Shown: positions 1-64,000 of the stretch, in pieces
Position numbering within the stretch: the stretch's first letter is position 1
How the letters are laid out: each line of letters begins with the position of its first letter
NCBI GenBank assembly: GCA_015063385.1
Contig: SVUG01000008.1
Coordinates: forward strand, 1,655 to 65,654
From: Oscillospiraceae bacterium
Lineage (GTDB): Bacteria > Bacillota > Clostridia > Oscillospirales > CAG-272
Length of the DNA: 64,000 bases
Direction of reading: 5' to 3'
The notes under the pieces: generated by a model
Database searches by the model: none
What the model saw: the letters and a program-made list of their open reading frames with translations, nothing else
Told to the model about the DNA's origin: nothing
Position numbers and translations under genes: made by a program

Positions 1-1085
1 GGTTTCTACGTTATTCTCAATAATCGCTGCGTCAACTGCGGGCGCAGGCTCTGCCGCCTTGGGTGCTGCCGCATAAGTGAGAGGCTTAGATGCAGGTATA
101 TCCTCAACGGGTGCTGTATGTGCAACGGGTGCGACAACAATCTCGTCTTCAAGAGTAGTGGTTTCTACGTTGTTCTCAAAGATTGCTGCATCAACTGCAG
201 GTGCAGGCTCTTCTGCCTTGGGTGCCGCCGCATAAGTGAGAGGCTTAGATGCAGGAATGTCAGATACAGGCTCGGTATGAGCAACCGGCGCAACGTAGAT
301 TTCGTCCTCAAGAGTAGTGGTTTCTACGTTATTCTCGATAATCGCTGCATCAACTGCGGGCGCAGGCTCTGCCGCCTTAGGTGCTGCCGCATAAGTAAGA
401 GGCTTTGATGCAGGAATATCCTCAACAGGTGCTGTGTGAGCAACAGGCGCAACAACAATCTCATCTTCAAGAGTAGTGGTTTCTACGTTATTCTCGAATA
501 CTGCCGCATCAACTGCGGGTGCAGGCTCTTCTGCCTTGGGTGCCGCCGCATAGGTAAGAGGCTTGGATGCAGGTATATCCTCAACAGGTGCTGTGTGAGC
601 AACGGGCGCAACGTAGATTTCGTCCTCAAGTGTAGTGGTTTCTACATTGTTCTCAATAATCGCTGCATCAACTGCAGGCGCAGGCTCTTCTGCCTTGGGT
701 GCCGCCGCGTAGGTAAGAGGCTTGGATGCAGGAATGTCAGATACAGGCTCGGTGTGAGCAACCGGCGCAACGTAGATTTCGTCCTCAAGAGTGGTTGTCT
801 CTACATTGTTCTCAATAATCGCTGCGTCAACTGCGGGCGCAGGCTCTGCCGCCTTGGGTGCCGCCGCATAGGTAAGAGGCTTGGATGCAGGAATGTCAGA
901 TACAGGCTCGGTATGAGCAACCGGTGCAACGTAGATTTCGTCCTCAAGAGTGGTTGTCTCTACATTGTTCTCAATAATCGCTGCGTCAACTGCGGGCGCA
1001 GGCTCTGCCGCCTTGGGTGCTGCCGCATAAGTGAGAGGCTTGGATGCAGGAATGTCAGATACAGGCTCGGTGTGGGCGACAGGCT
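1..1085 (-). repeat. 159-bp (53-aa) coding tandem repeat, about 7 copies in window
   Basis: The ggtttctac-type motif recurs at 1, 160, 319, 478, 637 and, as variants, about 796 and 955. Unit PVAHTEPVSDIPASKPLTYAAAPKAAEPAPAVDAAIIENNVETTTLEDEIYVA. Confidence 0.95.
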
Positions 1086-2172
1086 CAACCTTAACCTCAT
1101 CCTTAAGCTCGGTGGCAACAATGCTGTTTTCAAAGACCGACGCGCTAAAACGAATTGCTCCGTCATTATCTCCAGAAGTGTAAATTGTAATCGGAACTTC
1201 GTTAAGAACGTAATTTTTAGGCTCAGATGCAGGAAGCACGGGTTCATTCGGGAATGAAAGGGGTGCCGCAGAGGGGGCGGGGTCTTCAAGAGATACCCTG
1301 GCGACAGAATCCTCCATTACAAAGCTCGGTGCAACAGGTGTTGCAAACTGCGAGTTAAGAACAGGTGCATTTATGTATGTTAAAGGAGATGCTTGTGGGG
1401 TTTGAACAGGTTCTATAGGAGTTGTGGGCTGCACGGTTATTCTGCCGTCTTCAAGGGGCGCATATGGAATATCATTTTGATAAACATACGCATTTGAATC
1501 AGGGGCGGAATCCGTGGGCGGAGCATACAGATGCTGGTATCCGGAGGTTGTGTTTTCAAGAGCCTCTGGAGCTATGGTAGGAGGAGCTACAAGCTCGTCA
1601 GTAGTAAACTGTATTCCTTCAACACTCTCAAAGACAGTATTTGTCACCTGCTGATACGGAGCATAGGGCTCAGCACCCATACGTATTGCCTGAACGGGAT
1701 CAATTGGAGTCTCTTCTATAGTATAATGATTTAATCCTCTGATTGGATCAACCGGCACAAGATCATCAAGATATGCTGCTGGCGGTGGCTCTGCATCAAT
1801 CATTACCGTATCCGGAGCATCCCAAAGATGCTCATCCAGCTCGTCATATATCTTTATGGTTTCCTCATAACTGCAATACTTGCGCTCCTTGATTATGTGT
1901 CTGGCCTTCAAATACACGTATACAAGAACGGCGACGAGTGCAATAAATCCTGCCACCATTGCCAAGAATACGTAAAACATCGGGTCAGACCAGAGCGACT
2001 GAGGTGCCGAATCTGTGGGAGGTGTCTCACTTCCCTCTCCGGCGGTGGCTGTTATGCTATTAGCAGCCTCACCAATCGTTTCAGCACATACCGGCAACGC
2101 TATAAAGAGTATCATAGCGAAAACCAAAAGCAGTGCCGTCACGGCTTTGTCATGCTTAAAGAACCTGTTCAT
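1..2172 (-). CDS. Large single-pass membrane protein with long Pro/Ala/Glu-rich region and 53-aa tandem repeats (3'-truncated by window edge; absent from ORF track)
   Basis: Manual translation: ATG at 2172 preceded by GGAG; open frame to position 1 (724 codons). Signal peptide MNRFFKHDKAVTALLLVFAMILFIALPVCA, TM PMFYVFLAMVAGFIALVAVLVYVYL followed by KARHIIKERK, then low-complexity sequence and repeats. Confidence 0.85.
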   Translation of the reverse strand, partial: MNRFFKHDKAVTALLLVFAMILFIALPVCAETIGEAANSITATAGEGSETPPTDSAPQSLWSDPMFYVFLAMVAGFIALVAVLVYVYLKARHIIKERKYCSYEETIKIYDELDEHLWDAPDTVMIDAEPPPAAYLDDLVPVDPIRGLNHYTIEETPIDPVQAIRMGAEPYAPYQQVTNTVFESVEGIQFTTDELVAPPTIAPEALENTTSGYQHLYAPPTDSAPDSNAYVYQNDIPYAPLEDGRITVQPTTPIEPVQTPQASPLTYINAPVLNSQFATPVAPSFVMEDSVARVSLEDPAPSAAPLSFPNEPVLPASEPKNYVLNEVPITIYTSGDNDGAIRFSASVFENSIVATELKDEVKVEPVAHTEPVSDIPASKPLTYAAAPKAAEPAPAVDAAIIENNVETTTLEDEIYVAPVAHTEPVSDIPASKPLTYAAAPKAAEPAPAVDAAIIENNVETTTLEDEIYVAPVAHTEPVSDIPASKPLTYAAAPKAEEPAPAVDAAIIENNVETTTLEDEIYVAPVAHTAPVEDIPASKPLTYAAAPKAEEPAPAVDAAVFENNVETTTLEDEIVVAPVAHTAPVEDIPASKPLTYAAAPKAAEPAPAVDAAIIENNVETTTLEDEIYVAPVAHTEPVSDIPASKPLTYAAAPKAEEPAPAVDAAIFENNVETTTLEDEIVVAPVAHTAPVEDIPASKPLTYAAAPKAAEPAPAVDAAIIENNVET

Positions 2173-2380
2173 ATTATCTCCATTTCTTCATCATTACGGC
2201 TACTCAAACCCAAAATGCAGCCGAACAATAATATATTATATAATATAATACACGCACGCTCGTGCGCATAATCAAAAATAATTATAACATCTTTTATTTG
2301 TAAAATCAATAGAAAAATTAAAAATTATTAAAAATAACAAAAAAGAGCCCATAAAATAGGCTCTTTGCACAAAAAAATAA

Positions 2381-2719
2381 ATATCCCCCCGTAAAACGGG
2401 GGGTATTTCATTTTCGGGCATAGCCCTAACCGCTACTGGCGACGCACAAGTGCGTTTTAGATTGGCCTGCCAGCCATGCATCTGTTACTTGCTACCCGTA
2501 AACGGGTTCATAATAAACCTTCTGCTAATCAATTGTTTTTAACCGCATTTAATTGAATTTTCATTAGACCTATGTTATAATATCTTAAACAGTTTTTGCT
2601 GTTTCTCCGTATTGTGCTATATCTTTGACTGGCAGGTCTTTTTTATTCCACATTATACGGAGTTTTATTTTTTTCATCGGTTAACCTCTTTTGAACCACG
2701 CGACTATCGCGTGGTTTTC
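2381..2719 (-). mobile_element. Probable non-autonomous IS200/IS605-family remnant (MITE-like)
   Basis: Terminal hairpins at 2381-2406 and 2693-2719; internal leader hairpin 2605-2662; vestigial MNPFTGSK* at 2485-2511 resembling the C-terminus of Firmicute IS200 TnpA (recalled, not searched). Confidence 0.55.
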
Positions 2720-2729
2720 GTTATACAAT

Positions 2730-2759
2730 AAAAGCGGAAGATAAACTCTCCCGCTTTTT
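2730..2759 (-). terminator. Intrinsic terminator of lipoprotein gene
   Basis: aaaagcggaag...ctcccgctttt inverted repeat just after the stop at 2765. Confidence 0.65.
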
Positions 2760-2764
2760 AAAAA

Positions 2765-3127
2765 TTACTTTTTAACCTTGTTGTACTGTACGCCTGCAAT
2801 CTTGATGTAATCAACATCGCCCTCGGTACCGGTTTTGAAGGATACAGAATCGCCCTCTGCCTCATCACCTTCCCAAGTGAAAGCAATCTTGAATTCATTA
2901 TCGCCTGCTTCGTAAATCTTGTACTTACCTTCGGTAACGGTGGTCTCACCTATAAGAGGATCAGTGGTGCAAGTAACCTTGCCGAACATACCGAACTCAT
3001 AAGTAATCTTACTGCCAAGAACTTCAGCTTCATAAGTACCGCTTACGCTCTTACTGCAAGAAGCAAGAGTGAAGATGGAGCCTACGAGAAGCACGCACAC
3101 AAGAATGGTAGAAATAATCTTTTTCAT
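2765..3127 (-). CDS. Hypothetical lipoprotein
   Basis: Signal peptide with lipobox LASC; AGGAG RBS; TTGACA-17-TAAAAT promoter upstream. Confidence 0.85.
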   Translation of the reverse strand: MKKIISTILVCVLLVGSIFTLASCSKSVSGTYEAEVLGSKITYEFGMFGKVTCTTDPLIGETTVTEGKYKIYEAGDNEFKIAFTWEGDEAEGDSVSFKTGTEGDVDYIKIAGVQYNKVKK

Positions 3128-3293
3128 TTTTTTACTCCTTTTTGTTTTTCTCGAATTGATTACGAGTTTATACTATTTTATCAATTTATCAAACTTTTGT
3201 CAATAATTTTTAATGTTTTTTCATAATTTTATTGACATTCATTAATAAAAGAGGTAAAATATTGTCAATATCTTACAAAAAAATGGGGTTTTT

Positions 3294-3833
3294 ATGTATA
3301 TAAAAAACTTTTTTGGTCATCTTCTTGTTGTAGCAAGACACAGGCACAGGGTTTTTATTAACTGTATGAAGTGCGGCATTTTGTGGCGAGGACTCGTGCA
3401 CGACCTTTCAAAATTTACACCAACTGAATTTTTCGAGAGCGTGAAATATTTTCAAGGCAACCGTTCTCCCATCGGTGCGGCGCGTCGAGCAACCGGTGTA
3501 AGCTATGCGTGGCTTCACCACAAGGGCAGAAACAAGCATCATATTGAGTATTGGACCGACCCCGAGTGCGAGGTCCAGCCGCTGATGCCATACAAATATG
3601 CAGTTGAGTGTGTTTGCGACAAGCTCGCAGCAACCAGAGTATATCTTGGCAAGGATTACAGCGACGATATGCCCCTTTGGCACTGGGAAAAGTACGGAAA
3701 AAGAATTGATGCCAACCCTAAAACCATAGAGTTTATAACCGAAGTCTTTTATGACGTCAGGGATATGGGAGAAAAGGCTGTTCTCTCAAAAAAATATATG
3801 AAGGAAAAATATCAAAGCATATGCTTGAAATAA
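3294..3833 (+). CDS. DUF5662-like HD-type protein
   Basis: Motifs HDLSKF, WLHHKGRNKHHIEYW, ECVCD. Confidence 0.7.
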   Translation: MYIKNFFGHLLVVARHRHRVFINCMKCGILWRGLVHDLSKFTPTEFFESVKYFQGNRSPIGAARRATGVSYAWLHHKGRNKHHIEYWTDPECEVQPLMPYKYAVECVCDKLAATRVYLGKDYSDDMPLWHWEKYGKRIDANPKTIEFITEVFYDVRDMGEKAVLSKKYMKEKYQSICLK

Positions 3834-4948
3834 GAAAAATAAGCAAGGAAAACGTTCGCACATTCTTCAAAGAAAACGTCGTCCTGCTCGTCGCAATAGC
3901 CGCGGCGCTTATAACGTCATTTATCATACCCCCGGACGAAGAATATCTTGGATATTTCGATTTAAAAACGCTCTCCTGCCTTTTCTGTGTGTTGGCAGTC
4001 GTTTGCGCACTGCGAAACATCAGATTTTTCTATACTCTTGCCAAAGCAATAGTCAGGCAATTCAGAAATGCCAAGACTGCAATACTGGTTTTGGTGTACA
4101 TAACCTTTATCGGCTCGATGCTTATCGCAAACGATATGGCACTTTTAACCTTCCTGCCTCTCGGATATTTCATTTTGCATACCACAGGCAAGGAAAAATA
4201 CATGGCGATTACCTTTATATTACAAAACATAGCGGCAAATCTTGGTGGAATGCTCACCCCGTTTGGTAATCCGCAAAACCTTTATCTCTACTCAAAATTC
4301 AACATTCCCGACGCCGAATTCATATCAATCATGTTCCCGCCGTTTATCGTAGCGGTCGTGCTTATAACTGCATGTTGCTTAATTTTCGTAAAATCCGAAC
4401 CGCTTGAAATTCACGAGAAAGCAGCCGAATTACCCATAGCAAGAACGGTTATTTACCTACTATTGTTTACATTTTCTATACTTATCGTCTTTAAATTCAT
4501 ACCGTATCAGCTTGGACTGATAATAGTTCCGTTAGCACTTTTGTTCTTAGACAGGCAGGCGCTGTTGCAGGTTGATTACGGACTGCTCTTCACTTTTGTG
4601 TTTTTCTTCATCTTCGCAGGCAACATGGCTAGAATTGAAGCGGTAAGGGGTTTCTTCTCTATGCTGCTTGAAAAAAACACGCTATTCTTCTCTGCGATGA
4701 GCTGTCAGATAATAAGCAACGTTCCATCTGCAATTTTGCTTTCACAGTTCACGGATAATTACCGCGATTTACTTCTCGGAGTGAATATCGGCGGAGTCGG
4801 TACGCTTATCGCTTCTCTTGCAAGCCTTATTACATTTAAAGAATATACGAAGCAAGACCCCAAGCACACGCTGGGATATATAGTGAAGTTTACAGCGTTT
4901 AATTTCGCGTTTTTAATAATACTGATGCTGTTTTGCATGATTATCTAA
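3821..4948 (+). CDS. SLC13/CitMHS-type anion permease
   Basis: Polytopic; motifs ANLGGMLTPFGNPQN, ISNVP, GTLIASLA. Confidence 0.8.
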   Translation: MLEIRKISKENVRTFFKENVVLLVAIAAALITSFIIPPDEEYLGYFDLKTLSCLFCVLAVVCALRNIRFFYTLAKAIVRQFRNAKTAILVLVYITFIGSMLIANDMALLTFLPLGYFILHTTGKEKYMAITFILQNIAANLGGMLTPFGNPQNLYLYSKFNIPDAEFISIMFPPFIVAVVLITACCLIFVKSEPLEIHEKAAELPIARTVIYLLLFTFSILIVFKFIPYQLGLIIVPLALLFLDRQALLQVDYGLLFTFVFFFIFAGNMARIEAVRGFFSMLLEKNTLFFSAMSCQIISNVPSAILLSQFTDNYRDLLLGVNIGGVGTLIASLASLITFKEYTKQDPKHTLGYIVKFTAFNFAFLIILMLFCMII

Positions 4949-4950
4949 CA

Positions 4951-4980
4951 AAAAAAGACTGCTTTATGGCAGTCTTTTTT
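4951..4980. terminator. Bidirectional intrinsic terminator
   Basis: aaaaaagactgc-tttatg-gcagtctttttt between convergent genes. Confidence 0.85.
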
Positions 4981-4984
4981 ATTA

Positions 4985-5896
4985 TCAGAAGTTTTCGGGA
5001 TATACTCCCTGATTTTTCAGCTCTTTAAAAGCATTTACTACGTCAATTTTGTCTTCCTTGTAGGTGACACCGTACCACTTATCCTCGTTATCCAAGACCT
5101 TAACGTCTGCCTTGCCCTCTTTTATGAGGTCGGCAACAACGGTAGGAATGAAGAACTCACACTTTTCGGGATTTTTCTCGAGGTTTTCGGTAAGGAAAGC
5201 TGCAAATCTGTCGTTGCACTCTTTAATATAAGAAGCAGTAAAGCCCCAAAGGTTCATAGATACGAGAGTTTCGGGGTCGAGGTCATAGTCCACGCCGTCC
5301 TCGGTGTAGTAAATCTTGCCATCGGCAGTACCGATTTTCGTGCGCTCAACTATCTCGGTAAGCATGCCGTCTTCGTTTGACTGGCAAACTCCGCGCGATA
5401 CGGTTCCCTGCTCGGTGACTGTGTTCTTGATACGGTAGCCAACCATCGCGTAATGGTACTTATCGTCGTCGTTTGTATTTTTGAGGAAATTATAAATCTT
5501 TTCAAATGCGTGTGCACCATAGTAGTCGTCGGCGTTGATAACCGCGAATGGCGCGTCAACTATACCTGCACAGCAGGCAATAGCGTGTGCAGTGCCCCAT
5601 GGCTTGCTTCTACCATTGGGAACGGAATATCCGCTCGGAATCTTATCAATTTCCTGGAAAACGTATCTTACGTTAATGTCCTTGCCCTCGAGGTGAGCGT
5701 CCATAACCTCACGGAAGTCCTTTTCGATAGCCTTTTTAATAATAAAGGTAATATCACGGAAGCCCGCCTTTATTGCATCGTAAATTGAATAATCAATTAT
5801 TATGTGACCGGCGTCGTCAACCTTATCTATCTGTTTGAGGCCTCCGTAGCGGCTACCCATTCCTGCTGCCATAATTACGAGATGTGGATTTTTCAT
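4985..5896 (-). CDS. Sugar-phosphate nucleotidyltransferase family protein
   Basis: N-terminal MAAGMGSRYGGLKQ, KPWGTAHA, INADDYYG; start placed at 5896 after GGAGGGG. Confidence 0.85.
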   Translation of the reverse strand: MKNPHLVIMAAGMGSRYGGLKQIDKVDDAGHIIIDYSIYDAIKAGFRDITFIIKKAIEKDFREVMDAHLEGKDINVRYVFQEIDKIPSGYSVPNGRSKPWGTAHAIACCAGIVDAPFAVINADDYYGAHAFEKIYNFLKNTNDDDKYHYAMVGYRIKNTVTEQGTVSRGVCQSNEDGMLTEIVERTKIGTADGKIYYTEDGVDYDLDPETLVSMNLWGFTASYIKECNDRFAAFLTENLEKNPEKCEFFIPTVVADLIKEGKADVKVLDNEDKWYGVTYKEDKIDVVNAFKELKNQGVYPENF

Positions 5897-6082
5897 ATCA
5901 AACCCCTCCATTTTCCAAATTCTAGAACCATTATACTCCATCAAAACGGCTTTTTCAATGGAAAAAGGAACAATGTTTTTGTAAAATAGAACAATATGCA
6001 CGCATTTTTACAAATTGGTAAAAAAAGCCCCATTATACTTGAAAAAGAGCGAAAATTGAGGTATAATATAAAAAAACGATAA

Positions 6083-6724
<642 letters not shown>

Positions 6725-6757
6725 TTTTCAGGAAAAATCGGAGAGGAGGTGTTTATT

Positions 6758-7717
6758 TTGCACGAGCTGAAAATAGGCAAGAACGACTCAGGTCAAAGGC
6801 TTGATAAATTCATTACCAAGACGCTTGATTTGCCGCCAAGTCTGCTCTATAAATCTATAAGACTTAAAAAAATCAAGGTCAACAGAAAGCGTGCTGAAAA
6901 CAACACCGTTCTCCTTGAGGGAGATACCGTACAATGCTTCCTCGCCGACGAATTTTTTGAGAAAAAAACCAGCAAGAATTCCTTTGAGAGCATAACTCCT
7001 CACCTTGATATAGTTTACGAGGACGAGAATATTATGCTACTCAACAAGCGCCCGGGAATATCGGTTCACGAGGACGAAAACGGCTCGACGAATACGCTTA
7101 TAACGCATATTCAGGCATATCTTTACAAAAAGGGGGAATATAACCCCGATAGTGAGCAGAGCTTTGCCCCTGCCCTATGCAACAGAATTGACCGCAACAC
7201 CGGCGGAATAGTTATCGCCGCGAAAACTGCAGAGGCACTTCGCGTAATGAATGAAAAAATAAAGCTTAGACAGATAGACAAGTTCTACCTCGCTGCCGTA
7301 CACGGTGTTCCATCGAAAAAAAGTGCAACGTTAAGGGCGTATTTACTAAAGGACGATAAGAAAAACATAGTCCGTGTGTACGATAAAAATCCACCGAAGA
7401 ACGCAAAAGAAATTATTACAAAATACACGGTTATTGCAAAAGGAGCTGATAGCTCACTCATTGAGGTTGAGCTGCTCACAGGCAGGACGCATCAGATAAG
7501 AGCACATATGGCACATATCGGACATCCGCTCATCGGCGACGGAAAATACGGAATAAACAAAGACGATAGAGCAAAGGGATATAAATATCAGGCGCTCTAC
7601 TCCTATAAGCTGCGTTTCAGCTTTGACAAGTCAGAGGAAACATCACTCGACTATCTTTCAGGCAAGGAATTCAAAATTCCGAAGAAGGATATCTACTTTA
7701 CAAGCGAGTATTTTTAA
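6758..7717 (+). CDS. RluA/RluC-family pseudouridine synthase with S4 domain
   Basis: QRLDKF S4 motif, NRIDRNTGG, GRTHQIR; TTG start at 6758 fits the GGAGG spacing. Confidence 0.92.
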   Translation: MHELKIGKNDSGQRLDKFITKTLDLPPSLLYKSIRLKKIKVNRKRAENNTVLLEGDTVQCFLADEFFEKKTSKNSFESITPHLDIVYEDENIMLLNKRPGISVHEDENGSTNTLITHIQAYLYKKGEYNPDSEQSFAPALCNRIDRNTGGIVIAAKTAEALRVMNEKIKLRQIDKFYLAAVHGVPSKKSATLRAYLLKDDKKNIVRVYDKNPPKNAKEIITKYTVIAKGADSSLIEVELLTGRTHQIRAHMAHIGHPLIGDGKYGINKDDRAKGYKYQALYSYKLRFSFDKSEETSLDYLSGKEFKIPKKDIYFTSEYF

Positions 7718-7783
7718 TAAAAAACGCAGAAAATGCAAATTTTTGTTTGCAAATTCTGCGTTTTTTGATATTTTTCTACAAAA

Positions 7784-8833
7784 CTACTCGTTAGTTTTTC
7801 TCGCCTTGTACGTATCCTTCTGACTGCATCCTGCACGGCCGCCGCCGGCACACGCACAAGCACAGGCACAAGCGCACGCACAGCCGCTGTGTCCGCTTCT
7901 GTATCCCGAGCCCGAATGAGCACCGTGACTTTCCATATGCTTTTCCTGCGCTCTTCTGTAATGCCTGTTTGGTCTACCGTATATGTACATAGGATGTCCG
8001 TAGCCATAGATAAAGCCTCTGCCTCTATGATAAGAAACAACGGTGTCAAAGCAGAAAATCTCAAAGATGAAAAGTATGATAATAATCGTGACGAACAGCA
8101 CTATAAAGCCTATCCTATCAGACTCAAGGTCATTGGTCACGCTGCCGTCATAGAACGGCTTATATTCAACCGTAGGTGCGTCAAGCTCGTCGTAGGAAAC
8201 GCTCAGCATACGGTATTCTCCCGCATCCATATATCCGTCCCAGATATGCCAGCCGTCCTTAGAGTACTCGGCATTGGAGGATATATCCGAGCCGTCGTCC
8301 CTCCAATAGAAAGCATAGCTTGTAATCGGAGTGGAATTAAACCAGCCCGGTACGAACTCATAGAAATAATCCCCATCCCTCTCACAGAGCATACTGCCCT
8401 GATTTATGGTAATGTCAAATTCAAGCGTTTCACCCTTATGATAATCTCTGTCAAAATAAAGGTCTACGTGGCACTCGCCATAGACGTCGTTATATTTTTC
8501 AACCCTTGATATATTGTCTGAATAATCAAGCACTGTATAATCGGGATTTGCAATACCGAGATACACGAAGGTAAGCGGTTCGTCCGGGTCCAGCGGAGTC
8601 CAGGTAAAGCTGTATTCAATATCAAGCGTTCCGTCATCTCTGGGACTTACGTAAACCTCGTATTTATCTATTACGTCCTGCGGCGTGGGCTTGTAAAAGA
8701 TTATTCCCAGCACACACAAGAGCTGAAGGACAATCAGTACGGCAAGCAGGATAACCTTTCCCTTTGGAAAGGTTCTTTTTCTTTTTATTGCCTTTTCGGA
8801 GAAATCGTATTTTACGTCACTGCTTTTACTCAT
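7784..8833 (-). CDS. Two-TM membrane protein with extracellular domain and C-terminal (CA)6GGGRAGC tail
   Basis: TM near the N-terminus and at about aa 240-262; tail SGCACACACACACAGGGRAGCSQKD; start overlaps the rSAM stop (ATGAGTAA). Confidence 0.85.
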   Translation of the reverse strand: MSKSSDVKYDFSEKAIKRKRTFPKGKVILLAVLIVLQLLCVLGIIFYKPTPQDVIDKYEVYVSPRDDGTLDIEYSFTWTPLDPDEPLTFVYLGIANPDYTVLDYSDNISRVEKYNDVYGECHVDLYFDRDYHKGETLEFDITINQGSMLCERDGDYFYEFVPGWFNSTPITSYAFYWRDDGSDISSNAEYSKDGWHIWDGYMDAGEYRMLSVSYDELDAPTVEYKPFYDGSVTNDLESDRIGFIVLFVTIIIILFIFEIFCFDTVVSYHRGRGFIYGYGHPMYIYGRPNRHYRRAQEKHMESHGAHSGSGYRSGHSGCACACACACACAGGGRAGCSQKDTYKARKTNE

Positions 8834-19592: not shown

Positions 19593-20411
19593 TCAGATAG
19601 AATCTTTCATATTAACGTAGTCACCCGAGGGCTCTTTATCAACGAGCACCGCAGGGATAAAGGTGGTGAAGCTCATAGTATACGCCATAGCCGAATCAAA
19701 GCCGCCTACGAGATAGAACTCGCCCTCCCTCTCGCTGACCTCTACGTCAGGAATCGCTTCACCGCGCGAGATTTTTTCAAGCAAGGGAGAAATAACGTCG
19801 CCGTTAAGCTCTATTTCAGGGAAATTGAGCCTCACAGGAGTGATAAACACGCGGTTATACGATTTATCTGATTTCCACTGCTCAAACGCTGTGATAATGC
19901 ACTCGGCAACCTCCTCGGGCGTTGCGTTTGAGGTATCGACTATCAAGGAATAGTTAGACAAATCCTTAATGTTCACACCGTACTGCTCAAGATATCGCTT
20001 CTTCTCGCTCTCGCGGCGCGTGCGCGTAGCCTCTATGGTTTCTTCAAGCGTTGCAGAATGCTCACCGCGGCGGTTAGCGTTCATAATACGCAGAGCACTC
20101 GTTTCAATGTCGCAGGAGAGATACACCTTGAACGTACCGCGCGTGAAATGCCACGCCATACGCGAATCGATAATAAGGAACTTGTCCATATCGGAAAGCT
20201 CAGCTATACCGTCGTCAATCTCATGGTCAATTTCGGGGTGCGTTTCCATGTATTTATTAAGCTCAGTGACGGTCATACCGCGCTTCTCGGCAATAGAGCG
20301 CACTATAGCACCTGTGCAGTAATACTCAGCACCAAGACGTTTGATAAGAATATCCGCGACCGTGCTTTTACCGCTGCCAAGGTCGCCCGCAAGCGAAATT
20401 TTTTCCGTCAT
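19593..20411 (-). CDS. Cytidylate kinase-like protein (type 2) with C-terminal extension
   Basis: ISLAGDLGSGKST P-loop, IDSRMAWHF, RRESEKKRY..YGVN; about 90 extra C-terminal residues; start uncertain (20411/20417/20426). Confidence 0.8.
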   Translation of the reverse strand: MTEKISLAGDLGSGKSTVADILIKRLGAEYYCTGAIVRSIAEKRGMTVTELNKYMETHPEIDHEIDDGIAELSDMDKFLIIDSRMAWHFTRGTFKVYLSCDIETSALRIMNANRRGEHSATLEETIEATRTRRESEKKRYLEQYGVNIKDLSNYSLIVDTSNATPEEVAECIITAFEQWKSDKSYNRVFITPVRLNFPEIELNGDVISPLLEKISRGEAIPDVEVSEREGEFYLVGGFDSAMAYTMSFTTFIPAVLVDKEPSGDYVNMKDSI

Positions 20412-20562
20412 ACCCATCTCCGACATAATATTTTTAACTAAATTATTATAATATAATTTGTTTAAGTTGTCAAGGCTGTTTTTGAATTTTATTGTTTTCT
20501 GCTTTTTCCCGAATAATTTTGCCTGATATGGCAAGAATAGGTTTACATCGAACTAGGAAAGG

Positions 20563-21249
20563 ATGAAGAAAATGGATAAACAAATCAAATTCAGCGAGCA
20601 GCCAATGAAGGTTAAAATTATTTACGTTGCGGTGCTTGCAGTGCTTTGCATCACGGCGGTGGTTATCGGAATCGTTTCGGTAGCATCGAAGAAGGACGAG
20701 GTGCCTGACGGCACCGAAAATCCGCCCGTAAGCGACGGCTCGGGCGAAAATACCGACAACGGCGGTGACACCGGTGAGGAGGAAAACAAAAAGCCCGAAA
20801 AGCTCACTATGACATCTCCCGTTGTAGGTGAGATTACGAAATCGCACAGTCTCGATATGCCCGTATTCTCTACCACCCTCAACGAGTGGCGCGTGCACAC
20901 GGGAATTGACATTTCCGCAGCGGAGGGCTCAGAGGTGTTTGCCGCAGCGTCCGGAACGGTAAGCCGCGTTTACAATGACCCATTCCTTGGAAAAACCGTA
21001 GAAATCACCCATGACGGCGGTGTCGTCAGCGTGTATTCCAATTTGCAGAACACAGGCATTGAGGTAAGCGAGGGACAGGCGGTTTCTGCAGGGGCAAAAA
21101 TCGGTCTTGTGGGTGACACCTCGCTCTCCGAGCTTGCAGACGAGGGACATCTGCACTTTGCCGTTAAGGTGAACGGTGTCAGCGTAAATCCTCTCGATTA
21201 TATCTCCGAGGAATCGCAGAAGGCGTCTCTCGGAATTGCCGAGGTATAA
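20563..21249 (+). CDS. M23 peptidase, SpoIIQ-like
   Basis: N-terminal TM, acidic linker, HTGID and HLHF motifs, VNPLDY. Confidence 0.8.
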   Translation: MKKMDKQIKFSEQPMKVKIIYVAVLAVLCITAVVIGIVSVASKKDEVPDGTENPPVSDGSGENTDNGGDTGEEENKKPEKLTMTSPVVGEITKSHSLDMPVFSTTLNEWRVHTGIDISAAEGSEVFAAASGTVSRVYNDPFLGKTVEITHDGGVVSVYSNLQNTGIEVSEGQAVSAGAKIGLVGDTSLSELADEGHLHFAVKVNGVSVNPLDYISEESQKASLGIAEV

Positions 21250-21373
21250 TGCTCGAAGAATACGCCAAGGTTATTGACAATCGATTAAAATTGTGATATA
21301 GTATATCCGTCGGGGACTTCTATCCGCGAAGCCCCGACGATTTTCTTTTTCAAAAGCAAGGAGTATTAAAGGA

Positions 21374-22573
21374 ATGACCAACGTTGCTATACTCGGATTT
21401 GGCGTCGTGGGCGGCGGTGTCGCCGACCTGTTGACCAAGAATTCTGCTGAGGTTAAAAAGCTTGGCGGTGACGAGATTAACATTAAATATATTCTTGATT
21501 TGCGCGATTTTCCCGACTCGCCATTTGCCGATAAGGTGGTACACGACTATAACGTTATCGTGGACGACCCCGAGGTTGACTGCATAATCGAGGTTATGGG
21601 CGGCTCGCACCCAGCGTACGAGTACACAATGGCGGCACTCAAGGCGGGCAAGAGCGTTATCACCTCTAACAAAGAGGTTGTCGCAAACTTTGGTGACGAA
21701 TTTCTCGCGGCGGCAGAGGCTTCGGGCGTTAGTTATCGCTTTGAGGCGGCAGTTGGCGGCGGTATTCCTGTAATTTCTCCTATGATAAACTGCATCGGTC
21801 AGAATAAAATCACCGAGGTGCGCGGTATTCTCAACGGCACGACCAACTACATTTTAACGAAGATGTTTTCATTCGGCGCAGGCTTTGAGGAGTCCTTAAA
21901 GGACGCGCAGGAGCGCGGATACGCGGAGCGCAATCCCGACGCTGACATTCTCGGCACTGACGCGTGCAGAAAAATTGCTATTCTCTCTTCTCTTGCGACC
22001 GGCAGACTCGTGCCCACCGAAAATATTCACACCGAGGGCATCACCGGAATTCGCAAGGCAGACGTCAAGGCGGCTGAGAAGCTCGGCATGAGCATCAAGC
22101 TCCTTGGCAGAAGCATTATCGCAGATGACGGCACTTACATTATGGTTGCCCCCTTTATGATTGGCAAGGATTCTCCCCTTTCAAACGTTTCGGGCGTTTA
22201 CAACGCGATTGAGGTGCTCGGTGAGCCTATCGGCAGCGTTATGTTCTACGGACCCGGCGCAGGTGCAGGTGCAACCGCATCGGCAGTCGTTGGCGACTTG
22301 ATGCAGGTTATGTGCTCCGGCAGAGCCTGTGCGCAGCCTACTATGATAAAGAGCCTCGACGGTGTATGCGACTTTGCTGAATTTGAGTCGAGACAGTATA
22401 TTGCTCTATCGGGCGCTGACCAGAACTCTATCACCGCTTCATTCGGTGAGGTTCAGTTCATTCCCGCAGACGAGGAAATCGCTTTTATTACCAAAAAAAT
22501 GCGCGAGGGTGACGTAGAAGCAAAGCTCGAATCACTCGGTGCTGAAATAAAATCCAGAATAAGACTTGCTTGA
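21374..22573 (+). CDS. hom: Homoserine dehydrogenase
   Basis: GFGVVGGG, EAAVGGGIP, GILNGTTNYIL. Confidence 0.95.
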   Translation: MTNVAILGFGVVGGGVADLLTKNSAEVKKLGGDEINIKYILDLRDFPDSPFADKVVHDYNVIVDDPEVDCIIEVMGGSHPAYEYTMAALKAGKSVITSNKEVVANFGDEFLAAAEASGVSYRFEAAVGGGIPVISPMINCIGQNKITEVRGILNGTTNYILTKMFSFGAGFEESLKDAQERGYAERNPDADILGTDACRKIAILSSLATGRLVPTENIHTEGITGIRKADVKAAEKLGMSIKLLGRSIIADDGTYIMVAPFMIGKDSPLSNVSGVYNAIEVLGEPIGSVMFYGPGAGAGATASAVVGDLMQVMCSGRACAQPTMIKSLDGVCDFAEFESRQYIALSGADQNSITASFGEVQFIPADEEIAFITKKMREGDVEAKLESLGAEIKSRIRLA

Positions 22574-22586
22574 GGGGGACGCTAAA

Positions 22587-23606
22587 ATGATGAAGGTATT
22601 GCCTTGGATGTATAATCACGATATAATTGCAAATATCAAGCCCGAATATCGATACGACGGAAAGGAGCCCTTTGAGGTCTGGCAGAAGAAGGCTAAGGAA
22701 AAGCTCTATGAGCTTCTCGGTATGAAAAATATCAGAAAGGCTGACGACACTCACTTCACTATTGAGCACGTCAAGGAAACCGACGAGTACACCGAATATC
22801 GCTTCACTCTTGAGAGTGAGGTTGGCTATGTATTTCCCTCGGTTATGAGAGTTCCCAAGGGAATCGAGGGCAAAATGCCGGTTATGATTTGCCTTCAGGG
22901 TCACTCAACCGGTATGCACATCTCGCTCGGCACTCCTATCTTTGAGCGCGACTTTGCTTCGATTGCCGGAGGCGACCGTGACTTTGTCGTTCGCGGTGTT
23001 AAAGAGGGCTTTATTTCGGTTGCAGTTGAGCAAAGAAACTTCGGTGAGTGCGGCGGTCACCCGGAAAAGGGTGTGCCGATGTGCCACGTTTCCTCTATGA
23101 GTGCTATTATCAACGGCAGAACGACTATCGGTGAGAGAATTCACGACGTCTCCTGCGTAATTGATGCACTTATCGAAAACTTCGACTTTGTTGATGCAGA
23201 TAACATCAACCTTATGGGCAACTCGGGTGGCGGTACCGCTACATATTACGCTGCCTGCCTTGAGGAGAGAATCAAGCTCGCTATGCCCTCCTGCGCGGTA
23301 TGCACATACAAGCATTCTATCGCTGCTATGGAGCATTGCGTATGCAACTTTATCCCTAATATCGCAAACTATTTCGATATGGGCGACCTTGCGGGTATGA
23401 TTGCACCCAGAAAGCTCGTTGTGGTTAACGGAAGGCAGGACGACATCTTCCCTGACGAGGGTGTGCGTGAGAGCTTTGAGATTATTAAGAAGATGTACGA
23501 GGCGGCAGGTGTTCCCGACAACTGCGCGCTCGTCACAGGCGAGGGCGGTCACCGCTTCTACGCCGACGACGCTTGGCCTGTTGCCAAGGAGCTTATGAGT
23601 AAATAA
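22587..23606 (+). CDS. Alpha/beta hydrolase (dienelactone hydrolase/acetylxylan esterase-like)
   Basis: GNSGGG nucleophile motif, GGHRF. Confidence 0.8.
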   Translation: MMKVLPWMYNHDIIANIKPEYRYDGKEPFEVWQKKAKEKLYELLGMKNIRKADDTHFTIEHVKETDEYTEYRFTLESEVGYVFPSVMRVPKGIEGKMPVMICLQGHSTGMHISLGTPIFERDFASIAGGDRDFVVRGVKEGFISVAVEQRNFGECGGHPEKGVPMCHVSSMSAIINGRTTIGERIHDVSCVIDALIENFDFVDADNINLMGNSGGGTATYYAACLEERIKLAMPSCAVCTYKHSIAAMEHCVCNFIPNIANYFDMGDLAGMIAPRKLVVVNGRQDDIFPDEGVRESFEIIKKMYEAAGVPDNCALVTGEGGHRFYADDAWPVAKELMSK

Positions 23607-23609
23607 ACC

Positions 23610-23641
23610 AAAAGGACACGGTCAAAGCCGTGTCCTTTTTT
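23610..23641. terminator. Bidirectional terminator
   Basis: aaaaggacacgg-tcaaag-ccgtgtcctttt. Confidence 0.85.
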
Positions 23642-23840
23642 AGTCCTCAATATATTCCATTATATCCTCAATTTTACAGTTAAGTACCGCGCAGAGTTTG
23701 TTAAGCGTTTTAGTTTCTATATTATCGTTGGCTTTAAGGCGTCGAACCGTCTTGCTGTCAATTCCGCACTCCTCACGCAACTTGTAGGTAGATATTCCTT
23801 TTTGTTCCATAGTTTTCCAAAGTCTATCAAAAACAATCAT
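23640..23840 (-). CDS. Small Cro/C1-type HTH regulator
   Basis: MIVFDRLWKTMEQKGISTYKL...TLNKLCAVLNCKIEDIMEY. Confidence 0.85.
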   Translation of the reverse strand: MIVFDRLWKTMEQKGISTYKLREECGIDSKTVRRLKANDNIETKTLNKLCAVLNCKIEDIMEYIED

Positions 23841-23856
23841 TTTTTTCAAATCCCCC

Positions 23857-23912
23857 TTGACAATAAATATTATGGGGGTTATAATCTAAAATATTAAGGG
23901 GATATAATCCCC
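23857..23912 (+). promoter_or_regulatory. Sigma-A promoter with candidate operator sites
   Basis: TTGACA(23857)-17-TATAAT(23880); palindrome GGGGATATAATCCCC at 23898-23912 and a related GGGGGTTATAATC overlapping the -10. Confidence 0.65.
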
Positions 23913-23938
23913 ATATCTCAAAAAGGTGAGGACACAAT

Positions 23939-24181
23939 ATGGAATTATGGGAAGAATTGCTTTGCAATGCCGTAATCAAGGCTAACGTTGAAATAAAATT
24001 TCCAAACGATTTTGACTTGAACAAGATTATTGAAAACAAGTGCTATAAAGCGCTGAAGGCAATTAAAGAAATTATTGAAGACGATGAACTAGAAGACGAA
24101 GAGTGCTTCGAAAGGATAGAGGAAATAGTATGTGTGTTTGAATCTATCGGTAGTAATGGTGGAAGTCGCCACGATTTTTAA
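23939..24181 (+). CDS. Small acidic hypothetical protein
   Basis: GAGG RBS; CYKALKAIKEII...ECFERIEEIV...RHDF. Confidence 0.75.
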   Translation: MELWEELLCNAVIKANVEIKFPNDFDLNKIIENKCYKALKAIKEIIEDDELEDEECFERIEEIVCVFESIGSNGGSRHDF

Positions 24182-25432
24182 TTAAAATTCCGACAGCTCT
24201 ACGATTCTGTTCGATTTTTTGAGTATTGCAGAAAGAGTTATAATCGACATGCAGACGAGAATAAGGTCGGTTGCTGAAAGAAGAAATGCAGAGGAAATAT
24301 ATCCGGAAAGAAGAATGAACAGACAAAAAATCGGGGCGAAAAGCGGCACTAATGAATGAAAATAAAGAGCAACGCACTCCTCACCGTAGGAATACCAGCA
24401 GATTATGGTCGAATAGGCAAAGGCAAAAATCAAGGCTAAGAGAATATATCCCGAAAATTCTCCCAGCGTGCCGACGAATGCCGCGTTTACAAGCGACATA
24501 GGGGTGGAAAACGCACCAATATCGTCAACCGAAAGTAAAATTACGAAAGCCGTCAGCATACATAGCACGGTAGTGTCAAAGAACACCTCGCACATGCCGA
24601 AAAGGCCTGCAACCGACGGTTCTCGCTCACGCGAGCGAGAGTGACCCAGAGCAGACGTGCCTGCGCCTGCCTCGTTTGATAAAATTCCTCTGGCAAAGCC
24701 CTCCTTTATCGCTATAAGCGACAGCGACGAGAGTGCGCCGCCAAGAGCCGCCTCTGCTCTAAATGCAGAAGAGAAAATCCTCAAAACAACCGATGGGATT
24801 TTATAGAAGTTCAAGCAAATTACGCAAAATGACATCAATATGTAAATTATAGTTGTCAAAGGAATGATAATTTCGGTTAAACTCTCAATTTTTTCTCCGT
24901 TGCCTTTTATAACGGGAAAAAGTAAAATTATAAGAAAGAGGGCGACGGCGAGCTTCTTAATTCCAAGATTTTCAGAAGCGACGTCTATAAGTGCCGCCCC
25001 CTGCATTGCAGAGCCCATGAAAAGTGCAAGAGCTACCGTCAAAGCGGCACAGACAGGAGAAAGAAATCTACCGTACCTTGTAAATATCGTTGGAAGCGCG
25101 CTAGCTATACCGCCTTTTTCCATCGGGGCATCAAACACCAGGAGAGTTTCGGAATATTTTATAACCATCGAAAATATTGATGAAATAAACAGCCAAAAGA
25201 CGCTTCCCTCTCCGCCTATCATAATTCCCGCTGCGACACCGAAGATATTGCCGACTCCGAGCGTACCAGCCAGTGCGAGAATCAGTGCTCGCCTCGCCGA
25301 GCGCTCTCTGGCTGCTTCAAGAAAGCTTTTTATAGTTCTTATCGGGTGCAGAATAAAGAAGAATTTTAGCCGAAAAAGCAAAAACACACCAACAAAAGTG
25401 ACCATTATCGGTATCAGAAAAGAAATTTGCAT
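24182..25432 (-). CDS. Alanine/glycine:cation symporter family protein
   Basis: LAGTLGVGNIFG, ARGILSNEAGAG, FAYSTIICW. Confidence 0.85.
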   Translation of the reverse strand: MQISFLIPIMVTFVGVFLLFRLKFFFILHPIRTIKSFLEAARERSARRALILALAGTLGVGNIFGVAAGIMIGGEGSVFWLFISSIFSMVIKYSETLLVFDAPMEKGGIASALPTIFTRYGRFLSPVCAALTVALALFMGSAMQGAALIDVASENLGIKKLAVALFLIILLFPVIKGNGEKIESLTEIIIPLTTIIYILMSFCVICLNFYKIPSVVLRIFSSAFRAEAALGGALSSLSLIAIKEGFARGILSNEAGAGTSALGHSRSREREPSVAGLFGMCEVFFDTTVLCMLTAFVILLSVDDIGAFSTPMSLVNAAFVGTLGEFSGYILLALIFAFAYSTIICWYSYGEECVALYFHSLVPLFAPIFCLFILLSGYISSAFLLSATDLILVCMSIITLSAILKKSNRIVELSEF

Positions 25433-25483
25433 AAAAAATCCTCCGCTAAATAATATGCGGAGGATTTCCTTAAATTGTATTAT

Positions 25484-25975
25484 TTAAAGCAAAAATGCAT
25501 CTACTATCTTCCAGATGATAAACAAAGCCATACCAATTCCAACACCTATCAGTACGTAGTTGTAGAATTTATCAAACTGCTTCTGCTTTTCTTCGTCAGC
25601 GACGTCCTTTGCCTTGTCCTCCTCACTCTCGGCAAGCTCCTCGGGAATCTCGTCAAATTCGTCCTCGGAATCGCTCACCTCGTCAAGCGAAAAGTCATAT
25701 TCGCCCGCATTTATTTTCTTTGCGCGGTCGCGAGCGCTCGTCATAAGCGCGGTGACGGTGGTATAGGTCTGCTTGTCAGGGTCGGAGTCTGCCATTTTAT
25801 TACCTATGCGCTCCATAGCTGCCGAAATTTCGTCAGTATCCCTCGAAAGAGTCGCAGTGTCGAGGTCGGCTGCACACTCCTCGCAGAGATAGCGCGGTGT
25901 GCCGTATGCACCCATTGTCAGTATCGGTGCGTCCTCGGTATCTATTTTAGCGTTGCATATCGAACACTTATCCAT
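25484..25975 (-). CDS. Hypothetical protein with N-terminal CxxC/CxxC and C-terminal membrane anchor
   Basis: CSIC...CEEC, acidic stretch, C-terminal TM. Confidence 0.75.
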   Translation of the reverse strand: MDKCSICNAKIDTEDAPILTMGAYGTPRYLCEECAADLDTATLSRDTDEISAAMERIGNKMADSDPDKQTYTTVTALMTSARDRAKKINAGEYDFSLDEVSDSEDEFDEIPEELAESEEDKAKDVADEEKQKQFDKFYNYVLIGVGIGMALFIIWKIVDAFLL

Positions 25976-25978
25976 TTT

Positions 25979-26137
25979 CTACTCCTTTTTTCCCGACTCG
26001 CCTCTGAGCGATGAACGGAAAAATTTGATATATTCCTCGCGAAGAGCAGCACGCTCGGAGATTTCCTCCTCGGTGAGCTCACGCTCCTTGGCAATTCTGC
26101 CAAGCTCGTTTATCCTGTCAATTTTTGCTTTTTCCAT
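25979..26137 (-). CDS. DUF896 (YnzC-like) protein
   Basis: KIDRINELGR...LTEEE...LREEYI. Confidence 0.85.
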   Translation of the reverse strand: MEKAKIDRINELGRIAKERELTEEEISERAALREEYIKFFRSSLRGESGKKE

Positions 26138-26138
26138 A

Positions 26139-27338
26139 TTATTTTCTCCTATAAAGCTTCGCAAGACCGCCCGTTGCGGTTTCTCTGTAGTGGTGCGAGA
26201 GGTCCTTGCCCGTTTCATACATAGTCTTTATAACCATATCAAGCGAGATTTTTCTCGAACCGGAGAGGAAGTTTGCAAGATTGACAGCGTTTATCGCGCG
26301 CATTGCGGCAACCGCATTTCGCTCAATGCAGGGTATCTGCACGAGACCGCAAATGGGGTCGCAGGTAAGACCGAGATGGTGCTCAAAGGCAATCTCCGAG
26401 GCGTACTCAATCTGGTCGATACCCATTTCAAAGAGCTCACCGAGCGCCGCTGCCGCCATTGAGCAGGCAGTGCCAATCTCCGCCTGGCAGCCACATTCAG
26501 CACCGCTGATAGAGGCGTTGGTTTTCGTAAGCGTGCCTATAAGACCTGCAACTGCAAGCGCCCTGATAATTTCCTCGTCGGAAAATCTGTGCTTTTCCTG
26601 CATATAGCGAAGAACCGACGGAAGCACTGCGCAAGCACCGCAGGTAGGTGCGGTGACAATCGTGCCGTTATCTGCGTTCTGCTCGCTCACCGCGTATGCA
26701 TACGCGCAGACGATGCGGTTTTCCCTCGTCACCTCGCGCTCGTCAATATGGCGCTTGTTGTAAAGCTGCTGCGCCTTTCTCTCAACCTCAAGCCCTCCGG
26801 GAAGAATACCCGATGTTGTGAGTCCTTCGTGGATTGCGTTCTGCATCACACCCCACACTTCAAAAAGGAACTCGCGTATTCCCTCACCCTCACGCATGAG
26901 AACGTAGTCTGAAAGCCTTATTTCATTTGCTTTACAATATTCTGCAATAGCGGTAAAGCTGCTTTGAGGATAGACGTCTGAAGCATCATCACCTTCTCTG
27001 CCCTCAATCTCAATATCTCCGCCGCCGACGCTCATAACACGCATTTTACTGATGCGCTCGCCGCCAACGACCGAGTAAATATCCATGGTATTCTCGTGCG
27101 GCAGGTCGCGGTCGTCAGTATTGATTATAATTTCCACAGACTTGTCTGTCGCAGCCTTGATAGCCTTATCGGTGCCGTGTCCCTCACCCGTGTCGGCAAG
27201 TGAACCGAATAGAACGACCACGTAGCTATCCGCCTCGGGATGCTCACTGACGTAGATGCTCATAGCCTTCGCCGGTCCCATAGTATGAGAGCTGGAGGGG
27301 CCCTTACCTATCTTATATATATCTCTTATGGACTTCAT
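26139..27338 (-). CDS. sdaA: L-serine dehydratase, iron-sulfur, fused single chain
   Basis: GPSSSHTMGP, TAPTCGAC, GCQAEIG, GLTCDPICGLVQIPCIERN. Confidence 0.93.
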   Translation of the reverse strand: MKSIRDIYKIGKGPSSSHTMGPAKAMSIYVSEHPEADSYVVVLFGSLADTGEGHGTDKAIKAATDKSVEIIINTDDRDLPHENTMDIYSVVGGERISKMRVMSVGGGDIEIEGREGDDASDVYPQSSFTAIAEYCKANEIRLSDYVLMREGEGIREFLFEVWGVMQNAIHEGLTTSGILPGGLEVERKAQQLYNKRHIDEREVTRENRIVCAYAYAVSEQNADNGTIVTAPTCGACAVLPSVLRYMQEKHRFSDEEIIRALAVAGLIGTLTKTNASISGAECGCQAEIGTACSMAAAALGELFEMGIDQIEYASEIAFEHHLGLTCDPICGLVQIPCIERNAVAAMRAINAVNLANFLSGSRKISLDMVIKTMYETGKDLSHHYRETATGGLAKLYRRK

Positions 27339-27410
27339 AAAATGCTCCTTAAGAATTCGTTTTCTTTATTTTAACATATTAAAATAAAATATGCAAGGAA
27401 AACTCACATT

Positions 27411-27950
27411 TTATTTAACATTCAAAAAGCGGTGTGGTATTTTCTTGGAAATACAGTATGCCAAATAAATTTTAAAAGCATCGGGAATTACAAACGGAGC
27501 TACGCAGGTCAGAAGAACTGCGCCCAGTGTTTTTTCACCGTTTGCGTATACAAATGTAAACCAAAGTGTGCCAAACGCATAGATTGAAGCAAGGCAAACA
27601 GCGGAATTTATAATTTTAAAAATCTCTCTTTTGGGTAAAACTACGTCTAGCAGCCAAAAGATGAGCGAGCCGAAAAGCATACCGATAATATAGCCGCCCG
27701 TAGCATCAAGAAGCCTTGCAGCTCCGCCCGTGAAGCCTGAAAATATCGGAAGCCCGAGCGTGCCGAGAAGCAGATATACGAAAACGGCAATGCTGCCGTC
27801 CCTGCCACCGAGAATGAAAAGGGCACAAAACATAACGAGCGTCTGCATAGTTATCGGAATGGGAAGCGGAATATAAATCAATGCGCTCACAGCCATAAGT
27901 GCTGCAAAAAGCGAGATTTTAGTCAGAGTTCTTGTAAAATCCTTGCTCAT
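27411..27950 (-). CDS. bioY: Biotin ECF transporter S component
   Basis: IPITMQT, GLPIFSG, TGGYIIG, PFVIPD. Confidence 0.9.
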   Translation of the reverse strand: MSKDFTRTLTKISLFAALMAVSALIYIPLPIPITMQTLVMFCALFILGGRDGSIAVFVYLLLGTLGLPIFSGFTGGAARLLDATGGYIIGMLFGSLIFWLLDVVLPKREIFKIINSAVCLASIYAFGTLWFTFVYANGEKTLGAVLLTCVAPFVIPDAFKIYLAYCISKKIPHRFLNVK

Positions 27951-28128
27951 ATTGCCCTCCTCTCTTTTTCTAATGTATTTTACCATCAAGCAGGTAATTT
28001 GTCAAGTTTTTGCGCGCTCATGTAGAAATGTTCATATTTTTATGATAAAATATCTCTTAACCGTATGGCAAGCCAACTCGCAAGCCATGCGCTTAACCGA
28101 AATAAAATCAAAGCCTTTGAGGTGAAAA

Positions 28129-29832
28129 ATGAAAATGAATTTTAATTTATCGGAATTTTTAGAAAAAATCTTTGGAGGTGGCAAGGAAAAAAGCCTGCGT
28201 ACAAGAATAATCACGTCGCTGATTATCGGAGTGCTTACGGCGGCTATTATTTTCTATCTTTTCCTTCCGCCGATAAACATATTTGCAGAGGGCTTCTGGA
28301 TTTATCTTCTCGTGGTAATTCTCGCGTTCTCGATTCCGTTCTTCAAATTCTCTGACGGTCAGGTGAGCATAACCGACCGAAACGGAAAAATAAGCAAAAA
28401 AATCGTGGGCGGCACTAACAAGTGGATTGTAATTGCCCTGCTCGTACCGATTGCCGTGCTGGCAATAGGCAGCATTATTTCTTCCCCTATCTTTAACGCA
28501 AGAAGATACGCGAGCATAATTGAGGTCAAGGAGTCCGACTTTGCTGCAGACCTTCCCGAAACGAGCGAGGTCACCAATATTGCTCTCATGGATACCGATT
28601 CGGCAAGAATACTCGGCAACCGAACGCTCGGCTCACTCTCTCACGTCGTGTCGCAGTACACCGTCAGCCCCCAATATACACAGATTAACTATAAGAATAC
28701 TCCGAAAAAGGTGACCAACCTTGAGTACGACGGCTTCTTTAAGTGGATTGGAAACAGAGAAAACGGCATACCCGGTATGGTTGTGGTTGACCCGGTTAAA
28801 AGCAGTGCCGAATACGTAGAGCTTGCCGAGCCTATGCACTACGTTGAGAGCGGCTATTTCGGGGACGATCTGATTCGTAAGCTTCGCTTTGCGTATCCCA
28901 CCAAGATTTTCGATTATGAATCGATCAGCTTCGAGATTGACGACGAGGGAAACCCCTATTATATCGTATCCTGCTACAAGCCTCGCGTTGCGCTCTTCGG
29001 CGCTCGTGACGTATCCGAGGTAATTATCTTTGACCCGACCGATGCTTCAAGCGAGATTTACGACGTAAAGGATACTCCCTCGTGGGTTGATATAGTTTAC
29101 GACGGTTATCTTGCAACCGAAAAATATAATTGGCACGGAACTCTCTCGGGCGGTTATATCAACAGCATCATAGGAAACGTCGGCTGTAAAATGGCAACAG
29201 ATGATTTCGGATATATCGTAATTGATGACGACGTATGGTATTTCACAGGTGTGACGAGTGCGGTTTCCGACGATAAGTCAAACATCGGCTTCATTCTCTC
29301 AAACGCCAGAACGGGCGAGTATAAATTCTACTCCGTAATAGGCGCAGAGGAGCATTCGGCTATGGACGCAGCCGAGGGTGAAATTCAGGAAAAGGGCTAC
29401 GTTGCCTCCTTCCCCTCTCTCGTTAACGTTTTAGGTCAGCCAACCTATATTATGGTTTTGAAAAACAATGCGGGAATCGTTGAGCGATACGCTCTCGTTA
29501 ACGTTCAGAACTACAGCCTCGTAGCCATAGGCACGACTCAGGCAGAGGCTATGGCTGAATATAAAAAGGTTCTCAAGCAAGGCAATATCGACGTAGGCGG
29601 CAGCGACGACACCCAGGAAACCACCGTCACGATAAAGGACGTGGAAATCGTTATGCTCTCGGGCGTAGCAACGGTGTACCTAAAGGCTGATGACGGCTGT
29701 GTTTACAAGGGCTTCCTTGAGTCCGACGAGGCTCTTATTCTCATTGAACCGGAAAGCAAGCTGAAAATCAATTACACCGATAGTGATATTGACAAAATAT
29801 TTATAATTTCAAGCTGGGAATTCTCAGAATAA
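28129..29832 (+). CDS. Conserved hypothetical membrane protein with large extracellular domain
   Basis: Three N-terminal TMs followed by a soluble domain; GAGG RBS. Confidence 0.75.
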   Translation: MKMNFNLSEFLEKIFGGGKEKSLRTRIITSLIIGVLTAAIIFYLFLPPINIFAEGFWIYLLVVILAFSIPFFKFSDGQVSITDRNGKISKKIVGGTNKWIVIALLVPIAVLAIGSIISSPIFNARRYASIIEVKESDFAADLPETSEVTNIALMDTDSARILGNRTLGSLSHVVSQYTVSPQYTQINYKNTPKKVTNLEYDGFFKWIGNRENGIPGMVVVDPVKSSAEYVELAEPMHYVESGYFGDDLIRKLRFAYPTKIFDYESISFEIDDEGNPYYIVSCYKPRVALFGARDVSEVIIFDPTDASSEIYDVKDTPSWVDIVYDGYLATEKYNWHGTLSGGYINSIIGNVGCKMATDDFGYIVIDDDVWYFTGVTSAVSDDKSNIGFILSNARTGEYKFYSVIGAEEHSAMDAAEGEIQEKGYVASFPSLVNVLGQPTYIMVLKNNAGIVERYALVNVQNYSLVAIGTTQAEAMAEYKKVLKQGNIDVGGSDDTQETTVTIKDVEIVMLSGVATVYLKADDGCVYKGFLESDEALILIEPESKLKINYTDSDIDKIFIISSWEFSE

Positions 29833-29836
29833 AGCT

Positions 29837-29864
29837 AAAGGCTACCGCATTTCGCGGTAGCCTT
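29837..29864. terminator. Bidirectional terminator
   Basis: aaggctaccgc-atttc-gcggtagcctt. Confidence 0.8.
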
Positions 29865-29869
29865 ATATT

Positions 29870-31279
29870 TTATTTGGAAAGATACTCGTCGATTGCCTTG
29901 GCTGCGATTTTGCCCGCACCCATCGCGGAGATTACGGTTGCCGCGCCGGTCACGGCATCACCGCCTGCGTATACGCCCTCCTTGGTGGTAGCACCGTTTT
30001 CGGTGACGATTATTCCGCCCCAGCGGTTAACGTCAAGGCCCTTGGTGGTGGACTTGATAAGCGGGTTTGGCGACGTGCCTATAGACATAATCACGGTATC
30101 GACGTCGAGGATAAACTCGCTGCCCGGAATCTCTACGGGACGGCGTCTGCCACGCTCGTCAGGCTCGCCAAGCTCCATTCTGATGCATTTCATAGCAGTG
30201 ACGAAGCCGTTGCGCGCGTCGCGCTTGTCATCGGGGTTATTATAGCCGAGAATCTCTGTGGGATTACAAAGCAGGCGGAACTCGATTCCCTCCTCCTCTG
30301 CGTGTTCAACCTCCTCACGCCTTGCGGGAAGCTCATCCATAGAGCGACGGTATACGATATACACCTTTTCTGCACCAAGGCGAAGCGCGGTTCTCGCCGC
30401 ATCCATAGCAACGTTTCCGCCGCCAACGACAGCAACCTTACCGCCCTTCATAATCGGGGTGTCGGGGCTGTCAAGGTACGCCTTCATAAGATTGCTTCTC
30501 GTGAGGAACTCGTTAGCCGAGTAAACGCCCTTGTAGCTTTCACCCGGAATGCCCATAAAGTTGGGAAGTCCCGCGCCCGAGCCGATAAAGACCGCCTCAT
30601 ATCCCATCTCAAAAAGCTCGTCAACCGTGAGAGTTTTACCTATAATAACGTTGGTCATAATCTCAACGCCCATAGCCTTAAGATTATCTACCTCTTTTTT
30701 AACTATGCTCTTGGGCAGACGGAACTCGGGAATGCCGTAAACAAGCACGCCGCCTGCTGTATGAAGTGCCTCAAAAACGGTGACTACATATCCGAGCTTT
30801 GCAAGGTCGCCGGCACAGGTAAGTCCCGAGGGACCCGAGCCGACTACGGCTACCTTGTGACCGTTTGGTGCGGCACATTCGGGTGCCTTGTCACTGTGTG
30901 CATTGTGCCAATCGGCAACGAATCTCTCAAGTCTGCCTATACCGACAGGCTCGCCCTTGATGCCTCTGACGCACTTCGCCTCGCACTGCGTTTCCTGGGG
31001 ACATACTCTGCCGCAGACCGCAGGAAGACTCGACGTTTTTGAGATAATCTCGTACGCAGCCTCAAAATCGCCCGACTTAACCTTGTCGATAAACTCGGGG
31101 ATATGTATATTTACAGGACAGCCCGAAACGCAGGGCATATTTTTGCAGGAAAGGCAGCGAAGTGCCTCGTCTATCGCCATTTCTTCCGTGTAGCCGATAG
31201 CAACCTCGTGGAAGTTGTGTGCTCTTACCTCGGGCGACTGTGTAGGCATAGGATTTTTCTTTGGGGACATATTTGCCAT
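29870..31279 (-). CDS. nfnB: NADH-dependent reduced ferredoxin:NADP oxidoreductase large subunit (GltD-like)
   Basis: RCLSC...CVSGCP, CGRVCPQE..CE, GSGPSG, GGGNVAMD; paired with nfnA. Confidence 0.85.
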   Translation of the reverse strand: MANMSPKKNPMPTQSPEVRAHNFHEVAIGYTEEMAIDEALRCLSCKNMPCVSGCPVNIHIPEFIDKVKSGDFEAAYEIISKTSSLPAVCGRVCPQETQCEAKCVRGIKGEPVGIGRLERFVADWHNAHSDKAPECAAPNGHKVAVVGSGPSGLTCAGDLAKLGYVVTVFEALHTAGGVLVYGIPEFRLPKSIVKKEVDNLKAMGVEIMTNVIIGKTLTVDELFEMGYEAVFIGSGAGLPNFMGIPGESYKGVYSANEFLTRSNLMKAYLDSPDTPIMKGGKVAVVGGGNVAMDAARTALRLGAEKVYIVYRRSMDELPARREEVEHAEEEGIEFRLLCNPTEILGYNNPDDKRDARNGFVTAMKCIRMELGEPDERGRRRPVEIPGSEFILDVDTVIMSIGTSPNPLIKSTTKGLDVNRWGGIIVTENGATTKEGVYAGGDAVTGAATVISAMGAGKIAAKAIDEYLSK

Positions 31280-31281
31280 TA

Positions 31282-32136
31282 TCACTTCGCCTCCTTCTTA
31301 AAGAGATTGCAGGCAGACTCGTATGCGTGACGCTCGAAATCTCTGTACATATTGCCTCGTGACATAGCCTCGTCAAAATCGACCTCGTAGCCGTTGAAGT
31401 CGGGGCCGTCAACGCAGGCGAACTTGGTCACACGCTTGCCGTCAACGTTCAGGGTAAGTCGGCAGCCGCCGCACATTCCCGTGCCGTCTATCATTATGGG
31501 GTTCATAGACACGTCGCAGGGGATACCGGTAGGACGGGTAGCCTCGACGACGAATTTCATCATAATGAGCGGGCCGATGGTGATAACCTTGTCAAATTTT
31601 CTGCCCGCAGCGAACATCTCGTTAAGGGGTACGCAGACGTTGCCCTCTCTGCCGTAAGAGCCGTCGTCAGTCATAACGAAAAGCTCGTCGGAGCATGCAC
31701 GGAACTCGTCCTCAAGGATAACGAGGTCGCTGTTTCTGAATCCGATTATAGACGTCACGCGAGCACCGCGTGCCTTGAGTGCCTCTGCCACGGGAAGTGC
31801 AATAGCACAGCCGACACCGCCGCCAACTATACATACGTCGGTGAGCCCGTCAAGGTGCGTGGGCAGACCAAGAGGACCTGCGAAATCGGATATGTACTCG
31901 CCCTCGTTCTTATGATTTAATTTTTCGGTTGTAGCACCGACTATCTGGAATATTATTTTTACCGTACCTGCTTCCCTATCGTAGCCTGCAACGGTAAGGG
32001 GTATTCTCTCGCCATCCTCGTCCACACGGAGAATGATAAACTGACCGGGTTCAGCCTTCTTTGCAACGAGCGGAGCTTCAATATCCATCATAGTGACGGT
32101 AGGATTAAGCGACCTTTTGCTAACTATTCTGTACAT
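31282..32136 (-). CDS. nfnA: NADH-dependent reduced ferredoxin:NADP oxidoreductase small subunit
   Basis: PGQFIILR..ERIPLT, DGTGMCGGCR, FACVDGPDF. Confidence 0.85.
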   Translation of the reverse strand: MYRIVSKRSLNPTVTMMDIEAPLVAKKAEPGQFIILRVDEDGERIPLTVAGYDREAGTVKIIFQIVGATTEKLNHKNEGEYISDFAGPLGLPTHLDGLTDVCIVGGGVGCAIALPVAEALKARGARVTSIIGFRNSDLVILEDEFRACSDELFVMTDDGSYGREGNVCVPLNEMFAAGRKFDKVITIGPLIMMKFVVEATRPTGIPCDVSMNPIMIDGTGMCGGCRLTLNVDGKRVTKFACVDGPDFNGYEVDFDEAMSRGNMYRDFERHAYESACNLFKKEAK

Positions 32137-32325
32137 TTTGCCTCGTTTCGTGTCGTTTTGCCATATTTTTTGAGTGCAACGCACCTAAAAAAGCTAACGA
32201 CCTCTTTATTTTACATACGTTAATTATACTACTAAAGCCAAACTTTTGCAATAGCTTTTTGTGTTTTTTTAGATTGCTTTAACACATTTTTCACTTTTAA
32301 CGCTTTTTATTAAAATCAAGCATAA

Positions 32326-32434
32326 GAAAAGAGCGATTTGACTAATCAAACCACCCTGTTTTTATTTAGTTAGAATTTCTTGTTTTTCAAGGTTTCCATA
32401 GATTCGGCAATACAGTCAACATGAAGTATTTATT
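32326..32434 (-). repeat. Array repeat R4: cotJC-tail copy plus hairpin, no promoter
   Basis: Tail 32370-32429 encodes ILHVDCIAESMETLKNKKF*; hairpin cagggtggtttga-ttag-tcaaatcgctctttt. Confidence 0.85.
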
Positions 32435-32440
32435 GGTGAG

Positions 32441-32710
32441 TTATTTGCATATAGCCTCAATCAAAATAATGACCGCAAAAACTGCCAGAGTAAACAATAT
32501 CGTTATCAAAAATGAAAAAAGTATATTCAACTTATAAGAAAATGACGTTTTTCTATCCAGAAAATAAAGCGATGTCAAAAAAGCCACACACAAAATTAGC
32601 ATTGAACCAAGTCCAACCAAAAATTCTTCAGTACCACCAGGGCTTGGATTTCCAACCATTGCATCAAGATTACCTGCCAAACATTCTAATATGTATTTCA
32701 CAGTTTTCAT
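32441..32710 (-). CDS. Cassette 3: small two-TM hypothetical protein (89 aa)
   Basis: AGGAGG RBS before ATG at 32710; two hydrophobic segments. Confidence 0.75.
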   Translation of the reverse strand: MKTVKYILECLAGNLDAMVGNPSPGGTEEFLVGLGSMLILCVAFLTSLYFLDRKTSFSYKLNILFSFLITILFTLAVFAVIILIEAICK

Positions 32711-32735
32711 GTAAGCTAACTCCTCCTTTTTTATT

Positions 32736-32826
32736 ATTATATCACAGCAATACGAAAAAGTAAAGAGGACGATTTGATTTCTCAAACCGCCCTATTTTAT
32801 TAGCTTTACAAATAGAAGTATTATTC
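32736..32826 (-). repeat. Array repeat R3: hairpin plus promoter, tail mostly deleted
   Basis: Hairpin 32765-32798; TTTACT(32759-64)-17-TATAAT(32736-41); residual AATAATACTTC. Confidence 0.8.
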
Positions 32827-32858
32827 TCATATTTTGCGCCTCATAAATAGGCTAAACT

Positions 32859-33368
32859 TTATTTATCGATATTAAAATACTGGGATTCTAACGAATCGAT
32901 ATAATTATTGCCAACACGACCTATGCATTCAATAAACACGCCATTAGCATCGTATATGCAACAGTCACCGTAATATTTCGTATCACCTGTGTCGTCAGTA
33001 TAAACGCAATTACTTAAAACAACCATATTGCCGTTGCTTTGGTACAAAATCAGCGTTTTTCCAATCGGCTCGTTTAAGGCGCTGGCATAATATAGATATC
33101 CTCTATCTGATACATCTTTCACAACATCTTCAATCTTGGAGTCATCAAGAGTTGCTATCAAGCTAACTTTGCTAAAATCAAAGGTTGGCTTTTTATCACC
33201 TTCGATATTTCGAATCATTTTGGGATTTTCATTTTCATAATTAACTAATTCGATTTTTGTCGTATTAGCTAATAAAGCTTCAGCATTCAATAGATGCGTT
33301 GCAGGATCACAGCTTACAAGCGTAAGTATGAACACAAGCACCGATACCAGCAAAATTAACCTTTTCAT
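32859..33368 (-). CDS. Cassette 2: hypothetical lipoprotein
   Basis: Lipobox LVSC; GAGGGG RBS; AT-rich. Confidence 0.8.
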   Translation of the reverse strand: MKRLILLVSVLVFILTLVSCDPATHLLNAEALLANTTKIELVNYENENPKMIRNIEGDKKPTFDFSKVSLIATLDDSKIEDVVKDVSDRGYLYYASALNEPIGKTLILYQSNGNMVVLSNCVYTDDTGDTKYYGDCCIYDANGVFIECIGRVGNNYIDSLESQYFNIDK

Positions 33369-33416
33369 ACAAGCCCCTCAAATGAAAGTTTATTGGTTAG
33401 TTTCCTAACCACCTTT

Positions 33417-33550
33417 AGTATATCACAAAATTCCACAAAAGTAAATAGGGCGATTTGATTTCTCAAACCGCCCTATTTTATTTAGTTAGAATTTCTTGTT
33501 TTTCAAGATCTCCATAGTTTCGCCAAAACAGTCAACATGAAGTATTTATT
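33417..33550 (-). repeat. Array repeat R2: cotJC-tail copy plus hairpin plus promoter
   Basis: Tail 33486-33545 encodes ILHVDCFGETMEILKNKKF*; hairpin about 33443-33479; TTTACT(33440-45)-17-TATACT(33417-22). Confidence 0.85.
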
Positions 33551-34328
33551 CTACATCATTTGCTTTCTTTATCATTTCGTGTGTAATAAAAGCCAAGCGA
33601 CACTCGTGGCACAAATTAAGGTCAGAGTCAAAATGTCCGCCGCATTTCTCGATTTCGCCACTGCACTTCGGGCAGGATGTTAAAACTTTATTGTTCTTCT
33701 CAAATTCATACCAACCACCAATGGGATTGCCGAGAAGGTAGTAAACAGGTTTTCCCACCTTTTTCTCAAGCTCGGTGCATATATCCATACCGGCTTTATT
33801 AAGCTGTGATTTATAGTCAATAATCTGTCGTTTTGTAAATCTGTCAGACAAACCGTCCATCCACAAAGTATCGACAGCCTTATATATAGATTGGAAATCT
33901 AAAATAGACAAATGCTCTTCTTCTTGATACAAATACGGGATTCTAATTAAAGGTATCTCCTTGCCACAATCTCCGCAAATAATTGGACTTGAACTGTCGT
34001 CAGGATTTATCGCCAATATGTAATAGCTATGATCATCACAATGGCAGCAATCGGTGGAGCTTGGTTCATCGCAAATTATTTCGAAGCTTATCTCAAAATC
34101 CGCAATTTCTTTGCGGATGTAGTCGTTATAATATTTACTGTCTAATGAATCGTCATCGGTTGTAATTGTTGTAGCAATAAAATATTCATCGTGAGTTTCA
34201 ATAATCCATTCTTTGATTATCTGACCGTTCAGATATAGCATATGTAAAATGCTTTCAATCTTTTCCGCAATATTCTCTTTTCTTTCTTCTATAAGCGGCT
34301 TAAACGTAATCTTTGCAATTTTGTACAT
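33546..34328 (-). CDS. Cassette 1: DUF2310-like Zn-ribbon protein
   Basis: NGQI, PIICGDCG..IPL, PVYYLL, CPKC, CHECRL. Confidence 0.75.
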   Translation of the reverse strand: MYKIAKITFKPLIEERKENIAEKIESILHMLYLNGQIIKEWIIETHDEYFIATTITTDDDSLDSKYYNDYIRKEIADFEISFEIICDEPSSTDCCHCDDHSYYILAINPDDSSSPIICGDCGKEIPLIRIPYLYQEEEHLSILDFQSIYKAVDTLWMDGLSDRFTKRQIIDYKSQLNKAGMDICTELEKKVGKPVYYLLGNPIGGWYEFEKNNKVLTSCPKCSGEIEKCGGHFDSDLNLCHECRLAFITHEMIKKANDVE

Positions 34329-34362
34329 AAAAAGCTCCTTTCCATATCATTCTTTCATAATC

Positions 34363-34435
34363 ATTATATCACACCCTAACGAAAAAGTAAATAGGACGAT
34401 TTGACTAATCAAACCGCCCTGTTTTTATTTAGTTA
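34363..34435 (-). repeat. Array repeat R1: hairpin plus promoter immediately after the cotJC stop
   Basis: cagggcggtttga-ttag-tcaaatcgtcctat; TTTACT(34386-91)-17-TATAAT(34363-68) with TG extension. Confidence 0.85.
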
Positions 34436-34990
34436 GAATTTCTTATCTCGTAAGATATTCATAGCTTCTCCGAAGCGCTGGAAGTGTACTATTTCGCGCT
34501 GGCGGAGGAATTTGATGGCGTCGTTGACGTCGGGGTCGTCGGAGAGGCGGAGAATGTTGTCGTACATCGCTCTCGCCTTCTGCTCAGCGGCGAGGTCCTC
34601 GTGAATGCTCGCAAGAGCGTCCTCTTTAGATGCTATTGCCATTGCGTTAAAGGGTACGCCTGCTGCCGAGGAGGGATAAATACCCGCTCCGTGATCAACG
34701 TAATACTTATCGAAGCCACCCGCTATAATTTCGTCCGGGGTGAGGTTTCTAGTCAGCTGATAAACAATCGAGCCAACCATTTCCATATGACCAAGCTCCT
34801 CCGAGCCAATGTCAGTCAGAACACCGATAACTTTATCGTCGGGCATCGTGTAGCGCTGGTTAAGATAACGCATTGATGCAGCCAGTTCACCGTCAGGTCC
34901 TCCGAGGGCGCTTATGATAATACCCGCAAGGCGAGGATTGGGCCTTGCTATTTTTACGGGGTGCTGAAGCTTTTTCTCATAAATCCACAT
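34433..34990 (-). CDS. cotJC: Spore coat protein CotJC (Mn-catalase family)
   Basis: MWIYEKKLQHPV, GGPDGELAASMRY, EELGHMEM, REIVHFQRFGE. Confidence 0.95.
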   Translation of the reverse strand: MWIYEKKLQHPVKIARPNPRLAGIIISALGGPDGELAASMRYLNQRYTMPDDKVIGVLTDIGSEELGHMEMVGSIVYQLTRNLTPDEIIAGGFDKYYVDHGAGIYPSSAAGVPFNAMAIASKEDALASIHEDLAAEQKARAMYDNILRLSDDPDVNDAIKFLRQREIVHFQRFGEAMNILRDKKF

Positions 34991-34994
34991 AAAC

Positions 34995-35351
34995 TTACTC
35001 CCTTCCCCACGAGTTGCCGTTCATTTTTTCGTTCTGCCAGGGCCAAGGGCCGTTTATCCAGTTCCAATTCTCCGTCGAGAGATTTCCCGAGGCTACGAGT
35101 GGGCCGTACTGGTTATGGTATTCCTCTGTGAGCCTCTCAAGCTCATCTACGGTCTTGCGGTAATAGTCAAGTGCCGTGCGGCAGTTTGGGTGCGTGTCAA
35201 GATAAAGCTCAAGCTCGACCTTAACGAATCCTAACGCTCTTATCTGCTCAAGAAGCGTACCGGTAAGTCTTGTGCTTCTCGCGCCGTTCATACCCTGTGC
35301 GCCCTGGACGCCGTTATTGTTAGTGTTATTTCTCGCTCTATTCACGGCCAT
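34995..35351 (-). CDS. cotJB: Spore coat protein CotJB
   Basis: ELELYLDTHP, YGPL, WNWINGPWPW. Confidence 0.9.
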   Translation of the reverse strand: MAVNRARNNTNNNGVQGAQGMNGARSTRLTGTLLEQIRALGFVKVELELYLDTHPNCRTALDYYRKTVDELERLTEEYHNQYGPLVASGNLSTENWNWINGPWPWQNEKMNGNSWGRE

Positions 35352-35658
35352 ACACCTCCATAGGCTTATAAAGCTCCTCAAAGAGCGTGCCGTGATGCAG
35401 GGCATCGTTTGCCGAATAAAGCAGACGGAACATCTGATTTGGCGCATACACGTAGGCAAGGGGCTTGGAGTCAAGACAAGTGCCCGTGCCGCCGCAGCTA
35501 TGGTTTGTCACGCCGCCAACGCTTCCATTACCGTTGCCACAGCCGTTGCCGCCATTACAGCCGCCGTTCTGGCATCCGCCACAGCCGTTTCCCATGTTAT
35601 CGGTCACGCCACCGACCATGCCATCGGGCATGGGGAAACCGTTTTCGTTTTTATCCAT
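35338..35658 (-). CDS. cotJA: Spore coat protein CotJA with Gly/Asn/Cys-rich N-terminus
   Basis: LAYVYAPNQ...Y....AL..GTLFEELYKP. Confidence 0.85.
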   Translation of the reverse strand: MDKNENGFPMPDGMVGGVTDNMGNGCGGCQNGGCNGGNGCGNGNGSVGGVTNHSCGGTGTCLDSKPLAYVYAPNQMFRLLYSANDALHHGTLFEELYKPMEVYGRE

Positions 35659-35773
35659 TATTTACTGTCGTCCTTTTTGTTTTTTGCGGCATGAGAGAGG
35701 GATTATCAAAAGAGCCGTTCGCGCATAAGAGCTTCTTTTCCCTTTTCCGCCGCCATATACAGTATACGAATTT

Positions 35774-36463
35774 TCACGAATTTTGTGAGTAAAGGAGGTA
35801 TCCTGATTGGCGTGTACTTTTAACTATCAGGTGCAACGAAAGCATAATTATTATAAAGAAAATGAGAAATCCGCCCGCAGCACCTGCACGGCCGATAAAG
35901 TCTGCTCCTGCTCCGAGCGAGGAAAGAACCGAGTAATGCAAATTGAAAAGCGACATTAAAGCAGCAGCCAAAGTCATGTTTCTTGCGGCAAAATGTAAAG
36001 GCTTATTGTCATTTGACCACTTAAACATGCCATAAATCGACGAACCAAGCGAGTAAACGGTGTAAACGAGAAATCCCAAAAGCACGAGTCCCGAATACTC
36101 CGTATGCCTGCCGAGGCGCATCGTATAGAGCATCAGCGACAGGGCGGAAAAATCGAGCAGCAAAAGTATCAGTCCGACACGCAGACAAATACGGTTTATT
36201 TTTTCGGGGCTTGCCTCGTCCATATCGTAAAGCCTTCTTGAACGCAAAATATAAGCGCGAATGGCAACGAAGATTGAATGGTAGACCGTCACGGTAGCGG
36301 CCCAGACACTGTGCTGTATTATAGCGGCGGCAAGGTTTTCAATTATATATACCAAATTCATAAGGAGTCCAAAAAAGAGTGAAATATCAAGGCGTATTGC
36401 GGGACTTGCTATCAAAATAGCAATCATACTCCTTATTCGACCGAATTTTTTTACTTTTTTCAT
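35774..36463 (-). CDS. Hypothetical polytopic membrane protein
   Basis: About 6 hydrophobic segments. Confidence 0.7.
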   Translation of the reverse strand: MKKVKKFGRIRSMIAILIASPAIRLDISLFFGLLMNLVYIIENLAAAIIQHSVWAATVTVYHSIFVAIRAYILRSRRLYDMDEASPEKINRICLRVGLILLLLDFSALSLMLYTMRLGRHTEYSGLVLLGFLVYTVYSLGSSIYGMFKWSNDNKPLHFAARNMTLAAALMSLFNLHYSVLSSLGAGADFIGRAGAAGGFLIFFIIIMLSLHLIVKSTRQSGYLLYSQNS

Positions 36464-36571
36464 ACTTTTTATTCTTCCCTCGTCAATTTTTTTAATGCAT
36501 ATTAAAAGTTATACTTGACTCGGACGAGTTTATATTATATAATAGAAAAGTAATATTTTTTAGGAGAGATT

Positions 36572-37132
36572 ATGGGCGCTGCACTGGAATTTGAAAAAGA
36601 AAAGCTTATAATCGGCGTGATATACCACGATAAAGAGGTGCTCGACGAGGCTCTGCGGATACTTATTGACGAATTTGGCGAGGTAGACCTTGTTAGTGAG
36701 GAGTTTTCGTTTTCGGGCGAATTTTCGACCTATTACGATGACGAGCTCGGTGGTGAGGGATTAAGACGAATATACAGCTTCAAGAATACGGTTGCCCCTG
36801 ACAGACAGGCGGATATAAAAATACGCACGAATGAAATTGAGGCGGCGTTTTCGGTAGATGGTAAGCGCAAAATCAATCTCGACCCAGGATTTATCAATCA
36901 CGGCAGGCTTATGCTGGCGACTACCAAGGAAACCGGCTTCCGCGTTCCATTAAAGGACGGTATTTATACCGAGCTTACCCTGTTTTACGCGCGAGGCGCT
37001 TGGCAGAAGTTCCCATGGACGTATCGCGACTATCAGTCCGAGCGAGTCCAACGATTTATAACCGAGGTGCGAGAGATTTATCTTTCCGAGCGCCGTGAAA
37101 ACCTGTCAAAATCAGGTAAAAAACAAAGATAA
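36572..37132 (+). CDS. DUF4416-family protein
   Basis: YYDDELG, KIRTNEIE, RKINLDPG, FPWTYRDY. Confidence 0.8.
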   Translation: MGAALEFEKEKLIIGVIYHDKEVLDEALRILIDEFGEVDLVSEEFSFSGEFSTYYDDELGGEGLRRIYSFKNTVAPDRQADIKIRTNEIEAAFSVDGKRKINLDPGFINHGRLMLATTKETGFRVPLKDGIYTELTLFYARGAWQKFPWTYRDYQSERVQRFITEVREIYLSERRENLSKSGKKQR

Positions 37133-37185
37133 TTTTCCAAAAAGCGCAAGTTTTTTGGACTTTTAGCAAATAACAAAAAACAAAG

Positions 37186-38439
37186 GTGGACAAAATGAGA
37201 GAGTACGAACTTTTAAAAGCAAACGACCCTGAGCTCTACGCTGCCGTAATGAATGAAGCCGGCAGACAGAGAAACAAAATCGAGCTTATCGCATCCGAGA
37301 ACTTCGTTTCCGAGACGGTTATGGAAGCAAACGGCACCATACTCACCAACAAGTATGCCGAGGGCTATCCCTCCAAGAGATACTACGGTGGCTGCGAGCA
37401 CGTTGACGTGGTGGAGACCATTGCAATCGAGCGTGCAAAGGAGCTTTTCGGTGCGGGATACGCAAACGTGCAGCCCCACTCTGGCGCTCAGGCAAACATG
37501 GCGGTCTTCTTCGCGCTTCTTACCCCCGGTGATACAGTTCTCTCTATGAATCTCGCTCACGGCGGTCACCTCAGCCACGGCTCACCCGTAAATATGTCGG
37601 GTAAGTACTGGAATATAGTTCCCTACGGAGTATCCGAAAACGACGGCAGAATTGACTACGACGAGGTGGAAAGACTCGCGCTCGAGTCGAAGCCAAAGCT
37701 CATTCTTGCAGGCGCATCGGCATATCCCAGAGTTATTGATTTCAAGCGTTTCAGAGAAATTGCCGACAAGGTTGGCGCATACCTTATGGTAGATATGGCA
37801 CACATCGCAGGTCTTGTTGCAGCAGGCGAACACCCCTCGCCCGTTCCCTACGCTCACGTGACCACGACCACTACTCACAAGACTCTTCGCGGTCCTCGTG
37901 GCGGTCTTATTCTCTCAAATGACGAGGAAATTGCAAAGGCTATTAACAAGGCTATCTTCCCCGGCACTCAGGGCGGCCCTCTCATGCACACGATAGCAGC
38001 AAAGGCGGTATGCTTCGGCGAGGCGCTCAAGCCCGAGTTCAAGGAATATGCAAAGCGCATTAAGGAAAACTGCGCAGTATTTGCCGATGCACTTATAAAG
38101 CGCGGCTTCAAGCTCGTTTCGGGCGGTACGGACAACCACCTTATGCTCGTTGACCTCACCGGTATGAAGGTAAATACCGGTAAGGAGGCTGAGCATCTCT
38201 TAGACGAAGTTGGTATCACCTGCAACAAGAACGCTATTCCCTTTGACACCCAGAAGCCCTTCGTCACCAGCGGTCTTCGTCTTGGCACTGCGGCAATTAC
38301 CACGAGAGGCTTCAAGCCCGAGGATATGGTAGAGGTTGCTGACATAATTGCTATCACGCTTGCCGACTTCGAGAAGAATGCAGACGAGGCAAGAGCAAGA
38401 ATTGAGGCACTTTGCACAAAGTATCCTTTATACGAATAA
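37186..38439 (+). CDS. glyA: Serine hydroxymethyltransferase
   Basis: [27 protein letters not shown]. Confidence 0.98.
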
Positions 38440-38447
38440 TATAAGCG

Positions 38448-38478
38448 AAAAGGCATCTCTCAAGTGGAGATGCCTTTT
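38448..38478. terminator. Bidirectional terminator
   Basis: aaaaggcatctc-tcaagtg-gagatgcctttt. Confidence 0.85.
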
Positions 38479-39439
38479 AATCATATTGGCAGAAAAAGCG
38501 TTCGATTTCGCTTTCATAGCCCGATTTATCCACGAAATAGCTCATTCCGTGGTTCGCACCGGGAACGACGAATAGCCGTTTGGGAGCGTTGCAAGCCTTG
38601 TAGTTTTCGTAGGTCATTTCTACAGGAACAAAAGAATCGTCAGTCCCGTGAACGAACAAAACGGGGGTCGTACAGCCACGCATAGCATCGAGCGTTGAGC
38701 ATTCGAGAGGAGTGTGGCCTGTGCGCCTTTTACATTCAGCACTTGCACGCCTTTTATAGAGCCTATACGGCAGGTGGAGATTGTGGCGCACGACGTGTGA
38801 CCATATGTCGTCGGGGGCGGTAAAGCCCGAATCGGCAATAATTCCGTGTACAGCGGCATCAAGTCCAAGATTTGATGACATCAAGACGGTTGATGCGCCC
38901 ATAGAAACGCCGAGCAGATATATCGGCAGTTCTCTTGAAAATCTCTTAACAACCCATTTTATCCACTCGATTATATCATATCGCTCGCAAATTCCAAAGG
39001 TTATATATTCACCGTCGCTTCCCTGCTGAGCTCGCTGCTCTACGTATAAAACGGTTGAATTGTTTTTAAAATATTCACTGACTATGCCAAAATCCCGACT
39101 CCAAGAGCCACGCCAGCCGTGTACGGCTATAATTATTCTTTTAGGCTCGTCCGCCTCCAAGAGATGCCCGCGAAGCCGCGTGCCATCGTAGCCCACTATC
39201 TCCACCTGCTCGGTATTCTCACGCGACAAGTACCTTTCCTTATTGAATAGCTCGCGAACGAAGGCATCACTTCCCGTTATTTTAGTTAGAACGGATTCTC
39301 TGTCCTTCATAAATTTGGGCGCTATGCGATTCATAGCCACGTCACACAGAAGCCTTGCTATAAAATAAGTAGCAAATATAAATAAAATAAGCATCAAAAT
39401 AGCGATGCCGAAAAATAAAAGAAAAGAGGTCAAGGTCAT
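38477..39439 (-). CDS. Membrane-anchored alpha/beta hydrolase (YqkD-like)
   Basis: N-terminal TM, HGW, GVSMGA, HGTDDSFVP, GANHG. Confidence 0.85.
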   Translation of the reverse strand: MTLTSFLLFFGIAILMLILFIFATYFIARLLCDVAMNRIAPKFMKDRESVLTKITGSDAFVRELFNKERYLSRENTEQVEIVGYDGTRLRGHLLEADEPKRIIIAVHGWRGSWSRDFGIVSEYFKNNSTVLYVEQRAQQGSDGEYITFGICERYDIIEWIKWVVKRFSRELPIYLLGVSMGASTVLMSSNLGLDAAVHGIIADSGFTAPDDIWSHVVRHNLHLPYRLYKRRASAECKRRTGHTPLECSTLDAMRGCTTPVLFVHGTDDSFVPVEMTYENYKACNAPKRLFVVPGANHGMSYFVDKSGYESEIERFFCQYD

Positions 39440-39503
39440 AATTCAATCCTTTCCCTCTTATTATTTCTTTTTTAATAAAATAAATGCGCTTTCAGCGCAA
39501 GAA

Positions 39504-39822
39504 TTTAGAGCAAAAGGTGCGATGGCGTCACCGTATTTACCTACGGCAGTCCGAGTAAAAACGATTTTCGAAGAAATTTTGAGCGGAAATTCGTGTTCTT
39601 CGTTGCGCCGGGCGTGGTCACCTACGGCAGTCCGAGTAAAAACAGTTTTCGAAGAAATTTTGTTTAGAGCAAGGAGTGCGATGGCGTCGCCGTATTTACA
39701 TACGGCAGTCCGAGTAAAAACGATTTTCGAAGAAATTTTGAGCGAAAATTCGCGATTCGGCATCGCGCCAGCCGTAGTCACCTACGGCAAGTGTGACGAG
39801 CGCGAATTTGCGCCAAAATTTC
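39504..39822. repeat. Tandem array of four hairpin-family units (A-B-A'-B')
   Basis: About 40-bp core tacggcagtccgagtaaaaacgattttcgaagaaattttg at 39542, 39623 and 39701; 159-bp dimer period; last unit is a complete hairpin (39732-39822). Confidence 0.85.
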
Positions 39823-39831
39823 AAAGAAAAG

Positions 39832-39872
39832 AAAAAGTGGGACACAGCAGGTGTCCCACACTTTCTTTTTTT
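39832..39872 (-). terminator. rplL terminator
   Basis: gtgggacac-agcag-gtgtcccac with flanking A/T tracts. Confidence 0.8.
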
Positions 39873-39880
39873 GGGGTGAA

Positions 39881-40255
39881 TTACTTAACCTCAACCTCTG
39901 CGCCAGCAGCCTTAAGATCTTCAGCGATCTTGTCTGCTTCTTCCTTGGATACGCCCTCCTTGATTGCCTTGGGAGCGGACTCAACAAGGTCCTTAGCGTC
40001 CTTAAGGCCAAGACCGGTGATCTCACGAGCAACCTTGATAACAGCGAGCTTGTTAGCGCCAGCTGCCTTAAGGATTACGTCGAACTCGGTCTTCTCCTCT
40101 GCTGCGGGAGCTGCTGCTGCGCCGGGAGCTGCTGCAACTGCTACGGGAGCTGCGGATACGCCGAATTCCTCCTCAAGTGCCTTTACGAGATCTGCGAGTT
40201 CAAGAATGGTAAGACCCTTTACAAGTTCAAGGATCTGAGTAGACTTTTCGTTCAT
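39881..40255 (-). CDS. rplL: 50S ribosomal protein L7/L12
   Basis: [22 protein letters not shown]. Confidence 0.98.
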
Positions 40256-40311
40256 TTTAAAATCCTCCGTTATTTAAGAAATTTTATACTGTGTAATTTG
40301 TTTTGCAGAAA

Positions 40312-40857
40312 TTAAGCCTCTGCAGGAGCCTCTTGGGGAGCTGCTTCCTCTGCAGGAGCTGCCTCTCCGTCTTTGTCGATAATTGCCTGAAGTACGTAAG
40401 CAAAGCTGTAAAGGGACGACTGAAGGCTGCCCATCATCTTGCCGATAAGAACTTCCTTAGAGGGAGTTTCTGCAAGAGAGATAACGCCTGCCTGATCAAG
40501 AATACCACCGTCAACGAAGCCTGCCTTGATTTCAAAGCTGTTAATCTTATCAGCAAACTGCTTCATAATCTTAGCGGGAGCGATGGGATCGTCCTGGCTG
40601 AATGCGATAGCCGTCATACCGGAAAGGTACTGCTTCATATCACCGTAGCCTGCGATGTCGCATGCTCTGCCGGTGAGGGTGTTCTTCATAACGGTGTACT
40701 CTACACCAGCCTTACGAAGAGCCGCACGAAGCTCGGTATCTTCACTAACCTTAATGCCTTCATACTTCACGAGAACGCCTGCTGCAGCGGACTGCAACTT
40801 AGCCGCAAGTGTTTCAACGACTTGCTTCTTCTCTTCAAGAATCTTATTGCTTGGCAT
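40312..40857 (-). CDS. rplJ: 50S ribosomal protein L10
   Basis: KNTL, IKAGFVDG, LAETPSKEVL; start 40857 after GGAGG. Confidence 0.96.
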   Translation of the reverse strand: MPSNKILEEKKQVVETLAAKLQSAAAGVLVKYEGIKVSEDTELRAALRKAGVEYTVMKNTLTGRACDIAGYGDMKQYLSGMTAIAFSQDDPIAPAKIMKQFADKINSFEIKAGFVDGGILDQAGVISLAETPSKEVLIGKMMGSLQSSLYSFAYVLQAIIDKDGEAAPAEEAAPQEAPAEA

Positions 40858-40869
40858 TGTTTCACCTCC

Positions 40870-41013
40870 ATAAAAAATCAATAAAAAAACATCCTTTTCC
40901 GATAAAGGCGCACAGCACCCCCGAGAAAAGGACAATCAATAGTAAATATCAGATTATTCTCACCTCGGCAGGAAAGCAAATGCTTTTACCGGAACCTGCT
41001 GTCTTCGGATACG
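40870..41013 (-). ncRNA. L10 leader (autoregulatory cis element)
   Basis: GAAGACAGCAGG...CCTGCCGAGG core followed by a second hairpin, upstream of rplJ. Confidence 0.8.
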
Positions 41014-41018
41014 CAAGT

Positions 41019-41047
41019 ATTATAACAGATAAAGTCCCCTTTGTCAA
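41019..41047 (-). promoter_or_regulatory. Consensus sigma-A promoter for rplJL
   Basis: TTGACA-17-TATAAT with TG extension. Confidence 0.85.
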
Positions 41048-41106
41048 GGGGTTTTTGAAAAATATTTTTAATAAAAAAACTGCAATGTTTTTTTGCCAAT
41101 CGCCGC

Positions 41107-41325
41107 TTAGGTATGAATATCCTTGCCGTCAGGAACAAACACCATTACGTCCTCAACTCTGCAATCAAGAATTTTGCAAAGGTCATCAAGAGTCACGGTA
41201 GTTATAGGACGGTTGTGCTTCAATCTGTCGAGCAGACCTCGGCTTACATTATATTTATTTACGAGAGTATAGGTAGTCACTCCCTTTTCTTTCATAGTTT
41301 TATATAAAGGTTCATAAGAAATCAT
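41107..41325 (-). CDS. Small Cro/C1-type HTH regulator
   Basis: MISYEPLYKTMKEKGVTTYTL...TLDDLCKILDCRVEDVM. Confidence 0.85.
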   Translation of the reverse strand: MISYEPLYKTMKEKGVTTYTLVNKYNVSRGLLDRLKHNRPITTVTLDDLCKILDCRVEDVMVFVPDGKDIHT

Positions 41326-41366
41326 AAAAACATCACCCTACACAAGTATAACTTGTACTCACAGGC

Positions 41367-41395
41367 TTGACAATTACCAATAAGTTGGGTATAAT
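41367..41395 (+). promoter_or_regulatory. Consensus sigma-A promoter
   Basis: TTGACA-17-TATAAT; palindrome acaagtataacttgt nearby at 41342-41356. Confidence 0.75.
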
Positions 41396-41432
41396 ATTAT
41401 TATCATTATATTGACCACAACGGAGGGACTTT

Positions 41433-41882
41433 ATGTATGGATTTATGACTCCTCAAAAAAGACTGAATATTGTTATTTTGAGAACCGAGGACTTTACCGA
41501 GGATTTGTATAAATACGTAAAAGATTTCCTCATAATGCTGATAGAAAATCATGCCATAAACTCAATAATGGCGGGCGGTGACAGAAAGGATACGATTTAC
41601 AGAATTTTCTGCGAGCTTGCGGTTAAATATCCCCGAAATAGTTTTTCTATCCTTTTATCAAATGATGAGCTCGCTTATGAGGAAAGTGACGTACCGGGAG
41701 TGCAAATATTTGCATTGGATCCTGACATTGCGTACGGTTCAGCGAGAGACCCTGCAAGCAAGCGTGACAATGCGCTTCTGCAACTCGCCGATATACTGAT
41801 TTGCCGAAGGGGCTCAAACTATGACGCTGATAGTGTTAATCTGAAAAAATTTAATCCTAATCTTAAAATTATACCATTTTAA
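41433..41882 (+). CDS. Hypothetical protein, possibly SLOG/YpsA-like
   Basis: GGAGG RBS; KRDNALLQLADILIC resembles the SLOG RN..M...D.LI motif. Confidence 0.55.
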   Translation: MYGFMTPQKRLNIVILRTEDFTEDLYKYVKDFLIMLIENHAINSIMAGGDRKDTIYRIFCELAVKYPRNSFSILLSNDELAYEESDVPGVQIFALDPDIAYGSARDPASKRDNALLQLADILICRRGSNYDADSVNLKKFNPNLKIIPF

Positions 41883-41913
41883 TTAAAAAATGCACTCGTT
41901 TTGAGTGCATTTT

Positions 41914-42849
41914 TTAATAGCTTGTTTTATCCTTAAGGACTCTGTAAATCGAGCGGTAGGACTCAAGGCGGGTGGGGGCAATTTTGCCCTCGGCGGCGGC
42001 CTTTGCTACGGCACATTCGTCCTCGCCCTCTCCGACGTGGGCACAGTCTGCGTAGCGGCACTTGCCGACGTAGGAAACAAGCTCGGGGAAAGTTGGAATA
42101 AGCTCGTCGAGCGAGAAGAAATCAAATCTTGCGAAATCTATCAGCGAAAAGCCGGGAGTATCGGCAAGCAGTCCGGTATCGGCGGTATTCTCGATGTCAA
42201 AAATCTCGACGTGGCGCGTGGTGTGTCTGCCGCGTTCAATTTTGCGCGAAATTTCCGAGGTTGCAAGAGCAAGACTCGGGAAAAGGGCGTTCATAAGAGT
42301 GGATTTTCCTACTCCCGAAGCGCCTGCAAAAGCGGCAGTTTTTCCACTATTTACTTCATTTTTTATATATGAGGCAAGCGAGGCTATTCCCTCCCCCACC
42401 TCTGACGAGGTAATAAAGGTTGAAAATCCCGCAAGCTTGTAAATTGCCGCGTATTCCTCTGCTGCGTCACCCTGCAGGTCGGACTTCGTGATAACGATAA
42501 CCGGGGTAATGCCGTTGTGCACCGCTATTGCTATGAGCTTGTCGACCGTTTCTATAACCGGCTGGGGCTTTGCAGCGGCGAAAACTATAAAGAGATAATC
42601 GAGGTTTGCAAGTGGGGGACGTATGAGCGCGTTGCGACGCTCCAAAATAGAGGAAATCACCACTCCGTCAGGCGTCTCGTCGTCGATGGTGACAACCACG
42701 TCGTCACCGATAAGAAGCTTTTCCTCATCACGCTTGAGATTTCCCTTTGCGCGACAGGAAAGGCGGCTTATCGCACCGTCCTCTGCTATTCTGATTTCGT
42801 AAAGTCCGCCAAGGCCCTTGGTGACCTTGCCTCTTTTTTCTGTAATCAA
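41914..42849 (-). CDS. rsgA: Ribosome small subunit-dependent GTPase A
   Basis: TKSD, GASGVGKS, RGRHTTR, DTPGF, CRYADCAH..C. Confidence 0.97.
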   Translation of the reverse strand: MITEKRGKVTKGLGGLYEIRIAEDGAISRLSCRAKGNLKRDEEKLLIGDDVVVTIDDETPDGVVISSILERRNALIRPPLANLDYLFIVFAAAKPQPVIETVDKLIAIAVHNGITPVIVITKSDLQGDAAEEYAAIYKLAGFSTFITSSEVGEGIASLASYIKNEVNSGKTAAFAGASGVGKSTLMNALFPSLALATSEISRKIERGRHTTRHVEIFDIENTADTGLLADTPGFSLIDFARFDFFSLDELIPTFPELVSYVGKCRYADCAHVGEGEDECAVAKAAAEGKIAPTRLESYRSIYRVLKDKTSY

Positions 42850-43907
42850 GACTTTTGTTCGTCCTTTTTCAGCATATTTGAGCGTCTGAGCTGTCCACAG
42901 GCGGCATTCACGTCGCTGCCGAGTCTGCGTCTTACGGTTGCGGTAATTCCGCGTTTTTCAAGAGTCTTTGCAAACGCATTGACCGATTCTACGCTTCCCT
43001 TTTTGAAGCCTGTTTCCTCCACCTCGTTCACTCTGATGAGATTTACGTGAATCGGCGCGCCCGTGCCGCGAAAGGCAGCGGTGAGCACTGCGGCAAGCTC
43101 CTCGGCATCTGATACCGAGTCGTTTTTGCCCGAAATCAAGGTATATTCAAAGGAAATACGTCTGCCCGTCACCTTGTAATAGGAAACGCAGGCGCTAAGA
43201 AGCGCATCTATATTCCACTTATTATTTATCGGCATAATCTCCGAGCGACGAGTGTCGTTTGCCGCGTGCAAGGATATGGAGAGCGTTATCGGAATATCTA
43301 TTTCGGCAAGCCTTTCTATTCCCGACACCACTCCGCAGGTGGAGAGCGAGATGTGCCGATAGCCGATATTCAAGCCGTCGGGGTGATTGACAAGACGAAG
43401 AAATTTCACAACGTTATCAAAATTATCAAGCGGCTCGCCAATGCCCATCATAACTATATTCGAGATGCGCTCACCCGAATCGCGCTGTACCATTATTACC
43501 TGGCCGAGAAGCTCGGATGGCAAAAGGTCGCGCACTCTGCCGCCAATGGTGGAGGCACAGAATTTGCAGCCCATGCGGCAGCCGACCTGGCTGGAAATGC
43601 AGACGGTATTTCCGTGCTTATAGCGCATCAGAACGCTCTCGATACAAGCACCGTCGTGAAGGCGGAAAAGATATTTCACAGTGCCGTCGATTTTCGACAC
43701 GTGCTTTTCCTCAACGTACGGCAACGCATCGAGGGTTTCTTCAGAAAGACGCGCGCGAAGCGCCTTTGAAAGATTGGTTATTTCAGAAATACGCTCGCCT
43801 CGGTGAAGCCTTTCAAAGACCTGCTTTGCGCGGAATTTCGGCTCACCTAGTGAGATAAAATACTCGCAAAGCTCCTCGGGTAGCATTGAATAAATATCTG
43901 TTTTCAT
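42846..43907 (-). CDS. rlmN: 23S rRNA m2A2503 methyltransferase
   Basis: CISSQVGCRMGCKFC, MGIGEP, AACGQL. Confidence 0.97.
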   Translation of the reverse strand: MKTDIYSMLPEELCEYFISLGEPKFRAKQVFERLHRGERISEITNLSKALRARLSEETLDALPYVEEKHVSKIDGTVKYLFRLHDGACIESVLMRYKHGNTVCISSQVGCRMGCKFCASTIGGRVRDLLPSELLGQVIMVQRDSGERISNIVMMGIGEPLDNFDNVVKFLRLVNHPDGLNIGYRHISLSTCGVVSGIERLAEIDIPITLSISLHAANDTRRSEIMPINNKWNIDALLSACVSYYKVTGRRISFEYTLISGKNDSVSDAEELAAVLTAAFRGTGAPIHVNLIRVNEVEETGFKKGSVESVNAFAKTLEKRGITATVRRRLGSDVNAACGQLRRSNMLKKDEQKS

Positions 43908-43914
43908 ACTTCTA

Positions 43915-45222
43915 CTACTTTTTAATTATTTTTGCCATAAAGAATCCGTCGGTTTTATGTATATGCGGAAGCATATAGAGCATTCCGTCCTTGGAGTTAA
44001 GCGAGCCGACGGTGAAATCTGCAAGAGCGAAATCGGAGTTGTTTTCAAGGAATTTTTCTACCACGCACTCGTTTTCGGCAGGGTTCAGGGTGCAGGTCGA
44101 ATAAAGCAGCTCTCCGCCCGACTTTAAATAGCCTGCCGAGGCGGTAAGAATATCAAGCTGAAGCGGCGGAAGAGAGGTGAGCGCCGCAAGGTCCTTATAT
44201 CGCAAATCAGGCTTCTTGCCAAGCACGCCAAGACCCGAGCAGGGCACGTCGCAGATTACTCTGTCGGCCTTGCCAAGAAGGCTCTCGTCCGGAGTAAGAG
44301 CATCGCGCTCACATGCCGATATAGAGCCAAGTCCGAGTCTTTTCGCTCCTGACTCGATAAGCGATAGCTTGGACTCGTGAAGGTCAAAGGAATAAATTCT
44401 TCCGGAGTCGCCAGACAAAATCGCAGCGGCAAAGCTCTTGCCGCCCGGTGCGGAGCAGACGTCAACCGTCACACCGTCGGATATAGGAGAAAGTGCCACA
44501 GAGGACACTGCCGAGGCTCTGTCCTGCACGAAGAAAAGTCCGTCAGAGAAGCCGGGAAGCCTCTCGGGATTCACAGACGAGTCTATGCGAATTGAATGTG
44601 GAAAATCTGCATATTCAAGCGCTAAAACGCCCGATTTTTCAAGCATATCAAGATATTCCGCCACGGAAATTTTCGTAGTGTTTATGGTAATATCGGTGTA
44701 CTTTTCGGTGTTATAAAACTCTAAAATTTTCTCGGCATTCTCCCTGCCGTAAAGCGCATCAAAATGCTTGACTATTCCGAGCGGAAAGGAGTACTTAACC
44801 GAGAGATAACGCTTATAATTTTTCTCCTCGGGTGGCATTGGAAGCGAGTCCCGTTCCCTTGCTGCGCAGCGAAGTATGCCGTTGACGAATGCCGACTCGC
44901 CCTTGGAGCGCGCGAGCTTGACGGTTTCGTTAACCGCTGCAAAATCAGGCATGCTCGTCATATCGAGCAGCTGGCAAAGACCAAGGCGCAAAATATTACG
45001 CGTATGTGGGTTTATATCCTCCTGCGAGCGCCCTGAAAGCGCAGAGATATAGTAATCGTATGTTAACTTTCTCTCAACCGCGGTATAAAGAAGAGCTGTA
45101 AGCTGTGCGCGCTCCTCGCGGGTGAGGTTATCAGCCTTGTGTGAGGCGAGCGAGAGATTTATATACTTTCCGCCTGCCTCGTATTCGTCAAGAATACTGA
45201 GTGCTATCTGTCTTATATTCAT
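43915..45222 (-). CDS. rsmB: 16S rRNA m5C967 methyltransferase
   Basis: NusB-like N-terminus, DVCSAPGGK, DVPCSGLG, YSTCT. Confidence 0.96.
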   Translation of the reverse strand: MNIRQIALSILDEYEAGGKYINLSLASHKADNLTREERAQLTALLYTAVERKLTYDYYISALSGRSQEDINPHTRNILRLGLCQLLDMTSMPDFAAVNETVKLARSKGESAFVNGILRCAARERDSLPMPPEEKNYKRYLSVKYSFPLGIVKHFDALYGRENAEKILEFYNTEKYTDITINTTKISVAEYLDMLEKSGVLALEYADFPHSIRIDSSVNPERLPGFSDGLFFVQDRASAVSSVALSPISDGVTVDVCSAPGGKSFAAAILSGDSGRIYSFDLHESKLSLIESGAKRLGLGSISACERDALTPDESLLGKADRVICDVPCSGLGVLGKKPDLRYKDLAALTSLPPLQLDILTASAGYLKSGGELLYSTCTLNPAENECVVEKFLENNSDFALADFTVGSLNSKDGMLYMLPHIHKTDGFFMAKIIKK

Positions 45223-45242
45223 TTCTCGCTCCTTTCAAAAAT

Positions 45243-46178
45243 TTACTCTAAAATATCTCCAAGGGAAATCTTCCTGCCGCGGATAAAATCGCCCGCGCTC
45301 ATTTTGCCCTTGCCCTCGGGAATGATAGCCGTTATTTTAAGCGCGCCCTCGCCGCAAGCAACCGTGAAATAGCCCTCGCCCTTATCAGAGAGGTCGATTA
45401 CCCTGCCTATCTCACCGTTTTTCTCTATGGGAGTCGCCTTGTTAATCTTCAGCATTTTGCCATTGAGATAAGCGAATGCTCCCGGAATAGGTGTGACTCC
45501 TCTTATGATAAAATCAAGCTTTTTAGCAGATAATGCAAAGTTAAGTTTGCAATCTTCCTTTTCAACCTTGCTTGCATAGGTCGCAAGGCTATCGTCCTGC
45601 TTGATTCTTTGTATTTCGTTTTTCTCTATTTTTTCAATAGTTTCGGAAAGCAAGCCGCCACCTATAAGCGCGCTGCGGTCGTGTATCGCCTCAAAGTCGT
45701 CAGTAGGGCCAATCGGGAATTTAGAAACCGAGAGAATATCTCCCGTGTCAAGCCCCTCGTCCATATACATCACCGTCACTCCCGTCTCGCTCTCGCCCTC
45801 CATAATGGCGCGCTGCATAGGCGCTGCACCGCGATATTTAGGCAAAAGGGATACGTGTAGATTGATACAGCCGTAGCGTGGGTAGTCGATAACCGATTTC
45901 GGCAAAATCTTGCCGTATGCTACAACGACGATAAGCTCGGGCTTATACTCGTCAAGTATTGCGGCAAACTCCTCGTCACGCAGAGTTTTCGGGGTATATA
46001 CGGAAATACCGTGCTCAAGCGCCAGCGCCTTGACGGGCGTGGGAGTCATCGTATTGCCGCGGCCTCTGGGCTTATCCTCGCGGGTGACTACGGCGCATAT
46101 ACCGTGACCGTCCTCAATAAGACTCGAAAGACATGTAGCCGCAATCTCGGGCGTGCCCATAAACATTATATTTTTCAT
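45243..46178 (-). CDS. fmt: Methionyl-tRNA formyltransferase
   Basis: FMGTPE, INLHVSLLPKYRGAAP. Confidence 0.97.
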   Translation of the reverse strand: MKNIMFMGTPEIAATCLSSLIEDGHGICAVVTREDKPRGRGNTMTPTPVKALALEHGISVYTPKTLRDEEFAAILDEYKPELIVVVAYGKILPKSVIDYPRYGCINLHVSLLPKYRGAAPMQRAIMEGESETGVTVMYMDEGLDTGDILSVSKFPIGPTDDFEAIHDRSALIGGGLLSETIEKIEKNEIQRIKQDDSLATYASKVEKEDCKLNFALSAKKLDFIIRGVTPIPGAFAYLNGKMLKINKATPIEKNGEIGRVIDLSDKGEGYFTVACGEGALKITAIIPEGKGKMSAGDFIRGRKISLGDILE

Positions 46179-46188
46179 ATAAAAATCC

Positions 46189-46656
46189 TTATCTGAAGTC
46201 CTTATCGGTAAGCGCTCTTATCTGCACGTCGGTGTAGAGCTTGCCGTCGAGGTGGTCACACTCGTGACAAATTGCTCTGGCAAGCAGGTCGTGGCCTGTC
46301 ACCTCAAACTGCTCACCGTGGCGATTAGTCGCTCTGACGGTGACTGCCGAGGGACGCTTGGTAATTCCGTACTCGCCGGGATTGGAAAGACAGCCCTCCT
46401 GCTCGCACTGCTCGCCTGCAAAGGCGATAATCTTTGGGTTAATAAGCTCGATAACCTTGCCGTCCTCAACCTCAATAACTGCTATACGGCGCAAAACTCC
46501 GACCTGTACTGCCGCGAGTCCGCAGCCGCCTGCCTCACGCATGGTGTCTATCATATCGTCAAGGAGCGTTATGATTCTGGGTGTAATTTCATCAACCGGG
46601 CGCGATACCTTTCTGAGTATCGGGTCACCGAATTTTACAATCTTTAAAGTTGCCAT
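46189..46656 (-). CDS. def: Peptide deformylase
   Basis: GCGLAAVQ, EGCLS, HECDHLDG. Confidence 0.97.
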   Translation of the reverse strand: MATLKIVKFGDPILRKVSRPVDEITPRIITLLDDMIDTMREAGGCGLAAVQVGVLRRIAVIEVEDGKVIELINPKIIAFAGEQCEQEGCLSNPGEYGITKRPSAVTVRATNRHGEQFEVTGHDLLARAICHECDHLDGKLYTDVQIRALTDKDFR

Positions 46657-46665
46657 TTCTACCTC

Positions 46666-48897
46666 TTATGCATTAAAATCTATTGAGAGCGTCACCTTGC
46701 GAGATAAAGAAAACTCGCAAAGCAGCTCGTGGAAGAGCGAGCGTGATAGCTTATTCAGTCTGCACTTTACTACCATTCTCATTCTGTATTTTTCGTTTAT
46801 TTTATATACTTGTGCCTCAAACGGTCCAAACACTATAAAGGGCTGCTTGCCGTATTCTCCCCGCAGCTTTTCAAGAAGCGTCTCGGACAGCCGTGCCGCC
46901 TCGCGCGAAAGCTCGCCCTCGTCAGCAGAGGTGAGAGTAAGCTCGACTATATCGCAAAACGGGGGATATGAAAGCTCGCGGCGGAGCGCAATTTCGCCCT
47001 CGTAGAATTTCTCAAAATCCTGTAGGCAAGCGAGGCGTATTACCTCGTTTTTGGGGGCGTAGGTCTGTATGACGGCAATTCCCTCGTCACCTGCTCTGCC
47101 TGCTCTGCCGATTACCTGTGTAAGAAGCGAGAAGGTGCGCTCTGCTGCGCGAAAATCGCTGACGTAAAGCGAGGTGTCTGCAAGGGCTACGCCAACGAGT
47201 GTCACTCGGGGGAAATCGTGCCCCTTGGCAACCATTTGCGTGCCGAGCAGAATATCCGCCCTGCCCTCTCTGAAGTCCTCAAGTATTCTGTCGTATGACA
47301 TCTTGCCAGAGGTGGTATCCGCGTCCATGCGCATAACCGTCATATCGGGAACGTATTTATTTAGTTCGGACTCCAGCTTCTGCGTACCGTAGCCTAGGAA
47401 GGAAAGCCTATCTCCGTTGCAGGAGGGACACCTTTTCGGCACGCGCTCGCTATATCCGCACATATGACAAAGCAGCTTGCCGCCGTCAGCACCCGTGTGA
47501 TAGGTGAGTGAGACCGAGCAGCGAGGACAGCTCATAACCTCACCGCACTCCTTACAGCTAATCTGCGAGGAATATCCGCGGCGGTTTAAAAACAGGATTG
47601 CCTGCTTATCGTTTTCATAAACCTCCCTAAGCGACCTAAGAAGCCTATCGCTTATCGGGGAGGTGTTTCCAAGGCGAAGCTCCTCACGCATATCGACGAT
47701 AACCGCATCGGGCATTCTGACGCCGCCGTATCGCTCGCGCAGCGGAACGAGGGTATATATACCCTGCTTTGCCTTGTAAAAGCTCTCAAGCGACGGTGTT
47801 GCCGAGGCAAGCAGCATCAGTGCCTTTGCCTTTCCGCATCTGTACGCGGCAACGTCACGCGCGTGATATTTGGGGTCTGACTCTGACTTATAGGTATGCT
47901 CGTGCTCCTCGTCAATAACTATCATTCCAATATCCTCAAGCGGTGCGAAAACAGCCGAGCGAGTTCCAATAACCAGGTCAACCTCACCACGCTTTATTCT
48001 GCGCCAGGCGTCAAGCCTCTCGCCCTGCGAGAGCGAGGAGTGAATCACGGCAACCCTCTCACCGTATCTGCGGCAGAAGATGTTCACCGTCTGCGGTGTC
48101 AAAGCAATCTCCGGCACGAGCATTATGACGTTTTTACCTTCGGCTATAACCTCGTCTATGGCGCGCATTATAACCTTGGTTTTGCCGCTACCCGTCACGC
48201 CAAACAGAAGTGCAGCACGCGCCTCATCGCGCTTCAGCTCGATTTCAATCGTGCTATACGCCGCCGACTGTGCCTCGGAGAGCACTATCGGTGAATCGTC
48301 GCGCACGCGTGCATAATCCGCGTAGGGATTTCGGATAGTCTCCGACTCGATAATTCTGATTATTCCCTTGTCGCGAAGCGCCAAAATATGCGCACCGCTC
48401 ACGTGGGGAATTGCCCTTATCAGCTCCGAGTCGGCACTGCCTATTTCAAGGAGATATTCGATAATGCTCCTCTGTCCCTCACTGCGAACGCCTGCCCTGC
48501 CCGAGCGAGAGAGAAGCTCCCTTGCCTCGTCATTTGAAAGAGCAAGAACGCAGGTCTTTTTGATTTTGACGTTCGGAGTTTCAGAAAGCGCACCCTGCGG
48601 TATCAGGCATTTTGCCGCCTCGCCAAAGGTCGAAAGCGTATGCTCCTTTAAAAACAGACACAGCCCGAGCATCTCCTCGCTAAAGGAATAACGGCAGTCG
48701 AGTACCGCATGCACGGGCTTGATATTTGAGCCTTCAGACTGCTCCTTGCAGCGCACAACTACACCGAGGCGAAGCTTATCTGCTCTGCCAAACGGCACGC
48801 GCACGATGCTACCGGCCGTGACGGAGGAGTCGCAGGAATAGTCAAAGGGGCGGTCTATATGATATGGAGCATCAAAAAGATATACTTCACAGAACAT
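46666..48897 (-). CDS. priA: Primosomal protein N'
   Basis: [13 protein letters not shown], Cys cluster, GTQMVAKGHDFP. Confidence 0.97.
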   Translation of the reverse strand: MFCEVYLFDAPYHIDRPFDYSCDSSVTAGSIVRVPFGRADKLRLGVVVRCKEQSEGSNIKPVHAVLDCRYSFSEEMLGLCLFLKEHTLSTFGEAAKCLIPQGALSETPNVKIKKTCVLALSNDEARELLSRSGRAGVRSEGQRSIIEYLLEIGSADSELIRAIPHVSGAHILALRDKGIIRIIESETIRNPYADYARVRDDSPIVLSEAQSAAYSTIEIELKRDEARAALLFGVTGSGKTKVIMRAIDEVIAEGKNVIMLVPEIALTPQTVNIFCRRYGERVAVIHSSLSQGERLDAWRRIKRGEVDLVIGTRSAVFAPLEDIGMIVIDEEHEHTYKSESDPKYHARDVAAYRCGKAKALMLLASATPSLESFYKAKQGIYTLVPLRERYGGVRMPDAVIVDMREELRLGNTSPISDRLLRSLREVYENDKQAILFLNRRGYSSQISCKECGEVMSCPRCSVSLTYHTGADGGKLLCHMCGYSERVPKRCPSCNGDRLSFLGYGTQKLESELNKYVPDMTVMRMDADTTSGKMSYDRILEDFREGRADILLGTQMVAKGHDFPRVTLVGVALADTSLYVSDFRAAERTFSLLTQVIGRAGRAGDEGIAVIQTYAPKNEVIRLACLQDFEKFYEGEIALRRELSYPPFCDIVELTLTSADEGELSREAARLSETLLEKLRGEYGKQPFIVFGPFEAQVYKINEKYRMRMVVKCRLNKLSRSLFHELLCEFSLSRKVTLSIDFNA

Positions 48898-48921
48898 ATA
48901 GCCACCTCTCTAAGTTATTTT

Positions 48922-49200
48922 TTATTCCTGGGGATGCTTCAAGCGGAATCTGCCCGACTGAAGCTTTGCAATAGCAATCTTAACAGCCTTCTGATCCTTG
49001 TACTCGGGATCAATAAGAGCTGCAAGAGGCTTCTCAGTCTCGTGATTGTCAATCATCTTCTGCGCCTTTGCTCTCATCTCGATGTACTCGTCGGTGACGA
49101 TGCGAGCGCACTTTGCAACGCCGATAACAAGCTCATAACGGTTGAACTCGTCGCCTGCAAGCTGTTTTGCGGTAGGATAAATCATTTTTCTATACTCCAT
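48922..49200 (-). CDS. rpoZ: RNA polymerase omega subunit (divergent)
   Basis: MIYP...NRYELVIGVAKCAR...KAVKIAI; syntenic position. Confidence 0.8.
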   Translation of the reverse strand: MEYRKMIYPTAKQLAGDEFNRYELVIGVAKCARIVTDEYIEMRAKAQKMIDNHETEKPLAALIDPEYKDQKAVKIAIAKLQSGRFRLKHPQE

Positions 49201-49232
49201 TCTGCCGTTTTGCGGCTGCTAAATTAAACTTT

Positions 49233-49502
49233 TTATTCCTCTATTGAGGTGTCGTCAGCACTATCGTCCTCATCGGAAAGACGGTTGGTAATGGTTTCGG
49301 TCTGAATTGCCGAGAGGATAACGTGCTCGGAGTCGGTGATAATGACGGCTCTGGTGCGTCTGCCGCAGGAAACGTCAATTACTCTGCCCTCTTCCTTTGC
49401 ATCTCGCACGAGTCTCTTGATAGGCTCGGAATCGGGAGATGCAACTGCAACTATTCTGCCTGCGGATACCATATTTCCAAAGCCGATGTTTATAAATTTC
49501 AT
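49233..49502 (-). CDS. remA: DUF370 regulator RemA
   Basis: [27 protein letters not shown]. Confidence 0.93.
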
Positions 49503-49537
49503 AATAAGCCTCTTTTGTTATATAACATTAATCAGCA

Positions 49538-49641
49538 ATTGAGAAAATTTTGGATGAGGTGCAAGGATTTTTAGGCGCCGGGCGTAGTAAAAGCTACGTC
49601 AAGCCTGAAAATCTGCCGCAAATCGCCAAAATTTACTCAAT
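49538..49641. repeat. Long hairpin of dispersed repeat family (type B) overlapping the yicC stop
   Basis: Core cgccgggcgtagtaaaagctacgtcaag at 49576-49603; arms attgagaaaattttgg / ccaaaatttactcaat. Confidence 0.75.
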
Positions 49642-50520
49642 ATTTTGAATCTGTTCGCGAATTTTTTCAAGCTCGCCCTTCATATTGACGACTATTCTCG
49701 CAATTCGCGCATTGTTTGCCTTTGAGCCTATGGTATTAGTCTCACGGTTAAGCTCTTGCATAAGGAAGTCAAGCTTTCTGCCCGAGGGCTCGCCTGATTC
49801 GGCGATATCGTAAAAGGCATCAAAGTGTGAGCGAAGTCTGACGAGCTCCTCGTCAATAGCAATTTTATCCGCCCAGATAGCGCACTCGGTGAGGAGGCGA
49901 TTCTCGTCGGGAGTCACATTGGCGTCCTCGAGCGCTGCGCGGATTTTCGCCTCAAGCTTATCCTTATATCCGACTATATCTGTCTTGGAAATCTCCTCGA
50001 CCTCGGCAGCGTATGCCCTGACAAGCTCAAGCTTCGCCTTGACGTCGGTTCCTATTTTAGCACCCTCGCGCTCACGCATCTCATTATATCCTGCGATAGC
50101 CTCATCAAGAACGGCGCGGAAGGTCACCCACTCTGCCTCAAGGTCCTCCTCGGCCTTGTCGTAGGTGAAAATCTCCTGATTTCTCGCAACGCTCATAACA
50201 CTGACGTCGTCCCTCAGACCAAACTCGTCACGCAGACGGTAAAGTGCCGCAAGATAGCTCTCAAGATACGCACTGTCAAGTCCAACGTTTGAAAGCCCGG
50301 AGGTGTGATTGTCCACCGTGACGAAAACGTCAACCTTTGCTCTGGATACTGCATGAGTCTTGATATGCTCCTTGATGCGCTCCTCAAGGAATATATAAGC
50401 CCTTGGAAGCTTTACGTTGCAGTCGAAGAAGCGCGAATTCACGCTCTTTATCTCGATAGTAATATCCTTTGCCTCACCGGTGAGCTTCGCTCTGCCGAAG
50501 GCGGTCATGCTCTTAATCAT
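49633..50520 (-). CDS. yicC: YicC/YloC-family endoribonuclease
   Basis: MIKSMTAFG, KSVNSRF, GRKLDFLMQELNRETNTIGSK, REQIQNIE. Confidence 0.95.
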   Translation of the reverse strand: MIKSMTAFGRAKLTGEAKDITIEIKSVNSRFFDCNVKLPRAYIFLEERIKEHIKTHAVSRAKVDVFVTVDNHTSGLSNVGLDSAYLESYLAALYRLRDEFGLRDDVSVMSVARNQEIFTYDKAEEDLEAEWVTFRAVLDEAIAGYNEMREREGAKIGTDVKAKLELVRAYAAEVEEISKTDIVGYKDKLEAKIRAALEDANVTPDENRLLTECAIWADKIAIDEELVRLRSHFDAFYDIAESGEPSGRKLDFLMQELNRETNTIGSKANNARIARIVVNMKGELEKIREQIQNIE

Positions 50521-51001
50521 TTTTCTCCTCCGATGTGTCGGTACTCAACTTTTTTCTCGGGCGCTTCGAAAGGCTCTTCAGCTCTGCGGTAAAGGAATCA
50601 ATGTCCTGAAAATCCTTGTATATCGAGGCAAAGCGAATATAAGCTACTATATCGCACTCCTTAAGACGCGAGAGAACCATATCGCCTATCTCGCTCGAGC
50701 TAATCTCGGTTATGATAGCGTTCATAAGCTCCTGCTCAATAGAGGTTGCAATTCCGTCAGCGTTCACAGGGCGCTTCTGACAGGCTATCTGAATACCTCT
50801 GACAAGCTTGTGCTTATCGAAAAATTCACGTCTGCCGTCGCGCTTCACAACAGCTATCGGAACGGTATCAACCACCTCGTACGTGGTAAATCTCTTGCCG
50901 CATATCGGACACTCACGGCGGCGCTTTATGCTCGCTGCGTCGTCAACCGGACGGGAGTCAAGCACCCTCGTATCACGACAGCTACACACGGGACATTTCA
51001 T
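50513..51001 (-). CDS. nrdR: Transcriptional repressor NrdR
   Basis: CPVC...DSR...RRRECPICGKRFTTYE, ATP cone, YIRFASIY. Confidence 0.97.
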   Translation of the reverse strand: MKCPVCSCRDTRVLDSRPVDDAASIKRRRECPICGKRFTTYEVVDTVPIAVVKRDGRREFFDKHKLVRGIQIACQKRPVNADGIATSIEQELMNAIITEISSSEIGDMVLSRLKECDIVAYIRFASIYKDFQDIDSFTAELKSLSKRPRKKLSTDTSEEKND

Positions 51002-51131
51002 ATTGCTCGTTTGCCTTTCTTTTGACTAACATATATATAAATTCATAATATTATATCATAAAAAAATAAAAAAGTAAATAGTTTTTAAAAAAATAAAGAA
51101 GGCGGCTCGTCTGAGAGCCGCCCTAGAATTA

Positions 51132-52160
51132 TTATGCCGTGTTTTTCTTAAATAGTTTAGACCATTTTTCAGCCACCCACAAAGAGAATCTCTCCATAAA
51201 GCCGATTCTGAAAGTGGAAAACCACTTGAACGTCAAGGGCCACACAGCTCCGGCAAAGGCTACGATAAGGAAATATCTGACGCTTCTTGCAACGAACTCG
51301 TTGCCAAAGAGTGCGATAAGGGGTGCTGAGAGTCCCGACTTAATTATAAGAACTCCGCCAAGTCCGAGCACGAGCTTTATTACCTGTGCATACCAGCGAG
51401 CTTCGGTCTTGAAGCCAATAAATTTAGAGTCAATGAAATGCACCAGCACGAGTCCTGCCGTGCAACCGAGAAGCGTGCAGGCATTTTTCAGACCGCTTTG
51501 GTAATTGTGGGGGTCAAGGCTTGCGTCGCCCGAGATTAAAAGCACGTAGGCAAGGAACAAAAGAGAAAGCACAACCGAACCGATTACCACGAACGGCATC
51601 GAGCGCTTGAAGCTATCCTCCGTCGCAAAGAGAGGACGAAGAAGCAAAATCAGTGCAAGTGCAAAGAGAAGTGACACGACAACGTCAAGAGGCGTATGCA
51701 CACCAAGGTACATTCTCGAAAATGCGACGAGAACGATTATCGTCGTGCAAACTATCGTCTTGGTGCGGCTTGGCTTGTAGGCCGCGATAGCACCGTACGT
51801 GCCTGCGATATTTTGTGTATGTCCCGAGGGGAAGGAATAGCCTGTTGCCTCGGCTCTTGCCGACTCGATAATATCAAAATTCGGGTCGAGCACCCAAGGA
51901 CGAGGAATTCGGAAGAAGAGCTTGGCTATCTGATTAACCACCGTTCCGACAAGGCCTGTTATAAGTATAAAATATCCCTCGCGCTTATCAATACACCAGA
52001 AAAACAGAATTGCTATAACGAGGAAAAAGGTCTCCTCTCCAAGATGGGTGATAAGAGCAAAAAATGCGTCGAGGACGGGATTGCGTATGCTCTCAAGGAA
52101 GTATAAAAACGGCATACAGCCCTCAGCAAGCTTGTGCATAAATTCCATAGTTAGCTCCAT
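51132..52160 (-). CDS. PAP2-family phosphatase
   Basis: K..FRIPRP, SFPSGH, SRMYLGVH. Confidence 0.9.
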   Translation of the reverse strand: MELTMEFMHKLAEGCMPFLYFLESIRNPVLDAFFALITHLGEETFFLVIAILFFWCIDKREGYFILITGLVGTVVNQIAKLFFRIPRPWVLDPNFDIIESARAEATGYSFPSGHTQNIAGTYGAIAAYKPSRTKTIVCTTIIVLVAFSRMYLGVHTPLDVVVSLLFALALILLLRPLFATEDSFKRSMPFVVIGSVVLSLLFLAYVLLISGDASLDPHNYQSGLKNACTLLGCTAGLVLVHFIDSKFIGFKTEARWYAQVIKLVLGLGGVLIIKSGLSAPLIALFGNEFVARSVRYFLIVAFAGAVWPLTFKWFSTFRIGFMERFSLWVAEKWSKLFKKNTA

Positions 52161-52180
52161 TCTGCCACCAATGCGGCAAA

Positions 52181-52954
52181 TTATTTAAAGAGATATAGAT
52201 AAATTCCTACCCACTGCACAACCGCGCCTGCAAGCACGAAGAAGTGCCAGATAAAGTGCGATACGCGCGCTTTCATTGCGAAAGGAATTATACCGAGCGT
52301 ATACAGCACTCCGCCCGCGAGTATCCACATGGCAAGATGCGGGTTGCTTGTGAACATTCTCGGCAAAAGCATCAGCGCGCTCCAGCCGAGCAGAACGTAA
52401 AGAGGGATATGTAGCGCCATAAGCCTCGTAGGTCCGAAAACGCCGACAAAGCTGATACCGGCAGCGATAATTGCCCATTGAATAATGAGGAAAACCGTAC
52501 CAAAGGTATCGCCGAAGAAGCAGACTAAAACGGGTGCAAAGGTAGCTCCGATAAGTAGATATATTGAGGAATAGTCAAAGCGGTGGAAGAGCCTTTTCAC
52601 CGCACTGCCGTGAACGAACGCGTGATAAAGACAGCTAGAGGTGAACATAATGAACATACCAAAGAAGTATACCACAGCCGAGAGTCGCTCCAGCATATTG
52701 TCAGACGCAAGCAGCATAAGCACAAGTGCAACTATGGCAAAAATACTACCGAGTCCGTGAGTAATCGAGTTTCCTATTTCCTCGAGAAGCGAGCGCTTGG
52801 GCGGATTTATAGGCTTGGGCTTATCCTTACGGTCCTCACATTCAAGAAGTCCGTCTTGATACGACTTTACGACAGCGGAAATTCTTTCTTTATACTCATT
52901 TTTCACCGCCCGCTTTTCACGTTTATAAATTTCTTTTAATTCTCTGCGTGTCAT
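52181..52954 (-). CDS. Hemolysin III / PAQR-family membrane protein
   Basis: EEIGNSITHG, SCLYH, DYSSIYLLI, HFIWHFFVL. Confidence 0.9.
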   Translation of the reverse strand: MTRRELKEIYKREKRAVKNEYKERISAVVKSYQDGLLECEDRKDKPKPINPPKRSLLEEIGNSITHGLGSIFAIVALVLMLLASDNMLERLSAVVYFFGMFIMFTSSCLYHAFVHGSAVKRLFHRFDYSSIYLLIGATFAPVLVCFFGDTFGTVFLIIQWAIIAAGISFVGVFGPTRLMALHIPLYVLLGWSALMLLPRMFTSNPHLAMWILAGGVLYTLGIIPFAMKARVSHFIWHFFVLAGAVVQWVGIYLYLFK

Positions 52955-53153
52955 AGTAAAATACGTTTATTTTTCGAGTTTTTTCGTAATTTTCAGATTT
53001 TAACCTATTGCAAAAACGAGCATCAGTTCGGGCAAAATCATAGCAAAATGCAAATTATAGTTTACTTATTTAAGCATTTTCGGCGCATTCGGTGTCCTAA
53101 ACCACAAATGCGCCGAAAGCTTTTTTGCTAAATTTATTTATGATACTGCGGGA

Positions 53154-53795
53154 TTATTCGCCAAGAAGAGCGGCAATTTTCTCGCGCATCTTATCGCACT
53201 TGCAGTTGGCGAAGAAGTATTCGCGGAACTTAGGACCTGCGATAGCACCGAGAAGAAGCTCACGGTCAAGGTTGTCAAGAATGTAGAACATATCGGTGTG
53301 CGTGACCTTCTTAACCTCGTCAAGAATCTTCTTGTTTCTCTGCTCGGGAACTGCTCTCTCACGAGGATAGCCAAGTCCCCACTCGGAAACGAAGAGCTTC
53401 TCAAATACGTACTGAAGATTGAGCTCGCAGCCCCAGCCCCAGCCCTTTGCGAAGGGCATGGCGATTGCATTACCGTTGTTTACCTGGGTGAACTGATAGG
53501 CGTCGGTGGGGTCAACAACGTGACCGCAAAGAACACCGGGGAAAGAGTTGCAGGCAAGCATTGCGCCCTCACCCGTTCCACAACCGGTGATAACGAGGTC
53601 ACACGCACCGGAGTTGAGAAGAATAGCAGAGAGGATACCTATCTGAACGTAGGTAAGCTGCTCCTTGTCCTCTGCAGAGTACATACCGTAGTTATAAACC
53701 TCGTGACCGAGAGGCTCTACAACAGAGCGAAGAGTGGATTCAATAAGAGCATTTTTAGCAGCCTGGCTGTTTTCATTTATAAGTGCAATTTTCAT
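53154..53795 (-). CDS. RpiB/LacA/LacB-family sugar-phosphate isomerase
   Basis: MKIALINENSQ, GCGTGEG, KGWGWGCE. Confidence 0.88.
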   Translation of the reverse strand: MKIALINENSQAAKNALIESTLRSVVEPLGHEVYNYGMYSAEDKEQLTYVQIGILSAILLNSGACDLVITGCGTGEGAMLACNSFPGVLCGHVVDPTDAYQFTQVNNGNAIAMPFAKGWGWGCELNLQYVFEKLFVSEWGLGYPRERAVPEQRNKKILDEVKKVTHTDMFYILDNLDRELLLGAIAGPKFREYFFANCKCDKMREKIAALLGE

Positions 53796-53860
53796 TTTAG
53801 TTTCCTTTTCTTATATAGATATTTCGTGACAATTTAGTTCTCTTCAACGCAATTTAATAA

Positions 53861-55153
53861 TTAAGGAGTGAGTCTATTGGGGCCGCGGAATAAGAACTCC
53901 GCCTCTTTAATAGAAAGTCCGAGGAAGAGCATGGTAAGACGGTCGATACCGAGACCGAAGCCACCGTGGGGAGGACAGCCGTACTTAAAGAATTCAAGGT
54001 AGAACTTAACGTCCTCTGCAAGTCCCTTTTCCTCTGCCTGAGCCTTGAGAACGTCGTATCTGTGCTCACGCTGTGCGCCTGTGGTAATCTCTACACCGCG
54101 CCAGATAAGGTCATAGCCCTGGGGTATTCCCTGCTCGTCACGCATGTGATAGAACGCACGCTCTGCCGCGCTATAATCGGTGATAAAGAGGAATTCGTGA
54201 CCGAACATATCCTTGCAAAGCTGCTTGGTCATACGCTCCGCCTCGGTGGTGAGATCGCCCTTAAGCTCGTCAGGTACGGTATAGCCGTAGCGAGCTTCAA
54301 GCTCCGCGTAAACGTCAGCAAGCTTCATTCTGGGGAACGGAAGCGTGGGAACCGTCACTGCATATTCCTCGCCGAAGAGCTCGACAATCTTGTCACCGTG
54401 CTTTTCCTTAACCTCGCTGAGAGCATAGGCAAGAAGCTCCTCCTCCATCTTCATAACGTCGTCAAAGGAGTCGATATACGAGAACTCAAGGTCAAAGCCT
54501 GTGAACTCGGTAGCGTGCTTATTGGTATAGGACTTTTCTGCTCTGAAGACAGGGCCTGTCTCAAAAATGCGCTCGAGGCCTGCTGCCATAGCCATCTGCT
54601 TGTAGAACTGGGGAGACTGTGCAAGATATGCATTACCGTCGAAATACTTAACCTCGAAAACGTCAGAGCCCGACTCACTTGCAGCCGCAATAAGCTTGGG
54701 AGTGTGAATCTCAACGAAGTTGCGCTCTACTAGGAACTTACGAAGCGCGTTGGTAAGGGTTGTCTGCATTTCAAGCATGAGGTGATTCTTGTCACGGCGC
54801 AGGTCAATCCATCTGTAATCCATGCGAACGTCGATGTCGGAATCGTCCTTGATAGGAAGGGCGTCGGCAATCGACTCAATCTTCATAGCGGTGGGATACA
54901 TCTCCTTGCCGCCCATTTTAACGTACTCGCTGGCAACAACCTCACCCTCGAAGCTAACTACGGAGTGAATGGTGAGCTTATCAAGCATCTCGGTGAACTC
55001 GGGGTGCTTTTCCTTTTCAATGGTGATTTGGAGCTTGCCGGTAATATCCTTAACAACGATGAACGCCATAGTTCTCTTGTTGCGGAAATTCTCAACGAAG
55101 CCCTGCACACGACAGACGCCCGGGGTGACGTCCTTAATATAGGTTCTTTCCAT
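53861..55153 (-). CDS. aspS: Aspartate--tRNA ligase, short non-discriminating type
   Basis: 430 aa; LAQSPQFYKQ, FRAEKS, PPHGGFGLGIDR; no GAD insertion. Confidence 0.9.
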   Translation of the reverse strand: MERTYIKDVTPGVCRVQGFVENFRNKRTMAFIVVKDITGKLQITIEKEKHPEFTEMLDKLTIHSVVSFEGEVVASEYVKMGGKEMYPTAMKIESIADALPIKDDSDIDVRMDYRWIDLRRDKNHLMLEMQTTLTNALRKFLVERNFVEIHTPKLIAAASESGSDVFEVKYFDGNAYLAQSPQFYKQMAMAAGLERIFETGPVFRAEKSYTNKHATEFTGFDLEFSYIDSFDDVMKMEEELLAYALSEVKEKHGDKIVELFGEEYAVTVPTLPFPRMKLADVYAELEARYGYTVPDELKGDLTTEAERMTKQLCKDMFGHEFLFITDYSAAERAFYHMRDEQGIPQGYDLIWRGVEITTGAQREHRYDVLKAQAEEKGLAEDVKFYLEFFKYGCPPHGGFGLGIDRLTMLFLGLSIKEAEFLFRGPNRLTP

Positions 55154-55353
55154 TTTTGTCTTCCTTTTTTATGGTTTTATTTTTACATATTACTACATTA
55201 TATATTATACCATTTTTACTCGATAATTGCAAGAGATTTCGTTTATTTTATTACCTTTTTATTATAATGCGCGCACGGGCGCGAAAGATTAGCCGTAAGG
55301 TAATCAAGGCAAAAGCAAAACCGCTCCGAGAGGAGCGGTTTTAACTATGTAAT

Positions 55354-56373
55354 TTACTCAGCTAAGTCGTTGTATACTCTAACCTGAACATAGTGAACAG
55401 CATCGGTATCTTCCGCGCGACACTTAAATATACCCATTGCGAAGCCGTTAGCATCCCACGCAAGAGCCCGTGCTTCAGCATCAGTCTGTCCCTCGTGCTT
55501 CTCATACATAAGATATATTCCGGGAGTTGAGATATTGTAATAAGCATTACCGCCCTCGTCGTAAAGAGCAAAAGTAGTAAAGTCTACAACGTTGCCGTCT
55601 GCGTCCAGAAGCTTATGAAGTGAATCCGGTTCGGTCTCAAAGCTGATAGACTCGGTAGCAACCTTTTCACCCTTAAAGTAAATAGTAGCTACGAAAACGT
55701 CAAGTCCTTTGATACAAGTAGGTTCTATCGACTGTTCGTCATCTAATTTAATATCATAGGTATAATCGGTATCAACGGCAGGATCATACTCGTGATCACA
55801 CTCGGAAGCGGTGCACACAGCGTTCAACGACATAGCACCGTGGTCGTCAACCGTAATCTCCCAATCAAACTCGTGGCCCTTGGGATCAATAAGAACTCTC
55901 TCATTCACAACAATATCCTTGTCGCAATCATTACAATGCAACGTTCTGTCTTCCCAACCGCCATTAATGCAATCGGGCTCAAGAGAATCCCCAATGATAG
56001 TGACAACGTCGTGCTCAATCACAATTACATCTCTGGAAAGCTCGTTATTACAAACCTGACAAGTGACAACCTGCTCGTAGGAATAATCCTGCTCTGCGGT
56101 ATGCTCCTTCTCATTCTCCATAGTAGTCTTTTCGGTATGAGGCTTTTTAGGAATCTCAACGGTATCAATACGCTCACCGCAATCAGAGCAAACCTTATAA
56201 GCAACGCCTGTTTCAGTACACGTAGAATCCTTGGCAATAGATAACTCCGGAGCTTCCGTGTGAACGTGGGGTTTATGTATAAATTTGAGATAAATAAACA
56301 ACGCAAGAACTACCAGAATGATAAATATTATCGCGTTGCGCGCACGATTATCCCTGCAATGACAAATTTTCAT
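55354..56373 (-). CDS. Membrane-anchored extracellular protein with Cys/His repeats
   Basis: N-terminal TM; repeats such as STCTETG...CSDCG...H and PDCINGG...CNDC...GHEF. Confidence 0.8.
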   Translation of the reverse strand: MKICHCRDNRARNAIIFIILVVLALFIYLKFIHKPHVHTEAPELSIAKDSTCTETGVAYKVCSDCGERIDTVEIPKKPHTEKTTMENEKEHTAEQDYSYEQVVTCQVCNNELSRDVIVIEHDVVTIIGDSLEPDCINGGWEDRTLHCNDCDKDIVVNERVLIDPKGHEFDWEITVDDHGAMSLNAVCTASECDHEYDPAVDTDYTYDIKLDDEQSIEPTCIKGLDVFVATIYFKGEKVATESISFETEPDSLHKLLDADGNVVDFTTFALYDEGGNAYYNISTPGIYLMYEKHEGQTDAEARALAWDANGFAMGIFKCRAEDTDAVHYVQVRVYNDLAE

Positions 56374-56521
56374 TTTTCCCTCCTGCTTTGTTGATTTATT
56401 TCAAATTCAAGACCGCCATATAGCAAGTCTCTATTATTATTAGCAGGGCGATCGCACGAGGCGATCGCCCTACCTCATTTATGTAGTAATCTTTATATTA
56501 AGGACTACAGATAAATGTTAA

Positions 56522-64000: not shown

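Follow-up and report, generated by a model that had tools for sequence, protein, structure and literature searches.

The minimal mobile elements of Neisseria hold varied genes in each slot, carry no mobility gene and are exchanged by homologous recombination in their flanks. At the 3' end of fda in Streptococcus thermophilus, integrase-less elements bounded by att sites accrete, and an incoming element can mobilise them. The attC sites of integrons are imperfect long hairpins with an R/L box architecture and unpaired bases, and integron cassettes have no promoters of their own and depend on that of the platform. For sporulation genes, the intervening elements skin, SP-beta in spsM and gin in gerE offer a further comparison; cotJC has been named as an integration locus (Abe et al. 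2013, cited in bioRxiv 10.1101/2021.11.22.469490), and a minimal sporulation-gene intervening element has been described (PMC5595907). In staphylococci, SCC composite islands, including pseudo-SCC elements that lack ccr, are described at rlmH (orfX) (PMC13739063; bioRxiv 10.1101/336396), and defence systems have been reported in the cassettes of chromosomal integrons (bioRxiv 10.1101/2024.07.02.601686). The locus described here is an array of single-gene cassettes that is attached to the cotJC 3' end, varies strongly among members of one genus of uncultured gut Clostridia and is, in our judgement, probably renewed by homologous exchange at the arms of a shared junction module. A search of full-text literature (main texts) returned no description of such an array.

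The window, the whole stretch of 64,000 nt that was analysed, contains three AT-rich, co-oriented single-gene units between cotJC and an nfnA-like gene, parted by one junction module (32326-34492; all features below are on the minus strand and given in window coordinates). The G+C content is about 0.29-0.40 over 32200-34300, compared with about 0.50-0.57 in cotJC and nfnAB. The anchor gene cotJC (34433-34990) is intact, encodes 185 aa and matches the Mn_catalase Pfam family (E 1.2e-52). Its C-terminal tail, which was compared with those of relatives, is short and ends in AMNILRDKKF, and the neighbouring genes were confirmed as cotJB and cotJA. Unlike the sporulation-gene intervening elements, the locus has an uninterrupted cotJC with nothing to excise and no recombinase, and the cassettes are positioned behind the gene. 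The nfnA-like gene (31282-32139), which has its own promoter at 32223-32251, forms the conserved distal boundary of the array. The first-pass annotation had described single-gene, self-expressing units arrayed at the cotJC 3' end with no recombinase nearby, and this description holds for the assembly, expression being predicted from the promoters.

In the direction of transcription, the junction module J, roughly 130-250 nt in length, runs from a conserved 18-mer (X) through a duplicate of the cotJC 3' end and a terminator hairpin with a stem of 12 bp to an extended -10 promoter, the -35 of which is within the T-tract of the terminator. As previously annotated, the hairpin is present in four copies; read on the transcribed strand, the outer two have the loop TTAG and the inner two GAAA. 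They are R4, which terminates the cotJ operon (34393-34420; 12-bp stem, TTAG), R3 (33443-33478; up to 16 pairs, GAAA), R2 (32766-32793; GAAA) and R1 at the terminal junction (32330-32357; TTAG). The repeat copies (34390-34425, 33444-33479, 32763-32798 and 32327-32362) are 78-89% identical to the reference copy. A 23-nt hairpin pattern has four exact plus-strand matches in the window, where shuffles give an expectation of 0.00, and a fifth match with two mismatches is the near-palindromic R3 copy on the other strand. The genome-wide search that had been suggested for the hairpin found the pattern at this locus only within the whole 1.69-Mb assembly; therefore, it is not a generic terminator. 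All four hairpins were called terminator-like on the minus strand (7 sites in all, against 1.5 +/- 1.4 in shuffles), and each copy shows the hallmark of intrinsic terminators, a G+C-rich stem-loop that runs into a T-tract on the transcribed strand. In an alignment of 41 hairpin copies (37 distinct rows), 97.3% of the cells are paired and G.U predominates at two pairs, so that the hairpin works on the sense strand only. Rfam gave no family at the gathering score, its four weak matches being at chance level.

A promoter of the form TTTACT-17 nt-TATAAT or TATACT, preceded by TG, follows R4 (34363-34391; TATAAT, with the -35 inside the terminator T-tract), R3 (33417-33445; TATACT) and R2 (32736-32764; TATAAT). 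It is absent after R1, in agreement with the earlier observation that only the last copy lacks a promoter; that this copy represents the original chromosomal terminator, as had been expected from its lack of a promoter, is at most a possibility. A consensus extended -10 promoter is predicted ahead of all three window cassettes, and 35 junction promoters were matched across relatives. The cassettes had been termed self-expressing, which is right in that each has a promoter before it, but the promoter is part of the shared junction and not of the cassette, whose specific sequence begins past the -10 box. Similarly, the suggested tie to a sporulation gene stands for the position of the array at cotJC, but the promoters appear from their motifs to be vegetative-type, which would make the sporulation link a positional one.

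Gene A (33546-34328) encodes a 260-aa protein of the DUF2310 zinc-ribbon family, bearing out its first assignment (Pfam E 7.7e-36), and its homologue is the first cassette in the relative G043, with 81% amino acid identity. An exact X copy (33528-33545) abuts its stop codon and is followed by a copy of the core and cotJC tail (33486-33527), which reads ...FGETMEILKNKKF up to a stop codon. Gene B (32859-33368; 169 aa) has a lipoprotein-like signal as read from the translation, is without a Pfam or PADLOC family and matches unnamed Bacillota clusters only in the Protein Atlas; its homologues are located directly behind cotJC in G021 (51%) and within the array of G156 (56%). The R2 junction that follows gene B is without a full tail copy, and a reading by eye of its decayed remnant (32801-32823) suggests that X retains just its first 8 nt, beside a stretch that resembles the core, and that the remaining X and the tail were deleted. 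Gene C (32441-32713) encodes a small hydrophobic protein of about 90 aa without a Pfam family, for which two transmembrane segments are predicted from the translation. An exact X copy (32412-32429) is found 14 nt past its stop codon, followed by the distal copy of core and tail (32370-32411), which reads ...IAESMETLKNKKF up to a stop codon. The two tail copies and the real cotJC end make up a 75-nt family of three members (32360-32434, 33476-33550 and 34423-34497), in which identity is 93% between the two copies and 67% between the copies and the real end. X and tail were also considered as a read-through C-terminal extension of the cassette proteins, an idea rejected on a split of reading frames of 12/15/19. 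Across the genus the cargo consists of heterogeneous accessory genes, mostly of no assigned function, some of which resemble immunity, abortive-infection or DNA-mimic proteins in sequence. PADLOC matched one of 10 cassette proteins, the Abi_alpha protein of G152 (to PDC-S47), and none of the three in the window.

The repeats had been explained as duplicated cotJC tails, and from the recombination core onward this is the case. The core corresponds to the cotJC codons RFGEA (34460-34476, placed by alignment of the junctions with the real cotJC end), and clear cotJC homology in the junctions begins only at GGCGAAGC. The proximal 20 or so nt of the presumed tail copy, i.e. X, is by sequence comparison closer to the attachment site of a large serine recombinase, namely to its element-side arm, than to cotJC. 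The core, which is partly palindromic in relatives, is both the point where the junction copies begin to match cotJC and the insertion point of a serine-recombinase element in relatives. In G123, cotJC is broken at RFGEA by an element of 8.1 kb that encodes a serine recombinase of 525 aa; the recombinase stop codon abuts X-like sequence, and the element-side arms are inverted repeats identical at 17 of 21 positions (manual count). G096 has the same arrangement, with its element at the same cotJC codons, so that the recombinase predicted to be found beside cotJC in relatives does exist. The mean column identity of X is 0.92, compared with 0.37-0.77 at promoter spacer positions 5-11 of the same modules, which suggests that X is a putative protein-binding site still in use. 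Selection on the arms for continued mobility may be an alternative explanation of this conservation.

Serine-recombinase genes are found in relatives beside cotJC breakpoints at about residues 30, 58, 133 and 171, and an element carrying one interrupts the cotJC reading frame in G007, G033, G108 and G123, whereas the frame is intact in the window. At E <= 1e-20, the recombinase has homologues in no more than 14 of 213 genomes; G096 and G123 alone have close ones, and G108 has a fragment that is 45% identical. The recombinase was accordingly rejected as a regular companion of the array. No Resolvase-domain gene is present in the window's assembly (88% complete), its five Phage_integrase-domain genes are all on contigs other than that of the window, and no tyrosine integrase of this domain was found in 20 mapped arrays. 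The X/core 24-mer is absent from the viral contigs searched, which gave no phage vector.

Within the genus, X (up to two mismatches) is found in 40 of 213 species genomes at 67 places, compared with 7 for a reversed control pattern; the matches are clustered and co-oriented, and X adjoins cotJC and/or nfnA in 25 of 30 inspected genomes. The order gene, X, core, tail, hairpin, promoter, gene repeats in 20 arrays. As had been anticipated for relatives, the junctions are constant and the cassettes vary in number (one to about five per array), order and content, figures that come from metagenome bins in which mis-assembly over repeats of 100-250 nt could distort order and copy number. Across the 20 arrays, 24 cassette families are shared and 51 are singletons, and one family, F0, takes differing positions in five genomes. 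The empty-site allele that had been sought is present in G013, where 240 bp separate cotJC from nfnA, and in G019, the empty counterpart of the occupied G021. Junctions without X occur at R2 in the window and at several places in G020, and the tails and runs of mini-hairpins inside junctions are specific to the genome and not to the cassette. These mini-hairpin or heptamer runs were dropped as a candidate part of the system, being repeats dispersed genome-wide and having no copy in the window's genome. At least 0.79 of the sampled words were recovered in six public feces-metagenome runs. The contigs of these runs break exactly at the repeats, and none joins across a cassette; no circular, deleted or excised form was seen, and the runs are silent on excision or strain variation.

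The cassettes move between species, as they are more alike than the core genes that flank them. At the nucleotide level, cassettes score higher than the core genes beside them in 26 of 29 comparable genome pairs (median identity 84.3% compared with 74.7%), some of the comparisons being local alignments of merely 115-128 nt. For family F0 the cassette is 97.8% identical and the core 77-79.5%; for F12 the values are 95.7% and 72-74%. The boundaries of recent transfers could be resolved to the conserved blocks and were informative in three pairs (F0, F12 and F13) and one occupied/empty pair; left-hand boundaries coincide with the hairpin or the -35, right-hand ones with the core. The shared tract begins at the hairpin in F0 and F12 and at the -35 in F13, and the upstream tails differ in all three. 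The crossover that separates G021 from G019 falls within the cotJC-tail homology near the last codons, off the RFGEA site. The boundaries and the G021 crossover together favour homologous recombination at portable junction arms. The same observations bear on the two routes first offered for cassette insertion, a trans-acting recombinase or homology with the tail and terminator, of which homology is the better supported. As in the Neisseria elements, different genes are found between conserved sequences without a mobility gene, and identity tracts end in the conserved blocks, the G021 crossover being in tail homology. Unlike in Neisseria, the flanks are a short, portable and repeated junction module instead of host genes, which allows many tandem slots and lets the array grow.

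We propose a mechanism in which the integration of a serine-recombinase element at RFGEA gave rise to J by leaving behind an attR-like junction ahead of the native downstream region. J would then comprise the X scar, a copy of the cotJC 3' end from the core GGCGAAGCTATG, a strand-specific terminator hairpin and an extended -10 promoter of the sigma-A type, the terminator insulating each gene from its neighbour and the promoter expressing it. Two conserved blocks of J, the hairpin and promoter to the left of the gene and X and core to the right, would serve as portable homology arms at which RecA-type recombination swaps in cassettes from other species. Recombination between J copies could loop out or duplicate cassettes, and the circles could re-insert in the manner of Campbell. 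Turnover of this kind would need no dedicated integrase. The arms are roughly 35 and 60 nt long, which speaks against this model as they would be a poor RecA substrate between species that are about 25% diverged. The stronger conservation of X than of the promoter spacer likewise counts against it.

Site-specific movement by a large serine recombinase that targets cotJC deserves to be weighed against homologous exchange, although we give it a distinctly smaller chance. Using canonical reactions only, the donor attL would recombine with a distal X/core (attR-like) site, so that neighbouring cassettes are excised with the element; the element attP would integrate into the recipient cotJC; and the element would exit via attL and the first attR, after which cotJC has a renewed tail and is followed by the cassette and a scar of X/core. 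The outcome would be akin to the ccr-less pseudo-SCC at rlmH, or to cis-mobilisable elements beside an integrative element. It would explain why X matches the recombinase site in its element-side arms and retains the positions common to both, why it is the most conserved part of the junction, and why it has a sharp left edge, which at a distance of about 22 nt from the core gives it the length of an attachment half-site. The predicted intermediate, an element at cotJC followed directly by X/core and further cassettes, is present in both G096 and G123. The arrays contain sites of the attB-like and attR-like types, among which X is never inverted (attL), and the recombinase is rare, as would be expected of an element that departs once it has delivered its cassettes. 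However, the upstream tail should then travel with the cassette, and it differs in F0, F12 and F13; the G021 crossover is away from RFGEA; some junctions have no X; and the cognate recombinase is absent from the window's genome and from most array-bearing genomes. A tentative extension, to which we also attach a minor probability, is an integron-analogous gene-capture system of Gram-positive anaerobes, in which such a come-and-go shuttle renews an integrase-less array, the junctions of which provide terminator and promoter alike, and X is conserved as its binding site.

That a dedicated enzyme, either a Xer-type tyrosine recombinase or a single-strand transposase of the HUH/IS200-like kind, inserts at the hairpin as a DNA site is improbable. 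In favour of such an enzyme, the hairpin differs between the strands and is highly conserved, transfers have their left-hand boundaries at it and five tyrosine recombinase genes exist elsewhere in the genome, but hairpin and T-tract are fully accounted for as an intrinsic terminator fused to a -35, and the G.U pairs indicate a structure at the RNA level. Moreover, covariation is weak, with only one pair changed on both sides, and the G096 serine recombinase is the single recombinase gene that co-localises with any of the 20 mapped arrays. Conserved synteny (glyA-cotJABC-array-nfnAB) throughout the genus would suit an old, vertically inherited array, in which species differ by gene loss alone and the repeats are decaying duplications. 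This is very hard to reconcile with cassettes that are more alike than the core in nearly all comparable pairs, with the many singleton families and with a cassette G+C of about 0.30-0.38 compared with about 0.5 in the flanks. The least probable reading, which we consider barely credible, is a true integron remnant, i.e. a cluster of attC sites without integrase (CALIN). The array shares with integrons and CALIN the co-oriented, short, AT-rich cassettes of mostly unknown function, the hairpin repeats between them, the missing integrase and a combinatorial content among relatives, and some cassettes look defence- or immunity-like in sequence. The term integron-like, used at first, does not extend to the sites, as there is no IntI, no attI and, by inspection, no attC-type site. 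The hairpins are near-perfect 12-bp stems with loops of 4-7 nt and a T-tract; R/L boxes and unpaired bases were not seen by inspection; every cassette has a promoter; and each junction combines a gene 3'-end copy with a putative serine-recombinase half-site, in a Gram-positive anaerobe.

Among the closest known systems are the SCC islands, which likewise accumulate one behind another at the 3' end of a single conserved gene, have boundaries that repeat the gene end, as is the case here, and carry a large serine recombinase in some elements and not in others. However, SCC elements measure 10-60 kb, whereas each unit of the present array is one gene of 0.4-1 kb, each junction is a complete terminator-promoter module and most arrays have no recombinase. 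Of the crossovers expected for an SCC-type system, the right-hand boundaries fit the core, but the left-hand ones are at the hairpin or -35 in all three pairs and that of G021 is elsewhere; the mapped breakpoints favour homologous over site-specific exchange. The fda system of S. thermophilus differs in its tyrosine integrase, its multi-gene elements and its lack of a promoter/terminator junction. Phage morons are similar as autonomous promoter-gene-terminator units with a G+C below that of their surroundings, but the present cassettes are chromosomal, arrayed and joined by one shared junction.

The results indicate that uncultured gut Clostridia keep one to about five accessory-gene slots, insulated and, as predicted from their promoters, constitutively expressed, the contents of which are exchanged across species. 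Such platforms have been documented mainly for the integrons of Proteobacteria and, elsewhere, for much larger islands. If J originated as proposed, serine-recombinase elements of sporulation genes would be linked to the emergence of a cassette array. The junction module could be a natural template for modular expression arrays. The union of recombination arm, terminator and promoter in one module may bear on how accessory genes spread in gut communities.

In the window, cotJA, cotJB, cotJC, gene A, gene B, gene C, nfnA and nfnB follow one another in this order, all on the minus strand, as assigned from ORFs and Pfam. Three single-gene cassettes thus lie between cotJC (34433-34990) and nfnA: gene A (33546-34328), which encodes a DUF2310 protein, gene B (32859-33368) and gene C (32441-32713), the labels lipoprotein and 2-TM for the latter two coming from reading of the translations. 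The first-pass annotation had described three AT-rich, co-oriented genes separated by four copies of one hairpin, and both points are borne out by the ORFs, by a G+C content of ~0.29-0.40 in genes A-C vs ~0.50-0.57 in cotJC and nfnAB, and by a repeat comparison that places four hairpin copies (R1-R4, R4 nearest cotJC) throughout the interval. The 23-nt hairpin pattern has 0.00 chance matches in shuffled sequence and, on the genome-wide check proposed at that stage, is absent outside this locus in the whole 1.69-Mb assembly (G000, 88% complete). All four hairpins reach the intrinsic-terminator score, and a promoter of the form TTTACT-17-TATAAT or TATACT, with TG upstream, was detected behind the first three and is absent behind the last, as had been claimed. 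The reported copies of the cotJC 3' end were recovered behind genes A and C (93% mutual identity, 67% to the real end), and a decayed remnant, read by eye, is still present in junction R2. With this remnant as the sole addition, the first-pass observations hold in all details. Exact copies of a conserved 18-mer, termed X, occupy 32412-32429 and 33528-33545. The 5' leader of gene B contains a small hairpin, GGTTAG gaaa CTAACC (33389-33411), and next to it 14 nt match the stretch that immediately precedes the X behind gene C; similar leaders occur in cassettes of different families among relatives, e.g. family F21 and the second cassette of genome G067.

Intervals downstream of cotJC were retrieved from relatives for comparison, cotJC homologues being present in 35 of 41 related genomes. 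The gap between cotJC and nfnA is 240 bp in G013, 1.5 kb in G002, where it holds one GC-rich gene, 2.2 kb in the window, 3.5 kb in G020 and 6.5 kb in G023. The empty-site allele predicted for relatives therefore exists, in G013 and also in G019, the counterpart of an occupied form in G021; likewise, the expected variation of cassette content and position between constant junctions was found across the 20 arrays compared. Since all genomes are metagenome bins, repeats of 100-250 nt are open to mis-assembly. Contigs, the only data from public runs, break at the repeats. X, located directly behind cassette stop codons, is the best-conserved piece of the junction. Allowing up to two mismatches, it occurs at 67 places in 40 of the 213 species genomes of the genus (7 for a reversed control pattern), clustered and in the same orientation. 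Of 30 genomes in which the surroundings of X were inspected, 25 have it next to cotJC and/or nfnA; in the remaining five (G170, G161, G052, G079, G188), the stretch retrieved contains neither gene. Among 185,579 species genomes, a 24-nt X/core pattern was found in 29 stretches, all from metagenome bins labelled Eubacteriales, Clostridia or Acutalibacteraceae bacterium, and the titles that name a source give goat, yak or roe-deer gut, or faeces; the pattern was not found in the viral contig collection.

In G161 (stretch L102, ~8389-9100), one cassette with full junctions lies next to a mere fragment of the cotJC end, with neither cotJC nor nfnA in 14 kb. Here homology is lost a few bases beyond the start of the core that follows X, and the array has possibly been relocated or truncated. 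In several relatives (L092, L093, L098, L038, L132), the array is separated from nfnA by an AraC/GyrI-like regulator that is absent from the window and whose Pfam matches include Cass2, 'integron-associated effector binding protein'. In G061 (L095, ~7058-7933), a 291-aa ORF with a start that looks transposase-like by eye lies on the opposite strand directly behind cotJC and has apparently inserted into the first junction.

The 20 arrays share a regular order: gene, X, core (GGCGAAGCTATG, the start of cotJC-matching sequence at codons RFGEA), a variable cotJC-type tail with stop codon, a big hairpin, -35, -10 and the next gene. Over 41 hairpin copies 97.3% of cells are paired and covariation is weak; because two pairs are mostly G.U, only the sense strand forms the hairpin. 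The T-tract of the hairpin includes the -35 of the promoter that follows, and 35 junction promoters fit TTTAC(T/A)-17-TA(T/C)A(A/C)T with a TGTG(G/A) extension. Cassette-specific sequence begins immediately behind the -10 box, and therefore the promoter belongs to the junction and not to the cassette; we infer the promoter and terminator activity of the junction from these sequence features. In some relatives, runs of small hairpins between tail and big hairpin are genome-wide dispersed repeats. These are G+C-rich, tandemly arranged (e.g. L036 2060-2145 in G023; L097 in G054; L090 in G096), and each is followed by a constant 7-8-mer, CAATTCAT in G023, G054, G104 and G152 and AACTTCAC in G003, G096, G107 and G171. 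Several of these genomes carry such runs on both strands, at dozens of loci, and in relatives they have spread into the junctions of the array; none was found in the window or elsewhere in G000.

For genome pairs with a cassette family in common, cassette nucleotide identity was compared with that of nfnA, nfnB, cotJC or glyA of the same pair. Families F1, F7, F9, F16, F17, F18 and F23 were left out beforehand as non-cassette or spurious, and of 38 pairs, six had no nucleotide match and three no common core gene. In 26 of the 29 pairs compared the cassette was more similar than the core genes (median 84.3% vs 74.7%), with some pairs represented by local alignments of only 115-128 nt, which inflate identity. 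Clearest are F0 in G096/G107 (97.8% over 558 nt; core genes 77-79.5%), F12 in G152/G157 (95.7% over 276 nt; core genes 72-74%) and F15 in G064/G183 (100% over 459 nt; core genes 84.5-87%). On these identities, cassettes have clearly moved between species.

The first-pass annotation had left the mechanism between a recombinase acting in trans and homology with the cotJC tail or terminator. Three lines of evidence point to homologous exchange at the junction as the putative pathway. In recent transfers, the near-identical tract extends to the core from the hairpin in F0 and F12 and from the -35 in F13, and the two genomes differ in the tail that precedes the hairpin; a crossover at a recombinase site would carry the upstream tail along. 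G021 carries a single lipoprotein cassette, a homologue of gene B, between direct repeats of the long-type cotJC tail; its functional tail resembles the resident one as far as the last two codons, and its displaced copy is foreign on the left side and resident on the right. This arrangement is the product of one crossover within ~75 nt of tail homology. Across the 20 arrays, tail type and mini-hairpin runs follow the genome and not the cassette, as expected if cassettes were replaced between two conserved junction arms.

The main rival is a shuttle in which canonical serine-recombinase reactions move the cassettes. It would yield arrays with attB-like and attR-like sites and without attL, as is seen. 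Conservation is also markedly higher in X (0.92) than in the promoter spacers of these modules (0.37-0.77), a hint that X is a binding site still in use, which points against homologous exchange. We retain the shuttle as the main alternative to homologous exchange and as the novel reading. A recombinase next to cotJC in relatives, anticipated earlier, was indeed found. In G096 and G123, the stop codon of a gene for a 525-aa large serine recombinase abuts an X-like sequence, behind which follow core, tail, hairpin, promoter and more cassettes. In the G123 element, cotJC is broken at codons RFGEA and then reads GEAIQSG*, behind which lie ~8.1 kb of cargo and recombinase gene and then, in turn, the X-like arm and the cotJC end that was displaced. 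The two arms on the element side form an imperfect inverted repeat (17/21 positions identical by our own count), and the cassette X consensus fits them at 16/21 positions, the pattern expected of an attachment site, with unambiguous cotJC homology starting at the core. X is therefore best read as the putative element-side half of an attR scar. The same codons mark the border in G108, where a recombinase fragment of 45% identity lies directly against a 3' fragment of cotJC.

More generally, cotJC is a repeated insertion target in this lineage, with recombinase genes adjoining breakpoints at three further positions, near residues 30 (G033, where the insert is only ~3.2 kb), 58-63 (G123) and 133-136 (G007, G108). 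This agrees with a preprint passage in which cotJC is listed with other loci that often serve as integration sites (bioRxiv 10.1101/2021.11.22.469490). Split cotJC genes with a large serine recombinase gene beside the 3' fragment were seen in L048/L049 (G007), L054 (G033), L093 (G108) and L124 (G123), and G123 has two such elements within one cotJC. The recombinase is rare: 14 of 213 genomes have matches at E <= 1e-20, two genomes have close copies, and a Resolvase-domain gene is absent from the G000 assembly (88% complete).

Clustering of co-oriented ORFs from the 20 arrays gave 24 families in at least two genomes and 51 singletons, counts that also cover some spurious ORFs and, near nfnA, a few genes that are not cassettes. 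The position of shared families varies between genomes. About half of 40 scanned cassette proteins have no Pfam family, and the names of the others are heterogeneous (DUF2310, SF0329, DUF3885, DMP19-like twice, DUF4240, a weak Imm33, Abi_alpha, Nmad3, HTH_3, Acyl_transf_3, LRR, DUF2812, DUF2691); the cassette functions are putative. With PADLOC, one cassette protein fits a candidate defence family, and none of the three window cassette proteins had a match. Cassette genes can be mosaics: two F8 genes (L094 in G097 vs L097 in G054) share a ~190 nt 3' end at 92% and have unrelated 5' halves.

Full-text literature searches, covering main texts, gave no description of such arrays. In outcome, the array resembles an integron or an SCC composite island. 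The earlier term 'integron-like' holds for this outcome but not for the defining features, as there is no IntI, there are by inspection no attC-type sites, and the cassettes have promoters. SCC and other accretion islands share with this array a 3'-end target and boundary repeats, and perhaps also the serine recombinase, which lies at this cotJC site in G096 and G123. The array is set apart by its scale, by the terminator-promoter junction and by an apparent use of homology. Minimal mobile elements likewise involve recombinase-free replacement between conserved sequences, but here the conserved sequences are a portable repeat, and therefore slots multiply in this array.
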